Part shown: piece after piece, positions 1-64,000 of the stretch
How positions within the stretch are numbered: position 1 is the first letter of the stretch
How the letters are laid out: the number at the start of each line of letters is the position of its first letter
Assembly (NCBI GenBank): GCA_965202625.1
Contig: CBDBBI010000010.1
Span: 2,112,001 to 2,176,000 of the forward strand
DNA: 64,000 bases
Reading direction: 5' to 3'
Origin: a bacterium
GTDB taxonomy: Bacteria; UBA8248
Position numbers and translations under genes: made by a program
Notes under the pieces: model-generated
Databases searched by the model: none
The model's input: only the letters and a program-made list of their open reading frames with translations
What the model was told of the DNA's origin: nothing

Positions 1-66
1 AGCGCCCTGCTTCAGCATATCAACGTCTGCGTTGTGGCCAGCAAGGATGATTTGCATGGGTCTCAT
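1..66 (-). CDS. 5' end of a gene running off the left edge, possibly FAD-dependent thymidylate synthase-like
   Basis: Minus strand reads MRPMQIILAGHNADVDMLKQGA, resembling N-termini I recall for long ThyX-like proteins. Only 22 codons are visible. Confidence 0.3.
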   Translation of the reverse strand, partial: MRPMQIILAGHNADVDMLKQGA

Positions 67-366
67 TGAAGAGGCGTAGTTTGCGAGCGTGTCATCAATA
101 AACTCTGGATAGCAGAAAAGCTGATCATAAACGCACGGTCCTTATAAACCCTGGATGGCGCAAGAACAAGGGGAGAAGTGAAAGAGCGCGCGATCTCGCC
201 GAATTCGAATCCGCGCCCCCTTCAGGCGTCCACGTTTCCTTGCGCGCCGCAAACGTCTTCCCTGCCCGGTTGCTCCATTCCTTGCCATTGGTCAGGGATT
301 TTGGGATGATGTCGCTTGGCGTTGCCGCTTACGCGTTGCGCGCCCCTCACGAGAAAGAGGAAATAC

Positions 367-1701
367 GTGAGCCATCTTATCGCCCGAACCATCCTCGCCG
401 TCCTTGTTCTCGCCTCTTTTGGCTTTGAGCTGCCCACCTCGGAAGCCGGACGGCCGCGGAGACCCCCTCCGCCTCTTGTATCCTTGTCGAAAGTGGTTGA
501 GCGCCAGGTGAGAAACTCCCTCATCGTCGTGGGGAGCGTGGAGCCTTACCGCCGTTCCATCGTGAGCAGCGAGCTCGAGGGCCGGGTGCAGTCGGCCCCG
601 CTCCAGGCGGGGGATTTCGCTCGCGCGAACGAAACCGTTCTCGCGACGGTGCGTCGCTCCGATCTGGAGATCGAACTGCGTATCATGCAAGCCGAGCTGG
701 AGAAGGCGCGCCAGGACTTTTTGCGCCTCGAACGGGGAAGCCGTCCGGAACAGATAGCGGCGCTTCAGGCCAGAATGAGGGAGCGTGAAGCGCAGATGCG
801 AAACCATGAGCTCGAGCGGGAACGCGCCCAGGATCTGTATAAGAGAAAAATCCTGGATCGGTCGAGCTACGATCGCGCCGAGGCCAACTACGAAGCCAGT
901 CGGCAGTTGCATGAAGAAGCTTCCCTGAATCTGAAGCTTGCTAAGCTTGGTCCCAGGAAAGAGGAGAGGGCCCGCGCCAGGGCGGAGATGAGCCGAGTTC
1001 GGGCGCGGATCGCACGGATACGCGATGATTTGGCCAAGACGGAAATTCGCTCTCCGTTGACCGGCTTCATCACCCAAGAGTGGGTGGAGGTTGGCCAGTG
1101 GCTTACCAAGGGCGGCCGCGTGGCCGAAATCATCGAACTCGACAGGGTGTTGGTGCGCGCCTCGATCGCGGAGCGGCGCATTTCTTTGGTGCGCGTGGGG
1201 GATGAGGTGCGCGTCGTCATCGACGCTCTTGGGGGCCGGGCGTTTACGGGTAGGGTGCGCGGCATCATTCCAAAGGCGGACCCCAAAAGCCGGACGTTCC
1301 CCGTGGAAGTGGAGATAAGGAACACCAAATCCTATGAACTCAAGGCGGGAATGTTCGCGCGCCTGCGCCTTGAATACGGGGAGGCGGCCAGGACGCTTTT
1401 GGTGCCCAAGGACGCGCTGATTCTCAGAACGAGGGGAGCCTCCGTCTTCGTTTTCGAGAAGGGGCGCGTTCGGGAGGTTTCGTTTCAGCAGGGCAGAAGC
1501 GTGGATTCCTTCGTGGAGGTCCCGAAGGGCGCGCTGAAAGCCGGAATGCGGGTCGTGGTGAAGGGAAACGAGAACCTGAGAGCCGGTATGGCCGTTCGCC
1601 TTCAGGGTGGCGGGTTCGGTGCTGCGCGCGGCGGGAAAGCCTTCGGCAGGAAGAAGGCGCCCGCCGCAAGCTCCGCCTCGAAACGCAAAGCCGGTGGATG
1701 A
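367..1701 (+). CDS. RND efflux periplasmic adaptor (membrane fusion protein)
   Basis: N-terminal hydrophobic segment, coiled-coil hairpin, IRSPLTG, ADPKSRTFPVEV and LKAGMFAR. Likely GTG start at 367 after GAGAAAGAGG (ORF track starts at 316). Confidence 0.92.
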   Translation: MSHLIARTILAVLVLASFGFELPTSEAGRPRRPPPPLVSLSKVVERQVRNSLIVVGSVEPYRRSIVSSELEGRVQSAPLQAGDFARANETVLATVRRSDLEIELRIMQAELEKARQDFLRLERGSRPEQIAALQARMREREAQMRNHELERERAQDLYKRKILDRSSYDRAEANYEASRQLHEEASLNLKLAKLGPRKEERARARAEMSRVRARIARIRDDLAKTEIRSPLTGFITQEWVEVGQWLTKGGRVAEIIELDRVLVRASIAERRISLVRVGDEVRVVIDALGGRAFTGRVRGIIPKADPKSRTFPVEVEIRNTKSYELKAGMFARLRLEYGEAARTLLVPKDALILRTRGASVFVFEKGRVREVSFQQGRSVDSFVEVPKGALKAGMRVVVKGNENLRAGMAVRLQGGGFGAARGGKAFGRKKAPAASSASKRKAGG

Positions 1702-1802
1702 GGCGATGCGTCTGAGCCGACTGCCCGCGCGGAGGGTGAGTTTTCGTTTTTGACGCATGTCCGAGCGTTTGAAAAATGGGCCGCCGAGGGAGATGAGAAA
1801 GG

Positions 1803-4800
1803 ATGAATTTGCCGCGCGCGAGCGTCAAATACCCCGTCACCACGAGCGTGGGCGTCATCCTGGCGGTGCTTTTCGGCGCCATCAGCCTCTCCAGGATTCC
1901 GGTGCAGATGACGCCGACGGTGGAGCGGCCTGTTATCACGGTGGGGACCAAATATGATGGTGCGGCGCCGCTCGAGGTGGAGGAGGAAGTGTCGAAGCCC
2001 ATCGAGGAGAAGCTCACCTCGGTGGAAGGCCTCACGCGGATGACCTCTAGCAGCCAGGAGGGCAGCTCGCGCGTCTTGCTGGAGTTCGACTGGGGAACGA
2101 ACAAGGACGTGGCCCGACTCGACGTCTCGGAGAAGCTCGGCTTGGTGCGTGACCTGCCCGATGATGTGGACAAATCCACCATCAGCGCGCTGAACACCGA
2201 CGCGGAAAACCCCATCGCATGGATAGTAGTCGATACCAAGCTGCCCATCAACGAGGTGCGCGTAGAGGGTGATGCCGTCATCCGCCCCAAACTGGAGCGC
2301 GTGGAGGGCGTGGGCCGGGTATGGATGTTCGGGGGTCAGGACAGGGAGGTTCGCGTCACGCTGGATTACGCGGCCATGAGTGCGCGCGGACTTACGGTCG
2401 CCGCGCTGAGGGAGGCCCTGCGGCGCGAGAACAAAAACACCAAGGCGGGGAGGATTGACGAGGGAAAGCGCCGCTACGCGGTGCGCACCGTGGGCAATTT
2501 CACCCGGCTCGATCAGCTGCGGAACACCATCGTTGCGCAAAACGAGGGAGGCGCGGTCTATCTGCGCGACGTCGCCAAGGTTTCCTTCGACTATGGCGAC
2601 ACCGAGCGGCGGATTCGCATCAAGCGGGTCCCTACCATGGGCTTTGGGGTTTTGAGAAAAACCGGCGCCAACACCATTGAGGTGATGGCGGGTGTCAAAA
2701 GAGCGATCGCTGAAATCAACAGCATCTACGAGGGGCGTGGCATCCAGCTCAGACAGGTCTATGACGAGACCGACTACATCAACCAGTCCCGCTCCCTGGT
2801 CGTGAACAACATATTCGTGGGCGGGGCCTTGGCGATAGGCGTGTTGCTCCTGTTCTTGGGGAGCCTCTCGAGTGTGTTGGTCATCGCCGTTGCCATACCG
2901 GTCACCGTTGTTGCCACGTTCATCCTGATCTTCGCGTTGGGCCGCTCCATCAACATCATCTCTTTGGCGGGCATGGCGTTCGCCGTCGGCATGGTGGTGG
3001 ACAACTCCGTCGTGGTGTTGGAGAACATCTTCCGTCACCGTGAGATGGGAAAAACCAGATGGGACGCCGCAGTAGAGGGTGCGCAAGAGGTCTGGGGCGC
3101 GGTGCTGGCCTCGACGCTGACCACGCTCGCCGTCTTCATCCCGGTCGTGTTTGTTCAGGATGAGTCGGGCCAGTTGTTCCGGGACATCGCGATCGCCATC
3201 AGCGTGGCGGTGGCCCTCTCCCTCTTGGTGTCGATCTCCGTGGTGCCGATGCTGAGTTCTCGCATTCTGAGTGACGCGCGAAAAACCTCCCCCCTGGTTC
3301 GCCTTTTCAGCGTGTTGGGAATTTACCCGCTCGGCAGGCTCTGTCAGCGAATGTATGTGGTCTCTCTCGGTTGGCTGTTGCGAGGGGTACTTAGGCGCGT
3401 GTTCGTCGTCTCGGTGATCACGGCGGGGGCGATCCTCATGGCGGTGCAGTTTTTCCCTCCCATCGACTATTTGCCCAAGGGCAACCGCAACCTCATGTTC
3501 GTGTTTTTGCGTACCCCATCGGGCCTGAATCTCGATGAAGTGGATAAGATCGTGAAGGGGCTGGAGGCGAAATTCGCGCGCGTGGAGGAGCTCGACCGGT
3601 TTTTCGCCGTGGTGCGCGCGCAAAGGCCCATCCTCGGCCTCATCGCGAAAAAGGAACATTCCGATCTGGAGTCGATGCGGCGTCTCGTCGGCCGGTTGTT
3701 CGGCGAGCTCCAGGGCGTCCCCGGAGTACGCGTGTTCGTCACCCAGGCGTCCTTGTTCAGGCGGCGGGGTTCGGGTTTCATCGGCGGAATCAACCTGCAG
3801 GTGGACATCACCGGTAGCAGCTTGAGCGAAATTCAGCGCATCGCCGCCGATGTGGAAGACAGGACGCGCCGGCTGGAGGGCGTGCGCTTCGTGAATTCGA
3901 GCTTCGATCTGGGGAATCCGGAATTGCAGGTGCACGTGGATCGACAAAAGGCGGCCGAGTTCGGCCTGTCCGTCTCCGAGATCGGGAACATTGTGGAGAC
4001 GCTAGTGAACGGAACAAAGGCCGGGTTATTTCGGGACAGTGGAAAGGAGCTCGACATCGTTCTGCGCGGGCCGCTTTCGGATTTCACCAGAACGCAGGGA
4101 ATTTCCGACATCAGGGTGCACACGCTCGAGGGCCGGATTGCCGGGCTCGGAGACATCGCCGAGGTTCGTCCGGCTTTGGGCCCGACGAAGATCGAGCATA
4201 TCGACCGAGACCGCTCTGTGTCCTTGACGGTCAACATCGGCAACGAACTGCCGCTTCAGAAAGCCATCGAGAATATGAAGAGGGAGGTCATCGACCCGAT
4301 GCGCAGGACGCTTCCGCTGGGGTATTCGATGGACGTGAGCGGGCGGGCGAAGGATCTGGAAAGAACCTGGGGGGCGCTTAAGTGGTCGCTGCTGCTCGCG
4401 CTGTTGATTACCTACCTGTTGATGGCGTCCCTGTTCGAGGCGTGGAGCTACCCACTCATCATCATGTTCAGCGTTCCCTTCGCCGCCACGGGCGGCGTGT
4501 TGATGGTGAGCTACATGAATTCAATAGAACCGTCGGTGAAGATGGACACGCTCACGATGCTGGGCTTCATCATCCTCACGGGCATCGTGGTGAACAACGC
4601 GATTTTGCTCGTCCACCAGGCACTGAATCATTTTCGTTCCGGACTCCCCATGCGCGCGGCGATTCTCGATAGCGCGCGCGACAGGATGCGCCCCATTTTC
4701 ATGACCACGACGACAACCGTGCTCGGCATGTTGCCCCTGGTGCTCTCTTCTGGTGCCGGCAGCGAACTTTACCGGGGTTTGGGTTCGGCCGTCCTGGGTG

Positions 4801-4991
4801 GTTTGGCTACCTCCACGCTGTTCACCCTGCTCTTGGTGCCGGTGGTGTTCTCCTTGTGGGTGGATTTCCTGGGCCTCGTGCGGCCCGGCGGCGCGGCGCG
4901 GCGATTCGAGGCGACGCTCTCCGCCGCGTCCGGGGCCGGTGGAAACGGCGTGCCCGCCGAGCCCGAGCGCGATAAAGCCGTCAAAAATTAG
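1803..4991 (+). CDS. RND efflux permease (AcrB/AcrD/AcrF family)
   Basis: 1062 aa with GMVVDNSVVVLENI, GIVVNNAILL and RMRPIFMTT motifs. Confidence 0.96.
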   Translation: MNLPRASVKYPVTTSVGVILAVLFGAISLSRIPVQMTPTVERPVITVGTKYDGAAPLEVEEEVSKPIEEKLTSVEGLTRMTSSSQEGSSRVLLEFDWGTNKDVARLDVSEKLGLVRDLPDDVDKSTISALNTDAENPIAWIVVDTKLPINEVRVEGDAVIRPKLERVEGVGRVWMFGGQDREVRVTLDYAAMSARGLTVAALREALRRENKNTKAGRIDEGKRRYAVRTVGNFTRLDQLRNTIVAQNEGGAVYLRDVAKVSFDYGDTERRIRIKRVPTMGFGVLRKTGANTIEVMAGVKRAIAEINSIYEGRGIQLRQVYDETDYINQSRSLVVNNIFVGGALAIGVLLLFLGSLSSVLVIAVAIPVTVVATFILIFALGRSINIISLAGMAFAVGMVVDNSVVVLENIFRHREMGKTRWDAAVEGAQEVWGAVLASTLTTLAVFIPVVFVQDESGQLFRDIAIAISVAVALSLLVSISVVPMLSSRILSDARKTSPLVRLFSVLGIYPLGRLCQRMYVVSLGWLLRGVLRRVFVVSVITAGAILMAVQFFPPIDYLPKGNRNLMFVFLRTPSGLNLDEVDKIVKGLEAKFARVEELDRFFAVVRAQRPILGLIAKKEHSDLESMRRLVGRLFGELQGVPGVRVFVTQASLFRRRGSGFIGGINLQVDITGSSLSEIQRIAADVEDRTRRLEGVRFVNSSFDLGNPELQVHVDRQKAAEFGLSVSEIGNIVETLVNGTKAGLFRDSGKELDIVLRGPLSDFTRTQGISDIRVHTLEGRIAGLGDIAEVRPALGPTKIEHIDRDRSVSLTVNIGNELPLQKAIENMKREVIDPMRRTLPLGYSMDVSGRAKDLERTWGALKWSLLLALLITYLLMASLFEAWSYPLIIMFSVPFAATGGVLMVSYMNSIEPSVKMDTLTMLGFIILTGIVVNNAILLVHQALNHFRSGLPMRAAILDSARDRMRPIFMTTTTTVLGMLPLVLSSGAGSELYRGLGSAVLGGLATSTLFTLLLVPVVFSLWVDFLGLVRPGGAARRFEATLSAASGAGGNGVPAEPERDKAVKN

Positions 4992-5781
4992 CCGATTCTG
5001 CGAGAAACGCATCCACGGCCGCGTTCCATTCAGTGTGGGAGCGGCGGTAGCTGTAATGCCCCCCCTCCTCTAGTATCACGAGCCGCGCACTCGCTATGGC
5101 TTTTTGCAGATCTTGGGCGAAGTACGGCGGAGTGAGGGCATCGTCTTTCGCGGCGATGATGAGCGATGGCTTCTTGATCTGATGAATCTCGGCAGTTCTG
5201 TCGTGGGTGAGCGTCATGTCAATCCGTGCGGTGATGACGTCCACCGGCGCGATGGTGTCCTTCTGGCGCGCTTCGAGTTCAAGAAGATTGTCATACATGT
5301 TTCTGAATTGCGTCCACCCGCAAGTCCACAACGAACTGAACTTGATATATTCCTCCAGTCCGTAGGCTTCGGCGATTTGTTTGCGCGAGGTCTGAAGGCG
5401 CGTCATATAAGGGTCCGCTTTCGTCCAGGTGTTGGTGAAAACGCAGCGGTCGATTCGCTCGGGATAGTCAAGCGCGAGGTTTTGCAGCACGCAGCCGCCC
5501 GTGGAGGTGCCCGCCACGTGGGCCTTTTCGATTCCCAGTGCGTCGAGCAGACCGATGGCGTCCTGTGCGATGAGGCGGGTGGAATACGCATCCTTGGGCT
5601 TGTCGCTCTCGCCCGTTCCCCTGTGGTCGAACGTGATGCAGCGGTAGCGATCCGAGAAATGGGGAATCTGGAAATCCCAGGCGTCCAGAAGACCCATGAG
5701 ACCTGGAATGAACAAGAACGCCTCCCCCTCCCCGCGTTCGGAGTAATTCAGATGCACTTCACCGGCCTGAATTCTGGGCAT
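4981..5781 (-). CDS. alpha/beta fold hydrolase (RutD/PcaD-like)
   Basis: DHRGTGES, nucleophile elbow GTSTGG, C-terminal GGH. Confidence 0.88.
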   Translation of the reverse strand: MPRIQAGEVHLNYSERGEGEAFLFIPGLMGLLDAWDFQIPHFSDRYRCITFDHRGTGESDKPKDAYSTRLIAQDAIGLLDALGIEKAHVAGTSTGGCVLQNLALDYPERIDRCVFTNTWTKADPYMTRLQTSRKQIAEAYGLEEYIKFSSLWTCGWTQFRNMYDNLLELEARQKDTIAPVDVITARIDMTLTHDRTAEIHQIKKPSLIIAAKDDALTPPYFAQDLQKAIASARLVILEEGGHYSYRRSHTEWNAAVDAFLAESANF

Positions 5782-5798
5782 GGACTCTCCTTTGAGGT

Positions 5799-6812
5799 TT
5801 ATTCGCTTTCATCGTTCAGTATTTCGGACACCTCCACGCGGCGGCCTTCCCGCGCCGAGCGGACGCCCGCGCGAATGACGGCGAGGGAGGATACGGCGGC
5901 GTCCCCGCCCATCTCTGGCTGTGCCCTTCCGCGAACGGCGTCCGCGAACTCCTCCAACTCCTCCACGATGGTGTTGTTCTTCTCGCAGGACACCGGCCGG
6001 GGGGCCTTCTCCCCCCGGTAGAGAACGCGCAGGCCGTCGAAGAGCGTATAATAGGCCGTGGCCGTCTTTCCATAGACGTTCATGAGATAATACTCCGAAG
6101 CCGAGGCGTAGCTTGCCGTGAGATTCGAGATGGCCTCGCATTCGTGCTCGAGAATGAGGTTCGCCACGTCGGGATTCTCTCCCGGTAGGACGAGTTGCGC
6201 CGCCTGCGCGGAGACGGCCACGATGGGCCCCATGAGGTAGGTCAGGACGTCGGTGTAGTGAATGCCGATCTGAAGCATGACCCCGCCCGGCATGGCCTCT
6301 GATTGATAGCGCCAGTGGCCGGGTTCGAACTGGCCCTCCCGGTCTCTGCTGATGTTGCACTCCGCCTGCACCAGACGACCGAATTTTCCCTCCGAGATCT
6401 CGCTCTTGATCCAGCGAAAGTGATTCTCGCGCCTCCTCTGATAGCCGATGGCGAGTACCACGCCCGCATCGGCGCACGCGCGTGTGAGAGCTTGGCCGTC
6501 GGCGATGGTGTGGGCGATGGGCTTGTCCAGAAAAACGTGCTTGCCCGCCCGGGCCGCCGCTTGGGTGGATTCGAGATGAACGTGGTTCGGGGTGGTGTTG
6601 ATGATCGCCTCGATGGACGCATCCCCCAGGATTTCCTCGTAGCTTTTCGCCGCTTCACAGCCGTACTTTTTGGCGAAGGCGACGCGCTTGCCCTCAGAAC
6701 GCGTGAAGCAGGCGACGATCTCGATTTTATCGGTCTGCTGAATCGCATCGGCGAGAACGTCCGACCACCACCCCATGCCGAGCGAAGCTACTCGCAGGGA
6801 CTTTGCACTCAT
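5799..6812 (-). CDS. Gfo/Idh/MocA family oxidoreductase
   Basis: N-terminal Rossmann segment, TPNHVH, GKHVFLDKP, GGVMLQIGIH. Confidence 0.9.
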   Translation of the reverse strand: MSAKSLRVASLGMGWWSDVLADAIQQTDKIEIVACFTRSEGKRVAFAKKYGCEAAKSYEEILGDASIEAIINTTPNHVHLESTQAAARAGKHVFLDKPIAHTIADGQALTRACADAGVVLAIGYQRRRENHFRWIKSEISEGKFGRLVQAECNISRDREGQFEPGHWRYQSEAMPGGVMLQIGIHYTDVLTYLMGPIVAVSAQAAQLVLPGENPDVANLILEHECEAISNLTASYASASEYYLMNVYGKTATAYYTLFDGLRVLYRGEKAPRPVSCEKNNTIVEELEEFADAVRGRAQPEMGGDAAVSSLAVIRAGVRSAREGRRVEVSEILNDESE

Positions 6813-6945
6813 TTTGACAGACTCCTCCATTTGCCGCTGAACCAAGGGTTGTGAAGAAACGCATCTTCATCCATCGTGCGCTCTCCGGCGGGACGCTCCC
6901 GAGGGCTGATGAGGCCGAGGAGCCACGAGGCGCTCGCCATAAAAA

Positions 6946-7383
6946 TCAGAAAGCGGCGCCTACCGCCTCGACGGCGGCGCGCGCGATGGCCTTGTCTTGT
7001 TCCCAGTCGCCTCCGCTCACGCCGATGCCTCCCAGACATTCGCCGTCATATAGAATGGGAAAGCCACCCTCCATCGCCGTCCATCGCTCGGGGCCGGCGG
7101 CGAGGGCGAGGCCAAGGGCGTGAGCGGTGTCGAGGTGCTGGGCCTGTGCGCCTAGCGTTGTGGTGGGACGCTTGTTCGAAGCCGAGCAAACCGCCTTGGT
7201 GGTGGATGAATGAACGGTGTGGAAACGCCCGCCGTCCATGCGCTCGAGCAGGATGAGGTGTCCTCCGGCGTCGGCGATGGCCACGGTGACGGGGATGCCG
7301 AAGCCCTCCGCCTTGGCGATGGCGGCCGTCATCATCAGTCTGGCCCCCTTGGTGGTGAGGCGATGGGTTGGTGCGAATGGCAT
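6946..7383 (-). CDS. GlcG/HbpS family heme-binding protein
   Basis: VAIADAGGH..RMDG, GGFPI and GGIGVSGG..EQD motifs. Confidence 0.9.
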   Translation of the reverse strand: MPFAPTHRLTTKGARLMMTAAIAKAEGFGIPVTVAIADAGGHLILLERMDGGRFHTVHSSTTKAVCSASNKRPTTTLGAQAQHLDTAHALGLALAAGPERWTAMEGGFPILYDGECLGGIGVSGGDWEQDKAIARAAVEAVGAAF

Positions 7384-7830
7384 GGGCGCGTCTCCTATGT
7401 CTGTCGATTGTTTCCGAATCTATCCGTTTCTTTCCATTTTGATGCGACCGCACCTCGCTGCTTCTAGCGCCAGACGCAACATGGCCTCGCCCCTTCTACT
7501 CGACGGTGGCGAGTGTCTTGAGCCTCGAAAAACTTCGCGGGGCGGTTAAGCATGCTTTCATTTTTTGAGACGTAAAATCGATTGGTGAGGGTTCAGGATA
7601 CCGCCCAGTGGAGAGAATCTAGGGAAGGGACGGAGAAATGTCAACGATTCGTCCGTATCTTGCTTGTGACTCGGGGACTTGGAGCTCGCATGGAGCGACC
7701 CTCTCACGTCTTCACTCTACTCTGGGTGCGACTCTCTTTTTATAAATGACGCCCTCGTGCCTTGTCATGGAATGTGGGGTTGTCCATCATGACTCATGGT
7801 TCTTGCGAGTAGGCGAAAAGGAGAGTTCGA

Positions 7831-8604
7831 ATGCTCGACCTCATCTCGTTCATGGAAAAAACCGCGCGAGCGGCGGGTGCGCTTGCCATGCAGCTGTCTG
7901 GCCGCGTGAAGACCGAACCGAAGGGTCGAAGCATTGTCTCATACGCGGACAGGGAGGCAGAGCGTCTCATCGTCTCGAAGATTCGCTCCGCGTTTCCAGA
8001 CGATCCCTTATTGGCGGAGGAAAGTGGAGCGAGCGGGACGCGGGAGATTGCTGCCGATACCCGCTGGTGGGCGATAGACCCCATTGACGGCACTGGCCCC
8101 TATCTCAAAGGCCTTCCCTTCTGGGCGGTTTCCATCGCCTGTCTGGTGGGCGATCGCGTGGAGGCGGGGGTGGTTCACATGCCGTCGATGGGGGAGACCT
8201 TCACCGCCACGGCTTCCGGCCGCGCGATGCGCAAAGGGGCGCCCATCTCTCGCGTGGAGCAGGGCGCCCTCCAGGAGCACGACTATCTCTTCATTCCGTG
8301 TAGCGAAGTGGTGGGTCTCTCTCATGAATATCCTGGGCGCTTTCTGGCATTGGCTTCGTCCGCTTGCCATCTTTGCTTTGCGGCGGCGGGCTGTGCTTTT
8401 GGCGTTTTGATGGAGCCTTTACACGCCTATGACTTCGCCGCCGCCGCGCTCATCTACGAGCGCGCGGGCGGAGCGGTGGCTTACGTTTCGGGCAGGCGGA
8501 TCGACTACGCTGCCCTCGCCGACGGACACGCAACGCCAGAGCCCGCGGTCGCCGCCCCCAGCGGGCAAATCGACTGGCTGAGAGAAAAGATCTCCTGGGG
8601 CTAA
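7831..8604 (+). CDS. inositol monophosphatase family protein
   Basis: AEES, WAIDPIDGT and YDFAAA motifs. Confidence 0.9.
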   Translation: MLDLISFMEKTARAAGALAMQLSGRVKTEPKGRSIVSYADREAERLIVSKIRSAFPDDPLLAEESGASGTREIAADTRWWAIDPIDGTGPYLKGLPFWAVSIACLVGDRVEAGVVHMPSMGETFTATASGRAMRKGAPISRVEQGALQEHDYLFIPCSEVVGLSHEYPGRFLALASSACHLCFAAAGCAFGVLMEPLHAYDFAAAALIYERAGGAVAYVSGRRIDYAALADGHATPEPAVAAPSGQIDWLREKISWG

Positions 8605-8745
8605 ATTCGCCAGTCCCCACGCTCGGTAGGCTTTTGCAGGGACTGGATTTCCGGAGCCGCTCATGCCTCAAAGGGTGCTTTGGCGAGGGGCCCCGCCGCT
8701 TTCAGGCTTCTGCGCTTCACCCCCAAGAGATGGCATGAGGCGCAC

Positions 8746-9552
8746 TTACATCCACATGCCCGCGCCCTGGAGCAGTTGATCGATCTGAAAGCTGACGCGT
8801 TCGGCGCTTTCGAGCGGCGTCATGTGTCCGGCCCCCTCCACCATCTCATAGACCGAATCGTTCAGCCCCTGATGAAGGGACTCCATATCGCCAACCGATA
8901 TCAGCGCATCGTTCGCTCCGCCAAACACGAGGCAGGGGACGGCGATTTCACTCAGGCGCGGCGTCATGTCCTCGCGCTGGCGGTTGGCGTCGATCAGGGA
9001 GGCGACGTGGCCGGGAATTTGGCTGGTGACGATTTTTCTCGTGGCCTCCACTGCGAGGGGATGGGTGGAAGCGTAGCCGGGAGAGAACAGTTTGGGCAGG
9101 AAGTGGGCCGAGAAGTTCTCCATTCCTTCGTCGATGACGATGCGCATCTGTTGTAGGCGCGCCCGTCTCCCCTCCTCGGAATCGCCCGTAGCCCGGGTGC
9201 TGACGAAAGCGCACGCGCGGACCATCAACGGATGGCGAATCGCCATTTGCAGCAGGACGTAGCCGCCCATGGAGAAGCCGGCCACGGCGGCGGCGTTGAT
9301 GTTTAGCGCGCCTAGGAAAGCCGCCATGTCGTCCGCCATCATCTCAATCGTGATGCCCCCGCCCGCGTGGCTCGTTTTTCCCATGCCGCGCATGTCGGGG
9401 CGCAAAACCCGGTAGCTCCCCTCCAACGCCTCGACCTGCGCCTTCCAGATGGTGTGATCCAGGGAAAAGCCGTGGAGGAGCAGGAGCGGGGGGCCGCTGC
9501 CGGATTCTTCGTAAGCGACTTCGAGTCCATGCGCGGATACGGTTTTCATCAA
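8746..9552 (-). CDS. alpha/beta fold hydrolase
   Basis: LLHGF, DMRGMG, GFSMGG, GAGH. Confidence 0.9.
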   Translation of the reverse strand: MMKTVSAHGLEVAYEESGSGPPLLLLHGFSLDHTIWKAQVEALEGSYRVLRPDMRGMGKTSHAGGGITIEMMADDMAAFLGALNINAAAVAGFSMGGYVLLQMAIRHPLMVRACAFVSTRATGDSEEGRRARLQQMRIVIDEGMENFSAHFLPKLFSPGYASTHPLAVEATRKIVTSQIPGHVASLIDANRQREDMTPRLSEIAVPCLVFGGANDALISVGDMESLHQGLNDSVYEMVEGAGHMTPLESAERVSFQIDQLLQGAGMWM

Positions 9553-9852
9553 GTGCTCCCCTCGTGTTTGAACCGACTTAAGGTGCGAATCGTCCTTCGG
9601 AACGTCCAGTCTAGCATGACTGTGAAAGATCGCCAGATCGCTTGGGCAGGCATCAAATCTTGAGACGCATATAAATAAAAGGCTATACTGTTAGGGTCTT
9701 TGGCGCGTTTTTTCGCTTTGTCGCTTTTGGGGTTATGGATAGCGGAACCGAGCACGACCAGGAAAATTTTGCCATACCGAGAAGTGGAAGTGCCTGATTT
9801 TCAGATATCCGATACGCGAAATAAGGCTGCCGCTTAGGGCAAAAGCGGCTTT

Positions 9853-11037
9853 TTACCTTTCTGGCCCGCACATGGGAAGCGCGAACAGGGCGAATTCGCC
9901 GAGCGCGAGCTCGATTTCCTCACGAACCCAGGCGTCTTTTTCGATCTCGAGTCCACCCTCAAGAGCGAGGCGCGCGCGCCCATCCCGCACCCGCTTGCCG
10001 ATGCGGCCCAGTGCCCACGCGGCATGGCCTCGGACGAGAGGTTCTCGATGCCCAAGCGCTTTGCCGAGGGGCGCGATGCTTTCGGATCCTCCCGAGTTTC
10101 CGATAGCGACGATGACGTTTCTTAAGAAGCCTCCGTATCGCGCGCGCATGATGGGTGTGCCGCGAAACGCTTTTTGGAATTGCGCCTCATCCATCTCCAG
10201 AAAGCGACGCAACTGGGGGTTGCGCGCCGCCGCCCGAGGGGCGAACCTTGGCTCGCTCGCACGCGGGGCGTCTTCGTTCCAGGGGCAGACCTCCTGGCAG
10301 ATATCACACCCGAAGATGTGCGCGCCCATGGGGGCGCGAAGCGCTCTGGGAATTGGGCCTCTAAGTTCAATGGTGAGATAGGAGATGCAGCGCCTCGCGT
10401 CTACCACGCCGGGCGCAACAATGGCGTCCGTCGGACATTTCTCGATGCACCGAACGCATGTGCCACAATGATCCTCGGCGAAGGGCGCGTCCACCGCCAG
10501 CGCTTTGTTCAGGAGCAGTGCGCCTAAGAAAAAATAGCTGCCCAGCTGACGCGAGAGCAGCAGAGAGTTTTTCCCCTTCCAGCCCAGACCCGCCATGACG
10601 GCCAGATCGCGTTCGAGTAACGGGCCGGTGTCCACGTAGCTTCTGCCCTCTATGCTTGGATCGATCTCTCTCAAATCGCGCAAAACGCGAATCAACCTCT
10701 TTTTCATGAACTTGTGATAATCCCCGCCATGGGCGTAGCGTGCGATTCTTCCCCGCCCGCGCGCATGGGGGGTCTCCTGTTCGGGCCTGTAGCGCATGGC
10801 GACGACGAGCACCGCGCGCGTACCCGACCAAAGGCGGCGCAAGTCGCCGCGCACGTAAGGATTTCTGCGCAGATAGCTCATCTCGCCCGCGTAGCCTTTT
10901 TCGAGCCACGCGAGGTATCGCTCGTGGGCTTGACCCAAGTGGGGCGGCGCGATGGCGGCAAGGTCGAAGCCGTGTGCCAGGGCGTGTTGTTTTGCAGCCC
11001 TCGTGAGATCGGGAGTCGTGATTCGGAGCGGTTTCAT
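9853..11037 (-). CDS. queG: tRNA epoxyqueuosine(34) reductase
   Basis: ARYA.GGDYH, VDTGPLLER, CGTCVRCIEKCPT, CISYLTIE, GCDICQEVCPWN and a HEAT-like C-terminus. Start taken at MKPLRIT. Confidence 0.95.
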   Translation of the reverse strand: MKPLRITTPDLTRAAKQHALAHGFDLAAIAPPHLGQAHERYLAWLEKGYAGEMSYLRRNPYVRGDLRRLWSGTRAVLVVAMRYRPEQETPHARGRGRIARYAHGGDYHKFMKKRLIRVLRDLREIDPSIEGRSYVDTGPLLERDLAVMAGLGWKGKNSLLLSRQLGSYFFLGALLLNKALAVDAPFAEDHCGTCVRCIEKCPTDAIVAPGVVDARRCISYLTIELRGPIPRALRAPMGAHIFGCDICQEVCPWNEDAPRASEPRFAPRAAARNPQLRRFLEMDEAQFQKAFRGTPIMRARYGGFLRNVIVAIGNSGGSESIAPLGKALGHREPLVRGHAAWALGRIGKRVRDGRARLALEGGLEIEKDAWVREEIELALGEFALFALPMCGPER

Positions 11038-11268
11038 GAGCCTCTCCCCGCGCGGGGAGATGGATGATGCGGATTGAAGTGGGCACCCATCATGTCTTAT
11101 ATCTTTTCCGTGAGAGGGGAGTTGCGCCGGCGAATCAACAATCTTGGATGGCGGACGGTTTGATGTCAACAATTGTTTGAGAGGTAGTTTTGGATTACCC
11201 ATGTGGGAGATTTGATGCTATTTAATGGGACGTTTTGATGGGGATATTTCATCGCTCGGGAAAAGGGA

Positions 11269-12027
11269 ATGTCGTTAGTGCGCAAGGGAAGACTATTATG
11301 GGCGGCGTCACTCTGCTTGCTCGTGGCGGGGCTGCTCCTCTACCTTTTTTGGGGCGAGATAGGCGACGCTTGGGCGCATCTGGCGAACCTCCACCACAAA
11401 AAAGAGAAATTCAGGGATTGGATGTATTCGTTCGGTCCCTGGGGTCCAGTGGTGTTCGTCGGAGTGCAGGCGTTCCAGGTGGTTTTCTCCCCCATACCGG
11501 GGGAGTTGACGGGTTTTTTGGGCGGTTACTTTTATGGAGCGTTCCTGGCGACGATCTTTAGCACCATCGGTTTGACGCTGGGGAGTTTCGTCGCGTTTTA
11601 TCTCGGGCGGAGGCTGGGGCGTCCTTTCGTGGAAAAGCTCATGCCGCCGAAAATTTTGGAGAAATTCGATTTCCTCGTCACGAACAGGGGCGCTTTCCTT
11701 GCATTCATCTTCTTCTCGATCCCCGGTTTTCCCAAAGACTACATGTGCTACCTGCTGGGTTTGAGTCCGCTGGGAACCTCCTCGTTTTTGCTGGTCGCTT
11801 TTTTTGGCAGAATCCCGGGCACCATCATGCTGGGACTGCAAGGCGCCGGGCTTTATGAGGAGCAATATGGGATGGTGGGCGCTCTTCTGGTGATCGTGGT
11901 AATCGTCGCGGCGGCGGCGGTCTACTTTCAGGAGCCCTTGCGTCTTTGGTTCAGGGACAAGGTCCAGGATAGGAAGCTAGCCCACGCCCAGATACAAAAG
12001 AAGCAAGGGCGTGGTGATGAGGCTTAA
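11269..12027 (+). CDS. TVP38/TMEM64 (DedA/VTT) membrane protein
   Basis: QVVFSPIPGE, IPGFPKDYMCY, GRIPG motifs. Confidence 0.9.
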   Translation: MSLVRKGRLLWAASLCLLVAGLLLYLFWGEIGDAWAHLANLHHKKEKFRDWMYSFGPWGPVVFVGVQAFQVVFSPIPGELTGFLGGYFYGAFLATIFSTIGLTLGSFVAFYLGRRLGRPFVEKLMPPKILEKFDFLVTNRGAFLAFIFFSIPGFPKDYMCYLLGLSPLGTSSFLLVAFFGRIPGTIMLGLQGAGLYEEQYGMVGALLVIVVIVAAAAVYFQEPLRLWFRDKVQDRKLAHAQIQKKQGRGDEA

Positions 12028-12861
12028 CGCCGTGCCCGTGAATACGATGGAGGCGGCAAGGGAGCCTTCCTTCCCGTAACGCTCGGCGAACACGTAGTTC
12101 AGCACGGCGGGTGGGCTGCACGACATGAGGAAGAGCGCCGCCCGGAACGCGCCGGTGAGCGCGAAGACCTCGCAGAGTGTCCAAGCCACGAGAAATCCAA
12201 GTCCGAACCTGAGCGTCGCTACCAAGACGCTGATCCTAAAATCAGATGCCCTGATGGCGCGGAGCCGGTAGCCCAGCGAAAATAGTTCCACCGAAAACAT
12301 GCCGCTCCCCGTGAGGTGCGTGAAGCGCGTGATGAATCTAGGTACCGGAAGCGCTGCAACCGCCACGATGATGCCCGCTATTGCGGCGTAGAGAGCGGGC
12401 ATCTTGAGCGGTTCTCTGATGCTGGCGCCGCCGCCGTGGGCCATGATTCCCAACGAGAAAGTGATGAATATGTTCGGAATGGAGAGAAGCACCATGTGGC
12501 CCAGGCCCTCTTCGCCAAAGGCCAGAAGCGCGAGGGGGTAGGGTAGCGAAATGGCGTTCATGATCATTACGCTGGGTACAAAGGCGCGTTGCGTCATGCC
12601 TGCTGCGCGCTTGATGACGTAGGCGACCGCGCCTGGGATGATTTGAATCAGACAGGAGAAAACGCTCGCCCGTATCAGCTCCTCCCAGAGAATCTGTTGC
12701 CGCGCCAAGGCGTCGAACATCACGGCGGGCGCGAGCAGGAACAGGACGAGCTCGGCCAGCGCCTTGGGGTCGAGCGTCTTCCATCGCCCGTAGAAGAAGC
12801 CGATGCCGATCAGTGCCATGATTGGAAAAACGATGTTCAAAAGCGGCGGAATGGCGGACAT
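11977..12861 (-). CDS. AEC (auxin efflux carrier) family transporter
   Basis: About 10 TM segments, PPAVLNYVFAERY, TALSLITTPL. Overlaps the convergent gene by 51 bp. Confidence 0.88.
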   Translation of the reverse strand: MSAIPPLLNIVFPIMALIGIGFFYGRWKTLDPKALAELVLFLLAPAVMFDALARQQILWEELIRASVFSCLIQIIPGAVAYVIKRAAGMTQRAFVPSVMIMNAISLPYPLALLAFGEEGLGHMVLLSIPNIFITFSLGIMAHGGGASIREPLKMPALYAAIAGIIVAVAALPVPRFITRFTHLTGSGMFSVELFSLGYRLRAIRASDFRISVLVATLRFGLGFLVAWTLCEVFALTGAFRAALFLMSCSPPAVLNYVFAERYGKEGSLAASIVFTGTALSLITTPLLLLYLGVG

Positions 12862-13105
12862 ACGCTTCTTCTTGAGAGTCCCTTTTGAGCCGGAAAGGAG
12901 GCTGAGTATACAGACTCTTCCCTTGTATTTCCACCCGTTCGTGCGTCTTGCTGGGAGGTTCTCCTTGCGCCGAGGTTCCTCGGGTCAGAGAGAAAAACGA
13001 CCAGGCAGGGTGGGAATTTGCGCGCGGCCGAAGGCACAGGGTAGCCTGCGGGTGCGTTCTCGTTCGTTTCTTGTGCGGTTTTCGTTTTGGGAGGGGTTTT
13101 GAGAA

Positions 13106-13543
13106 ATGCCAACGGTCGATCATATTGGCTACGCCGTCAGCAATCTGGATGAGAAAAAGAGCGTGATGGAGGACTTGCTGGGCTGTCGGTTTTTGGAGAG
13201 AAAGGTCTATGAGCGTCCCGGCAACACCGCCAGGCTCGACTTCTATGAGGCGAACGGCGCGGTAATGGAGCTCGTGGAGATGAGCAGCCCCGAGGCCCCG
13301 CTCAACCAATTCATCGCCGCGCGAGGTGAGGGGCTGCACCATGTTTGTTTCGTCGTCGATGACTTAAGGGCCACAATGGCCGAATGGGAGGGCAAGGGAG
13401 TCGAATTCACGCTCCCGCCCACTTATGGCTCGCGCGGCGGCGTCATCACCTTCACGGACGCCACCACCACTGGTGGCTTCGCGATAGAACTGGTGCAGCA
13501 CCTTCCGAAAGATGCGGAAATTCCTGATTGGGCGCAAACGTAG
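13106..13543 (+). CDS. VOC family protein, methylmalonyl-CoA epimerase-like
   Basis: DHIGYAV, RGEGLHHVCFVVDD, IELVQ. Confidence 0.85.
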   Translation: MPTVDHIGYAVSNLDEKKSVMEDLLGCRFLERKVYERPGNTARLDFYEANGAVMELVEMSSPEAPLNQFIAARGEGLHHVCFVVDDLRATMAEWEGKGVEFTLPPTYGSRGGVITFTDATTTGGFAIELVQHLPKDAEIPDWAQT

Positions 13544-13558
13544 GGGATTCGTACCCCT
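13542..13558. terminator. short hairpin between convergent genes
   Basis: AGGGG-ATTCGTA-CCCCT; weak T-tract. Confidence 0.35.
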
Positions 13559-13576
13559 CGTTTCGTATGGGAGATG

Positions 13577-14596
13577 TTAACTCTCAAGACGTTGTTTTGG
13601 CGTATAGTCCTTGAAAAACGAGACGATTTGGTTCAGGGACGCAGGGATGTCCACGTCCCACTGGCGGTTTGAACCGCCGCCCGTGTGGGGCGTCAGCACG
13701 ACGTTGGGCAGGCGGATGAGCGGGTTGTCCTCAGGCAGGGGCTCATGGCGGTAGACGTCGAGCCCCGCCATAGTGATATCGCCTTTTTGGAGGGCGGCGG
13801 CGAGTGCCTCCTCGTCGATCAGCGCGCCTCTGCCCACGTTGATGACGACCGCCGTGTTTCTCATGCGCGCGAGCTGCTCCGCGCCGATCATCCCCTCGCT
13901 CTCCGCGGTGTGTGGCAGGACGAGAACGAGGTAAGAGACCCGGGCGATGAGTTCATCGAAGGAGAGGTAGCTGGCCTGGTATTGGACCTCGACCTTGGGC
14001 GGGTGTCTTGTGCGCTGGTAGTAGAAGATTCTCATGCCGAAGGCCAGGCACCGCTTGGCGATCTCCATGCCGATGTCGCCCATGCCGATGACGCCGACGC
14101 TTTCGCCGAACAGCTCTCCGACCCCGTCGATTTTTGCCCAGTTGGGCCTGAAGTTCCACTGGCTGGTCTCAATCGGCTCTACTCCTATCTCCCGATAGAC
14201 GGCGGATTGGACCGCGCGGTGGCCTGAAATCGCCTTGCGCGCGCAGCAGAGCATGAGGGTGAGAGCTTGTTCGGCCACCGTGGCGTTTCTCATCAACGAC
14301 TGCGTGCCGACCGGAATCCCCCGCGCGTCGGCCGCCTCCATGTCGATGTTCTTTCGGTTCAGCCCGTGCTTCTGGATAAATTTGAGGTTCTCGGCCGCCT
14401 GGATGAGGGAGGCGGGAAGCGCCGCCTTGTAGCAGAGGATAGCGTCGGCTTGGGGTGCGAGAGCAACCAGGGCGTCTTCCTCTCCGGATCCAGGTGCTAT
14501 GATCTCGAAAGGGGCGGCCGCAGGAGACGCCTTCACTCTTTCAAGAAAACGGCCGGAAGCCCCGTCTGGGACGAGAAGGTGGATTTTATCGCGCAT
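13577..14596 (-). CDS. D-isomer-specific 2-hydroxyacid dehydrogenase
   Basis: GVIGMGDIG, INVGRG, GLDVY..EP, TPHTGG. Confidence 0.93.
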   Translation of the reverse strand: MRDKIHLLVPDGASGRFLERVKASPAAAPFEIIAPGSGEEDALVALAPQADAILCYKAALPASLIQAAENLKFIQKHGLNRKNIDMEAADARGIPVGTQSLMRNATVAEQALTLMLCCARKAISGHRAVQSAVYREIGVEPIETSQWNFRPNWAKIDGVGELFGESVGVIGMGDIGMEIAKRCLAFGMRIFYYQRTRHPPKVEVQYQASYLSFDELIARVSYLVLVLPHTAESEGMIGAEQLARMRNTAVVINVGRGALIDEEALAAALQKGDITMAGLDVYRHEPLPEDNPLIRLPNVVLTPHTGGGSNRQWDVDIPASLNQIVSFFKDYTPKQRLES

Positions 14597-14849
14597 TCTT
14601 TTCTCCTCGTGCGCAAATGAGACGAAGGACGACGGAACCCTCCCTTATCATAATCTGCGCTTGAGCGCGACCGAGGCGACGGGCGCGCGTTTTCCCCCGG
14701 TCGTTGGACTGGCAACGCATTCAAAGGGAGATATTTATAGGATATTCCATTATAATCTCTCATATTGTCCGATGAATTGACGCGGTACTCTCCGCATTCC
14801 CGACGTGGGAGGAGGAGCGGAAGGGGGTTTTTGAAGCCATAGAGGAGAG

Positions 14850-15335
14850 GTGGATATGTGGTTTGGGAAGTGGGTGAGCGCGGGTGTTTGTGCGATGGCT
14901 GTCGTGTTTTTTTCTCTCACGTCGTTCTCCGCCGACGAAGATGAGCAGGCGTTGCGTGGCGTTCAGAGGGTGCGCGTGCGCACGATGAAGAGCATCAGCC
15001 GCTCAATGCGCCGCATCAGGGCGTATGCCAAGAAAGGAAATTACGAGCGCGTGGCGCGGGCGGCGGAGGAAGTGGCGTTGCTCACTGCGGCGATTCCGCA
15101 CTTAAGCCCCGAGGGCAGCAATTTTGAGAAGACGCGGATGAAGGCGAGCGTATGGAGCCAGTTTGATGATTACAAAAGAATCGCCGGGCTTTCGGCTCAA
15201 ACTGCCAGAGAGCTTGCGAAAGCGGCGGTGGCGGAGGATCGAAGCGGCGTGATGCGCGCGTTCACCGTTTTGTCGAATAGTTGCGGCCAGTGCCACAAGC
15301 CGTATCGAAAGAAAAAAGAAGGGAAAAGAAAATAG
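14850..15335 (+). CDS. cytochrome c' (class II c-type cytochrome)
   Basis: Signal peptide, helical body and a C-terminal CGQCH heme motif. Confidence 0.85.
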   Translation: MDMWFGKWVSAGVCAMAVVFFSLTSFSADEDEQALRGVQRVRVRTMKSISRSMRRIRAYAKKGNYERVARAAEEVALLTAAIPHLSPEGSNFEKTRMKASVWSQFDDYKRIAGLSAQTARELAKAAVAEDRSGVMRAFTVLSNSCGQCHKPYRKKKEGKRK

Positions 15336-15352
15336 GCCTCATCCCTATCCCT

Positions 15353-15616
15353 ATGGGATTTTTTCCCGTGAGCCCGCCTGTGGCGCAACCTGCTTTCAGG
15401 TTGCTGCTGGGTTTGCTGGAGGGTGGAAACGCGTGGGTAAAGCTGAGCGGCGCAGATTGCATTTCGCGGCATGGAGCTCCCTGCCTCGACGCCGAAACGG
15501 AGCGGGCGGTATGGGAAACGGATTGCCCGCATACGAACGTGAAGCCCAAAATTCCCAACGACGGCGATTGGGCGGACCTCCTCAGTGGAGAACCCCTCCC
15601 TCTTGTATGGGTTTGA
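15353..15616 (+). pseudogene. C-terminal remnant of an amidohydrolase_2 (LigI-like lactonase)
   Basis: WVKLSG, ERAVWETDCPHTN (family form ER.VWGTDWPHPN) and PNDGD..DLL. The N-terminal two-thirds is absent. Confidence 0.7.
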
Positions 15617-15647
15617 CCAGTGAGGCCCCGTGGAGGCTAGGCGTCCC

Positions 15648-17102
15648 TCATGGTGCGTCTTTGAGTTTTTCCTTGAGTATTTCTTGCAAGGCTTTGGGGT
15701 TGGCCTTCCCCTGCGTCGCCCCCATCGCCTGGCCCACAAAAAAGCCCATCAGTTTCGTTTTTCCGCCCCGGTAGGCTTCCGCTTCCTCTGGGTTTGAAGC
15801 GAGCACCTCTTCTACGACGGCCTCGATCGCGCGCGCGTCCGTGATTTGCTTTAATCCCCTCTCCTCTACGATGGTCTCCGGGTCTTTTCCGTTCTCCGCC
15901 ATGGCATCGAATACGGTTTTTGCGGTTTTCCCACTGATGACGTCCTCGGCGAGGAGCGCGATCATTCTGGCCAGTCGCTCAGGAGGTATGGGACATTTGT
16001 CGATCGTTATCTTCTGTTCGTTCAAAAGACGGGAAACGTCGCCCATCACCCAGTTGCTCGCCGTTTTGGCCCGTTCTTCTCCAGCAGTCCGCACGACCTC
16101 GTCGAAATAGTCCGCCAGTTCTTTTTCCGCCGAGAGAAATTCCGCGTCGTATTGGGGAAGGCCAAGCGCATCCTGAAAACGCCTGCTTTTCGCGTCAGGC
16201 AGTTCCGGCAGTTGCGCGCGAACCTCATCAAGCCATTTCGCGTCCACTTCAAGGGGCACCAGATCGGGGTCTGGAAAGTAGCGGTAATCGTGGGCGTATT
16301 CTTTTGACCTCATCCCCCGCGTCACGCCGGCGGATTCATCCCATAGCCTGGTCTCTTGATGAATGACGCCGCCAGAATCCAGAATTTCCCGCTGGCGTTT
16401 TTCCTCGTATTCGAGTGCGCGTCTGAGATTCCGGAAAGAATTCATGTTCTTGATTTCCACCTTCGCGCCGAATTCCTCTGCCCCTCGCACTCTCAGAGAT
16501 ATGTTCGCGTCGCACCGCAAGCTGCCCTCCTGCATGTTGCCGTCGGATATTCCGAGATAGCGCACCAGGGTTCTGATCTTTCTCATGTAGGATTCCGCGT
16601 CTTCGGTGTTTCGGATGTCTGGTTCGGAGACGATTTCAAGCAATGGCACGCCGGCGCGGTTGAGGTCTGAAAAAGAATGGTTGGCGTCTCCTAACTCCTC
16701 TCCATGAATGAGCTTGCCCGCGTCTTCTTCCATGTGAATTCTGGTGAGGCGGACAGTCGCGTCTCGCCCATCCTTGGTTGTAAAATGAACGCGTCCCCCT
16801 ATGCAGATGGGTTCCTCGTATTGGCTGATCTGGTATCCCTTCGGAAGGTCTGGATAGAAGTAATGCTTTCGGGAGAAACGGCAAATCGGCGCGACCTCCG
16901 CCCCGACGGCCAGCCCAAGCCTGAGCGTGTATTCTACGACGCTTCGATTTAAAACCGGCAACACGCCAGGAAGCCCGAGATCCACCGTGCAGGTATGCGC
17001 ATTCGGCTCTCCTCCGAACGCGGAGCTCGAACCGCAAAAAATTTTGCTTTTGGTGCTTAGCTGGGCATGGACTTCGAGACCGATAACCGTTTCGTATGTC
17101 AT
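15648..17102 (-). CDS. gatB: Asp-tRNA(Asn)/Glu-tRNA(Gln) amidotransferase subunit B
   Basis: IGLEVHAQL, YFYPDLPKGYQISQ, IHMEEDAGK, DYRYFPDPDL. Confidence 0.98.
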   Translation of the reverse strand: MTYETVIGLEVHAQLSTKSKIFCGSSSAFGGEPNAHTCTVDLGLPGVLPVLNRSVVEYTLRLGLAVGAEVAPICRFSRKHYFYPDLPKGYQISQYEEPICIGGRVHFTTKDGRDATVRLTRIHMEEDAGKLIHGEELGDANHSFSDLNRAGVPLLEIVSEPDIRNTEDAESYMRKIRTLVRYLGISDGNMQEGSLRCDANISLRVRGAEEFGAKVEIKNMNSFRNLRRALEYEEKRQREILDSGGVIHQETRLWDESAGVTRGMRSKEYAHDYRYFPDPDLVPLEVDAKWLDEVRAQLPELPDAKSRRFQDALGLPQYDAEFLSAEKELADYFDEVVRTAGEERAKTASNWVMGDVSRLLNEQKITIDKCPIPPERLARMIALLAEDVISGKTAKTVFDAMAENGKDPETIVEERGLKQITDARAIEAVVEEVLASNPEEAEAYRGGKTKLMGFFVGQAMGATQGKANPKALQEILKEKLKDAP

Positions 17103-17257
17103 CACGTTCTCCCATCGAAACCCTTCGCCCCAACCCCGTCGCCGGACGTCATAAAGGCGGCGGTGCGTCGAGAAGACGAGTGAATCTTGCCCCTGCGCCT
17201 CGTCTCGCGGCGGAGCAGCGAGGCCATCCGAAATCCGTCATTGTCAAGGGACGCGCG

Positions 17258-18730
17258 TCAGAGCGGCGGAAGAGCTTCATGGTGCGTCGTCGCTCTTTCA
17301 AATGCCGCCGCCGCTTGAAAAATCGTTTCCTCGCCAAATGGCTTTCCCACCAGTTGAAGCCCGATGGGCAAGCCCGTCGAAGTCAATCCGCAAGGTTGGC
17401 TGATGCCGGGAAGACCGGCCAGATTGCAGGGGATGGTCAAGATGTCGGAGAGGTACATGCTGATGGGGTCGTCAAGGCGCTCCCCGATGCGAAAGGCGGG
17501 GGTGGGCGCCGTGGCGGACAGGATGAGGTCGACGTTCTCGAACGCGGCGCTGAAGTCCTGGCGAATGAGCGTTCTGACCTTTTGCGCTTTTGCGTAATAT
17601 GCGTCGTAGTATCCGGAGGAAAGCGCGTAGGTGCCCAGCATGATGCGGCGCTTCACCTCTTCGCCGAAGCCGTTTTCTCGACTGGCCGCATACATGCCGA
17701 ACAAGGGGCCGTATTCTGAGTCCCCCTCCTTGCGCGCGCCGAAGCGCACGGCGTCGTAGCGTGCGAGATTGCTGCTCGCCTCAGCGGGGGCGAGAATGTA
17801 ATACACGGGCAGTGCGTATTCGGTATGGGGGAGGGAGACGTCGAGAATTTCGGCGCCTTGATTCCCAAAGACGGCGATCGCCTCTCGCACTGCCGCCTCC
17901 ACGTCGGGGTCCATGCCCTTGATGAAGTATTCTTTCGGAATGCCGATTTTCAGGCCTCTCACCCCCTCCTCCAGGTTTTTCGCGTAATCGGGCACCGGTT
18001 CGTTCGCCGAGGTGGAATCGCGCGGATCGTCGCCGCTGACGGCGCCCAGCAAGATGGCCGCGTCGCGTACGTTTTTCGCAAAAGGACCGATTTGATCCAG
18101 AGAACTGGCGAAGGCGATGAGTCCGTAGCGCGAGACGCGCCCGTAGGTGGGCTTCATTCCCACGACGCCGCAGCATGCCGCCGGCTGGCGTATGGAGCCC
18201 CCCGTGTCCGATCCGAGAGAGACGGCGCAGGATCGCGCCGCAACCGCGGCGGCGGAACCACCGCTGCTGCCTCCCGGAGCGGTTTCCAGGTTCCATGGAT
18301 TATGGGTCGGGCCAAACGCGCTTTGCTCGCATGAGGAGCCCATGGCGAATTCATCCATGTTCAATTTACCGAGTATCACCGCGCCCGCCTTTTTCAATCG
18401 CGCCATGGCGGTGGCGTCGTAGGGGGCCTCGAAGTTCTCCAGAAACCGGGAGCCGCAAGTGGTCTTCGTCCCCTTCATGCAAAGGAGGTCTTTCACGGCT
18501 ACGGGGACGCCCAGAAGAGGAGAGTCGTGCTTTCCCGCCTCCATTTTGCTGTCGGCGCGGCGCGCGGCCCGTATCGCTTCGTCCTCAAGAACGCTCAGGT
18601 AAGCGTTCACTCTCCCTTCGGTTTCCGCAATGCGCTCAAGATACGCCCTGGCCAGTTCCTCCGCGCTGAACGCCTTGGTTCTGAGGCCTTCTCCGATTTG
18701 GGCGACGTCGAGAAAAAGCAGATCGTTCAT
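17258..18730 (-). CDS. gatA: Asp-tRNA(Asn)/Glu-tRNA(Gln) amidotransferase subunit A
   Basis: [43 protein letters not shown]. Confidence 0.98.
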
Positions 18731-18801
18731 GCGTGTTCCTTTGTGGACGTGTCGGCTGCGGCCAGCCCCGGCTCCCAGGGAAGCGTCAATAGCGCGCGCC
18801 G

Positions 18802-19557
18802 TCAACCCCGGCGCCTAAGCAAAAAGGTGGCGTAGTTGAGAGCCTGTTTTCCGCCGCCGCTATGATAGAGATCGAGGTCTCGCTGCCATCCGTCCAGCGT
18901 GTCTTGCGCCTCGGGCGAATCCGCGTATTCGCGTCGGTTCTCCAGAATGGAGCGTGCCTGGGGGGCGAGGAAGCTTTCCCATGCGCGCTCCGTTTCATGC
19001 TCTACGAACTCGACGCCGTATTCCTCCTCCACGAGCCAGCCCCAGAACTCCTCCACGTCTATCGGCTCGCAGGGAAGATAATTGTCGAGCCACCTCGTCA
19101 ACCGTTCAGACGAGGCGGCTTCGTCCCCTGATTTCCAGACCAGGCCGGAATAGGCGATCCATCCCTCCGGCTTCACGATGCGCGTCAGCCTCTTCAGTTT
19201 GTCGATGGCGTTGGAAGGGTGGGCTGGTTCGCACAAAAGCGCCAAATCGAAGTAATCCTCGTCAAAGGGGAGTGCGTCGCCTGAGTGGACGAGCAAATCT
19301 ATGAGGTGGCCCATGTCCTCAAGCAGAACGCGACGCTTTCCGTCTTCCACGAACTCGGGCCGATCGCCCAGTCCGATCCCTGCGCATCCGAACGTCCGCG
19401 CGAGGGCGAGCAGGCTCCCCCCTTTGCCGCACGCGGCGTCAACGACCAGAGAGTCCGCCGACAGTCCGGCGCGGCTTCCCACCTTCTCGAGAGTGGAGAT
19501 GGAGATGGGGACGAGGAAGGGATTGTGCTTGAATCGCTCGAACGGGTCGAGTTCCAT
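18802..19557 (-). CDS. class I SAM-dependent methyltransferase
   Basis: VDAACGKG motif I and LPFDEDYFD. Confidence 0.8.
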
Positions 19558-19578
19558 GAAGCGGTTTTGAAGGCGCGC

Positions 19579-19686
19579 TTAAAAAATCGAGAGGCCGATT
19601 AAGTCGAGCATGAGAATAATTGTGCTCAACCCAAGGATTCCACCGATGATGAGAGCGAACAGCCCGAAAAGTTTTCCGTATACCAT
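19579..19686 (-). CDS. small hydrophobic protein (35 aa), below the ORF-track cutoff
   Basis: MVYGKLFGLFALIIGGILGLSTIILMLDLIGLSIF*. AGGAG RBS at 19696-19700; fills the gap between co-oriented genes. Confidence 0.65.
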   Translation of the reverse strand: MVYGKLFGLFALIIGGILGLSTIILMLDLIGLSIF

Positions 19687-19717
19687 CACGTTTTTCTCCT
19701 GACCATGAGAGGGGCGT

Positions 19718-20644
19718 CTATTTCTTTTTCCCCTTTCTCTTCTTGATGATTCTGGCGGGCTGGGATTTGCTGATCTGCATGAAGACCTTGCCCTCCTTGA
19801 ACACGGTGACGCTTCCCGTTGATTCGCTGATGGCGAACGATATGGCGTCGCTCACCTCCGTTATGCCCGCCGCGGCCATGTGGCGCGAACCCAGGCCGGG
19901 GGGCAGAGCGCTTTCTGACGCCGCGTTCAGGTGCCTGCCGGCGGCTTCGATTATTCCGTTCCCCTGGATGACGAAAGCGCCGTCGATGCTGCTGAATTCC
20001 TTGATGGTCTCGCGAAGGGTCGTGTCCATGATGTTTCTCTGCTCTTCCGGGTATCCATGAAAGGGGTTGATGATGAGCTGGCGTGAATACTGAAGCACCA
20101 GATCGTGGTCTCCCAAAACGAAAAGCGCCCCGCGCGGTTTTCCTTCTCGTCCCTCGGCGCCAATCTCCAGGGCGAGAGACAATACCGTCTCGAAAACCTT
20201 GGGATCCACGCCTTCGACGGCGCTTCGCGTCTCCGAGGTTTGAATCATCTCGTGTTCGCGATCCAGGTGAAAGACCATCAGGGTGTCAATCTCTTCGTTT
20301 TCGGGCAGACCCGAGAGGCACACCACGGTGTCGTCCAGTGCGATGGAACCTTCGCTCAGCGCAATGACGACGCCCATCTTGATGGTGTCGATCCTGTTCA
20401 GGGACAGGGCGGGCAACCGCATCACCCTGCATCCGCGCTTCTCCAGCTCTTCATATATCTCGGGAGAGCAGGTCGTGGCGAAACGCTCCACTCCCATCGG
20501 GAGATCGGATAGGGCGTCAAGCTCCTTCATGGCGTCGGCGTGAATGAAGATCGCCTTGGCGTCCATCTCGTCGCAAATTTGCGCGGCCGCGGCGATGATG
20601 GCTTCGCTGAGTCCGACGCGCCTCTCCTCAAGCGTCTCCATCAT
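19718..20644 (-). CDS. diadenylate cyclase (DisA_N domain, DacZ/CdaZ-like architecture)
   Basis: EGREGKPRGALFV, IDGAFVI, GLGSRHMAAAGIT, ISES; soluble N-terminal domain with no TM segments. Confidence 0.88.
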   Translation of the reverse strand: MMETLEERRVGLSEAIIAAAAQICDEMDAKAIFIHADAMKELDALSDLPMGVERFATTCSPEIYEELEKRGCRVMRLPALSLNRIDTIKMGVVIALSEGSIALDDTVVCLSGLPENEEIDTLMVFHLDREHEMIQTSETRSAVEGVDPKVFETVLSLALEIGAEGREGKPRGALFVLGDHDLVLQYSRQLIINPFHGYPEEQRNIMDTTLRETIKEFSSIDGAFVIQGNGIIEAAGRHLNAASESALPPGLGSRHMAAAGITEVSDAISFAISESTGSVTVFKEGKVFMQISKSQPARIIKKRKGKKK

Positions 20645-22131
20645 CCCTGCCCCTTTCCCTCCAGCGCGACGTAGAACGTCGAGCCTCGCCGCTCGATGAG
20701 GAGCAGATTTCCCTCGCCCTCCCCTTTTTTGAGCGCCGCGCGCAGCCCTTCCGTGTCGGCGACCGTCTTGCGGTTCGCCTCTACGATGACGTCACCCCGG
20801 CGCAGGCCGGCCCGGTCCGCGGGCGTATCCGGCAGAACGTTGGAGATGACGACGCCCTTTTTCGTTTTCGCGCGGATTTCTTTTCTGATTTCAGGCGTGA
20901 GGTCTTGCGCCTCGATTCCCAGCCTTTTCTGAAACGCGGGCTTGAACGCCTTCGCCAGTTGCTTTGGTCCGGGCAGCTTGCCCACCTTGAGGCTGATGCT
21001 TTGCTTCTTGCCGTCGCGGATGAGGGCGATTTTCGCGGTCGCCCCCGGCGTTAAATCCGCAGCCATGAGAGAAAGTTCGCGGGGGCTTTCGATTTGTTTC
21101 TCATCAACGCTTACGATGACGTCGCCTCTTTTGATGCCCGCCTTTTTCGCCGGCCCATCCTCCGCCAGATGAGAGACCAGAGCGCCGCGCGTCTCTTTCA
21201 GCCCCAATTCCTTCGCCAGGCTTTCATTGACGGGCTGAATGGATACGCCCAGAAATCCACGGTTCACCACCCCTTTGCGAAGCTGGGGGATGAGTTTCTT
21301 CGCCATGTTGATCGGAATGGCGAAGCCGATGCCGATGTTTCCGATGCCCCTGCTGAAGATGGCGGTGTTGATGCCCACGACGTTGCCGCGCAGGTCGAAC
21401 AGGGGCCCTCCGCTGTTTCCGGGGTTGATGGAGGCGTCCGTCTGAATGAAGTTGTCGAATCGGCCCGAGCCGATGACGCGCCCCTTGGCGCTGACGATTC
21501 CGGCGGTCACCGTGTGGGACAGCCCGAAAGGGTTTCCGATGGCCATCACCCAGTCGCCGACGCGAAGTTTTTGGCTGTCCCCCAGCTTCGCCTGGATGAA
21601 CGTATCCCCCGGCTTCGTCTCCACCTGAAGCAGCGCGATGTCGGTCTGGGGGTCACGTCCCACGATCCGCGCCTCTCTTTTCCTTTTGTCCTTGAGGCGC
21701 ACCGTGATTTTTATCGCGTTCTCGACCACGTGGTTGTTCGTCATGATGAGCCCGCCGGCGTTGACGATGAAGCCGGAACCCTGCTGGGACGTCCGTCGAG
21801 GCGCGGAGTCTGGCCGCAAGCCGCCTCTGGGTCTGGAGTGGAAGGGTCCCCCGTAGAAGCGTCTGAAAAATTCTTTCCACTCGTCGGGCACTCCCGGAAT
21901 TCCGCCTCCTCGTCCTCTGCTCGTCCTCTGCGTCTCCGTTTCGGCGCGGATGTTCACCACGGAGGGGCTCAGCTTTTCCGCCAGCTCGGCCAGGGACGGC
22001 AGACCGCCCGCGCTGACTGCGGACTGCGCGTCCATCGGCGCGGAAAACAAGGCGAATCCAAGCAGTGCCGCCATGAGAGAAAAACGGGCGCACGCCCATT
22101 TGGATTTTGAAAGATAGAGATGGTCTCGCAT
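20641..22131 (-). CDS. degP: Do/DegP/HtrA family serine protease with two PDZ domains
   Basis: TNNHV, DIAL, IQTDASINPGNSGGPL; signal peptide. Confidence 0.93.
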   Translation of the reverse strand: MRDHLYLSKSKWACARFSLMAALLGFALFSAPMDAQSAVSAGGLPSLAELAEKLSPSVVNIRAETETQRTSRGRGGGIPGVPDEWKEFFRRFYGGPFHSRPRGGLRPDSAPRRTSQQGSGFIVNAGGLIMTNNHVVENAIKITVRLKDKRKREARIVGRDPQTDIALLQVETKPGDTFIQAKLGDSQKLRVGDWVMAIGNPFGLSHTVTAGIVSAKGRVIGSGRFDNFIQTDASINPGNSGGPLFDLRGNVVGINTAIFSRGIGNIGIGFAIPINMAKKLIPQLRKGVVNRGFLGVSIQPVNESLAKELGLKETRGALVSHLAEDGPAKKAGIKRGDVIVSVDEKQIESPRELSLMAADLTPGATAKIALIRDGKKQSISLKVGKLPGPKQLAKAFKPAFQKRLGIEAQDLTPEIRKEIRAKTKKGVVISNVLPDTPADRAGLRRGDVIVEANRKTVADTEGLRAALKKGEGEGNLLLIERRGSTFYVALEGKGQG

Positions 22132-22388
22132 TTTTCCTCCTCGCCCCGTTCAGTCCCATATGCCGGCGGCAATAAAGGCCACAACATTCGTTTAGATACA
22201 CCAAAGTTCCATTCGGGGGCAAACGTGCAAACGGGGAGGGGGGGCTGAGCGACGCGCAAGCGCCGCTTTGCCCGGAGGCGCGCCCCTCCGGGCATCGACC
22301 CCAAAGGGAGGGAAGGATATGATCCGCATGGGCCATAACGGAAGCCGGATGCGGGCGCGAGAAGGAGCGTTTTTGAAATGACGGGCGC

Positions 22389-23264
22389 ATGACCCTCGAA
22401 ACCCAAACCATCGTGCTGGCGATTTCTGCGGCTTTCGCCAGTGCGGTGACGAACGTCGCCTTTGCGCCCGTCTTGCGGCAGATGGGTTCGTTCGCCCTGG
22501 TCCAGTTCAACAACGTCGGCAACGCCGTGATGCTGGGGGCGATCGGGTTCTGGATGTATGCGCCAGGGAGCTTTCGCTGGGAGGCGTTCGCCTGGTTCAG
22601 CGCTCTGGGCGTGATGAACTACAGCATCAACCGCTGGGTGTTCTACACGGGAATGAAAATGGTCGGCCCCTCTCGCCACATCACCATCACGAGCATGGTT
22701 CCGCTCCCCACCCTGCTTTTGGCGGTCGTTTTTCTGGGGGAGCAGCCCGGCCGCCTGGTGCTGCTCGGAACGTTTCTCGTCGTTCTGGGCGTGGCGGCGG
22801 TGAGTTACGAGCCCTCCGGCGGAAGGTGGTTTCGGGCGGGAATCGGCTGGTCGCTCACGAGCATGCTCATGCTGGTCGCCAGCGCCTTCATGCGAAAACA
22901 GGGCATGTCCTACATGGCGGCACCCGCCCTGCTCACCGCCTGGTCGGCCCTCGTCGCCATTCCCACCTCCGAGGCGCTGCGCCGCTTTTTGCCCAGGCGT
23001 TATTTTGAATGGGGCGCAAGGCGCTACCTTCCGTTGATGGTGTTCGGAATGACGGTGAACGGGTTGATGCAAATCCTCATCAACCTCGCCCTTCAGGGCA
23101 AGCTCTCGCTGGCGGCGCCCATTCTGAGCGGCACGCCGATTTTCGCCCTGTGTCTCTCCGCGCTGTTCCTGCGGGACGTCGAACGCCTGAACGCGCGCGT
23201 GGCGGTGGGCGTGTGCATCGCCGTGGTAGGCATCGTGGCGGTGGGGGTCGGTCGGCACGGCTAG
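22389..23264 (+). CDS. DMT/EamA family transporter
   Basis: About 10 TM segments and FLGE motif. Confidence 0.85.
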   Translation: MTLETQTIVLAISAAFASAVTNVAFAPVLRQMGSFALVQFNNVGNAVMLGAIGFWMYAPGSFRWEAFAWFSALGVMNYSINRWVFYTGMKMVGPSRHITITSMVPLPTLLLAVVFLGEQPGRLVLLGTFLVVLGVAAVSYEPSGGRWFRAGIGWSLTSMLMLVASAFMRKQGMSYMAAPALLTAWSALVAIPTSEALRRFLPRRYFEWGARRYLPLMVFGMTVNGLMQILINLALQGKLSLAAPILSGTPIFALCLSALFLRDVERLNARVAVGVCIAVVGIVAVGVGRHG

Positions 23265-23313
23265 TACCGTGCTGTTCTGTTGCTTTCTCACGCGAGAACG
23301 GGCGTATTCTGCG

Positions 23314-24183
23314 ATGGACAACACGACGGGGATTCTCTGGGGGCTGGCCGCAGCCCTTCTTGCGGCGTTCACGGGCGTTCTCGCCGCCAGGCCCTTGCGG
23401 CACATGGGGCTGATGTCCGCCACCCTGCTCACCAACGTCTTCAACATGCTCGTCCTCGCTCTTTTCGGCTGGTGGGAATATGAGCACGCCCACGTCACGC
23501 TCGAGGGCGTCCTGTGGTTCGCCCTTCTGGGCGTCACCGCCTACAGCTGCGGGCGCCTCGTCTATTACAAGGCGATTGACGCCATCGGCCCCCCGAGGCT
23601 CATGACGATCATGAGCGCCTCCCCCCTGCTCAGCCTCGCTCTGGCCGTTCTTTTTCTGGGCGAGAAGCCTGGGCCGGCCGTTCTGGGCGGCACGGCTCTC
23701 GTCGTCCTCGGCGTCGTTCTGGTGAGCTACGAACCCGGGCGGGGCCGCTGGCTGCAGACGGGAATTCTGTGGGCTTTCGCCAGTGCGATCTCTCTGGGCG
23801 TGAGCGTGTTCATTAGAAAGAAGGGTCTGGCCGCCATGCCGAACGTAGGCCTTACCGTCGCGTGGTCGAACATGGTGAGCATCCCCATCATCTACAGCCT
23901 CAGGCTCCTCGCCCCGCCCGCCCTCTTTGACTGGGGGCCGCGCTGGGCGGTGGCGACCATCATTCTGGTGGGCGTGCTGAACGCGGGCAACCAGATGCTC
24001 TACAACCTCGCCATCATCAACGCCGAGGTCAGCGTCGTCGGGCCCATCATCGCCTCCATGCCGATATTCTCCGTCATCTTCACCGCGCTCATGCTGCGCG
24101 ACATGACGCGGGTCCGCCCCCGGCTCGTCCTCGGCGTGTGCGTGACGGCGAGCGGCATGGCGGCCATCGCCCTGGGCCGCTGA
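23314..24183 (+). CDS. DMT/EamA family transporter (tandem paralog)
   Basis: About 10 TM segments, FLGEKP, and VSYEP..GRW shared with the upstream paralog. Confidence 0.85.
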   Translation: MDNTTGILWGLAAALLAAFTGVLAARPLRHMGLMSATLLTNVFNMLVLALFGWWEYEHAHVTLEGVLWFALLGVTAYSCGRLVYYKAIDAIGPPRLMTIMSASPLLSLALAVLFLGEKPGPAVLGGTALVVLGVVLVSYEPGRGRWLQTGILWAFASAISLGVSVFIRKKGLAAMPNVGLTVAWSNMVSIPIIYSLRLLAPPALFDWGPRWAVATIILVGVLNAGNQMLYNLAIINAEVSVVGPIIASMPIFSVIFTALMLRDMTRVRPRLVLGVCVTASGMAAIALGR

Positions 24184-24319
24184 GGAGGTTTGTGAGCCGC
24201 GCGGCGAGTGGGGCGGAGGACGTCGCGCGCCCCCCCGTTCCTCTACAGGAGGGCGAATACTTCACCCGCACTCGCAGGCGTGTCCGCGATGCGCTTGTCT
24301 TGACTGTAGTTTGCGGCTA

Positions 24320-25219
24320 CTAAAATTTAGTCACGGGTAGGTAGGCTTCGCCAGTTTGCGAGGCGTTCCGCCTGATACGTTCGATAACGTCCTGAAAGCC
24401 GGATATTCCCCTCAATACGTGGTATAAATGGTTGTGATCCAGCAGAAGAAGAGGTGTTTTTTTGCCGGATGCCTCTTGCTTCGCGACCGGACTATATCCA
24501 CATATAGAAACGAACACGCCCATCGTATTGTCAGCCTTGGTTTCAACTTTCGAACGAAAGATATCGATATCGGGTGCTCCCGTCTGATTTGTCGTGAACT
24601 TGCACTCAACAAGGTAGGTTGTATCACCGATAGTAATTGATCCGTCGATTTCACGTCCACCCGTTTTATATGGTCGTCGAGAGGTAATCTCGCTAAAATC
24701 CATCAACTTATAAAACCATTTCTCGAAGCCTTTGCCTGCGGAGGGCGATCCTTTCTCGCTCACGAGATCGCAGAGTTTGTTCTCAAGTGATTGAAGGGTT
24801 TGCTGAGACGCTCGGGTCTGAGCTTGAGACTTGTGGAATTTTCTGCGTGCCTCCTGTTTTTGTTTTTCTGACGTAATCTGTGTGTTCTGTTTTGACAGAT
24901 AACGCCGGAGCGTATCGACTGCACTTTTTGCGGTGGCGATCTTATTTTCGCTATCCTCCCAGTTTTCGAGGTCTGGAAAGGCTGTTTGCTCTGAAAGGGA
25001 TCGAGCGAGTTCGATAATCTTCCTTCTTTGTTCGGTTTTCTGGAGCAATTCGAAAACACGCGACAGATAATCTCTCTTTGTTTCATTGGGAAGCCATTCA
25101 GGCAGATCTTGTATCTGTAATGCTCCCAAAAATAATGAAAGTTTATTTCTGCGCCAGAAGGATTTAAGTGCCGCGTCAAAGGTAAGATCGACGAGATGGG
25201 GGGTAAGTTGTGTCTTCAA
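24320..25219 (-). CDS. Mrr-cat-like PD-(D/E)XK restriction endonuclease
   Basis: GKGFEKW, REIDGSI..YLVECKF, GVFVSICGY; visibly AT-richer than the flanks. Confidence 0.8.
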   Translation of the reverse strand: MKTQLTPHLVDLTFDAALKSFWRRNKLSLFLGALQIQDLPEWLPNETKRDYLSRVFELLQKTEQRRKIIELARSLSEQTAFPDLENWEDSENKIATAKSAVDTLRRYLSKQNTQITSEKQKQEARRKFHKSQAQTRASQQTLQSLENKLCDLVSEKGSPSAGKGFEKWFYKLMDFSEITSRRPYKTGGREIDGSITIGDTTYLVECKFTTNQTGAPDIDIFRSKVETKADNTMGVFVSICGYSPVAKQEASGKKTPLLLLDHNHLYHVLRGISGFQDVIERIRRNASQTGEAYLPVTKF

Positions 25220-25580
25220 TTTAAGTCCTCACCGACATGCCGTTCATAACCGACGCGAAAAAAAATTCAATATATCCCATTACAGATGAAGAACTAACAA
25301 AAGAAATATACATCATACTTCTAATTCCGCATCATCCATAATTTCATCACGCGAAACGCCTACGTTCTTTTCCTGTGCAGGACCTTGCCAGTAGTTCATT
25401 TTGCCTCGCCTCTCCCGAGGGGGCGGAATGACGGCTTTCGCCGTCCGGGCGGCCATGCGGAGTTCGCGTAGCGCACGGGACCGGAACCGGCGGAATGCGG
25501 GCGAATTGTGGAGGGTGTGCGTATGCGCTATACGTGGAAAATAGCTTTTCATGCGGTCTTGAGCGGGGAGTGTCGGCGAT

Positions 25581-28500
25581 ATGTCCGGAGATGATCGGCG
25601 CGCGACGCTCGAGACCGTCTTCGACGGCGCACTCCTCACGCGCGATTTCCTCGAGGCCGGCATCACCGGAATGGAGGAGTGGGAAGCGTTTGACGACTCC
25701 GCCCTGGACGCCCTCGAAAGCGCGCTTTGCGAGGTTTTCGGGCGTTTTCCGACGGACGGCACGCCCAACGAGAGCCAGACGGAGGACGACCTCATCTGGC
25801 CCGTCCTTGAGCGCCTCGGGTGGAGCGCGCACCTGCGCCAGCAGAATCTCTCGCCACGCGGCAGACGCGAGGTGCCCGACGGCCTCCTGTTCGAGGATGC
25901 GGCGGCGAAGGCCCGCGCCAATGGCCTTTCCTCCGAATGGCGGCGCTATGCGTTCGGCCTCGCCATGGTGGAGTGCAAACGCTGGGGGCTTCCGCTCGAC
26001 CGCCGCTCCGACAGCGAGGAAACAGCGCCCGCACCCTCCACCCAGATGTCGCTCGGCTTCTCCGCGCGCGCGAGGAGAGCCAACAGACGCCCGACCCAGG
26101 CGCCCGCACCCTCCACCCAGATGCTCCACTATCTGCGGCGCGCGGACGACCTGACGGACGGCAGCCTCCGTTGGGGCGTCCTCACCAACGGGGCGCGCTG
26201 GCGGCTCTACTACTCCGGTGCGCGTTCGGTTTCCGAGCAGTTCTTCGAGGCCGACCTCGCGCGCATCCTGCATCCGCCCGGGCGCGAGGAGGACGCATCC
26301 GCTCTCGACGAAGACGCGCGCCGCCACTGCCTCAAAGCGTTCGCGCTCATGTTTCGGTGCGAAGCCTTTCTGCCGACCGCAGAGGGTGGGCGCGCGTTTC
26401 ACCAGCGCGCGATGGAGGAGGGGCGGCGCTACGAGGAGCGCGTCGCCGACGATCTTTCCGCTCTGGTGTTCCAGAAAATTTTCCCCGATCTCGCCGCTGC
26501 CATCGCCGCCGCCGCCCCCGACGCCCCGCTGGAGGAGGCGCGCGAGGCCGCCCTGGTCGTCCTGTATCGTCTTTTGTTCATCTTCTACGCGGAGGACAGA
26601 AACCTCCTCCCCGTTCGGGACGATCGCTACGACGCCCTGAGCCTGCGCCAGAGGGTGCGCGACGACGTCGGGCACCGCATGAGCCGGAACGACCGATCCT
26701 TCTCGACGCGCGCGACCGCCTACTGGTCGGCGTTTGGCGATCTTTGTCGGCTGATTGATGCGGGCGACGCCTCCATCGGCCTGCCGCCTTATAACGGCGG
26801 GCTTTTTGATCCGGCGCGCACGCCGGTTCTCGACCGGGTACGTCTCGACGATAGCCTGATGGCGGGCATGGTGGACGCCCTCTCGTTCGAGAAAACGCAA
26901 GCCGGCCGCCGCTACATCAACTACCGGGATCTCGGCGTCCAGCAGCTGGGCTCGATTTACGAGCGCCTGCTCGAGTATGAGGTCGTCCGCCTCGGAAGCG
27001 AAGTCGATGTCCGCCTCAACGCCTTCGCGCGCAGGGGCTCAGGCAGCTACTACACGCCGGACGATCTGGTCGGCCTCATCATCGAGGAGACGGTCGGCCC
27101 GCTCGTTCGCGCGCGGATGGACGCTTTCGGGGAGGCGGCGGCAAAACGCGCGGGAAAGCGGAAAGTTACAGAAGAGGAGCGCGCGGGGCTGGAGAGGTGC
27201 GATCCGGCGGAGCGCATTCTGGAGATGAGAGTCTGCGACCCGGCGATGGGCTCGGGGCATTTCCTCGTCAACCTCGTGGACTACCTCGCCGACAGGGTCA
27301 TCGAGGCCATGGCCGGAGCGGAGGCCGCCGCGGAGGGCTACGTCTCGCCGCTGGCCGGACGAATCGAGGAAATCCGCGAGACCATCAAGGCGAACGCGGC
27401 GAAAGGCGTCTGGCGGCTGGAGGAGGCGCAGCTGGACGATCGCCGCATCGTCCGCCGCATGGTGCTCAAGGGCTGCGTTCACGGAGTGGACAAGAACTCC
27501 ATGGCGGTGGAACTCGCCAAGGTGGCGCTCTGGCTCCACACCTTCACGGTGGGCGCACCGCTCAGTTTTCTGGATCACCACCTGCGCTGCGGAGACAGCC
27601 TTTTCGGCGCATGGGTGCGGGAGGGGAGCGAGAGGGCGGAGGCGCGCGGCGGCGCGCTCTTTTTGCGCGAACCCATCCAGCGGGCGATGCGGGCGGCGGC
27701 GCCGATGCGGGAAGTCGAGCGGCTCACCGACGCGGAGATGGCCGAGGCGCGCGAATCCGCCGCGCGCTTCTCCGAGGTGGAGGAGGGAACGGCGCCGCTC
27801 TCCGACCTGCTTTCCTTAGTCCACGCCCTCGACTGGCTACGCCCGAAGGAGGAGGAAGACAAAGCCGCGCTTCAAGGCTTCTTCTCCGGCGCGTTCGGCG
27901 ATCCGCTCGATATCGTCCAGGGCACAGCGCCGAGGGACGGGCGGGGGTCGAGGCGCCTCGCCGCCATTCTTGAGCGCGCGCGGATGCTGATGGAGGAGGA
28001 GCGCTTTTTCCACTGGCAGGTGGCGTTTCCCGGCGTGTGGTCGGAGTGGGAGCGCGCGGAACGCCAAGGTGGTTTCGACGCCGTTATCGGCAATCCGCCC
28101 TGGGACAGGGTGAAGCTCCAGCAGGTGGAGTGGTTCGCCGCCCGTCGGCCGGATATCGCCATGGCCCCGCGTGCCGCCGACCGCAAGCGGATGATCGCCG
28201 CGCTGGTGGAGGAGGAAGACCCGCTCGCCGGCGCGTTCGCCAGGGCGAGTGCGCGCGCGGCGGATGCGGCCCGCATGGTGCGAACCTCCGGCGACTACCC
28301 CCTGCTCTCGGGCGGAGACGTGAACCTCTACTCCCTGTTCGTCGAGCGTGCCATGTCTCTGGTGAAGCCGGAAGGTGCAGTCGGCCTGCTCGCACCCTCC
28401 GGCATCGCCTCGGACAAGACGGCGGCGCGGTTCTTTCGGGGCGTGGCGACGGAAGGGCGTCTGCGCGCCCTCTATGACTTCGAGAACAAAAAGGTGTTCT

Positions 28501-29735
28501 TTCCCGCCGTTCACGCATCGTTCAAGTTCTGCGTTTTCGTCGCCGGCGCCTCACCGACTGAAAGGCCGGCCAGGTGCGCGTTCTATGTGCACGACGTATC
28601 GGAACTGAAAGACCCCGAGCGATGCTTCCCCCTCATGCCGGAGAATTTCGCCCGCGTGAACCCGAACACGGGCACCGCCCCCATCTTTCGCACGCGGCGG
28701 GACGCCCGGCTGACCACCGCCATCTACGACCGCCTGCCCGTTCTGGTGAATCGCTCCTCAAACGCGGCGGTGAAGACGTGGCCGGTGAAGTATTCGACCA
28801 TGTTTCACATGACCAACGACTCTGCTCTGTTTCGCACGCGCCGGGAGCTCGAGGAAAACGAGGGTGCCTGGCCGGTTGGCGGCAATCGCTACCGCAGCAG
28901 GGCGGGAGAGTGGGTTCGGCTCTATGAGGGCAAGATGGTACAGGCGTTCGACCACCGCGCGGCCCGCGTCGTCGTGAACCCCGGAAATACGCACCGTCCC
29001 GCTCAGCCCGTACCCGCCACCCTGGCACAGCATGAGGATCCGGACTGGCTGCCCGATCCGCAGTATTGGGTGTTGAAGAGCGAAATATCATTTCCAAGGG
29101 CATCATATTTGCTAACGTTCAAGGACGTGACCGCACCTACCAACGTCCGATCCATGATTGCGACGTTGATCCCAAACGGAGGTGCCGGGAATACGCTTCC
29201 TGTCGTGTTAATGGATGAAAGACAAACCGCCGGAGAAACTGCGAGCTTGCTTGCTAATTTCAATGCGATACCGTTTGACTATGTTGCGCGCCAGAAAATT
29301 CAGGGCCAGCATCTCAACTGGTATATCGTCGAACAGCTCCCCGTCGTTCCGCCCGAAACGTTTGAGACTACCCTCTTTGGCCCTAAAACTGCCGGAGAGA
29401 TTGTGCGGGAAGCCGTCCTGGAGCTCACCTACACCGCCCACGACATGGCACCCTTCGCCCGGGATATGGGCTACGTGGATGATGCGGGCGAGGTGCGCGC
29501 ACCCTTCGTCTGGAACGAGGAGCGTCGTCTGCGGCTTCGGGCGAAGCTGGACGCCGTGTTCTTTCATCTCTACGGCGTTGCGGATCGGGACGAGGCGGCC
29601 TACGTCTATTCCACCTTCCCCATCGTCGAGGCCCAGGAGAAGAAGGCTTGCGGCTGCTACCGCTCGCGCGACCTGTGCCTCGCCTGGATGAACGCCCTCG
29701 CCGCCGGCGCACCGGATGCGGACGTGTGCCTGTGA
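25581..29735 (+). CDS. type IIG restriction-modification enzyme (nuclease + N6-adenine MTase + TRD)
   Basis: N-terminal PD...ECK, LTNG..WRLY, GSYYTP, DPAMGSGHF, VIGNPPW; 1384 aa. Confidence 0.92.
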   Translation: MSGDDRRATLETVFDGALLTRDFLEAGITGMEEWEAFDDSALDALESALCEVFGRFPTDGTPNESQTEDDLIWPVLERLGWSAHLRQQNLSPRGRREVPDGLLFEDAAAKARANGLSSEWRRYAFGLAMVECKRWGLPLDRRSDSEETAPAPSTQMSLGFSARARRANRRPTQAPAPSTQMLHYLRRADDLTDGSLRWGVLTNGARWRLYYSGARSVSEQFFEADLARILHPPGREEDASALDEDARRHCLKAFALMFRCEAFLPTAEGGRAFHQRAMEEGRRYEERVADDLSALVFQKIFPDLAAAIAAAAPDAPLEEAREAALVVLYRLLFIFYAEDRNLLPVRDDRYDALSLRQRVRDDVGHRMSRNDRSFSTRATAYWSAFGDLCRLIDAGDASIGLPPYNGGLFDPARTPVLDRVRLDDSLMAGMVDALSFEKTQAGRRYINYRDLGVQQLGSIYERLLEYEVVRLGSEVDVRLNAFARRGSGSYYTPDDLVGLIIEETVGPLVRARMDAFGEAAAKRAGKRKVTEEERAGLERCDPAERILEMRVCDPAMGSGHFLVNLVDYLADRVIEAMAGAEAAAEGYVSPLAGRIEEIRETIKANAAKGVWRLEEAQLDDRRIVRRMVLKGCVHGVDKNSMAVELAKVALWLHTFTVGAPLSFLDHHLRCGDSLFGAWVREGSERAEARGGALFLREPIQRAMRAAAPMREVERLTDAEMAEARESAARFSEVEEGTAPLSDLLSLVHALDWLRPKEEEDKAALQGFFSGAFGDPLDIVQGTAPRDGRGSRRLAAILERARMLMEEERFFHWQVAFPGVWSEWERAERQGGFDAVIGNPPWDRVKLQQVEWFAARRPDIAMAPRAADRKRMIAALVEEEDPLAGAFARASARAADAARMVRTSGDYPLLSGGDVNLYSLFVERAMSLVKPEGAVGLLAPSGIASDKTAARFFRGVATEGRLRALYDFENKKVFFPAVHASFKFCVFVAGASPTERPARCAFYVHDVSELKDPERCFPLMPENFARVNPNTGTAPIFRTRRDARLTTAIYDRLPVLVNRSSNAAVKTWPVKYSTMFHMTNDSALFRTRRELEENEGAWPVGGNRYRSRAGEWVRLYEGKMVQAFDHRAARVVVNPGNTHRPAQPVPATLAQHEDPDWLPDPQYWVLKSEISFPRASYLLTFKDVTAPTNVRSMIATLIPNGGAGNTLPVVLMDERQTAGETASLLANFNAIPFDYVARQKIQGQHLNWYIVEQLPVVPPETFETTLFGPKTAGEIVREAVLELTYTAHDMAPFARDMGYVDDAGEVRAPFVWNEERRLRLRAKLDAVFFHLYGVADRDEAAYVYSTFPIVEAQEKKACGCYRSRDLCLAWMNALAAGAPDADVCL
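26025..26123 (+). repeat. 24-bp direct repeat bracketing an in-frame insertion in the IIG gene
   Basis: GCGCCCGCACCCTCCACCCAGATG at 26025-26048 and 26100-26123 (APAPSTQM twice, 75 bp apart). Confidence 0.9.
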
Positions 29736-29823
29736 TAAAATGTAGCGGGCTGTGCGTGTTGCCAGGGCATGATCAACAAATCACTTTTTGGATAAGGTGA
29801 ACGGGAATTTTGGGATATCACAT

Positions 29824-30051
29824 ATGGTCAAGGTAGCGAGAGTTTCTGGGCGTGAGGCGGCCCGAGTGTTTGAAAAAGCGGGATGGGTTTTTGGCAGACG
29901 GAAGGGTAGCCATATGATCTACGTAAAAGACGGAGCGGAAAGACACCTTTCGATCCCTGATCATAAAACCCTGAAGATCGGACTGCTCATCAAGTTGATA
30001 AAAGCCGCGGGGCTGACGCCGCAAGAGTTTGAAGAATTGGGGCGAAAATAG
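29824..30051 (+). CDS. hicA: HicA family toxin
   Basis: GW...R.KGSH, IPDH..L.IG, IKAAGL..EF. Confidence 0.9.
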   Translation: MVKVARVSGREAARVFEKAGWVFGRRKGSHMIYVKDGAERHLSIPDHKTLKIGLLIKLIKAAGLTPQEFEELGRK

Positions 30052-30071
30052 GCTATAGTCGTGGAGGAGGC

Positions 30072-30188
30072 ATGATGAGTGCCGATAAAAAAGACCTGAT
30101 ATGTGTTGACAAAACTGTGTTTGACGCCAAAAGTTTGACTGACGCCAAAAGTTTGACGCCAAACGGAAAATATCTTATATTTTATTAA
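30072..30188 (+). CDS. possible 38-aa ORF between hicA and hicB
   Basis: GGAGGAGG RBS, then MMSADKKDLICVDKTVFDAKSLTDAKSLTPNGKYLIFY*. Confidence 0.3.
   Translation: MMSADKKDLICVDKTVFDAKSLTDAKSLTPNGKYLIFY
30122..30163. repeat. tandem 18-bp repeat with three TGACGCCAAA cores
   Basis: TGACGCCAAAAGTTTGAC at 30122 and 30140; third core at 30154. Confidence 0.9.
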
Positions 30189-30280
30189 ATATCAGGTTGG
30201 TGCTGGGCCGACCTCAAGCGAACGCGAGAGAGACGATGGGGTGTAATGAAGCACACACCCTAAAGGAAGAGAGAGCCGCG

Positions 30281-30580
30281 ATGAAGCAATATATTCATGT
30301 TCTCAATAAAAGCAGTTATGGCTCGTTCCGGATCGCCCTGGAGCCAGACGAGGTGGACGGCGGATACGTCGCCGAGTGCTTGGACCTCGAAGGCTGCTTT
30401 TCAGAGGGCGATACCCAGGAAAGCGCGCTTGCCAACATTGGCGAGGCGATAGAGGGCGTATGCGAATCCATGATGGAACACCACGGGCGCGTCATGCACT
30501 CCACCGAGAGTTCTGACACGCATTCGGAATCCTCGGAAGAGATATACACCAGCACGCCTCGCACTCTCAAATACGCATAG
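30281..30580 (+). CDS. hicB: HicB family antitoxin (no obvious C-terminal DNA-binding domain)
   Basis: DGGYVAECLDLEGCFSEGDT.E.ALANI.EAIE. Confidence 0.88.
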   Translation: MKQYIHVLNKSSYGSFRIALEPDEVDGGYVAECLDLEGCFSEGDTQESALANIGEAIEGVCESMMEHHGRVMHSTESSDTHSESSEEIYTSTPRTLKYA

Positions 30581-30725
30581 CCCTCACCGCTGCCGCCCCT
30601 GACGCAGACGTGCGTCTGTGAGGGGGTTTTGTGCTACTCCTGCCTTATAATTGCCGTCGGCGGATAAGTCGCATATCATGCACGCGAAATAGAATGGAGG
30701 CGGAAAGCGCGGGAGGAGAGGCGTC

Positions 30726-31199
30726 GTGACCGAACGGCTCTTGTCGGACGACGAACGCAAGGCGTATCGTTCGCTCCCGAAGCGCGTCACCAACCCCGGG
30801 GCGCGCTGGAGCGGCAAGCCCGGCCATCGGCAACGGCGTTACGAAGCTGTTTCCGAAGATGAAGCGCGCGCGCAATTTCTGATATATCTCCGGCAAAATC
30901 TCCACGACGAGATAGATTTCTCCTGCGGTCTCGCGCTGATTCAGAATAGCGGGCAACTTTTCAGTCTCGCGCGCTACAACGGCGCGAATCATCTCCATGG
31001 CGCCATCGCGCATCGTTGCCACATCCATCGCGCCACGGCGGAGGCACTCTCCGCCGGAAAAAAACTCGATAGCCATGCGGAGGAAACGGACAGATACCGG
31101 ACTTTGGATGGCGCGCTTGCCTGCCTGATCGAAGATTGCGCCGTTCAGGGTCTGGCCGCTAAACCCGATCATCCGGAGTTGTTTGATGACGTTGGATAA
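30726..31199 (+). CDS. His-rich hypothetical protein (DUF6978-like)
   Basis: LARYNGANHLH...HIH; GGAG RBS; overlaps the start of the next gene. Confidence 0.6.
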   Translation: MTERLLSDDERKAYRSLPKRVTNPGARWSGKPGHRQRRYEAVSEDEARAQFLIYLRQNLHDEIDFSCGLALIQNSGQLFSLARYNGANHLHGAIAHRCHIHRATAEALSAGKKLDSHAEETDRYRTLDGALACLIEDCAVQGLAAKPDHPELFDDVG

Positions 31200-31968
31200 A
31201 ACGGGACTGGAAAAAACCCTGTGCGAGAGGTTATGCAGAAGCGTCCGGATACATCAGCGGGCAGACGTGGTTCTCATGCTGGACACGCCGTTCACCTTTC
31301 CAGACGGCGATCACTATCCGATCTATCTCTCCGAGGGCCGCGCCGGCGGCGTGATCTTAAGCGATCGCGGACATACGCTCATGCACGCGAGCTACGAGCA
31401 CGACGTCGATGCTTTCTACGACGGTTCGCGCGCGGTGCTGCGCGAGCAGATTGTCCGTGAGGCGGGGATTGAGGAGAACGAGGGCGTTTTTACCATTGAG
31501 GCGGTACCGGATGGCGTTGCGGACGCTCTTTTCACCTTCGGCCAGGCGTTGACGAAGATCTACGACCTCACCTTTTTGAGCCGCGCGCGGGTCGCTTCTA
31601 CTTTTTACGAAGACCTGAAAGCCTTGCTTTTCAGGATGATAGACGCGCAAAAGATAGAGAGGGACTACATACCGGCGGACGTTCCGAACGGGGCGGACTA
31701 TCCTGTAGATTACCGAATCGCGGGCAAGCACGACGTTCCGATATTCCTCTACGGCGTTCCGGGCCGGGACAAGGCGCGGCTGACGACCATCATGCTGTCC
31801 CACTTTCTGCTGAACCGCCTCTCTTTCGAGTCCGTGATCGTGTTCGCCGATCAACAGCAGATCCCCCGGCTCGACCTCGCCCGGCTGACCAACGTCGCGG
31901 GGACGGCGGTCGCATCCCTGGACGCGGAGGACGACCTGCGCCGCAAAGTCCTTCAACGGGCCGCTTGA
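31183..31968 (+). CDS. DUF1828(/DUF1829)-like protein
   Basis: TPFTFPDGD..IY, LSDRGHT, and FYEDL...YPVDY in the C-terminal part. Confidence 0.78.
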   Translation: MMTLDKTGLEKTLCERLCRSVRIHQRADVVLMLDTPFTFPDGDHYPIYLSEGRAGGVILSDRGHTLMHASYEHDVDAFYDGSRAVLREQIVREAGIEENEGVFTIEAVPDGVADALFTFGQALTKIYDLTFLSRARVASTFYEDLKALLFRMIDAQKIERDYIPADVPNGADYPVDYRIAGKHDVPIFLYGVPGRDKARLTTIMLSHFLLNRLSFESVIVFADQQQIPRLDLARLTNVAGTAVASLDAEDDLRRKVLQRAA

Positions 31969-32005
31969 TCCTCCCGTTGACGCCGCTCCCCGCCCGTGAA
32001 AGCAT
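31918..32005 (+). repeat. direct repeat copy 1 (DUF1828 gene 3' end plus downstream sequence)
   Basis: Matches 33785-33872 without gaps, 9 mismatches in 88 bp by my count. Confidence 0.9.
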
Positions 32006-32054
32006 CAACAAGCAAAATAAGTGGAAGCATCGGCCAGAATATACCTGAGGAGCA

Positions 32055-33110
32055 GTGCGGATGTTCAAGAACCTGGCGATACGGAATTTTCGCGGGCTCA
32101 GCAATTTAGAGATTCCCCGCCTGGGCCGAATCAACCTCGTCACGGGCAAGAACAATTCCGGCAAGACGAGCCTGCTTGAAGCGCTTTTTCTGCTCTCCGG
32201 CGCAGGAGATCCTAGTTTGGCGTTGACGACCAACATAGTGCGCGGAATCGACATGGCGGGAGGTTTGGCGATACCCGAAATGTTCTGGAAGCCGCTGTTC
32301 GCCGATATGGACATGGCAAGGACAGTGGAAATCGAGGGTGATTCTACTTTGTATGGTCGATGGATATTGCACGTTATGCTCCATCGACCGGATACCATTC
32401 AGCTCCCTTTCGACAGCTCCGGTCGTATGGTGGAGAGAACGGTATGGTCGGGCGAGAGCAGGCTCAAGTTTTCGTTCCAAAAAGGGGCAGAACCTCTCGT
32501 GGAGAGGAACATGCGTTTCGCGGGTGGTGATCTCCAGGTTGATCAACCCGTTGCGCCCCCGCCGTTTCGGGCGCTGTTCCTTTCGTCGCGCACGGCGAGC
32601 CTTCAGGATGACGCCATGCGCCTCGGGCAGCTGCGGCAGCGGAAGAAAGGGGAGCGCGTGACGGATGCCTTGCGGCGCGTCGAGCCGAGACTGCGGAGCA
32701 TCGAGGTGAATTCCGCCTCCGGCGTGCCCATGATTTGGGGCGATATCGGCTTGTCCGAGCTCATACCATTGCCGATGATGGGCGAGGGCATGACGCGCAT
32801 CGCCCGAATGATTCTGGCGATCTCCGACTCGCCTGGCGGCGTCGTTCTGGTGGATGAGGTCGAAAACGGCATCCACCATTCCGTGTTGGGCAAGGTTTGG
32901 GGGGCTATCGGAGAGGCGGCCAGGCAATGTGATACGCAGATCGTCGCGGCGACGCACAGCTTCGAGTGCATGGAGGCGGCGCATAGATCACTCGACGAAC
33001 AGGATTTGCTCGTTCACCGCCTCGAAGTAATCGACGAAACCATACGCTGCGTTACTCTTAACGCGGAAGAAATCAGGACGACGGTCGAGCACAATTTTGA
33101 GATACGCTGA
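32055..33110 (+). CDS. ABC-type ATPase (AAA_15/AAA_21-like)
   Basis: IRNFRG, GKNNSGKT, MGEG, LVDEVENGIH, ATHS. Confidence 0.9.
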   Translation: MRMFKNLAIRNFRGLSNLEIPRLGRINLVTGKNNSGKTSLLEALFLLSGAGDPSLALTTNIVRGIDMAGGLAIPEMFWKPLFADMDMARTVEIEGDSTLYGRWILHVMLHRPDTIQLPFDSSGRMVERTVWSGESRLKFSFQKGAEPLVERNMRFAGGDLQVDQPVAPPPFRALFLSSRTASLQDDAMRLGQLRQRKKGERVTDALRRVEPRLRSIEVNSASGVPMIWGDIGLSELIPLPMMGEGMTRIARMILAISDSPGGVVLVDEVENGIHHSVLGKVWGAIGEAARQCDTQIVAATHSFECMEAAHRSLDEQDLLVHRLEVIDETIRCVTLNAEEIRTTVEHNFEIR

Positions 33111-33112
33111 AC

Positions 33113-33703
33113 GTGGCCTCTCCAGAACAGATTAAAACGCCCAGGCAGCTCCTTGTCGAGGGGAAGGATCAGCGCAACTTCTTTGAGGCGTTCGTCAAGC
33201 ACCTCTCGCTTTGCGACATACAGATACAGGATTACGGAGGCGGGGATGATTTGCGACGTTTTCTGGGGGGATTCGTCAAGAGGTCAGGCTTTCACTCGGT
33301 AGAGAGCCTCGGCATCGTGCGCGACGCCGAGAATTCCGCTCAGAACACCTTCCGGAGCGTTCAGGGAGCACTTAGACACGCGAACCTTCCCGTCCCGAAA
33401 AAAGCGGGACAGCGACAAGGCGGGAAGCCCGACGTGAGCGTGTTCATACTGCCGGACAACGCCTCTGAGGGGATGCTCGAGACGCTCCTTTGCCGCGCGT
33501 TCGCAAACTCTCCAGAGAACGTCTGCATAGATCATTTTTTCAAGTGCGTGAAAGTCGTACCGAACGTAAAGGCGCGTGCTTTCGCCTATCTGACGACGAG
33601 GCGCGATGCGCACCATTCTGTCGGCGTGGCGGCACAACAGGGCGTCTGGAATCTGGATGACGCCGCTTTCCAGGGGCTGCGCGATTTTTTGAAGAATCTG
33701 TAG
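33113..33703 (+). CDS. TOPRIM-like protein (DUF3226-like)
   Basis: LLVEGKD, GIVRDAE, FILPDN.SEGMLETL. Confidence 0.78.
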   Translation: MASPEQIKTPRQLLVEGKDQRNFFEAFVKHLSLCDIQIQDYGGGDDLRRFLGGFVKRSGFHSVESLGIVRDAENSAQNTFRSVQGALRHANLPVPKKAGQRQGGKPDVSVFILPDNASEGMLETLLCRAFANSPENVCIDHFFKCVKVVPNVKARAFAYLTTRRDAHHSVGVAAQQGVWNLDDAAFQGLRDFLKNL

Positions 33704-33784
33704 CGGACGGGAAAGGCGGGCGAACATATCAACGACCGGAAGGATGAAAGCATGAGAACCATGCGGCCCGTCGGGCGTCGCGCA

Positions 33785-33872
33785 CTGGCCGCGGAGGACG
33801 GCCTTCGCCGCAAAGCCCTTGCACGGCCTGCTTGATCCGCCCGTTGACGCCGCTCCCCGCCCGTGAAAGCAT
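33785..33872 (+). repeat. direct repeat copy 2
   Basis: Degenerate copy of 31918-32005; the last 33 bp are identical. Confidence 0.9.
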
Positions 33873-33910
33873 GGCCGGACATCTCGTTTTGCGGACGGGA
33901 GAATGATCGG

Positions 33911-34297
33911 ATGAAAAATGATTTCAACCTGGGCGAGTTCTCCCATGCCTTGCGCGATCTGGACGAGGTGCGGGCGGAAGCGGAGGAAGAGGGTTTTCTG
34001 GTTCCGACGGATGCGGCGTTCCTGAACGCGCGGCGTCTGCTCACGGAAATGTATGACTTGTCCCCCCGCCGTTTCGAGGTGTATCCCATGCCGGATGGGG
34101 AGATCGCGGTTGACGCGACGAATGGCCGAGGGAGTTCCGTCCTGCTGTTGTGCAGCTCAGACGGCGCTGCCCTGTGCTCGGTTAACATGGCGGGTGCGCA
34201 TCGACGCGCCAGATATGCCACTGCCGAGACGCTTCCCGACGATTTTGTGCGCGAAGCAATGGGCGAACTTGAACGGCAGGGTGATGGGGTGGAGTGA
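33911..34297 (+). CDS. hypothetical acidic protein
   Basis: Open frame containing VYPMPDGEIAVD; no recognised family. Confidence 0.6.
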   Translation: MKNDFNLGEFSHALRDLDEVRAEAEEEGFLVPTDAAFLNARRLLTEMYDLSPRRFEVYPMPDGEIAVDATNGRGSSVLLLCSSDGAALCSVNMAGAHRRARYATAETLPDDFVREAMGELERQGDGVE

Positions 34298-34397
34298 AAG
34301 CACCGAGAAAATCAGCGGTGATGAGGAACTTGGACGGGGAGTATTTTCCAGCGGGCAAGCGGAGCGGACGCTTCGGCTGGCGGGAAAGGAGATAAAA

Positions 34398-34997
34398 ATG
34401 ACCTGGTTCCTCAAAAGTATCGCGCATCTGGCGGCGGTTTTTCTGCTCTGTGCGTATCTCCCCTCCGGAGGCGGGGCGGCGGAGGGTGCGGAGGAGAACG
34501 TCGTCTTTCTCAAGGCGTTCTATCCCCTGGACGAGCCGAGGTTTCACTGCGTGGACGTACCGGGACACCGCTCCGGTGTGAACACCGCCGCCGCCCTCGT
34601 GGTCCACACCTGCAAGGAGGGGATGTGGAACCTCGATGAGCGTTTTGATTTGTCCGCCGTCTCGAAGGGTGCGTTGCGAATGCCCGCATACGGGCTGTGC
34701 GTCGTCGCCGATTCCGCCGCCGAGGGGGCGAAGGTGCGTCTGCGCGCGTGTGACGGCCGCCCGCTCGGCGTCTGGCGTTTTGAGAATTACCGCTTAAGTC
34801 TTGAGCACCATCCAGAGAAATGCCTCACCATCGGCGCGGAACCCTCACGTCTCACGCCGGGCGGGCACAGGTTTCCGAGCCGCCACGTGGCCCGCTCCCT
34901 CGGGCTTGCGACGTGTGCGGAAGAAGCCCTGGAGAGACAACTCTGGCGTCTGGAGCGGCCCATGCGGCGCACCGGCTCCATCATGCCCTTCAAGTAG
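34398..34997 (+). CDS. secreted ricin-B/beta-trefoil lectin-like protein
   Basis: AAGGAG RBS, signal peptide, repeated C-V/L-D/T...C...(Q)xW units. Confidence 0.7.
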   Translation: MTWFLKSIAHLAAVFLLCAYLPSGGGAAEGAEENVVFLKAFYPLDEPRFHCVDVPGHRSGVNTAAALVVHTCKEGMWNLDERFDLSAVSKGALRMPAYGLCVVADSAAEGAKVRLRACDGRPLGVWRFENYRLSLEHHPEKCLTIGAEPSRLTPGGHRFPSRHVARSLGLATCAEEALERQLWRLERPMRRTGSIMPFK

Positions 34998-35018
34998 AAG
35001 CGTAGAAGCGTAGAAGCG
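34995..35018. repeat. 8-bp tandem repeat x3 starting at the stop codon
   Basis: TAGAAGCG x3. Confidence 0.9.
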
Positions 35019-35062
35019 GAGGCGCGGTCTGCGTGTGCGCGCGGGTGTCGCGTCCCTGATGA

Positions 35063-35905
35063 TCAGGGAGCGACCGTCCTTCTCTTGCGCGCGTGAACGA
35101 GCGTGGCCTCCATGGGCAGGCGGATGACGCCCTCCTCGCACGCAAACTCCATCACGCTTTCGCGGATCGCCTCCTTGATGCGCTCTCTCGCCCTGGGCGG
35201 CTGTGCGCGCAGCCGTGCCGCCGTGCGCACGGTGGATTTCTCGATGATCTCGACGATGCGCGCGGGCGCCTCGGCCCGCATATAGAGGGTGAGGTCGAGA
35301 AACTGCGGCTTTGTGAACCCCGCCGCCTCAAACGCGCGCGCGCATGCGTCCTTCTCCGCATAAAACGGAGCGGGCGGGCCGGCGAGGAGGGGCGTTTGGG
35401 CCTCCCCGTGGGTCTGAACCGCTTTTTCCATCAGCCGCCTGTGGCCCGCGTCATGCGTCCACGCGGTGAGGGCGAGCCTTCCGCCCGGTTTGAGGGTGCG
35501 GGCGGTTTCGGCCAGCGCGTCTTCCGGACGGGAGAAGTGGATGAACCCGAAGTTGCTCACAACGGCGTCAAAGGCGGCGTCGGGGAAGGGCGTCTCCTCC
35601 GCGTCGCAGCACCGGAACTCCGCCCCCGGCCAGCGGCGCGCGGCCTCGGCGATCATGTCTCCGGCGAAATCCGCGCCCACCACCGTGCAGCCGCGCATGA
35701 GCGCCCCCGCAGCGACGACGCCCGTCCCGCACGCCAAATCAAGCAGGCGCGTTCCGAAGCGCGCACCGGCGGCGTCGAGCAGGGCGGCGGCGGCCTGCGT
35801 GGTGGCGGTGCCGAACAAATCGTTGTAATCCGTCGCCACGCCGTTCCATCCCGCGCGCTCGAACTCCCTGAACGCATCAGGGTCGTATGCGGACGTCCCG
35901 CTCAT
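35063..35905 (-). CDS. class I SAM-dependent methyltransferase
   Basis: LDLACGTG, PFPDAAFDAV, LKPGG. Confidence 0.9.
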   Translation of the reverse strand: MSGTSAYDPDAFREFERAGWNGVATDYNDLFGTATTQAAAALLDAAGARFGTRLLDLACGTGVVAAGALMRGCTVVGADFAGDMIAEAARRWPGAEFRCCDAEETPFPDAAFDAVVSNFGFIHFSRPEDALAETARTLKPGGRLALTAWTHDAGHRRLMEKAVQTHGEAQTPLLAGPPAPFYAEKDACARAFEAAGFTKPQFLDLTLYMRAEAPARIVEIIEKSTVRTAARLRAQPPRARERIKEAIRESVMEFACEEGVIRLPMEATLVHARKRRTVAP

Positions 35906-35930
35906 GTCGCCGCCTCAAGGTTCTGTTTCT

Positions 35931-37355
35931 TCATCGCGTCTCCCCCCTCGTCTGGGGGCGTCCGTCCGCGCGGACGCCGCGCGCCACCAGGTCCACCCCG
36001 TTCGAGCCGATGATCTCGCAGGTGATGACGTCTCCGGACGCGGCGTCTGTTTCGTGAAAAAAGACCTCGCCGTCCACCTCGGGGGCCTGCAGCCGCGTCC
36101 GCCCGCGCAGGAGTCCCTCGGGCGTCAGCCCCTCCACGAGTGCCTGCGTTCTCGCACCCGTCAGCGCCGCGTTGTCCTCGGCCATGATGCGCTCCTGAAG
36201 CGCGAGCAGCCGGGCCATGCGCTCTTTGGCGACCTCGCGCGGTACCTGCTCCGGCAGGCGTGCCGCTATCGAGCGATCCTCGGGCGAGAAGACGAAGCCG
36301 CCCAGCCGCGCGAAGCGGGTCTCCTCCACGAAGTCGAGAAGAAGCGCGAAATCCTCCTCCGTCTCTCCGGGAAAGCCGACGAGCATGGTGGTTCTGAGCG
36401 CACAGCCGGGCGCCCTCTCCCTGATGCGCGAGATGAGGGTGCGCGTGCCCCGCTCGTCGATTCCGCGCCGCATGGCGGCGAGCACGGGAGTGGAGACGTG
36501 CTGAAGCGGCATGTCGATATACTCGCACACCTTCGGCAGGTCCCGGTAGGCGTCGATCAGCGCGTCCGTCATTCCGCGCGGGTAGTTGTAGAGCGCGCGA
36601 ATCCACTCCAGACCCTCCACGCCGTTGAGCGCCTCGAGCAGCCGCGCGAGCGAGGCGCCGGATCGTAAATCTCTCCCGTAGCTCGTGATTTCCTGTGCCA
36701 GAAGGTTGACCTCGCGCACGCCGGCCTCGGCCAGTGCCCGCGCCTCCTCCACCAGCAGGTCGAGCGGGCGGGAGCGAAACCTGCCGCGAAACCTCGGTAT
36801 CACGCAGAAGGTGCACGGACGCGAGCAGCCCTCGGCGACTTTCAGGTAGGCGCTCGGGCCGGGCTCTGCGAGAATGCGCGGCAGCCTTCTGCCGTAATCC
36901 ATCAGGGTGTCCGAGAACGCCTCGCGCGCACCGCCGAGCAGGAGGGCGGGCAGGCGGTCGTATTCGCGGGTTCCGATGAACAGGTCCACCTCGGGCAGCC
37001 CCTGGGCGAGTTCTCCCCGGTAGCGCTCGGCGAGGCAGCCCGCCACCACCAACGTTTCCAGCGCGCCCGTCTGCTTGAGTTGCCCCAGTTCCAGAATCAC
37101 GTCTATCGACTCGCGCTTCGCATCCTCGATGAAGCCGCAGGTGTTGACGATGGCGACCTGGGCCTCCTCCGCCTCGCCCACGAGCTGGTAGCCCGCCTCC
37201 GCCAGGGCGGCGAGCATGATTTCCGAATCCACCGTGTTCTTGGCACAGCCCAGTGAGACGAGTGCGGCCCTCGGTGCCTCCGCCGGCGCGGGTGCGCCCC
37301 GCCGCACGAGGGGCATCTCGGAGATGGGCCGTATCTGGAGGAGCCCGCCGCTCAT
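35931..37355 (-). CDS. rimO: ribosomal protein uS12 methylthiotransferase
   Basis: VSLGCAKNTVDSE, VNTCGFIEDAK.ES, LKVAEGCSRPCTFCVIP, APEVDG. Confidence 0.95.
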   Translation of the reverse strand: MSGGLLQIRPISEMPLVRRGAPAPAEAPRAALVSLGCAKNTVDSEIMLAALAEAGYQLVGEAEEAQVAIVNTCGFIEDAKRESIDVILELGQLKQTGALETLVVAGCLAERYRGELAQGLPEVDLFIGTREYDRLPALLLGGAREAFSDTLMDYGRRLPRILAEPGPSAYLKVAEGCSRPCTFCVIPRFRGRFRSRPLDLLVEEARALAEAGVREVNLLAQEITSYGRDLRSGASLARLLEALNGVEGLEWIRALYNYPRGMTDALIDAYRDLPKVCEYIDMPLQHVSTPVLAAMRRGIDERGTRTLISRIRERAPGCALRTTMLVGFPGETEEDFALLLDFVEETRFARLGGFVFSPEDRSIAARLPEQVPREVAKERMARLLALQERIMAEDNAALTGARTQALVEGLTPEGLLRGRTRLQAPEVDGEVFFHETDAASGDVITCEIIGSNGVDLVARGVRADGRPQTRGETR

Positions 37356-38677
37356 CGCACCGCCCCCGCCCGGAGGGTGCTCGGGTCGCAATGCCATTCC
37401 TCCCGGGGGCGGTTGAAATAGCGAATCGCCGCCCCGGGCAGCTCCTTTCGATATACCTCCAGCATCCGCGCCATGCCCATCGCCTCTCCGGCGCTTTCGA
37501 CCTCGGGCAGCGTCTCCAGGTAGAGGGCGGGGTCGATGCACAGGTTTTTCATCTGTATCACGTGAAGCCCCGTTCTCTCGGCGAACCGCAGCATGGCTTC
37601 CACCTCGCCTTCAAGGTCCGTGACGCCGGGGAATACCAGATAGTTGATCTGCGTGTAAAGCCCCGCGTCGGCGGCGGCCTTCACGCAGTCCTCCACCTGG
37701 TCGAAGTCATACGTCTCGGGACGATAGTAGGCGCGATACCATGCGGGCGTCGCGCTGTTCATGCTGATGCGGACGCTCTCCAGACCCGCCGCGGCGAGCC
37801 TCTCCATCCATTCGGGCCGGCTGCCGTTCGTGTTGAGGTGGAGGGTACCGCGCGAGGTGTGCTCGCGTATGCGTCGGCAGGCCCGCTCGATGATCCCCGC
37901 CTGGAGCAGAGGCTCCCCCTCGCATCCCTGCCCGAAGCTGGCGACCGCCGCCTCCGCCCCCGCAAGATGGGGGACGGCGATCGCGCTCAGCTCCTCCGGC
38001 GTCGGCGCGAAGCCGATGCGTTGGTGGCTCGCCGGAAACAGGTCGTCGCTCTGAAGGGAGATGCACCCCCGGCAGTCCGCGTTGCACAGCGGAGCGATGG
38101 GCAGGCCCATCTCCCATCGGCGGGCGAAGAAGTTTTTGGCGGCAAAGCAATGAAACGCGCCTGCACAGCGCGCAAGGTGGGGGAGCAGTCGATTTTTTGG
38201 GTTCGCCTCGCGCATCTCGGCGATGCGCTCGGGCAGGTGCGCGTCGTCGTATTCGGCGGGTGCCCAGCGCGGGCAGTCGTCCACCTGCACGGCGGCGCAT
38301 ACGAATTCGCCCCTCTCCGCATCAAAGCCCAGCGCCGCGTAGGCCCACAGGGGGAGGACGGCGGCTCCTTCCTCTCTCTCCGCATAGGGAAGGAGGGTGC
38401 GCATCCACCCCGGTGCGGGAAACGCGCAGGCGGCCTGAAGCGGCGCGGCTCCCTCGTCCCAGTCCGCCTCGGCCACGCTGAGGAGCGCACCCGTTTCGGA
38501 GTCGCCGCCCATGGGCGTGCTGTCGGGAATCGTGAAGAGTCTGCTTCCCTCGGGAAGTGCCGAGAGCTCCTCCGGCTGCGGTGCCACGGGCGACGCCCCG
38601 CTCGCGCCCACCATCTCCAGCGTCGGATGCTCGAACAGGTTGCCGTCCTGGTCGGCGACCACCATCAGCGCGGACAT
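37352..38677 (-). CDS. uncharacterised radical SAM protein
   Basis: CNADCRGC and SFGQGCEGEPL; stop overlaps the rimO start. Confidence 0.88.
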   Translation of the reverse strand: MSALMVVADQDGNLFEHPTLEMVGASGASPVAPQPEELSALPEGSRLFTIPDSTPMGGDSETGALLSVAEADWDEGAAPLQAACAFPAPGWMRTLLPYAEREEGAAVLPLWAYAALGFDAERGEFVCAAVQVDDCPRWAPAEYDDAHLPERIAEMREANPKNRLLPHLARCAGAFHCFAAKNFFARRWEMGLPIAPLCNADCRGCISLQSDDLFPASHQRIGFAPTPEELSAIAVPHLAGAEAAVASFGQGCEGEPLLQAGIIERACRRIREHTSRGTLHLNTNGSRPEWMERLAAAGLESVRISMNSATPAWYRAYYRPETYDFDQVEDCVKAAADAGLYTQINYLVFPGVTDLEGEVEAMLRFAERTGLHVIQMKNLCIDPALYLETLPEVESAGEAMGMARMLEVYRKELPGAAIRYFNRPREEWHCDPSTLRAGAVR

Positions 38678-38978
38678 GGGGGGGATGCTCCTCGCGTCGG
38701 TCGCCGGGGCGACGGAAAAAACGCGCTTGCGTGTGGAGGAACGCCGGCGTCGCTCACGGCTTCTCGTCTCCTGATGCGTGTGTGGCTCTCCAAAGCCTGC
38801 CGCCCTGGTGCGGGCGTCCGCATACCCTAGCAGAACTCGGCCTCCTCTCGCCAGTTTCCCGCCCTGGACAAGCGACTTGCGGTTGGGGATACTTTCCCCC
38901 TCCCCTTCATCCGCTTGCCGTGGGGAGACCGGCGTTTCGGAATCCAGACCGCGCGCAAGCGAAAACGGAGGAACCCCC

Positions 38979-39809
38979 ATGCGCCCAGATGAATATCTCT
39001 CCCGAGTCGCCCTTGTGAAATCCGAGACCGGGCGTCTGTCCGCAGAGTGGCGCGGCTTCTCGGACGCCCGCTGGGAGGTGGATACCTTTTGCCCCGGCTG
39101 GCGGGCACGACACGCCGTCTCCCACCTGGCGACGGGGGGCGATTTTTATGCGAACTCGGTTCGCAGGGCACTGGACGGTCTGCCGCCCGCACCGCCCTAC
39201 GGGAACGACACGAAAGGGTTTTTTGCCATCCGCAAGGACAAGGGCGAGGCGCTTATGGCACTCCCCCGGGAGGAGATGCTGAATGCGTTCGACGCCTCGG
39301 CCCTTGCCGTGAACGACGCGCTTGAGGCGGTGGGCACGGACGACCTCGGCAAGCGCGGCTATCACCCCCGCGGTCTGACGAGGCTCGACGCCTGGATAGG
39401 GATGCGGCTCGCCGAGATGGTGATTCACGACTGGGATATTCGCTACGGGGAGGACCCTGACGCCCGCGTCGCCCCCCAGGGGGTGGAGGGGATGATGAGT
39501 TTCATTCCGGAGAACCAGAGCCGGTTTTTCGGTCTGCGCGAGAAGCCCCCCTTCAAGGGCCGGTTCGCTTTTCGCTCGACGGAACCCGATCGGGCGTGGA
39601 CGCTCACCGTCGACGGTACGGGGGCGGAGGAGTCCGCGGACGCCTCCGGAACACACGACGCCCGCATCGCCGCAGATGGCGAGGCCCACGTCCTCCTCAT
39701 GTTCGGGCGCGCGAAGCGCGAGGCCATGATGGCGGCGGGACGCCTGGAAGTCGAGGGAAACCCGGACCTGGCAGATCGGCTCCTGCGCGTTTTGTACACG
39801 ACCTATTAG
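38979..39809 (+). CDS. maleylpyruvate isomerase (MDMPI)/DinB-like protein with SCP2-like C-terminus
   Basis: CPGW.ARHAVSHL, EMVIHDWDIR, GRLEVEGN. Confidence 0.82.
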   Translation: MRPDEYLSRVALVKSETGRLSAEWRGFSDARWEVDTFCPGWRARHAVSHLATGGDFYANSVRRALDGLPPAPPYGNDTKGFFAIRKDKGEALMALPREEMLNAFDASALAVNDALEAVGTDDLGKRGYHPRGLTRLDAWIGMRLAEMVIHDWDIRYGEDPDARVAPQGVEGMMSFIPENQSRFFGLREKPPFKGRFAFRSTEPDRAWTLTVDGTGAEESADASGTHDARIAADGEAHVLLMFGRAKREAMMAAGRLEVEGNPDLADRLLRVLYTTY

Positions 39810-39839
39810 GAGGTCGCCAAACCTCCATTTTCCCTTGAG

Positions 39840-40742
39840 GTGGTTGAGAACATGACGATTACGAAAGTGGACGGATACGCCTATTATCCCCAAAGCAGGG
39901 GGCGTATTGAGGCGATGCGGCAGGCCGACCCCGCCAGAACGCCCTGGACGCCGCTGCCCCGACCGCTCGCCGAATGCCGGGTCACCCTCGTCTCCACGGC
40001 GGGCATATTCATGAAGGGGGACGTCTCCTTCGATTACGCGCGCGAATGGCGAGAGCCGCACTGGGGGGATCCCACCCACCGGGAGATTCCGAAATCGGCC
40101 GGCCAGGACGATTGCGAATACTCCCATCTGCACGTCAACACCGAATATCTGAAAGCGGACAGGAACGTGGCGTTTCCGGTGGACGTTTTTCTGGACTACG
40201 AGCGGGAGGGCAGGATCGGCACCCTCGCCGACACGCTGTATTCCACCATGGGCTACACGCCCAACTTCCATCCCCTGATCAAGAAGACGGCCCCCCTCAT
40301 GGCGGAGAAGATGCGCTCTGAGGGCGTGGATGCGGCGTTTTTGTTTCCCGTCTGACCGCTTTGCATGCGGTCCGTGAGCCTGCTGCAAAGAAAGCTGGAA
40401 GAGCTGGGAATCGCCACCATCTCGATATGCAACCAGCCCGCCGTCTCCGAGAAGGTCTGCGTACCGAGGGCGGCGTTCATTCAGTATCCCTTCGGACGGA
40501 TTCTGGGAGACGTGGGCGACAGGGCGGGCCAGCGCGCGGTGTGCGACGACGTGTGCGCACACCTGGAAGCCGCACGGGGGCCCAACGCCTATCGCCACCT
40601 GCCCCATGCGTGGCATGAGCCGCCCGAAGAGGCGCAGTGGAAGCCCCTGCAGCCCGCCCCCATGCACGTGCTGAGAAACAAGGGAACGGCGCCCAAAGGC
40701 CTCGCGCATTACCAGGACGACGAGCGGCCGGATTTGGCCTAG
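39840..40742 (+). CDS. GrdB/PrdB-like reductase subunit, probable selenoprotein (UGA at 40353-40355)
   Basis: PL.ECRV.LVSTAG, GDP.HREIP, D.NVAFP. Reading through gives FLFPV-U-PLC-MRSVSLLQRKLEELGIAT, joining two track ORFs in one frame. Start may be ATG 39852. Confidence 0.85.
40359..40390 (+). promoter_or_regulatory. SECIS-like hairpin
   Basis: CTTTGCA...TGCAAAG stem starting 3 nt after the UGA, with a GC upper stem and a small G-containing loop. Confidence 0.65.
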
Positions 40743-41074
40743 AACAGCCGCCCGCCGATGCGCGGGTTTTTCGCATCGGGAGATAAGAGCACCACCTCGC
40801 CCCGCGCGTTCGGGACGCCGAGCGTCAGCACCTCGGAGACGAAGGGGCCGATTTGTCTCGGCGGAAAGTTCACCACTCCGAGCACGAGCTTCCCCCTGAG
40901 CGCCTCCTTCTCGTAGAGGGCGACGATCTGCGCGGAGGATTTCTTCACGCCCACCTCCTCGCCGAAATCGATCCGGAGCTTGTAGGCGGGCTTTCGCGCC
41001 TCGGGAAAATCCTCCGCCTCGATGATGCGTCCCACGCGGACGTCGAGCTTCTCAAAATCCTCCATCGTCGCCAC
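40739..41074 (-). CDS. csaA: tRNA-binding protein / chaperone CsaA
   Basis: ARKPAYKL.IDFG, KSSAQI, VNFPPRQIGPFVSEVL. Confidence 0.92.
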   Translation of the reverse strand: MATMEDFEKLDVRVGRIIEAEDFPEARKPAYKLRIDFGEEVGVKKSSAQIVALYEKEALRGKLVLGVVNFPPRQIGPFVSEVLTLGVPNARGEVVLLSPDAKNPRIGGRLF

Positions 41075-41115
41075 CTGGTCTCTCTCCTCCTCTGGTTCTG
41101 CGCTGCCCTTGGTAT

Positions 41116-42003
41116 TTACGCCTCGTCAATCGATTCGCCCTCGGTTTTCTCCATCTCCAGAATCTCCGCGCGCAGCAGCGTCGTCACGGGGCCGGGGGCG
41201 GGTATGGGGCGCGCGTCGACCTCCTGCACCGCGCACACCCGGCTGAACGATGAGGTGAGAAAGCACTCGTCCGCCGTGTAGAGGTCATAGAGCGTGAGGT
41301 CCGCCTCAGAGGCGGGAATCCCCTCGCGCGCGGCGATCTCCATCACCGCCCTTCGGGTGATGCCGTCGAGGGCGTTGTGGACGTGGGGCGTTTTCAGGGC
41401 GCCGTCCTTCACGAGAAAAACGTTCTCGCCTGGTGCCTCCGCCACGAAGCCGCCCGCGTCCAGAAGAATCGCCTCGTCATATCCCGCCTCCACGGCCTCG
41501 ATACGCGCCATCACGTTGTTGAGATAATTGAGCGACTTCACGCGCGCCTCCAGGGATGCGGACGGCACCTTGCGCACCGCCGCCGTCTTGAGGCGCAGCC
41601 CCGCACCCTTCGCGCGATAGCTCGCGCCCGTCTCGGGCGGCGGGGCGGGTGGGTGCAGCAGCACGGCGAGCGTCGCTTCTCCCGTCACCCTCGGATCGAG
41701 CAGGGGGTAGCCCGCTCCCCTGGAGACGACGAGGCGCAGATACACCTCGTCCACGCCCGACCTGCGCGCGCATTCCTTGACGATGTGCGCGATTCTCTCC
41801 CGGGGTTCGGGAAGGTCGATTTTGAGTGCGCGCGCGGAGTGTTCCATGCGGTCGAGATGCTCCCGGAAGCGGAAGATGCGCCGCCCCCTCAGCGTCATGG
41901 ATTCAAAGAGGCCGTCCCCGTAGAGAAACCCGTGATCAAAGGCGGAGACGCGCGCCTCGGAGGCGGGGACGTATGCGCCGTTCACGTAGCAGACGAGGGA
42001 CAT
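41116..42003 (-). CDS. class IV aminotransferase (IlvE-like)
   Basis: DHGFLYGDGLFE, KSLNY, LDGITR, ADECFLT. Confidence 0.92.
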   Translation of the reverse strand: MSLVCYVNGAYVPASEARVSAFDHGFLYGDGLFESMTLRGRRIFRFREHLDRMEHSARALKIDLPEPRERIAHIVKECARRSGVDEVYLRLVVSRGAGYPLLDPRVTGEATLAVLLHPPAPPPETGASYRAKGAGLRLKTAAVRKVPSASLEARVKSLNYLNNVMARIEAVEAGYDEAILLDAGGFVAEAPGENVFLVKDGALKTPHVHNALDGITRRAVMEIAAREGIPASEADLTLYDLYTADECFLTSSFSRVCAVQEVDARPIPAPGPVTTLLRAEILEMEKTEGESIDEA

Positions 42004-42014
42004 GGAGGTGCTCT

Positions 42015-42758
42015 CTAGATCGCGCACCAGCCGTCATCGACGATGAGGTCGAGGCCGTGTACCGCACTGGCGTCCTCGGAGGCGAGGAACACCGCCGCAC
42101 CCGCCATCTCGGCCGTCGATATGTAGGCCCGGCCCGTGGGGGTGTAGCTCGCCATGCGCTTCACGAACTCCGGGTCGTCCTGTAGGTGCTGGTTGAGGGG
42201 CGTGGCCGTGTTGCCCGGCGAGATGGAGTTCACGTTGATGCCGCACTTCGATATCTCCGCCGCAAGTGCGCGGGTGAGCATATAGACTCCGCCCTTGCTC
42301 GCACAGTAGGGCACCGCGTTGGGAAAGGCGTGGGTGGCGGCGATGGAGGCGACGAAGATGATCTTGCCGGCTTTCTTCTCCTTCATGATGGGCACGACCG
42401 CCTGGGCGAGCAGAAAGTTGCCCTTGAGGTTGACGTCGATGACGTCGTCCCATTCCTCCTCGGAATATCCCTCCAGCTCCTTGTTGATCATGATGCCCGC
42501 GTTTCCGACCAGGACGTCCACCGTCCCGAAGGCGGCCACCACGTCCGCCACCATCTCCTCCACGGCCGCCTTGCGGGATACGTCGCACGGAAACGCCCTG
42601 GCCGCCTCGCCGATCTCGGAGGCGAGGGCTTCTCCTTTCTCCGCAGTGCGGTTCACGATGGCCACGCGCGCACCCTCCTCCGCATAGCGGCGGCAGATGG
42701 CCGCACCGATTCCCTGCGAGCCGCCGGTGACGACAGCGACTTTCTCCTTCAGCCTCAT
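42015..42758 (-). CDS. SDR family oxidoreductase
   Basis: TGGSQGIG, NAG, YCASK. Confidence 0.93.
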   Translation of the reverse strand: MRLKEKVAVVTGGSQGIGAAICRRYAEEGARVAIVNRTAEKGEALASEIGEAARAFPCDVSRKAAVEEMVADVVAAFGTVDVLVGNAGIMINKELEGYSEEEWDDVIDVNLKGNFLLAQAVVPIMKEKKAGKIIFVASIAATHAFPNAVPYCASKGGVYMLTRALAAEISKCGINVNSISPGNTATPLNQHLQDDPEFVKRMASYTPTGRAYISTAEMAGAAVFLASEDASAVHGLDLIVDDGWCAI

Positions 42759-43105
42759 GGGCGTCTCCTCCCCTCGGGGCGTTCGGGCTTTTCTGAAAGC
42801 GAAAAATCTCCCGCCTGATGCAGTGTGCCGCACATGATACCCCCCTTTGGCCGTGAGGGGAAGGGGGAGGGAATTGCCCCGTTCTGTCTCGTGCTCGCCG
42901 CCCGGCATGGCATCTCCGGAGAACCTATTCCTTGTAAATGTCCCCTTAAAGGGCTTTATCCAGTCGATACGCCTTAAAATACTCCGATATTTAGGGTTAT
43001 TTTGCTCCGAAATTTCTATTGCGACCTCAATATATGGAGACTATATTTTTATGGATATCGGAAGCGTGAAGTTTGAGAGGTTCTCATTCATATTTGGAGG
43101 CTGCG

Positions 43106-44089
43106 ATGCGAATAGACCCGGAAACACTGAAGAAGCTGCGCAAGGCGAGGGGGCTCAGCCAGGAGATGCTGGCGGACGTATCGAGAGTCTCCAAGAAAAC
43201 CATCGCCAGAATAGAGACGGGAAAGGGGGGCGAGACGCGCGGAGGCACCGCCAAGGAGCTTGCCAAGGCCCTGAGCGTCAAGATCGAAGTCCTGACCGGA
43301 GAGCCTGGGACTGCGCACGGAAACATGGCGGAGGAGAGCTCCGACTTCCTGGCCGGGGAAGGCGTCTCCAGTCGAATTTTAGGCACCGCGTTCTATCGCC
43401 ACAGGATTACCCTCAGTGGCGAAGCTCTGCTCGCCTATGACCTGGTGAGGGAGCATTACCGCGTGGACATGCTGTCGCTCGTTCATGCGGCACCACTGCT
43501 CTTCACCCTTCTGGCGGAGATGAGCCTCGCCGACCGCCGCCGCCGAGCCGATGAAGTGAACGCAGCCTTGGAAGGAAAATTCCCGGAACACCTAGCACCC
43601 CTGAATTTGCATCATCTCTGGGATGAGTTGGTCTTCATCTCCTGGCGGGATATTTTTGCCCGTAATGTAGGAGATCCTGAATATAATGAAATGTTCGATG
43701 ATTGCTATCGAAACGAAGAGTATTTTGAAGAAAGGCGCAACCCTTTCTCCGATTTTTTGGGCCGGCTGGCGAAGGATATGGGCCCCCAGAACGACGCGAT
43801 TGATCCTGAGAAGATACATTTCGATGTGGAAGGGAGCGGATTCCTCCACAAGTTCTCTCTTTTCAATAAATTCCGGGAAAAACTCACGGGCGGTTCCTCT
43901 CGCGCCGACTGCGCCCTTGATGGCGGATATGCGCGCATCAGGAATATTCCCAGAGAGCTCATGCCCCCGCGGAGAGCAGACGAGGAAGACGAGGCCGCCG
44001 CCGCGCGCGTGAAGTGGCTGGAGGAGCGCATTCCGGACGAGGACTGGGAGGAGTATCAAACTCATAGGCTGGTCAAAATCGAATTCTAG
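43106..44089 (+). CDS. XRE-family HTH protein with a long unknown C-terminal region
   Basis: LKKLRKARGLSQEMLA...IARIETG...LAKAL; GGAGG RBS. Confidence 0.85.
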   Translation: MRIDPETLKKLRKARGLSQEMLADVSRVSKKTIARIETGKGGETRGGTAKELAKALSVKIEVLTGEPGTAHGNMAEESSDFLAGEGVSSRILGTAFYRHRITLSGEALLAYDLVREHYRVDMLSLVHAAPLLFTLLAEMSLADRRRRADEVNAALEGKFPEHLAPLNLHHLWDELVFISWRDIFARNVGDPEYNEMFDDCYRNEEYFEERRNPFSDFLGRLAKDMGPQNDAIDPEKIHFDVEGSGFLHKFSLFNKFREKLTGGSSRADCALDGGYARIRNIPRELMPPRRADEEDEAAAARVKWLEERIPDEDWEEYQTHRLVKIEF

Positions 44090-44116
44090 CAAATCTAAAT
44101 GAGGGAGGAAGCGAGA

Positions 44117-44458
44117 ATGCGTAAATTCCACCTGAACGTGACCAAACACGCCGAGGCGCGCATGAGTCAGCGAGGGGTGCGAAATAAGGGCGTCGCGTTG
44201 GTCTATCAACACGGGACGCAGATCGGCCCCTCCGAGTGGTTCATGAAACGCTCTGACGCTGCGCGTGAAATCCGGCAGCTGGAGCGCGACTTGGGGAGCG
44301 GGAACCAGCGATTCGAACCCGCTCTGAAGCGTAAGGTGCAGCGGCTTGAGCGTCTGAGGGGTCTCCAGGTCGTCGTTCAAGGCGACGCTTTGCTCACCTG
44401 CTATCGACCAAGCGAAGCGCATCAGCGTCGAGTGCGTCGCAGGGGGAGGAATACCTGA
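44117..44458 (+). CDS. DUF4258-like small protein, copy A1
   Basis: TKHAEARMSQRGV...LQVVV.GD.L.TC. Confidence 0.72.
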   Translation: MRKFHLNVTKHAEARMSQRGVRNKGVALVYQHGTQIGPSEWFMKRSDAAREIRQLERDLGSGNQRFEPALKRKVQRLERLRGLQVVVQGDALLTCYRPSEAHQRRVRRRGRNT

Positions 44459-45072
44459 TGTCTCCATTCCGCACGATTGAAATTGATTTCGACGTCCACA
44501 AAGCGATTGAGGCTCGACAAAATTTTGCCGATTCGCCGAATGATGTCTTGCGTCGTCTTTTGAGAATTGAAGATCGCGGTAGAGAAGCGCTGTCGGGCAA
44601 AGGCTTGACAGGGCGGGGGCCTTCTGAAAATTCCACAATCAGGAGGAGGGCGAACGATAAGCGCCGACCTGCGGGGAGCGCAAGTAAAAGAAAAAAAAGG
44701 CGCGTTAAAAAAAAGGGCGGTAGATATGCGGGCGGTGACGTAATTAGGGGCCAATTCCTGCATGTCCGCGCGAAACATCGTTTCGTTGAAGAAATGTCTC
44801 CGAGGGATGGGCTATCGTGGTGGGGCAAAGGAGGCTTGGAATTGCCCCATGGAACGAAGTTGCAGATGAGATATAACGGTCGCAAGTATACCGGCGTCAT
44901 CCATAATGGGGATTGGTTGGTGGAGGGCAGAGTGTATAAAAGTCCGTCACACGCAGCCGGTGGCGTTGCCGTCACTAAGAATGGGGGGAAAACTTCTCTT
45001 GACGGCTGGAGGTACTGGGAGGTTAAGCGCCCTTCTGATGAAAATTGGATTCCCATTGAAAAATTCCGCTAG
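44458..45072 (+). CDS. RAMA-domain protein with N-terminal ribbon-helix-like segment (B1)
   Basis: TIEIDFDV...SPNDVLRRLL at the N-terminus; SPS.AA.....DGWRYW at the C-terminus. Confidence 0.75.
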   Translation: MSPFRTIEIDFDVHKAIEARQNFADSPNDVLRRLLRIEDRGREALSGKGLTGRGPSENSTIRRRANDKRRPAGSASKRKKRRVKKKGGRYAGGDVIRGQFLHVRAKHRFVEEMSPRDGLSWWGKGGLELPHGTKLQMRYNGRKYTGVIHNGDWLVEGRVYKSPSHAAGGVAVTKNGGKTSLDGWRYWEVKRPSDENWIPIEKFR

Positions 45073-45626
45073 TCAGATGAGGACAAAAAAGTTCTTGGTA
45101 ATTCGTCCAACAAGGGAGGAATAGCGAATGTTGAAATTCCACCTGAACTTGACCGACCACGCCGAGGCGCGCATGAGCCAGCGAGGGGTGCGAAATAAAG
45201 ACGTCGCGTTGGTCTATCAACACGGGACGCAGATCGGCCCCTCCGAGTGGTTCATGAAAGACTCTGACGCTGCGCGTGAAATGGAAGGACGCCCTCCTGA
45301 GAGGGATGGGCGATCGTGGTGGGGGGAAGGCGTGGAGTTGCCCCATGGAACGAAGTTGCGGATGAAATACGGCCCTTGCGAGTATACCGGCGTCATCCAT
45401 AATGGCCATTGGTTGGTGGAGGGCAGAGAGTATGGAAGTCCGTCAGGCGCAGCCGGTGGTGTTGCCGTCACCAAGAAGGGGCAGAAAACTCATCTTGATG
45501 GCTGGATTTATTGGGAAGTGAAGCGCCCTTTTGACCAAGGTTGGGTTGTCATAAACAGATTGCGCTAGCCGGATGAGGACAAAAAAGTTCTTGGTAATTC
45601 GCCAAACTAGGGAGGAAGCGAGAATG
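45067..45626 (+). repeat. duplicated ~64-bp intergenic unit (45067-45130 and 45563-45626)
   Basis: CGCTAG..GATGAGGACAAAAAAGTTCTTGGTAATTCG...AGGGAGGAA..ATG occurs twice. Confidence 0.88.
45128..45568 (+). CDS. chimera of DUF4258-like N-half and RAMA domain (A2'/B2)
   Basis: First ~53 aa match A1/A3; the remainder matches the B1 C-terminus. Confidence 0.78.
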   Translation: MLKFHLNLTDHAEARMSQRGVRNKDVALVYQHGTQIGPSEWFMKDSDAAREMEGRPPERDGRSWWGEGVELPHGTKLRMKYGPCEYTGVIHNGHWLVEGREYGSPSGAAGGVAVTKKGQKTHLDGWIYWEVKRPFDQGWVVINRLR

Positions 45627-45992
45627 CGTAAATTCCACCTGAACGTGACCGAACACGCCGAGACGCGCATGAGCCAGCGAGGGGTGCGAGAGGAGGACGT
45701 CAAGTTGGTCTTGGATTACGGGACGCAGATCGGCCCCTCCGAGTGGTTCATGAAAGACTCCGACGTTGCGCGTGAAATGGAAAACATAAAGCGCGTGTTC
45801 CAGCAGCTGGAGGGCGACTTGGGGAGCGGGAAGCAGCTATTGGAACGCGCCCTGAAACGTAAAGCCCAACGGCTTGAGCGTCTGAGGGGTCTCCAGGTCG
45901 TCGTTGAAGGGGATGATATGATCACCTGCCTTCGACCAAGCGAGGCGCATCTGCGTCGCGTGCGCCGGGCGGGAAGGAGGCACCGCAGATGA
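45624..45992 (+). CDS. DUF4258-like small protein, copy A3
   Basis: TEHAETRMSQRGV; paralog of A1 with a short in-frame insertion. Confidence 0.72.
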   Translation: MRKFHLNVTEHAETRMSQRGVREEDVKLVLDYGTQIGPSEWFMKDSDVAREMENIKRVFQQLEGDLGSGKQLLERALKRKAQRLERLRGLQVVVEGDDMITCLRPSEAHLRRVRRAGRRHRR

Positions 45993-46273
45993 GCGGCGAG
46001 AGCACCGCGCCCGCGCCCGCCCTCACGCGCGAGGATCTGCCTTGCGCGGCTTTTGCAACGCCCTTTCAGCACCCTTGCATGGCCGTTTCCGAGCCGTTTA
46101 CGCCCCGAAAAACGGTCTTTATTCAGGGCGTTTCGCAATGACTTTTGTCCGGCTATATGTATGGGGGGTTCTGTGCGCCTCGGAGGCAATGGCGATGGCG
46201 GGGAGGGTGCGGAACGGCGAGGGGAGGGGGCGTTCCCGATTCCGGCGCAACCGCTCCCTCGGGCGTGTTGGAC

Positions 46274-48076
46274 TTATCCTCCGCGCAGCTCGGCGCGCCG
46301 CCGCGCGGTTTTCTCCTCGTCCACCTCGCCGCGCCCATCAATGGCGACGCCATAGACCGCATACGCCCGCTCTTTTGTGATCCACCGCTCCTCCACGTCC
46401 TCGCGCACCTTCTCGACGGGACGCTCGCCCGGCGGGCCGTAGCCGCCCCCGCCCGTGCAGTAGGAGGCCACGTTCTCTCCGGGCTTGAGAACGACGTCCG
46501 CACAGGCGGGCAAATCCTCCAGGCGTCCGTCCGCGCGCATGAGGTAGTTTCTGCATACCGCCCCGTTCATGCCGCCGCGCGTTCCCTGGGAGGCGTTTAT
46601 CGCCCCGTCCGACACGTAGAGGACTTCCAGGTCCCCTCCGCCCACGGGGCCGTATTCGCAATAGCCCGAAGGGGCACCCGTCGTCCGGCCCGCCCCCTCG
46701 GTGTCGGGGACGAGCCTTCTGGTCTTGACGTAGATGGGGAAGTGGAGCTCGTCCAGCTCGATGCTGTCCACGAAGCACATGCCGGCGTTTCCCGCGTGCA
46801 GGATGGTGAGCCAGGCGTCGGTCTTCCCCGCCCCCGCCCCTCCGGTGACCATCAGGAACAGGTGGTTCACGAAGGGTTCGTCGCCGTTTCTGGGGTCGAA
46901 GCCCGATATGACGCCCATCGAGGCGGGGAATATCGGCCCGCACTCCGCCAGCCCGATGCCGTCCTGTATCATCGAGAAGGCACGCTGGACGGGGTTCGTC
47001 ACGCGGTCGGCGAGGTTGGTGGTGGCGACCGACATGGAGGTGGGGTGCCTGCCCCCGCCGGCGACGGAGCCCTCGCGAATGAGGACGCGGATGCGGCGGA
47101 AGCTGCCCGCGTTCGTGGGCACGACGTCGTCGATGCTGTTGAACACGCCGATCATCGCTCCGGTGCGCGCACACGCCTCGCTCAGGTTCAGCCCGCAGGG
47201 CATGGCGTCGGGGTTGTCCCGCAGGTCTACCTCGATGGCGGCGCGCGCGCTGTCCACCCGCACGTGGGCGGTGATGGGAATGCCCTCCTCCGGCGTGCCC
47301 GGCACGGGGTCGTGTGTGCTGTGGGCGGTGGCCTGGCCGGTGGGGAGCTTCCGAATGGCGGAGATCATGCGCTTCTCGCTGTAGTCGAACCACTCCTCCG
47401 TGAAGGTGTGCAGCGTCTCCCAGCCGTATTCCTCGCCCATGGCGAGTACCTCGCGCTCGCCGATGCGCGCAGCACCTATCATCGCCAGGTAGTCGCCGTA
47501 CCATTGCTCGGGTACGCGAATGCGCATCCGGCAGAGGCGGATGAAATCCTGGTTGTCCTCGTAGTTCTCCTGTACCTTGGTGGGCGGGAATATGAGCGCG
47601 CCCTCCTCATACACGTCGCGCGCCCCGCCCATGTAGGTGGTGGGCTGGCTGCATCCGCAATCCGCCTGATGGGCCTTGACCCACACGGTGAACCGGTGCG
47701 TTCCCCGCCCGTCGATGACGGGGACGAGGATGGTGTGATCCGCCGGGTGCGAGCAGCCGTGATAGGGCGAGTTGTGGAGATACGCGTCGCCCCGCTTGAG
47801 GTCGGGGTGCAGGTCCATCATCGAGCGCGCCATCAGGTCCGCCCCGCTCAGGTGGTGGATGGGCAGGGATTCCGCACCCGTGAGCAGCGCGCACTCGCGC
47901 GTCACCACCGAGGTGGAGAAATCGCGCGCGAGGTTCAGAACGCCCGAGCGGCCCGTGCGCAGCAGGGTGTTCGCCATCTTCGCCGTCACGGCGTCGAAGC
48001 GCTTGTGCAGCACGGCCAGGGTGACCGGGTCGAACCCGCTTCTTTTTCCGGAGCGTCTCGTCTTCCCTCTCGCCAT
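46274..48076 (-). CDS. hydantoinase B/oxoprolinase family protein
   Basis: ARDFST, HNSPYHGCSH..D, YEEG, GGGGYGPP.ER. Confidence 0.92.
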   Translation of the reverse strand: MARGKTRRSGKRSGFDPVTLAVLHKRFDAVTAKMANTLLRTGRSGVLNLARDFSTSVVTRECALLTGAESLPIHHLSGADLMARSMMDLHPDLKRGDAYLHNSPYHGCSHPADHTILVPVIDGRGTHRFTVWVKAHQADCGCSQPTTYMGGARDVYEEGALIFPPTKVQENYEDNQDFIRLCRMRIRVPEQWYGDYLAMIGAARIGEREVLAMGEEYGWETLHTFTEEWFDYSEKRMISAIRKLPTGQATAHSTHDPVPGTPEEGIPITAHVRVDSARAAIEVDLRDNPDAMPCGLNLSEACARTGAMIGVFNSIDDVVPTNAGSFRRIRVLIREGSVAGGGRHPTSMSVATTNLADRVTNPVQRAFSMIQDGIGLAECGPIFPASMGVISGFDPRNGDEPFVNHLFLMVTGGAGAGKTDAWLTILHAGNAGMCFVDSIELDELHFPIYVKTRRLVPDTEGAGRTTGAPSGYCEYGPVGGGDLEVLYVSDGAINASQGTRGGMNGAVCRNYLMRADGRLEDLPACADVVLKPGENVASYCTGGGGYGPPGERPVEKVREDVEERWITKERAYAVYGVAIDGRGEVDEEKTARRRAELRGG

Positions 48077-48087
48077 GTCGCTGACTC

Positions 48088-50154
48088 CTAGAGCGTGATG
48101 CGGAGGCTTCCGCTTCCCGTTCGCGCGGCGCGCGCCCCCGGATCGATCACCACCGTCGTGAAGGGAGATTCCACGACGGCGGGCCCGCACAGGGCGGCGT
48201 CGGGCTGCATTGCGTCGAACGCGGCGACGCGGGCGTTCACGAGTCCTTTTCCCTCGAACCACGCCTTGCGTCTTTTGGGAAGCGCGGCTTCGCGGACGGT
48301 TCCGCGGGCGAGCCTGCCGAGGCGGCCCTTCCGCAGCCTGCACCGCGCCACGGCGCGCCAGCCGACGAACTCCACCTCGGAGGAGGGGTCGCGGAACGCG
48401 AAAACCTCCTCGTGTGCCTCGTCGAACGCCGCGCGCACCTCGCGCACGTCCTTTTTCGAGCGGAAGCGATGGCCCGGCAGGCGCAGGTCGATCTCCCATA
48501 TCTGGTGTTTGTAGCGCGCCTCGACGTAATACTCGACCGCACTCTCCGCCGCCCCCTTGCCGGGGCCCCGGATGAAGGCGCGGCAGCGCGCCCCGAGGTT
48601 TCGCAGCGTTGCGTTCGCACCGAGAAAGTCGAACCGATCCGTGGCGGTGAAGAACATCGAGCGGTAATCGGCGTGCAGGTCGCTCATCAGCGCACCCGCC
48701 GCCGAGAGTGCCGCGCCCACCTCGGGAATCACGAGACATTGGCATCCCAGGCGTCTGGCGATGGCGACGGAGTTCAGCCCCGCCGCTCCGCCCCCGCCGA
48801 TGAGCACGGCCCCTCTGGGGTCGATGCCCTGGTGGATGGTGATCTCCTCAATGGCTCCCACCATGTTCTCCGTCGCAAGGCGCAGGATGGCCGAGGCCGC
48901 CTCCTGAAGGGAGAGCCCCAGGGGGGCGGCCACGTGTTCGGATATGGCCTCCTCCGCCTCCGGCAGGCGGAGGGTCATCGCTCCGCCCAGAAAGTAGTCC
49001 GGATCGATGTGGCCCAGAACGAGCGAGGCGTCCGTGAGGGTGGGGTGCGTTCCGCCCCGGCCGTAGCAGGCGGGGCCCGGCGCCGCACCCGCACTCTGCG
49101 GCCCCACGTGGAGGAGTCCCCCCTCGTCCACCCAGGCGATGCTCCCCCCGCCCGCACCGATGCTCTTCACGTCCACGGACGGGAAGCCCAGAATGTGCCC
49201 CCGGTAGCGCTGTCCGAGCCAGGTCTCGGGCGTCATCGGTATCTCGCCCCTGCGCACGAGGCTCACGTCGTAGGTGGTACCGCCCGTGTCGGCCACTATC
49301 GCCGTGGCGGCCTTCGCGTCGGTGCGCGAGAAGTGCCGGCCCGCGATGGGTGCCATCGACGGCCCCGAACCCACCGAGTGAATGGGTGCCTCCGCGAGTT
49401 CGTCCGCGTCCATGACGCCGCCCTTGGAGGTGAGCATCAGCAGACGCCCGCCGAAGCCCGCCGCCCGAAGCCGCTCTTGCAGGCCGCCGACGTAGCGGGA
49501 CATGAGGGGCTTGAGAGAGGCGTCGATGCAGGTGGAGGACGCCCGCCGGTATTCCCGGAGAATGGGGTTCAGGACGTGGGAGAGGGTGAAGGGAACGCCC
49601 TCAAGGTGCTCTTTCAGCAGTCGGCCCACGGCGATCTCGTGCGCGGGGTTCACGGTGGACCAGAGCAGGGAGACGGCCACGGCCTCCACCTTCTTCTCCC
49701 GCAGCTCCTCGATGACGGCGAGGACGCCCGCCTCGTCCAGCGGCACATACACGCTGCCGTCGGCACCTACGCGCTCGGGTACCTCGAAGGTGAGGGCGCG
49801 CGGGACGTATGGCTTCGGAAACGGGACGAGGAAGTTGAACGGCTCCATGCGCCCGCCCTCGCGCAGTACCAGGACGTCCGGATGTCCCCGGGTGGTGAGA
49901 AAGGCCGTCCTGGCGGTGTTTCCCGTGACGATGGCGTTGGTGGCGCGCGTGGTGCCGTGAATGAAGAGCTCCCCCTGGGCGAGGAGGGTGCGGGTGGTTT
50001 TCGAGAGGGCCTCCGCCGCCGCATCGACCGCCGCCAGAATGCCCTCCACGGGGTCGTGGGGCGTCGTGGGCGCCTTGAACATGCGCAGACGCCCCCTCGC
50101 TTCCTCCAGGACGAGGTCGGTGAACGTCCCGCCCGTATCGACCGCGAATCGCAT
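48088..50154 (-). CDS. hydantoinase A/oxoprolinase family protein
   Basis: VDTGGTFTD, DTGGTTYDV, IGAGGGSIA, SAGA.PGPACYG.GG. Confidence 0.94.
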   Translation of the reverse strand: MRFAVDTGGTFTDLVLEEARGRLRMFKAPTTPHDPVEGILAAVDAAAEALSKTTRTLLAQGELFIHGTTRATNAIVTGNTARTAFLTTRGHPDVLVLREGGRMEPFNFLVPFPKPYVPRALTFEVPERVGADGSVYVPLDEAGVLAVIEELREKKVEAVAVSLLWSTVNPAHEIAVGRLLKEHLEGVPFTLSHVLNPILREYRRASSTCIDASLKPLMSRYVGGLQERLRAAGFGGRLLMLTSKGGVMDADELAEAPIHSVGSGPSMAPIAGRHFSRTDAKAATAIVADTGGTTYDVSLVRRGEIPMTPETWLGQRYRGHILGFPSVDVKSIGAGGGSIAWVDEGGLLHVGPQSAGAAPGPACYGRGGTHPTLTDASLVLGHIDPDYFLGGAMTLRLPEAEEAISEHVAAPLGLSLQEAASAILRLATENMVGAIEEITIHQGIDPRGAVLIGGGGAAGLNSVAIARRLGCQCLVIPEVGAALSAAGALMSDLHADYRSMFFTATDRFDFLGANATLRNLGARCRAFIRGPGKGAAESAVEYYVEARYKHQIWEIDLRLPGHRFRSKKDVREVRAAFDEAHEEVFAFRDPSSEVEFVGWRAVARCRLRKGRLGRLARGTVREAALPKRRKAWFEGKGLVNARVAAFDAMQPDAALCGPAVVESPFTTVVIDPGARAARTGSGSLRITL

Positions 50155-50309
50155 TCCGTCGCCTCCCTCCCGATCGCCCGTGCCCTGATGCGCGCCCTGT
50201 GCGCGTTGGGGTTGTCGAGTCGCCATCTGCGAATGGATGATGAATTCGGGAAGAATATATCATTCTCCGGGCGGTGGAGCGCAAGGAGTCATGTGCGATA
50301 TCGGCTCCC

Positions 50310-50993
50310 TCATTCCGAATCGCGCACGTGGGCGTAGTATCGGCTGAGCCTCTGCGCCGGAACGCCCAGGGCGTAGAGGATGCTCAACCCCCACCAGATG
50401 AGAAGGCACCGGGGTTTGCCCCATGCGTCGATGCGGCGTCCGCTGGTGACGATGGGCGTCTCGATGACGGCGACGCGCCCGAAAGCGCGCATCCTCCTGC
50501 TGATCTCCCAATCCTCGAACAGGGGCGTATCGGGGTAGCCGCCCATGTGCTCGAACGCCTCGCGCCGGACGAAGATGGCCTGATCGCCCAAAAAAATTTT
50601 CGCCATTCGGGCGCGCGCGTTGGCACTCAGACTGATGAGGCGGCTGAAGCGATCCTTCCGGTCGAAGCTGTGGAGGAAGCCTCCGCCGGCGACGTCGTCC
50701 GCGCGCATGACGTCCCGGATCGCCCGAAGCCCCCCCCGGGGCAGCCGCGTGTCGCAGTGCAGGAACAGAATCGTCTCCCCAAGCGCCAGGGCGGCGCCCG
50801 CGTTCATCTGGCGCGCGCGTCCGGGCTTTGACCTGACGATGAGGGCGCGCCCCTCGGCCAGGTCGAGCGACCCATCGACGCTTCCCCCGTCGGCGAGGAT
50901 GATCTGCTTCTCCCCCGGCTGGGCATCGAGCATGTCGAGGGCATCGCGCAGGCGCCGCCCTTCGTTGAGGACGGGCACGACGATGGAGAGCAT
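50310..50993 (-). CDS. GT2 glycosyltransferase, TIGR04283-like
   Basis: SIVVPVLNE, DGGS.D, GRARQMNAGA, FLHCDT, GDQAIF, TSGRR. Confidence 0.88.
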   Translation of the reverse strand: MLSIVVPVLNEGRRLRDALDMLDAQPGEKQIILADGGSVDGSLDLAEGRALIVRSKPGRARQMNAGAALALGETILFLHCDTRLPRGGLRAIRDVMRADDVAGGGFLHSFDRKDRFSRLISLSANARARMAKIFLGDQAIFVRREAFEHMGGYPDTPLFEDWEISRRMRAFGRVAVIETPIVTSGRRIDAWGKPRCLLIWWGLSILYALGVPAQRLSRYYAHVRDSE

Positions 50994-51102
50994 CGGTTTC
51001 CTCCCCCTTCATCGAAGCGGTGGGCGAGCGATTCTTTCGGCTATGGTATGATGTCCGGGCTGGCGGGAGCACCCAGGCCGATCCTAACGATTGGAAGCGC
51101 CT

Positions 51103-52602
51103 ATGTCGAGGAGCCGCAGCCGCTTCTTTCATTCGCATCGCCGCGCCCGGCGGGCGTGGGTTCTGGCACTCGCTCTCCTCCTCTCGGGCGCTGCGCTCTC
51201 GGCGAGTCTCGGCTTCTCGCTCTCCTCGGAGCAGGAAGAAGCCGTCGCCCTTCTGCATGAGACCGTGCGGATCGTGGACGAGAATTACGCGCGCACCCCC
51301 GATTTCAGGAAGATGTACCTCGCCGGTCTGGAAGGGCTGAAGAAGGGAGGGGGCGAAGCAGGCTTCGCGTTCGTGGAGAAGGCGGGGAACAGGGTGCTCC
51401 TCAAGGTGCGGGAGAACGCGCTGCTCATTCGCCTCGGAGGAGACGCCGAAGGCGGGCTGGGGGCTTTCGAGCGCGCCTATCGGTTCGTGATGGAGAACGC
51501 CTCGGCGGAGGAGCCGAAAAAGGGCGGGCTGGGCGTCATGTACGCCGCACTCTCCGCCATGCTGGGCTCCCTCGATCCTTTCAGTGCGTTCATCTCGCCG
51601 GAGTCCTATGAGCAGATGAAGGCGGAACATGCGGGCCGTTACGGCGGCGTGGGCGTCATCATCACCCGCAGGGAGAAGAAGCTCACCGTCGTATCGCCCA
51701 TCGAGGACACGCCCGCTTTTCGTGCGGGGCTTCAGTCCGGAGACGTGATTCTGGAGATCGACGGCGCGTCGGTGGCAGACATGGGGTTGTCCGAGGTCGT
51801 CCGCCGAATGCGGGGGCCGGCGGGTGTGCCGGTGGATTTGCTGATCTCGCGGGCGGGCTGGGCACAGCCGCAAAAGGTGCGTCTGCACCGCGCCGTCATC
51901 CGCATTCGCAGCGTGAAGACGGACGTGAAGGAAGGCGGGGTGGGCTATTTGAGAATTACGGCGTTTCATGCCCGAACCACGGAGGAGCTGGACGAGGGGA
52001 TGGACGAGTTGATTCGCAGGGGCGTGCGGGGAATCGTCCTGGACCTGCGCAACAATCCGGGCGGTTTTCTCACGCAATCCGTCAACGTATCCAGGAGATT
52101 TTTACCGGCGGGCAGGATGATCGTCTTCACCCGGGGGCGCAGGCACAGCGAGACGGTGCACTTCAAGACGCACGAGAACGGCGTCTGGCTGGAAAAGCCC
52201 CTGGTGGTGCTGATCAACAAGGGAAGCGCGAGCGCGTCGGAGATCGTGGCCGGTGCCTTGCAGGATACGGATCGCGCCCTCATCATCGGCGAGACCAGCT
52301 TCGGGAAAGGTTCGGTGCAGGCCATCATTCCCACCGGGGGAGCGTCCGCGCTGCGGTTGACGACGGCGAAGTATTACACGCCCCTCGGTCGCCTGATTCA
52401 CGAGAAGGGCATTCGCCCTGACGTCGAGGCGGGCTCGCCTGCGCCGCTCTCCCGCAAGGAGGCGGACGCGCAGCAAAAGGACGAAGCGCTTGCGCTCGCC
52501 GTCGCGGTTCTGAAGGACACCTCGGAGGCGGACGTGGAGGTGCTGCGCGAGGCGGCGATTCGCGCGCGGGGCGGCGTCAGCGCGCGCGCGCCCGTCCCCT
52601 GA
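51103..52602 (+). CDS. S41 family C-terminal processing protease (CtpA/Prc-like)
   Basis: PDZ domain, LDLRNNPGG, SASASEIVAGALQD, FGKGSVQ. Confidence 0.93.
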   Translation: MSRSRSRFFHSHRRARRAWVLALALLLSGAALSASLGFSLSSEQEEAVALLHETVRIVDENYARTPDFRKMYLAGLEGLKKGGGEAGFAFVEKAGNRVLLKVRENALLIRLGGDAEGGLGAFERAYRFVMENASAEEPKKGGLGVMYAALSAMLGSLDPFSAFISPESYEQMKAEHAGRYGGVGVIITRREKKLTVVSPIEDTPAFRAGLQSGDVILEIDGASVADMGLSEVVRRMRGPAGVPVDLLISRAGWAQPQKVRLHRAVIRIRSVKTDVKEGGVGYLRITAFHARTTEELDEGMDELIRRGVRGIVLDLRNNPGGFLTQSVNVSRRFLPAGRMIVFTRGRRHSETVHFKTHENGVWLEKPLVVLINKGSASASEIVAGALQDTDRALIIGETSFGKGSVQAIIPTGGASALRLTTAKYYTPLGRLIHEKGIRPDVEAGSPAPLSRKEADAQQKDEALALAVAVLKDTSEADVEVLREAAIRARGGVSARAPVP

Positions 52603-52660
52603 GCGCCAAAGCGGAGCCGGAACGGGCGCGCCTTCCGCTTGAGGGACCGCGGCTCCCCGC

Positions 52661-53515
52661 TCAGGGGATGAAGGCGAGGATGGTTCCCGCGGCGGCGGCC
52701 AGCCCCAGAAACTTTCTGATCGTCATCTTTTCCGAAAGCCGCCATACCGCCAGAAACGCGCTGACGATGAAACTCAGCTGGGCGATGGGCGTGACGATGG
52801 TGGCCTCCCCGTCCCGAAGCGCGGCCAGAAGCGCGACGTTTCCGAAGGTGAAGCAGGCTCCGGTGATGAGGGCGTGTGCCCAGCCCTTTCTGGAGAACCG
52901 GGGGCCGCCCTGCGTCATGGACGCATACGCGAGTGCGATGGCGATGAAGAAGACCGACTGGCTGTGGAGAAACATGGTTGGTGCCACGCCGCCCGAGACG
53001 CCGAGTTTGTAGATGAAGTTCACGAGACCGACGGAGGCCATCGCCGCTACGGCCCACAGGATGGAGGCGCGCCTCTCGGCGGAGAAGCCTGCAAGGCGAA
53101 AATCCGAGAAAAGGAAAATGGCACAGCCCGTGAGGAGGAAGCCGATGATTTTCCGCATCGTGACGCTCTCTCCGAGGAAGCAGATCGCCGCAGCGGCGGT
53201 GACGACGAAGCCCATTCGGTAGATGGGCGTGCTGACGCTCGCCTCCCCCAGGTGCGCGCTTTTCATAAAACTCCAGAAGCCGGTGAAGGTGAACAGGGCG
53301 GCGGCGATTCCCAGAAAGGCGGGACCCGTCCAGGCGTAGGCACCCTCCATGTGTGCCCAGAGCCACGTGGCGGGGACGACGAAACTCGCCTGCGAGACCG
53401 TCATCGTCCCTGGCGATATGCGGTTTCTGACTGCGCGGCCATAGACGTAATCCGCCACCCCGATCAGAAACGACGCGAGAAGTGCGAGCAGGATGAACCC
53501 TGGAAACAGCCCCAT
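52661..53515 (-). CDS. DMT/EamA family transporter
   Basis: About 10 TM segments, FLGE, two EamA halves. Confidence 0.85.
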   Translation of the reverse strand: MGLFPGFILLALLASFLIGVADYVYGRAVRNRISPGTMTVSQASFVVPATWLWAHMEGAYAWTGPAFLGIAAALFTFTGFWSFMKSAHLGEASVSTPIYRMGFVVTAAAAICFLGESVTMRKIIGFLLTGCAIFLFSDFRLAGFSAERRASILWAVAAMASVGLVNFIYKLGVSGGVAPTMFLHSQSVFFIAIALAYASMTQGGPRFSRKGWAHALITGACFTFGNVALLAALRDGEATIVTPIAQLSFIVSAFLAVWRLSEKMTIRKFLGLAAAAGTILAFIP

Positions 53516-53938
53516 TCTCCCTCCATGTGCCGCGTCCGCCCGCTGTGCTCGGCCCGTGGATCTCTCGCGGCACATGGCGGATGCGTCTCCCGGACGAGGA
53601 TACGCCGGAACGCCCCTTTTCCGCATACCGTCCCCGCCCGGTGCGTTTGCTTCGGCCTTCCGCATCCGCTCCATTCGCTCTGACTTTTCTCTCACAAGGA
53701 TGCGGGCGCGCACTCTCGGAGACCGCGCGCGGGGTTGTGCCCTTGTGCGCATACGGCCGTCTTTTCCTTTCGTTGATGTCGATTCTCCCGCGCCATCTCG
53801 AAAAGGATGCAGGGAGTGTGCCGGAGGTGCTTGAAAAAACGCGCGAAAAAGAGATAATCAAGACGTTGCTTCCACCCTGGACGCAGCCTCCCCCGGTCGT
53901 CGTCCAGGGCCGGGCGGCTGCCCTGCAAGGAGTATCCG

Positions 53939-54826
53939 ATGAGAGGCCGCATGGGGATGGCCCTGGCTTCGTGCCTTCTCGTTTCGCTTTGGAGCGTCCG
54001 CGCGCTGTCGGCGACGCCCGAGGCTGTAGAGAAAAGGCGCATCGCCCGCGTCGTCTCCCATCTCAAGCGATTGGAGAGACCCCGGGACTGGCTTCTGGTG
54101 CGCCGACTCTTCTCCCCCGATTTGAGCGAGCAGAGCGACGCGCTGTCGCATTGCTCTATCGGGGAACGGGAATGGCCCTGGTATCTTTCCTCCGATCATC
54201 TGCGGAACTACGCTTTCTCCGTGGATTTCATTCCGCTCGACATGGACGAGGACGATCGCCTCGAAACCCTGATGGTCATCCAGTCGGACTACGAGAAGGG
54301 CAAGGCGAACTACGTCACCTTCTGTCTGATGGACGATGACGGAAGGCGCCGCGCCCCGCTCGCCTCCTATAGCGACATGAGCCATGGGCGGGAGATCACC
54401 TACCAGATAGCCGACCTGACCGCGGATGGCGCATACGAGTTGATGGTGAACGTGCGGGGAGGCTTGATCGGCCAGCGCTCCGACGCCGTGCGGATCGTCA
54501 AGCTGACGGAAAAGCGCCGCTTTGCGCTCGTGTGGTTCGCGCGCCTGGAGGAGGAGTGGAAATGGCCGATAGCCTACGTGGGGCACAAGGAGGACCGCGC
54601 CGTTCAAAGGAGTGAAAACCTTCGGGCCAGGGCGCGTTTTCGCTTTAACGGACCGGGCAATCCGGTCACCCTCATCCTGAAGGGGGTGAGGAGATACGAG
54701 GAGCGGTTTTTTGATCCGGGCGGTGCGCGGAAGAATTCGATATCGGTCGCCCGGTTTGCGTTCGAGAAATTCTGGCGCTGGAGCAAAACAAAGTCGCAAT
54801 TCGTCCGCGTTTTTGACGCAGGCTGA
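53939..54826 (+). CDS. secreted hypothetical protein
   Basis: Signal peptide and two DxDxDG-like acidic loops (DMDEDDRLE, DLTADGAYE). Confidence 0.65.
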   Translation: MRGRMGMALASCLLVSLWSVRALSATPEAVEKRRIARVVSHLKRLERPRDWLLVRRLFSPDLSEQSDALSHCSIGEREWPWYLSSDHLRNYAFSVDFIPLDMDEDDRLETLMVIQSDYEKGKANYVTFCLMDDDGRRRAPLASYSDMSHGREITYQIADLTADGAYELMVNVRGGLIGQRSDAVRIVKLTEKRRFALVWFARLEEEWKWPIAYVGHKEDRAVQRSENLRARARFRFNGPGNPVTLILKGVRRYEERFFDPGGARKNSISVARFAFEKFWRWSKTKSQFVRVFDAG

Positions 54827-54858
54827 AAGGGCATGTCCTCCCTTCACGAAAGCGCCGC

Positions 54859-56394
54859 GTGAAACCCCCGGTCGTTCCCCGTCCCGTCATGCTCATCGTG
54901 CTGGATGGGTGGGGACTATCCAGTGCGCGCGCCCACAACGCCGTCGCACTGGCCGACACTCCGACCATGGACGCCTTGTGCGCGCATCGCCCCCACACCC
55001 GCCTCATCGCCTCCGGGCGCGCCGTCGGGCTTCCGGACGGCCAGATGGGCAATTCGGAGGTGGGGCATCTGAACCTTGGCGCGGGCCGGGTGGTGGATCA
55101 GGACGTCGTTCGCATCGATCGCTCCATTGAGAGGGGCGATTTTTTTGCGCTTCCCGCTTTCGTGGAGGGTGTGCAGAGGGCGCGCGCACAAGGCGGTGCG
55201 CTGCACGTTCTCGGGCTGGTTTCGGACGGGGGCGTGCATAGCCTTCAGGAGCACGGGGTGGGGCTGGCGCGTCTGGGGAAGAACCTCGGAGTCGAGCGCA
55301 TCTTCGCGCACGTCTTCACGGACGGAAGGGATACGCCCCCCCGTTCGGGGCTGGGGTTCGTCAGTCGCTACGCGGAGAGCCTGCGGCGCGAGGCGGGGGC
55401 GAGAATCGCCACCCTCATGGGCCGCTACTACGCCATGGATCGGGACGAGCGCTGGGAGAGAAGCGCGCGGGCCTACCGCGCCATGGTCGCAGGCGAGGGA
55501 ATCCGCGCGCGAAGCGCCGCTGCGGCGGTGGAAGCCTCCTACGCGCGGGGCGTGACGGACGAGTTCATCGAGCCTGTGGTGTTGCGCGAGGACGGGCTGA
55601 TTCGAAATGGCGACGTCGTGATCTGCATGAACTTTCGCGCGGACAGGGCGCGGCAGCTCGCCCGCGCGTTCACGGAGCGGGGGTTCGACGGCTTCGACGT
55701 TTCGGACAGGCCCTCGACGCATTACGTCTGCATGACAGAATATGACGAGCGCCTCGCCCTGCCCGTCGCGTTTCCGCCTTTGCGGATGCGGGGTCTGTTC
55801 GGCCACGCGCTTGCGGACGCGGGGCGGGCGTGTCTGCGTCTTGCGGAGACGGAGAAATATCCCCACGTCACCTATTTTTTCAACGGCGGCGAGGAGGCAC
55901 CGCTCAAAGGCGAGAGGCGGCGCATGATCCCCTCGCCCAGAGTGGCCACCTACGACCTTCGGCCCCGAATGAGTGCGGAGGAGGTGACGCGGGCGGCGAT
56001 CCAGGCCGTCGAGGACGGGGCGGAGGACGCCATCGTCCTGAACTACGCGAATCCCGACATGGTGGGGCACACGGGCGTGGAGAGTGCCGCCGTTCAGGCG
56101 GTGGGCTTCGTGGACGCCTGCCTCGGGCGCGTTCTCCGGAGCCTCGAACGGGCGGGCGGGGCGGCGGTGGTCACGGCGGACCATGGAAATTGCGAGACGA
56201 TGTGGGATGCGGAAAACGATTGCCCCCATACCGCGCACACGCTGAACGAGACGCCCTGCGTCGTCGTGGCGGGCGGCTTCGGCGGCCCGCTCCGCTCAGG
56301 CGGTGCGCTTTGCGACGTGGCACCCACCCTGCTGGGGTTGATGGACGTTCCGCCTCCGCCCGAGATGACGGGAGTGGATTTGCGGGTTTTGTAG
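54859..56394 (+). CDS. gpmI: 2,3-bisphosphoglycerate-independent phosphoglycerate mutase
   Basis: LDGWG, GQMGNSEVGH, GRYYAMDRD, NPDMVGHTG, TADHGN. Confidence 0.98.
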   Translation: MKPPVVPRPVMLIVLDGWGLSSARAHNAVALADTPTMDALCAHRPHTRLIASGRAVGLPDGQMGNSEVGHLNLGAGRVVDQDVVRIDRSIERGDFFALPAFVEGVQRARAQGGALHVLGLVSDGGVHSLQEHGVGLARLGKNLGVERIFAHVFTDGRDTPPRSGLGFVSRYAESLRREAGARIATLMGRYYAMDRDERWERSARAYRAMVAGEGIRARSAAAAVEASYARGVTDEFIEPVVLREDGLIRNGDVVICMNFRADRARQLARAFTERGFDGFDVSDRPSTHYVCMTEYDERLALPVAFPPLRMRGLFGHALADAGRACLRLAETEKYPHVTYFFNGGEEAPLKGERRRMIPSPRVATYDLRPRMSAEEVTRAAIQAVEDGAEDAIVLNYANPDMVGHTGVESAAVQAVGFVDACLGRVLRSLERAGGAAVVTADHGNCETMWDAENDCPHTAHTLNETPCVVVAGGFGGPLRSGGALCDVAPTLLGLMDVPPPPEMTGVDLRVL

Positions 56395-56915
56395 CGGCGG
56401 TGTGCGGGCGTATCCTTGCCCCCATGCGCCGGTTCTGGACGGCGGCCGCCGGATGGGACGACGGCTGGACGTTCACTTGAGGGGTTGATGGACGTTCCGC
56501 CTCCGTCTGAGATGACGGGAGTGGATTTGCGGGTTTTGAGCGGCGGTGTGCGGGTGTATCCTGCCCCCATGCGCCGGTTCTGGACGGTCGCCGCCGGATG
56601 GGACGACGGCTGGACGTTCACTTGAGGGGTTGATGGACGTTCCGCCTCCGTCTGAGATGACGGGAGTGGATTTGCGGGTTTTGAGCGGCGGTGTGCGGGC
56701 GTATCCTGCCCCCATGCGCCGGTTCTGGACGGCCGCCGCCGGATGGGACGACGGCTGGACGTTCACTTGAGGGGTTGATGGACGTTCCGCCTCCGTCTGA
56801 GATGACGGGAGTGGATTTGCGGGTTTTGAGCGGCGGTGTGCGGGCGTATCCTGCCCCCATGCGCCGGTTCTGGACGGCCGCCGCCGGATGGGACGACGGC
56901 TGGACGTTCATTTGA
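56334..56915. repeat. tandem array of 4 units (147, 145, 145, 145 bp)
   Basis: Units start GGGGTTGATGGACGTTCC at 56334, 56481, 56626 and 56771. Unit 1 includes the gpmI 3' end. Confidence 0.95.
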
Positions 56916-56927
56916 GAGGAGGCGGGC

Positions 56928-57608
56928 GTGAGGACGGAAGTCCCCGATTTCAGGACGCTGTGCGAGATGTTTCATCAGGAGGTGGAGGGGCTGAGCGACG
57001 CCCAGCTGGATTGGGAGGACCCCTCTGAGGAGTGGTCGGGCTGGAGCGCCAGGCGACAAATCAGTCACGTGGCGCTCGCCTATTTTTTCTGGTGGGTGAA
57101 GATGTGGGGCAAGACGCTCTGGCCGGAGGACCCGCCGGAGGACCCGGTGGATTTCGCAAAGGCGGCGCCTGATGCGTATGACCGAAGGCTGGATGAGGAA
57201 AAATACTGGAATCTGGAGGATTTGCTTCCCAAATTCGACGAGGCCCTCCGCTTCGCCGAGCGCGCCGCCGAGGGACGAGGCGCGGAGGATTTGCGGACGC
57301 TTTCCATCACCCGCGCGTTCAAACGGGAGCTGATGATGGGGGACACGAATCTGCCGGTCTATCGGTTCTGGTCGCACGTCTCCACGTTTCACGACGAGGG
57401 GATATCCCAGGACGCGGAGGATGAGACGAAGTTCACGTTCACTCTGGGCGGAACGCTTCGGCAGATGTATTGGGAGGCGTTGGCGCATTTGCGGACGATT
57501 CAGCGTCTGAAGCGAAAACAGGGGCTCGCCCTGCGCGTCGAGGTTCCCAGAGAGGGCCTGTTGCTGGATCCGTTTTTCTGGGGCCCCGAGGACGAACCCA
57601 GAATGTGA
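56928..57608 (+). CDS. DinB-like protein
   Basis: WSARRQISHVA ... EALAHLRTIQR; GAGGAGG RBS. Confidence 0.68.
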   Translation: MRTEVPDFRTLCEMFHQEVEGLSDAQLDWEDPSEEWSGWSARRQISHVALAYFFWWVKMWGKTLWPEDPPEDPVDFAKAAPDAYDRRLDEEKYWNLEDLLPKFDEALRFAERAAEGRGAEDLRTLSITRAFKRELMMGDTNLPVYRFWSHVSTFHDEGISQDAEDETKFTFTLGGTLRQMYWEALAHLRTIQRLKRKQGLALRVEVPREGLLLDPFFWGPEDEPRM

Positions 57609-57626
57609 GGGGACGCGCTTTTCGCG

Positions 57627-57724
57627 CCGGGCCTTCCGGACGGCCGCTTTGCTGACGCTGTTTTCAAGTGCGCGAGGGCGTGTAAAAAAACCGGGCCTTC
57701 CGAGCGGCCGCTTTGCTGATGCTG
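57627..57724. repeat. pair of 34-bp imperfect direct repeats 30 bp apart
   Basis: CCGGGCCTTCCG..CGGCCGCTTTGCTGA.GCTG at 57627 and 57691. Confidence 0.8.
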
Positions 57725-57843
57725 TGGATGCAGCCATCGCTTGGGTGCCCATTCGTTCATCCAGCGGGCTTTGAGAGGGGGCGGGCGCGCCCGCCCGGTT
57801 CCTCTCTGTTCCGCCTGGTCCCGCCTCGTTCCAGGAGAGCCTG

Positions 57844-58644
57844 ATGCCATGCGTCTCGCTGCGCTCCAACACAAAGATTTTCTATGACGTCTATGGGGAG
57901 GGCCCGCCCCTTCTGCTGGTGAGCGGAACGGGTCACGACCACACGTTCTGGTCGGGGCAGCTGCCCTTGTTGCGCGCGGATTATCGTTGCGTCGTTTTTG
58001 ACAACCGGGGGGTTGGCAAGAGCGATGCGCCCGCTCCGGGATATTCCCTCGCCGACATGGCGGACGACGCCGCCGGCGTCCTGGACGCCGCAGGCGTCGA
58101 GTGCGCCCACATCATGGGTTTTTCCATGGGCGGGCACATTGCCACCGAGCTCGCCCTGCGCTACCCCGGGCGCGTCGTCAGCTTGGGACTTCACCACACC
58201 TGGGCACGAAACTGCGCGCGTCTGGGCTCTTTTCAGCGTGCCCGCAAGCGTCTGGCCGCGCGCGGCGAGCGCGAAGCGCTCGTGGAACTCAGTCTCCTGG
58301 GGCTTTACTCCCATGAATTCTACGATGCGAACGCCGACTTGCTGGAGCAAAAAAGGATGTGGCTCACCGAACAATCCGGTGCCGACCTAGGCTGGGAGGG
58401 GCAGCTGACCGCCTGCCTTGAAGGCGATACGCTCGAGCGTCTCCATCACATCAGGGTTCCCACCCTTATCACTTGCTCGGACCGAGACCTCATCGTTGAT
58501 CCCCATCATGCGAGGGAGATGCACGCGCGCATCAAGCACTCAAGGCTCATCGTCATGGAGGGGACGGGCCACGTGGCGCTCATCGAGAGGCCCGACGCAT
58601 TCGCCCGGATTTGCCATGCGTTCCTCGCCTCTGTCCCCACTTGA
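57844..58644 (+). CDS. alpha/beta fold hydrolase
   Basis: DNRGVGKS, GFSMGG, GTGH. Confidence 0.9.
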   Translation: MPCVSLRSNTKIFYDVYGEGPPLLLVSGTGHDHTFWSGQLPLLRADYRCVVFDNRGVGKSDAPAPGYSLADMADDAAGVLDAAGVECAHIMGFSMGGHIATELALRYPGRVVSLGLHHTWARNCARLGSFQRARKRLAARGEREALVELSLLGLYSHEFYDANADLLEQKRMWLTEQSGADLGWEGQLTACLEGDTLERLHHIRVPTLITCSDRDLIVDPHHAREMHARIKHSRLIVMEGTGHVALIERPDAFARICHAFLASVPT

Positions 58645-58692
58645 CGGAGAGAGCCATTGCGCACAGCGTTCTTTTGACGCGAATGAGGGGAG

Positions 58693-59274
58693 CTATGCTC
58701 CTGGTCCTGGATGGGCTTGACCCATCAGGGGCAGAACCTTCCTAGCGCGTGTGAATTCGCATCGCTTCCATTCTTCGATCAGCGCGACGTATTCCTTATG
58801 CTTCGCTATAAGGCATCTGTCCAGTCCGGCAATATCTCCCGTCTGTATCTTTTGTTGGATTCCAAGGGCTTCATCGGAGAGTGTGAGCAGGTAGATTCTA
58901 GCTTGTCGGTATACCTGCTTCAACGCCATTCCCTCAAGGTCGGCCTGTTTGTAGCGCTCTCTCAACGACGTTTTCATCGTCAGCACAACGGGTCGCTTCG
59001 GGTCATAAAGCACGAGATCAAAATCCGCGTTCGGCACGCGCTCAAACCTCGCCTGGTAGTAAAACGGCGCGACGTTCTCTTGCGCCAGAGTCTCGCAAAC
59101 GAGATATTCGAATATCCGCCCGTTGACGCTCGGATTGTTGGGGTAGTTGGCCCTGTAGGTATCGTAAACCTGTTCTATGAACTTATGCGGTTCACCGTAA
59201 TTTATATCTTCCAGCAAGGCATGGTATATGTGCCCGCTTGCGCCGGTTGTGATTTCTGTAATTTTAGACTGCAT
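58693..59274 (-). CDS. type II restriction endonuclease (CCGG-family-like)
   Basis: NGRIFE, DFDLV, KTSLRERYKQ; adjacent to a DNA methyltransferase. Confidence 0.75.
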   Translation of the reverse strand: MQSKITEITTGASGHIYHALLEDINYGEPHKFIEQVYDTYRANYPNNPSVNGRIFEYLVCETLAQENVAPFYYQARFERVPNADFDLVLYDPKRPVVLTMKTSLRERYKQADLEGMALKQVYRQARIYLLTLSDEALGIQQKIQTGDIAGLDRCLIAKHKEYVALIEEWKRCEFTRARKVLPLMGQAHPGPGA

Positions 59275-60026
59275 TCTTGACGTATCCGTTTGATGGACAA
59301 TTCACAGTACTTTTCCTCAAGTTCCAGCCCCACTCCATTCCGCCCGTTTAGAATGGCCTCGATCATTGTGGTGCCGCTCCCGAGGAAGGGGTCGAGGATG
59401 GTGTCCCCCCTGAATGAGAAGAGCTTGATGCAGCGCCTGGGTAGCTCTCTGGGGAACGGAGCTTCGTGACCGACCCGCTTTGCGGACTCTCCGTTGAAGG
59501 TCCACCGTCCTCCCGTCCAGTCCTTGAACTCGTCTGCGGTGATGTCGTTTTGACCCTGCCTCTCTCTTTTCCACTCGTCTTTGTAGAGGACGATGATTGT
59601 CTCCACGGGGGCTATCACGTGAGGGGCTGATGCTGACTTCCAACTCCCCCAGGCCGTTCGTCGGGAAGTATTCCCCTCGTTCCAGATGATGGTCGCGTGG
59701 TATTTCCAGTCGACCTCCAGGGCTGCCTGGGTGACGTCTGACGATAGCGGTTGCTTGCCGTTTTTGTTCTTGTCGAGAGAGACGTTCACGCATAGCCTCC
59801 CTGTCCGCTTGGTCCAGTGGTAGACGTTTGTGAGCCAGGTGCGGGTGAAGTCCCTGTATTCTTTGAGGGACATGGTGTCGCCTTCCTCGCTCCCGTCGTA
59901 GGGCTTGGATAGGTTGTAGGGTGGGGAGGTGACCGTGAGGTCCACGCTCTCCCTTGGTAGCGTGTGTGGGTTTGTCGCGTCCGCTTGAGTTATTTGATGA
60001 TGGATGCGTGATTCCCGCTCAGCCAT
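59202..60026 (-). CDS. beta-class N4/N6 DNA methyltransferase (probably m4C)
   Basis: TSPPY precedes H.APFP and DPFLGSGTT. Confidence 0.92.
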   Translation of the reverse strand: MAERESRIHHQITQADATNPHTLPRESVDLTVTSPPYNLSKPYDGSEEGDTMSLKEYRDFTRTWLTNVYHWTKRTGRLCVNVSLDKNKNGKQPLSSDVTQAALEVDWKYHATIIWNEGNTSRRTAWGSWKSASAPHVIAPVETIIVLYKDEWKRERQGQNDITADEFKDWTGGRWTFNGESAKRVGHEAPFPRELPRRCIKLFSFRGDTILDPFLGSGTTMIEAILNGRNGVGLELEEKYCELSIKRIRQECSLKLQKSQPAQAGTYTMPCWKI

Positions 60027-60240
60027 AGAGGAGCCTGCAGAGGAAAATAAATTTGCTCGCCGTTGCAGACTGGCTTGGCTCATAGCAAGTATTCCAAATG
60101 AATTCACCTCATTTAACTTTCATATTGTCATGCTTCATCCCCGGAGGTCAAGCGCATGAAACGCGAGGTTTTGTGAATTATCAGAGGCCATCGCCTTAGG
60201 CCGTGGGGGACGACTCCGGAGCGTGATTTGACAAAAATCT

Positions 60241-60975
60241 TTGACTTGGGGCAAGAACGATTCGGCACGGCTTTTTTGGACGATAACGCCAGGCGGCCCC
60301 GGGGCTGGAAAGCGAGGTGTCCCCATCATCAAGAAAATTCTTGGCTGGTTCTTGAAAAAGAACAGGCCTCCCTTCGGGGGCGACCCGCCCGAGGCGCGCC
60401 CGACCTTCAGCCTGCCCATGGCCCCGGACCAGGCGGTGCAAGAAGCCCTTTTCAGCGAGAAGGTCAAAGCCCACGCGGAGTGGCTCGATAGTGCCGGCGC
60501 GCGCGGGGAGCGCGCCGAGTTTGATAACGCGCGTCTTGAGCTCGTCAGTCTGTTTCTCGTGAATCTCTCCAGGGCGAGTTTGCGGGGCGCGCGCCTTGTC
60601 CGCGCCCACGCGCAATGGGCGAACCTGGGCGGGGCGGACCTCTCGAACGCTCGTTTAGAAGGCGCCGACCTGTTTCAGTCGAGCTTAGAAGGGGCGAATC
60701 TCACCGGTGCTCGAATGGCCGAGGCGAACATGATGTCGACGGACCTGAAATTCGCAAATTTGACGAACTCTGATCTAAGAGGGGCGGACCTGCGCGGCGC
60801 CTCGTTACAGCGGGCGAAGCTCACGGGCGCCCATCTGGCGGATGCCCTCGTTCACGATGCAGACTTGGAGCTTGTCGACGTCCGGGGCGTCGATCTCTCT
60901 GGTGTGCGGGGGCTGACGCCCGCGCAGGCCAAAGTCGCGCTCAGGAATGAGAAAACGCTCTTTCCGGATGCGTGA
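60241..60975 (+). CDS. pentapeptide repeat protein (start uncertain)
   Basis: Many A(D/N)Lxx units (GADLS NARLE GADLF...). Confidence 0.85.
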   Translation: MTWGKNDSARLFWTITPGGPGAGKRGVPIIKKILGWFLKKNRPPFGGDPPEARPTFSLPMAPDQAVQEALFSEKVKAHAEWLDSAGARGERAEFDNARLELVSLFLVNLSRASLRGARLVRAHAQWANLGGADLSNARLEGADLFQSSLEGANLTGARMAEANMMSTDLKFANLTNSDLRGADLRGASLQRAKLTGAHLADALVHDADLELVDVRGVDLSGVRGLTPAQAKVALRNEKTLFPDA

Positions 60976-61216
60976 GAGGAATGCGCCGCAGATGATGTTT
61001 CTCATCCTGCGCGGTTGTCTTGTTTTGTTTATGCGAGAGCAGGGGCTCCATTTCTGATGAAGACACGATCTCTTTGAACCCATAATTCAGACGCTGGTTT
61101 TCCTTTTTTGGGCTTGTGCATAATCCGTCGCACAAAATGTCCAGCGCGTTTTTATAGGGGGTTTTTGCAGCCCGATTGATACGCTCTTCTACGGAATCCT
61201 GCCCTTTTTCCGTCTT

Positions 61217-61244
61217 TTTACTTTTGTGGGATTCGGTTTATGAT
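61217..61244 (+). promoter_or_regulatory. possible sigma70 promoter
   Basis: TTTACT-16 nt-TATGAT in an AT-rich stretch upstream of 61262. Confidence 0.35.
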
Positions 61245-61261
61245 GCGCTCTCTCAGGATGA

Positions 61262-62371
61262 ATGAAAGGGAGCGGCATGCGGCGGACGATGCAGACGGTG
61301 GGCGCCGAAATTGATTTGGTGGAGCACTATTACGAGCGGGGCTTCTCGGACGGGCTTCCCGTCGTTCCGCCCACACCGGAGAAAATCGACGCTGCCATCT
61401 CGGCCTTGGGGGGGGAGGGAGACCTCATCGAGTGCCGCGTGCCCCCGCGCTGGGGCAATCTCACGAGAGAGGTTCTGGCGATCAACATGGTGATGGCGGG
61501 CTGCAAGGCGGAATACGCATCCGTCACGCGCGCGGCGATGCGCGCGATTTGCGACCCCCACTTCAACCTGAACGGCGTCCAGGCCACTACCCACATGGCG
61601 TGTCCTCTCATTGTCGTGAACGGACCAGTGCGGGGCGAGATCGGCATGAACGCCGGCGGCAACGTTTTCGGCTCGGGCAACCGCGCGAACGCGACCATAG
61701 GCCGGGCGGTGCGAATGACGCTCCTGAACGTGGGTGGCGCGTGGCCGGGCGACCTCGACAAGAGCACGCTGGGCTGTCCTACGAAATACACCTATTGCAT
61801 CGCCGAGAACGAGGAGGCGAGCCCTTGGGCACCCTATCACGTGGAGCAGGGCTACGCGCCCGAGGATTCCACGGTCCTCGCCATCGCGGCCGAGGCGCCC
61901 CACAGCGTAACGAACCATGTCTCCGACGACCCCGAGGGAGTGCTCGACAGCATTTGCTCGGCGATGAGCACGATCGCGCACAACAATGCGGTGAGCAGCG
62001 GCTCGTGTGCCGTCGTCATAGGCCCCGAGCACGCGGCTACTATCAGCTTGAAGGGCTGGACGCGAAACGACGTGAAGAGCTATCTGTGGATGCACACCAA
62101 AAACACGTTCGCCGACATTTCGTTTAACCACCGCTACGGGAAGGTCTATAACCGCAATATCCCCAGGTGGTATAGGCGCGAGGCGGACGCGCGCATTCCC
62201 ATCGTGCCGAGTCCGGAGAACATCCATTTGTTCGTAGCGGGGGGAGAGGCGGGCCGTTTTTCCGCCTTCATTCCCGGCTGGGGCCACATGACGAATCCGG
62301 TGCTGCGGGCGATTGACGGCAAAGCGCCCGAGGGCGGGCATGCCTGCTTGGATGGCGCCTGTTTGCTTTAG
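61262..62371 (+). CDS. conserved hypothetical protein of the type found next to UGSC-family genes
   Basis: GFSDGLPVVPPT, AINMVMAGC, NRANATIGRA, AENEE.SPW; C-terminal CLDGAC. Confidence 0.78.
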   Translation: MKGSGMRRTMQTVGAEIDLVEHYYERGFSDGLPVVPPTPEKIDAAISALGGEGDLIECRVPPRWGNLTREVLAINMVMAGCKAEYASVTRAAMRAICDPHFNLNGVQATTHMACPLIVVNGPVRGEIGMNAGGNVFGSGNRANATIGRAVRMTLLNVGGAWPGDLDKSTLGCPTKYTYCIAENEEASPWAPYHVEQGYAPEDSTVLAIAAEAPHSVTNHVSDDPEGVLDSICSAMSTIAHNNAVSSGSCAVVIGPEHAATISLKGWTRNDVKSYLWMHTKNTFADISFNHRYGKVYNRNIPRWYRREADARIPIVPSPENIHLFVAGGEAGRFSAFIPGWGHMTNPVLRAIDGKAPEGGHACLDGACLL

Positions 62372-62397
62372 AGCGGATCGAGAACAGGAGGGAAACC

Positions 62398-62952
62398 ATG
62401 AGCGACCTCATCACCGGCCAAATCGTCTATGACCCCCGAGGGGTGGTCGAGGCCGAGCCCCAGCCTATCGCGCCGCGCGTCCGGAATTTGAAGGGTCTCA
62501 ATCTCGGCGTCCTAGACAACACGAAATGGAACGCGCGCAGGCTTCTTGAGAAAACCACGGCGCTGATGGAGGCGGAGTGCCCCTTCGCGCAGGTGCGTTA
62601 CTACAAAAAGGAGAGTTTTTCCAAGAACGCGGCGCCTGCGCTGATTGCCCAAATCGCGCAGGAGAACGACGTTGTCCTCACGGCGATTGGCGACTGAGGC
62701 TCCTGCACCTCGTGCTGTATGCACGACGCGGTCTCCCTGGAGCAGGTGGGGTTGCCCACCGCTGTGGTGGTGACGGATGTTTTTCTGCATGAAGCCCACG
62801 TGCAAAGGGCGGCGTTGGGGATGGACGGTCTCGACCCCGTGGTCATCAAGCATCCTCTGAGCACGCTCTCGGATGAGAAAATATCAGCGCGAGCGAGCGA
62901 TGCGGCTCGGCAGGCGTTAAAAGTCCTACTTAGCGAATATATCACCCTTTGA
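62398..62952 (+). CDS. UGSC-family probable selenoprotein (UGA at 62695-62697)
   Basis: Reading through gives TAIGD-U-GSCTSCCMHDAVSLE, joining track ORFs 62398-62697 and 62719-62952 in frame. Confidence 0.88.
62699..62746 (+). promoter_or_regulatory. SECIS-like hairpin
   Basis: TCGTGC-TGTAT-GCACGA (62710-62726) with the loop 18 nt after the UGA; lower pairing GCTCC/GGAGC. Confidence 0.65.
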
Positions 62953-62954
62953 CG

Positions 62955-64000
62955 ATGAAGTCACTCGAAGACGTTCGCGTTCTGGACCTCACGCAGTTTC
63001 TCTCGGGTTCCCATGCCACGCTTTTTCTGGCGCGTCTGGGCGCGGAGGTCATTTGGATTGGCAATCCGACCACAGGCGATCCGGTGGCCTACTCCCCTCC
63101 CTTCGTCGGCGCGAAGGGCGTTTCCTATCATTCCCGGACAGATGAGGACATGGGCATCGCCTACCTCAAGCGCACGCGCGGGAAAAAGGCGATCACCCTC
63201 AACCTCAAGGACCCTAGAGACCGGAAGATGTTCTACGGACTCGTCGATCGGGCCGACGTCGTGGTGGAAAATTTCTACATCGACGTCACCAAACGGCTCA
63301 AGATCGATTACGAAACTCTTCAGGCGCGCAAGACCTCTTTGATCTACTGTTCCATCACGGGCTACGGCCAGAGGGGCCCGGACGAGGGATACGACGCCGT
63401 CTCCCAGGCCGCCTCGGGGTTGATGAACCTCGTGGGTTTTCCTGACGGCCCGCCCACCAAGGCAGGTTCTGCTCTGGGTGACAGCATAGGCGGGATGTTC
63501 GCCTTCCGTGCCATTCTTGCTGCGCTTTGTTTTCTTCTTGGGGGGTGTCTGGCGCGCATTGATCCGCAAACCCTTGATTTGGTGGGTGAGGCGCGACGCG
63601 CCTTTGACGCCGCCTATTTCATGGTCGAGGTGGACGGCGCGCTCATTGAAGGCCGAGTGCGGCGGAAATACGTTCAGGAGAGGCTCGCGAGCCTCAGGCA
63701 AAAACGGCCCACCGTCATTTATGCGCACGGCTGCTCAGGGCTTGGTGCCTGGAGTTTGCGCTATATGCGCCTGCTAGCGCGGGCCGGCTACGCCGTCCTC
63801 GCCCCCGATAGCTTCGCGCGCCGCTATCGACCCGACACCTGTCTTCCCTCCGCGCGTCAGCCGATTCCGGGCGCGCCGTTCAGAAGGGTGGGGCAGATGC
63901 GCCAGGAGGAGATTCACCACGCAGCGTATCGGGTACGGCGGATGCGCTGGGTGGACAGAAACAACCTGTTTCTGATGGGCCACAGCCAGGGCGGCTCCGC
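62955..64000 (+). CDS. CaiB/BaiF CoA-transferase N-half fused in frame to a dienelactone-hydrolase-like protein (runs off the edge)
   Basis: VRVLDLTQFLSG, ADVVVENF, CSITGYGQ.GP, ALGD; then LLGGC, YAHGCSG, GYAVLAPDSF, MGHSQGG. No stop in this frame to the window end. Confidence 0.8.
   Translation, partial: MKSLEDVRVLDLTQFLSGSHATLFLARLGAEVIWIGNPTTGDPVAYSPPFVGAKGVSYHSRTDEDMGIAYLKRTRGKKAITLNLKDPRDRKMFYGLVDRADVVVENFYIDVTKRLKIDYETLQARKTSLIYCSITGYGQRGPDEGYDAVSQAASGLMNLVGFPDGPPTKAGSALGDSIGGMFAFRAILAALCFLLGGCLARIDPQTLDLVGEARRAFDAAYFMVEVDGALIEGRVRRKYVQERLASLRQKRPTVIYAHGCSGLGAWSLRYMRLLARAGYAVLAPDSFARRYRPDTCLPSARQPIPGAPFRRVGQMRQEEIHHAAYRVRRMRWVDRNNLFLMGHSQGGS

What the first reader, a model, noticed from the sequence alone, without database searches (positions are those of the whole stretch)
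43106..45992. XRE-HTH + DUF4258-like + RAMA-domain module in a tandemly amplified array: candidate undescribed defence or toxin-antitoxin system
Seen: five co-oriented genes inserted between ordinary metabolic genes behind an AT-rich leader, in the order XRE, A1, B1, A2'/B2, A3. A1 and B1 are coupled by TGATG, and the intergenic unit is duplicated. The copies have diverged but all frames remain open. Known: DUF4258-like HAxxRMxQRG proteins are predicted RelE/BrnT-fold RNases, and RAMA domains are predicted readers of modified DNA found with restriction enzymes. Inference: a module with a sensor (RAMA), an RNase effector (A) and a regulator or antitoxin (XRE). I cannot match it to a named system.
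Basis: partly seen in the sequence, partly recalled or inferred. Interest (0 to 1): 0.75.

Follow-up and report, generated by a model that had tools for sequence, protein, structure and literature searches.

The report
XRE–DUF4258-like toxin pair, locally amplified
A conserved two-gene module (a DNA-binding regulator plus a small predicted RNase toxin) has, in this strain lineage only, picked up an unrelated small DNA-binding gene and been tandemly duplicated, so it looks like a toxin-antitoxin pair with a passenger rather than a new three-part defence system.

Summary
Five co-oriented ORFs (XRE, A1, B1, A2'/B2, A3) lie in a low-GC islet (about 0.50-0.58 against 0.67) between an SDR gene and a hydantoinase B gene. 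A1 and B1 overlap by TGATG, and the DNA repeats are 82-92% identical.

The three-part "sensor-effector-regulator" reading fails its own co-occurrence test. All 9 loci with close A relatives have the long XRE gene directly upstream, and none of the 25 fetched loci has B. Among 22 other same-genus genomes, A is in 8 and B in 5, and the two sets do not overlap.

The conserved unit is therefore XRE (HTH plus an unnamed helical C-domain of about 225 aa) followed by A. A is a DUF4258/Ntox49-like protein, predicted colicin-like BECR fold, with a helical-hairpin insert. This most likely works as an antitoxin-first type II toxin-antitoxin pair. No toxicity, RNase activity or binding is shown.

B (SeqA_N-like RHH plus a RAMA-like domain) belongs to a large family that mostly stands alone. 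It was captured here and amplified together with A.

A2'/B2 is an in-frame deletion chimera: an intact B2 exists in a database protein from another contig. Between two co-assembled haplotypes its dN/dS is about 1.6, so it is probably a decay product.

Verdict: new variant of a known kind, moderate interest.

The parts
42930..43105 (+). AT-rich leader with a sigma-70-like site (TTGCGA-17-TATATT, 43019-43047) and GGAGG before the XRE start
   Evidence: GC 0.48. Promoter-like scan found 3 sites against 1.6 expected, so this is weak. Leaders of 9 related loci are AT-rich and only loosely conserved.
43106..44089 (+). XRE: HTH_3 (residues 8-63), disordered linker (about 66-104), all-helical C-domain (105-326) with no Pfam family; proposed antitoxin/repressor
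   Evidence: Directly upstream of A in 9 of 9 close loci.
44117..44458 (+). A1: DUF4258/Ntox49-like protein of 113 aa; proposed RNase toxin
44458..45072 (+). B1: SeqA_N-like RHH (5-37), basic linker, RAMA-like C-domain (about 120-204); start overlaps the A1 stop
45128..45568 (+). A2'/B2: in-frame deletion chimera (A residues 1 to about 52 joined to the B2 RAMA part); probably a decay product
   Evidence: Alignment. Intact B2-type protein P0033 from another contig. dN/dS 1.63 between haplotypes.
45627..45992 (+). A3: full-length DUF4258-like protein of 121/122 aa, identical in the second haplotype
   Evidence: An RNA-library contig of 164 nt lies on 45740-45903 (weak).
44102..45978 (+). Tandem repeat structure: D1 (44102-44271, 45113-45282, 45609-45778), D2 (44832-45131, 45328-45627), D3 (44271-44450, 45799-45978)

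Best explanation
The functional core is a two-gene, antitoxin-first, type II toxin-antitoxin-like module. XRE has an N-terminal HTH that would repress the AT-rich promoter and an undescribed helical C-domain that would bind and neutralise its partner. It is followed 27 nt later by A, a small DUF4258/Ntox49-like protein predicted to have the colicin-like BECR RNase fold, with a 40-residue helical hairpin inserted and an Arg-rich tail. In relatives this pair sits at the same SDR/hydantoinase intergenic site. In this strain lineage a gene of an unrelated, mostly free-standing family (B: RHH plus RAMA-like small DNA-binding protein) was captured directly behind A with overlapping stop/start. The A-B unit was then tandemly duplicated to A1-B1-A2-B2-A3. 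A deletion of about 0.5 kb fused the A2 N-terminus to the B2 C-terminus, and gene conversion mixes the A copies. Shown: the anatomy, the family assignments, XRE-A conservation, the lineage-specific presence of B, the chimera's origin. Inferred: toxicity and RNase activity of A, neutralisation by the XRE C-domain, autoregulation, and any role for B.
Confidence: 0.55

Rival explanations
1. A different register: the array is three antitoxin-first pairs, XRE->A1, B1->A2 and B2->A3. Here the RHH domain of B serves as an alternative repressor/antitoxin for the next A copy. The deletion removed toxin A2 and the RHH of B2 together, leaving A3 covered in trans by XRE or B1.
For: The repeat unit is cyclic, so B-A is as valid a unit as A-B. 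Each A copy behind a B has its own GGGAGGAA SD after a 55-nt spacer. RHH proteins are classic antitoxins, and DUF4258 modules are listed as antitoxin-first (PMC11980606, passages). In 4 same-genus genomes B lies directly upstream of another gene, a pentapeptide-repeat membrane protein, i.e. as the first gene of a pair. In L026 a distant A-like gene adjoins a protein with a possibly similar N-terminus plus Mrr_N.
Against: B and A do not co-occur outside this lineage. B genes in three plasmid records have no consistent partner. The L026 N-terminal similarity is weak (E 0.04 pairwise), and there the B-like gene is downstream of A. Loss of the B2 RHH was tolerated.
Confidence: 0.13
2. One reading: a three-component defence system in which RAMA (B) senses modified phage DNA, A is the RNase effector, and XRE is the regulator/antitoxin.
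For: RAMA is predicted to read N6-adenine-methylated DNA and is fused to restriction nucleases (PMC4738411, passages). All 37 scanned B relatives weakly match the C-terminal part of the PADLOC candidate PDC-S14. A1 and B1 are translationally coupled. Distant short DUF4258-like genes lie beside ZorD-like, type I MTase-like and PDC-S37/Hhe-like genes.
Against: The conserved XRE-A pair works without B in all 9 close loci. One B copy has lost its RHH and one A copy its C-terminal half. No PADLOC system model matches A.
Confidence: 0.08
3. A is not a toxin. XRE-A is a regulator plus a small nucleic-acid-binding or co-regulator protein (the Arg-rich tail and helical hairpin would give binding, not cleavage), and the array is a neutral product of unequal recombination.
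For: The fold evidence for an RNase is weak. The insert and basic tail are atypical for DUF4258. Three A copies are tolerated behind a single XRE. There are no plasmid or phage homologues.
Against: H11, R15 and R19 are invariant in the 27-member A alignment, as expected for a catalytic site of the Ntox49 type. Tight two-gene linkage with a repressor-type protein in 9 of 9 loci is the TA pattern.
Confidence: 0.14
4. The whole islet is a decaying remnant, with pseudogene-like copies and no current function.
For: The chimera has dN/dS 1.63 and XRE 0.80. The only RNA evidence is one 164-nt contig in an RNA library.
Against: All five frames are open in two haplotypes that differ by about 9% in DNA across the islet. 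A1 0.34 and B1 0.54 indicate constraint, and A3 is identical in both. Strong SD sequences are kept.
Confidence: 0.08

Closest known systems
PF_DUF4258 / Ntox49 BECR-fold toxins of type II TA modules (Gerdes 2025, PMC11980606; Zhang et al. 2012, PMC3482391; 2026 preprint 10.64898/2026.08.28.747851)
   Same: N-terminal HAxxRMxQRG-type helix with invariant His and Arg. A terminal strand pair of the type (V/I)VV..G..(I/L)T.Y. Antitoxin-first gene order. Small size.
   Different: A helical hairpin of about 40 residues is inserted between the strand pairs, and there is an Arg-rich C-terminal helix. The partner is a 300-340-aa XRE protein with an unnamed C-domain rather than a small antitoxin. Pfam scores are at or below threshold.
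HTH-XRE antitoxins (HigA, HipB, MqsA-type) and C-protein/CapH-like repressors
   Different: A helical C-domain of about 225 residues without a Pfam family. It has 282 representatives at E<=0.001 in 1.84 billion proteins, and among 10 sampled, 8 are joined to one or two HTH domains.
RAMA-domain proteins (Iyer, Zhang & Aravind 2016, PMC4738411), small SeqA_N+RAMA architecture
   Same: B has the RAMA-like C-domain (36 of 37 relatives at E<=0.001) and a SeqA_N-like N-terminus (18 of 37). The paper mentions fusion of RAMA to SeqA.
   Different: No nuclease or methylase is attached or adjacent. B1 has a basic linker of about 65 residues that is absent from most of the family. Scores are below Pfam's gathering threshold in the window's proteins.
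PADLOC candidate PDC-S14
   Same: The RAMA-like part of B aligns to positions of about 200-260 of the 280-position model.
   Different: Only about a quarter of the model is matched, and E is 1e-5 to 4e-8. B is half the length and has a different N-terminus. Not a member.

Membership tests
Pfam PF14076 DUF4258 (= Ntox49, BECR fold) | Sequence match to the family profile at the gathering score | tested here: inconclusive
   A3 24.5 bits, A2' 15.7, A1 12.5, against a cut-off of 25; only profile positions 1-27 of 71 are matched. 20 of 27 relatives hit at E<=0.01, best 1.4e-5. Three relatives carry a precomputed PF14076 label.
Pfam PF14076 DUF4258 (= Ntox49, BECR fold) | BECR topology (N-terminal helices plus an antiparallel sheet) resembling colicin D/E5 | tested here: inconclusive
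Pfam PF14076 DUF4258 (= Ntox49, BECR fold) | Conserved His and Lys/Arg (the signature listed for Ntox49) | tested here: met
   H11, R15 and R19 are invariant in 27 sequences. The signature is taken from PMC3482391 (passage).
Type II toxin-antitoxin module | Conserved adjacent gene pair of a DNA-binding protein and a small toxin in one operon | tested here: met
   9 of 9 close loci. 27-nt spacer and shared orientation.
Type II toxin-antitoxin module | The toxin arrests growth and the antitoxin binds and neutralises it | not testable with these tools
   Needs expression and binding assays.
Pfam PF18755 RAMA | Sequence match at the gathering score | tested here: inconclusive
   B1 25.8 bits and B2 part 17.3, against a cut-off of 35.2. 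36 of 37 relatives at E<=0.001, best 6.6e-8. Many relatives carry a precomputed PF18755 label.
Pfam PF17206 SeqA_N (RHH-like) | Sequence match of the N-terminal 35 residues | tested here: inconclusive
   B1 17.2 bits against a cut-off of 23. 18 of 37 relatives at E<=0.001. PDB SeqA 1xrx E 0.97.
Pfam PF01381 HTH_3 (XRE) | Sequence and fold match | tested here: met
Named anti-phage defence systems (PADLOC-DB 2.0) | Full-length matches of the component proteins to a system's models | tested here: not met
   XRE: HTH-only hits (capH, RmrA N-terminus). A1 and A3: 0 families. B: partial PDC-S14.
   B in 0 of 25 loci holding A relatives. Of 22 other same-genus genomes A is in 8 and B in 5, with no overlap. 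One further contig may hold both, judged only by the equal contig length recorded for P0002 and P0033.

The most novel reading that the evidence does not exclude
The capture of B is adaptive. The RHH+RAMA protein would be a second, DNA-modification-sensing regulator or antitoxin, translationally coupled to a colicin-like RNase. Foreign DNA, methylated or unmethylated, would titrate B and release A. The tandem, gene-converting A-B array would diversify specificities. That would make it a modular, RAMA-gated abortive-infection system built on an XRE-DUF4258 TA chassis whose XRE C-domain is itself a new antitoxin/sensor fold.
Probability: 0.08. Interest if true: 0.75.

Novelty: new variant of a known kind. 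Interest (0 to 1): 0.4.

Why it matters
A 2025 survey calls DUF4258 a BECR toxin family that is still undescribed (PMC11980606, passages). This locus defines a coherent subfamily with a helical insert and a fixed partner: an XRE protein with an unnamed C-domain of about 225 residues, which has 282 representatives at E<=0.001. That makes an easy TA pair to test and a candidate new antitoxin domain. The array also gives a clear view of how a TA module picks up a passenger gene, amplifies by unequal recombination, and decays through an in-frame chimera, with two haplotypes and an intact B2 for comparison. It also shows that neighbouring 'defence-like' domains in one genome need not form a system.

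Tried and rejected
1. Complex prediction on XRE 98-327 plus A, each as an alignment, gave 'no answer' (score 0.01, mark 0.32). It counts neither for nor against binding. A+B was not tried because the cap is one job.

2. Fold of the XRE C-domain: Foldseek pdb and VIA-wide on the whole model returned only HTH matches.

3. ESM Atlas on XRE 98-327 gave a best score of 0.78, in the noise range.

4. PDB sequence searches with the A profile and with B1 found nothing below E 0.06.

5. A in the plasmid and phage collections: no match at E<=0.001. B relative P0113: 5 plasmid records and 1 phage record, all under 40% identity, with no consistent neighbour in the three that were read.

6. hhalign of the XRE profile against the ORF upstream of the distant A-like gene in L026 gave probability 0.2%, so they are not related by this test.

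7. The idea that contig C2 is a second genomic copy was rejected. It is collinear with window 27107-48594 at about 96-97.6% in the flanks, so it is a co-assembled strain haplotype.

8. Read laying joint 44052->45599 in X5: I read this as a C2-like allele aligning to the A3 leader, not as a collapsed XRE-A3 form. The same run shows the C2-specific joint 46000->42665. Parts of the stretch without cover in X4, X5 and X7 are not evidence.

9. Earlier-findings look-ups returned nothing.

10. Supplementary tables of PMC11980606 (Tables S1 and S2, which list DUF4258 modules and their antitoxins) could not be seen. They may already list XRE-type partners.
Full report
OBSERVATION

The five ORFs exist as described: XRE 43106-44089, A1 44117-44458, B1 44458-45072, A2'/B2 45128-45568 and A3 45627-45992, all on the + strand. 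For A1 and A3 an upstream ATG gives alternative starts at 44099 and 45573.

They lie between an SDR gene and a hydantoinase B gene, both on the - strand (adh_short 3e-63, Hydantoinase_B 5e-111). GC falls from 0.63-0.72 in the flanks to 0.48-0.58 across 42800-45950.

The A1 stop and B1 start overlap (TGATG). All four downstream genes are preceded by the same GGGAGGAA Shine-Dalgarno.

Direct repeats:
- Three copies of the A 5' half (170 nt, 89-92%).
- Two copies of the B 3' part plus the intergenic unit (300 nt, 82%).
- Two copies of the A 3' half (180 nt, 84%).

A weak sigma-70-like site lies in the AT-rich leader at 43019-43047. The scan found 3 sites against 1.6 expected, so this is only a pointer.

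WHAT THE PROTEINS ARE

XRE
- It has a solid HTH_3 domain (48 bits).
- The AF2 model (pLDDT 81.5) shows the HTH (1-65), a disordered linker (about 66-104) and an all-helical domain (105-326).
- No Pfam, NCBIfam or PADLOC model covers that domain.
- phmmer of residues 98-327 against 1.84 billion representatives finds 282 proteins at E<=0.001. Most are 300-330 aa with the domain at about 90-300; some are 400-450 aa.
- Of 10 sampled, 8 carry one or two XRE-type HTH domains and 2 short ones carry none.
- Structure searches returned only HTH matches, so the fold of the C-domain remains untested.

A
- It belongs to a small family: 28 proteins at E<=0.001 among 71 candidates, of which 3 are the window's own and 1 is from the second haplotype.
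- Members are about 118-122 aa. H11, A12, R15, Q18 and R19 are invariant, there is a terminal strand pair, and the tail is Arg-rich.
- 20 of 27 members hit DUF4258 at E<=0.01, but only over the first 26 or so profile positions. The window's copies are at or below the gathering score.
- The AF2 model (pLDDT 82.3) is two helices, two short strands, a helical hairpin (45-86), two strands and a C-terminal helix. That is a BECR-like order of elements with an insert.
- From passages I read: Gerdes 2025 lists PF_DUF4258 as a BECR toxin family with antitoxin/toxin gene order and says it is undescribed (PMC11980606). A 2026 preprint equates it with Ntox49 in the colicin-like group. Zhang et al. 2012 give 'H, [KR]' as the Ntox49 signature, which fits the invariant residues of A.

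B1
- It belongs to a large family: 444 proteins at E<=0.001 among 2032 candidates.
- Typical members are about 139 aa, with a strongly conserved N-terminal 35 residues and a C-terminal domain of about 90 residues.
- Of 37 aligned members, 36 hit RAMA and 18 hit SeqA_N at E<=0.001.
- All 37 weakly hit the C-terminal quarter of PADLOC PDC-S14.
- B1 and four relatives have a long basic linker.
- RAMA was proposed as a reader of adenine-methylated DNA, and a fusion to SeqA is mentioned in PMC4738411 (passages).

THE CHIMERA

A2'/B2 aligns to A over its first 52 or so residues and to the B C-domain over the rest. Database protein P0033 (136 aa) has a normal B N-terminus joined to a C-domain almost identical to that of A2'/B2.

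So an intact B2 exists or existed. The window's ORF is an in-frame deletion that removed the A2 C-terminal half and the B2 RHH.

A SECOND HAPLOTYPE

The assembly's 22.6-kb contig C2 is collinear with window 27107-48594, at about 96-97.6% identity in the flanks and about 91% over the islet. It carries the same five genes. I read it as a co-assembled strain variant, not a second copy.

A sponge metagenome run from another study (X5) contains the C2-specific junction.

Comparison of the window with C2:

| Gene | Protein identity | dN/dS |
|---|---|---|
| XRE | 69% | 0.80 |
| A1 | 90% | 0.34 |
| B1 | 88% | 0.54 |
| A2'/B2 chimera | 87% | 1.63 (26.5 non-synonymous against 4.5 synonymous differences) |
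| A3 | identical | not defined |
| SDR (neighbour) | 99% | 0.09 |

The A2' part resembles A1 in the window but A3 in C2, which points to gene conversion. The chimera therefore shows no sign of purifying selection, and gene conversion also confounds this measure.

CO-OCCURRENCE

Pattern scans returned 13 genome loci and 12 metagenome loci with A relatives.
- In the 9 loci with close relatives (L001-L007, L020, L021), an XRE homologue (E 1e-33 to 5e-75) ends 60-100 nt upstream of A.
- L009 has an HTH-bearing 313-aa ORF overlapping the A start. L008 has a weak C-domain match.
- L002-L004 have the same SDR and hydantoinase flanks as the window, so XRE-A is the older resident of this site.
- B was found in none of the 25 loci.

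In the 51 genomes of the window's class, which are also all the genomes held for its phylum:
- A occurs in 8 of 22 other same-genus genomes and in one more distant genome.
- B occurs in 5 of the 22 (one of them weak) and in one more distant genome.
- The two sets do not overlap.

In four same-genus genomes B lies directly upstream of a pentapeptide-repeat membrane protein and next to SNase-like genes. In three plasmid records B has no constant neighbour.

MECHANISM

Most likely (0.55), XRE-A is an antitoxin-first type II TA-like pair:
- XRE represses the leader through its HTH.
- XRE neutralises A through its helical C-domain.
- A, when freed, cleaves RNA using the His/Arg site.

All of this is inference from family assignment and gene linkage. 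None of it is shown.

B was captured behind A and amplified with it. Whether it now acts on A is open. Rivals:
- A B->A register in which the RHH of B is an alternative antitoxin (0.13).
- A non-toxic regulatory pair (0.14).
- A decaying remnant (0.08).

Expression evidence is limited to one 164-nt contig from an RNA library lying on A3. This does not show transcription.

NOVELTY AND VERDICT

My searches of the paper library for 'DUF4258' (14 papers) and 'Ntox49' (2 papers) found no experimental study of a DUF4258 TA pair and no mention of this XRE C-domain. Supplementary tables were not visible.

This is a new variant of a known kind: a DUF4258-like subfamily with an insert and a fixed long-XRE partner, locally elaborated by gene capture and tandem duplication. 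Interest is 0.40.

Noticed in passing
L032:19185-20042 (contig C2 of the same assembly): Behind A3 the second haplotype has a 180-bp copy of the SDR gene's 5' end (matching window 42665-42843 at 95.6%) and a low-GC 137-aa ORF on the - strand with no Pfam match. Both are absent from the window. The same junction appears in run X5.
   Followed up: partly
L032:13925-14316: The second haplotype has about 390 extra bases with a 64-aa ORF (no Pfam match) between the tRNA-binding-domain gene and the aminotransferase gene, where the window has about 24 bases (41092-41116).
   Followed up: no
L012:1807-7052, L029, L030, L031, L027: Distant short DUF4258-like proteins (86-88 aa) sit between a ZorD-like SNF2 helicase (PADLOC ZorD, E 0) and a 593-aa protein with type I methyltransferase and specificity-subunit matches. 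This may be an undescribed accessory of a Zorya/RM-like island.
   Followed up: partly
L010:36-6410: A 115-aa DUF4258-like protein follows a 1558-aa PDC-S37/Hhe-like helicase (E 0) and precedes a 272-aa ORF that I did not identify.
   Followed up: partly
L026:796-2133: A distant A-like gene (84 aa) is followed by a 150-aa protein with an Mrr_N domain (8.8e-10). Its first 33 residues weakly resemble B's N-terminus (E 0.04 pairwise). Some B-family members also carry Mrr_N.
   Followed up: partly
L038-L041 (same-genus genomes G020, G022, G014, G031): B homologues (164-185 aa) lie directly upstream of a 306-aa pentapeptide-repeat protein. In L038 SNase-like gene fragments flank the pair on both sides, which suggests a small inserted cassette.
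   Followed up: partly
L002:5463-5995: At the same SDR/hydantoinase site, one relative has a further small convergent gene pair next to XRE-A. By eye it looks like a ParE-type toxin with a CopG/ParD-type antitoxin (not scanned). The site may be a hot spot for TA insertion.
   Followed up: no
window 43028-43041: An imperfect 14-bp palindrome (CTCAATATATGGAG) lies next to the predicted -10. Similar ACTCCGATAT and GGAGACTATAT words recur in some related leaders. It is a possible XRE operator but was not tested statistically.
   Followed up: no
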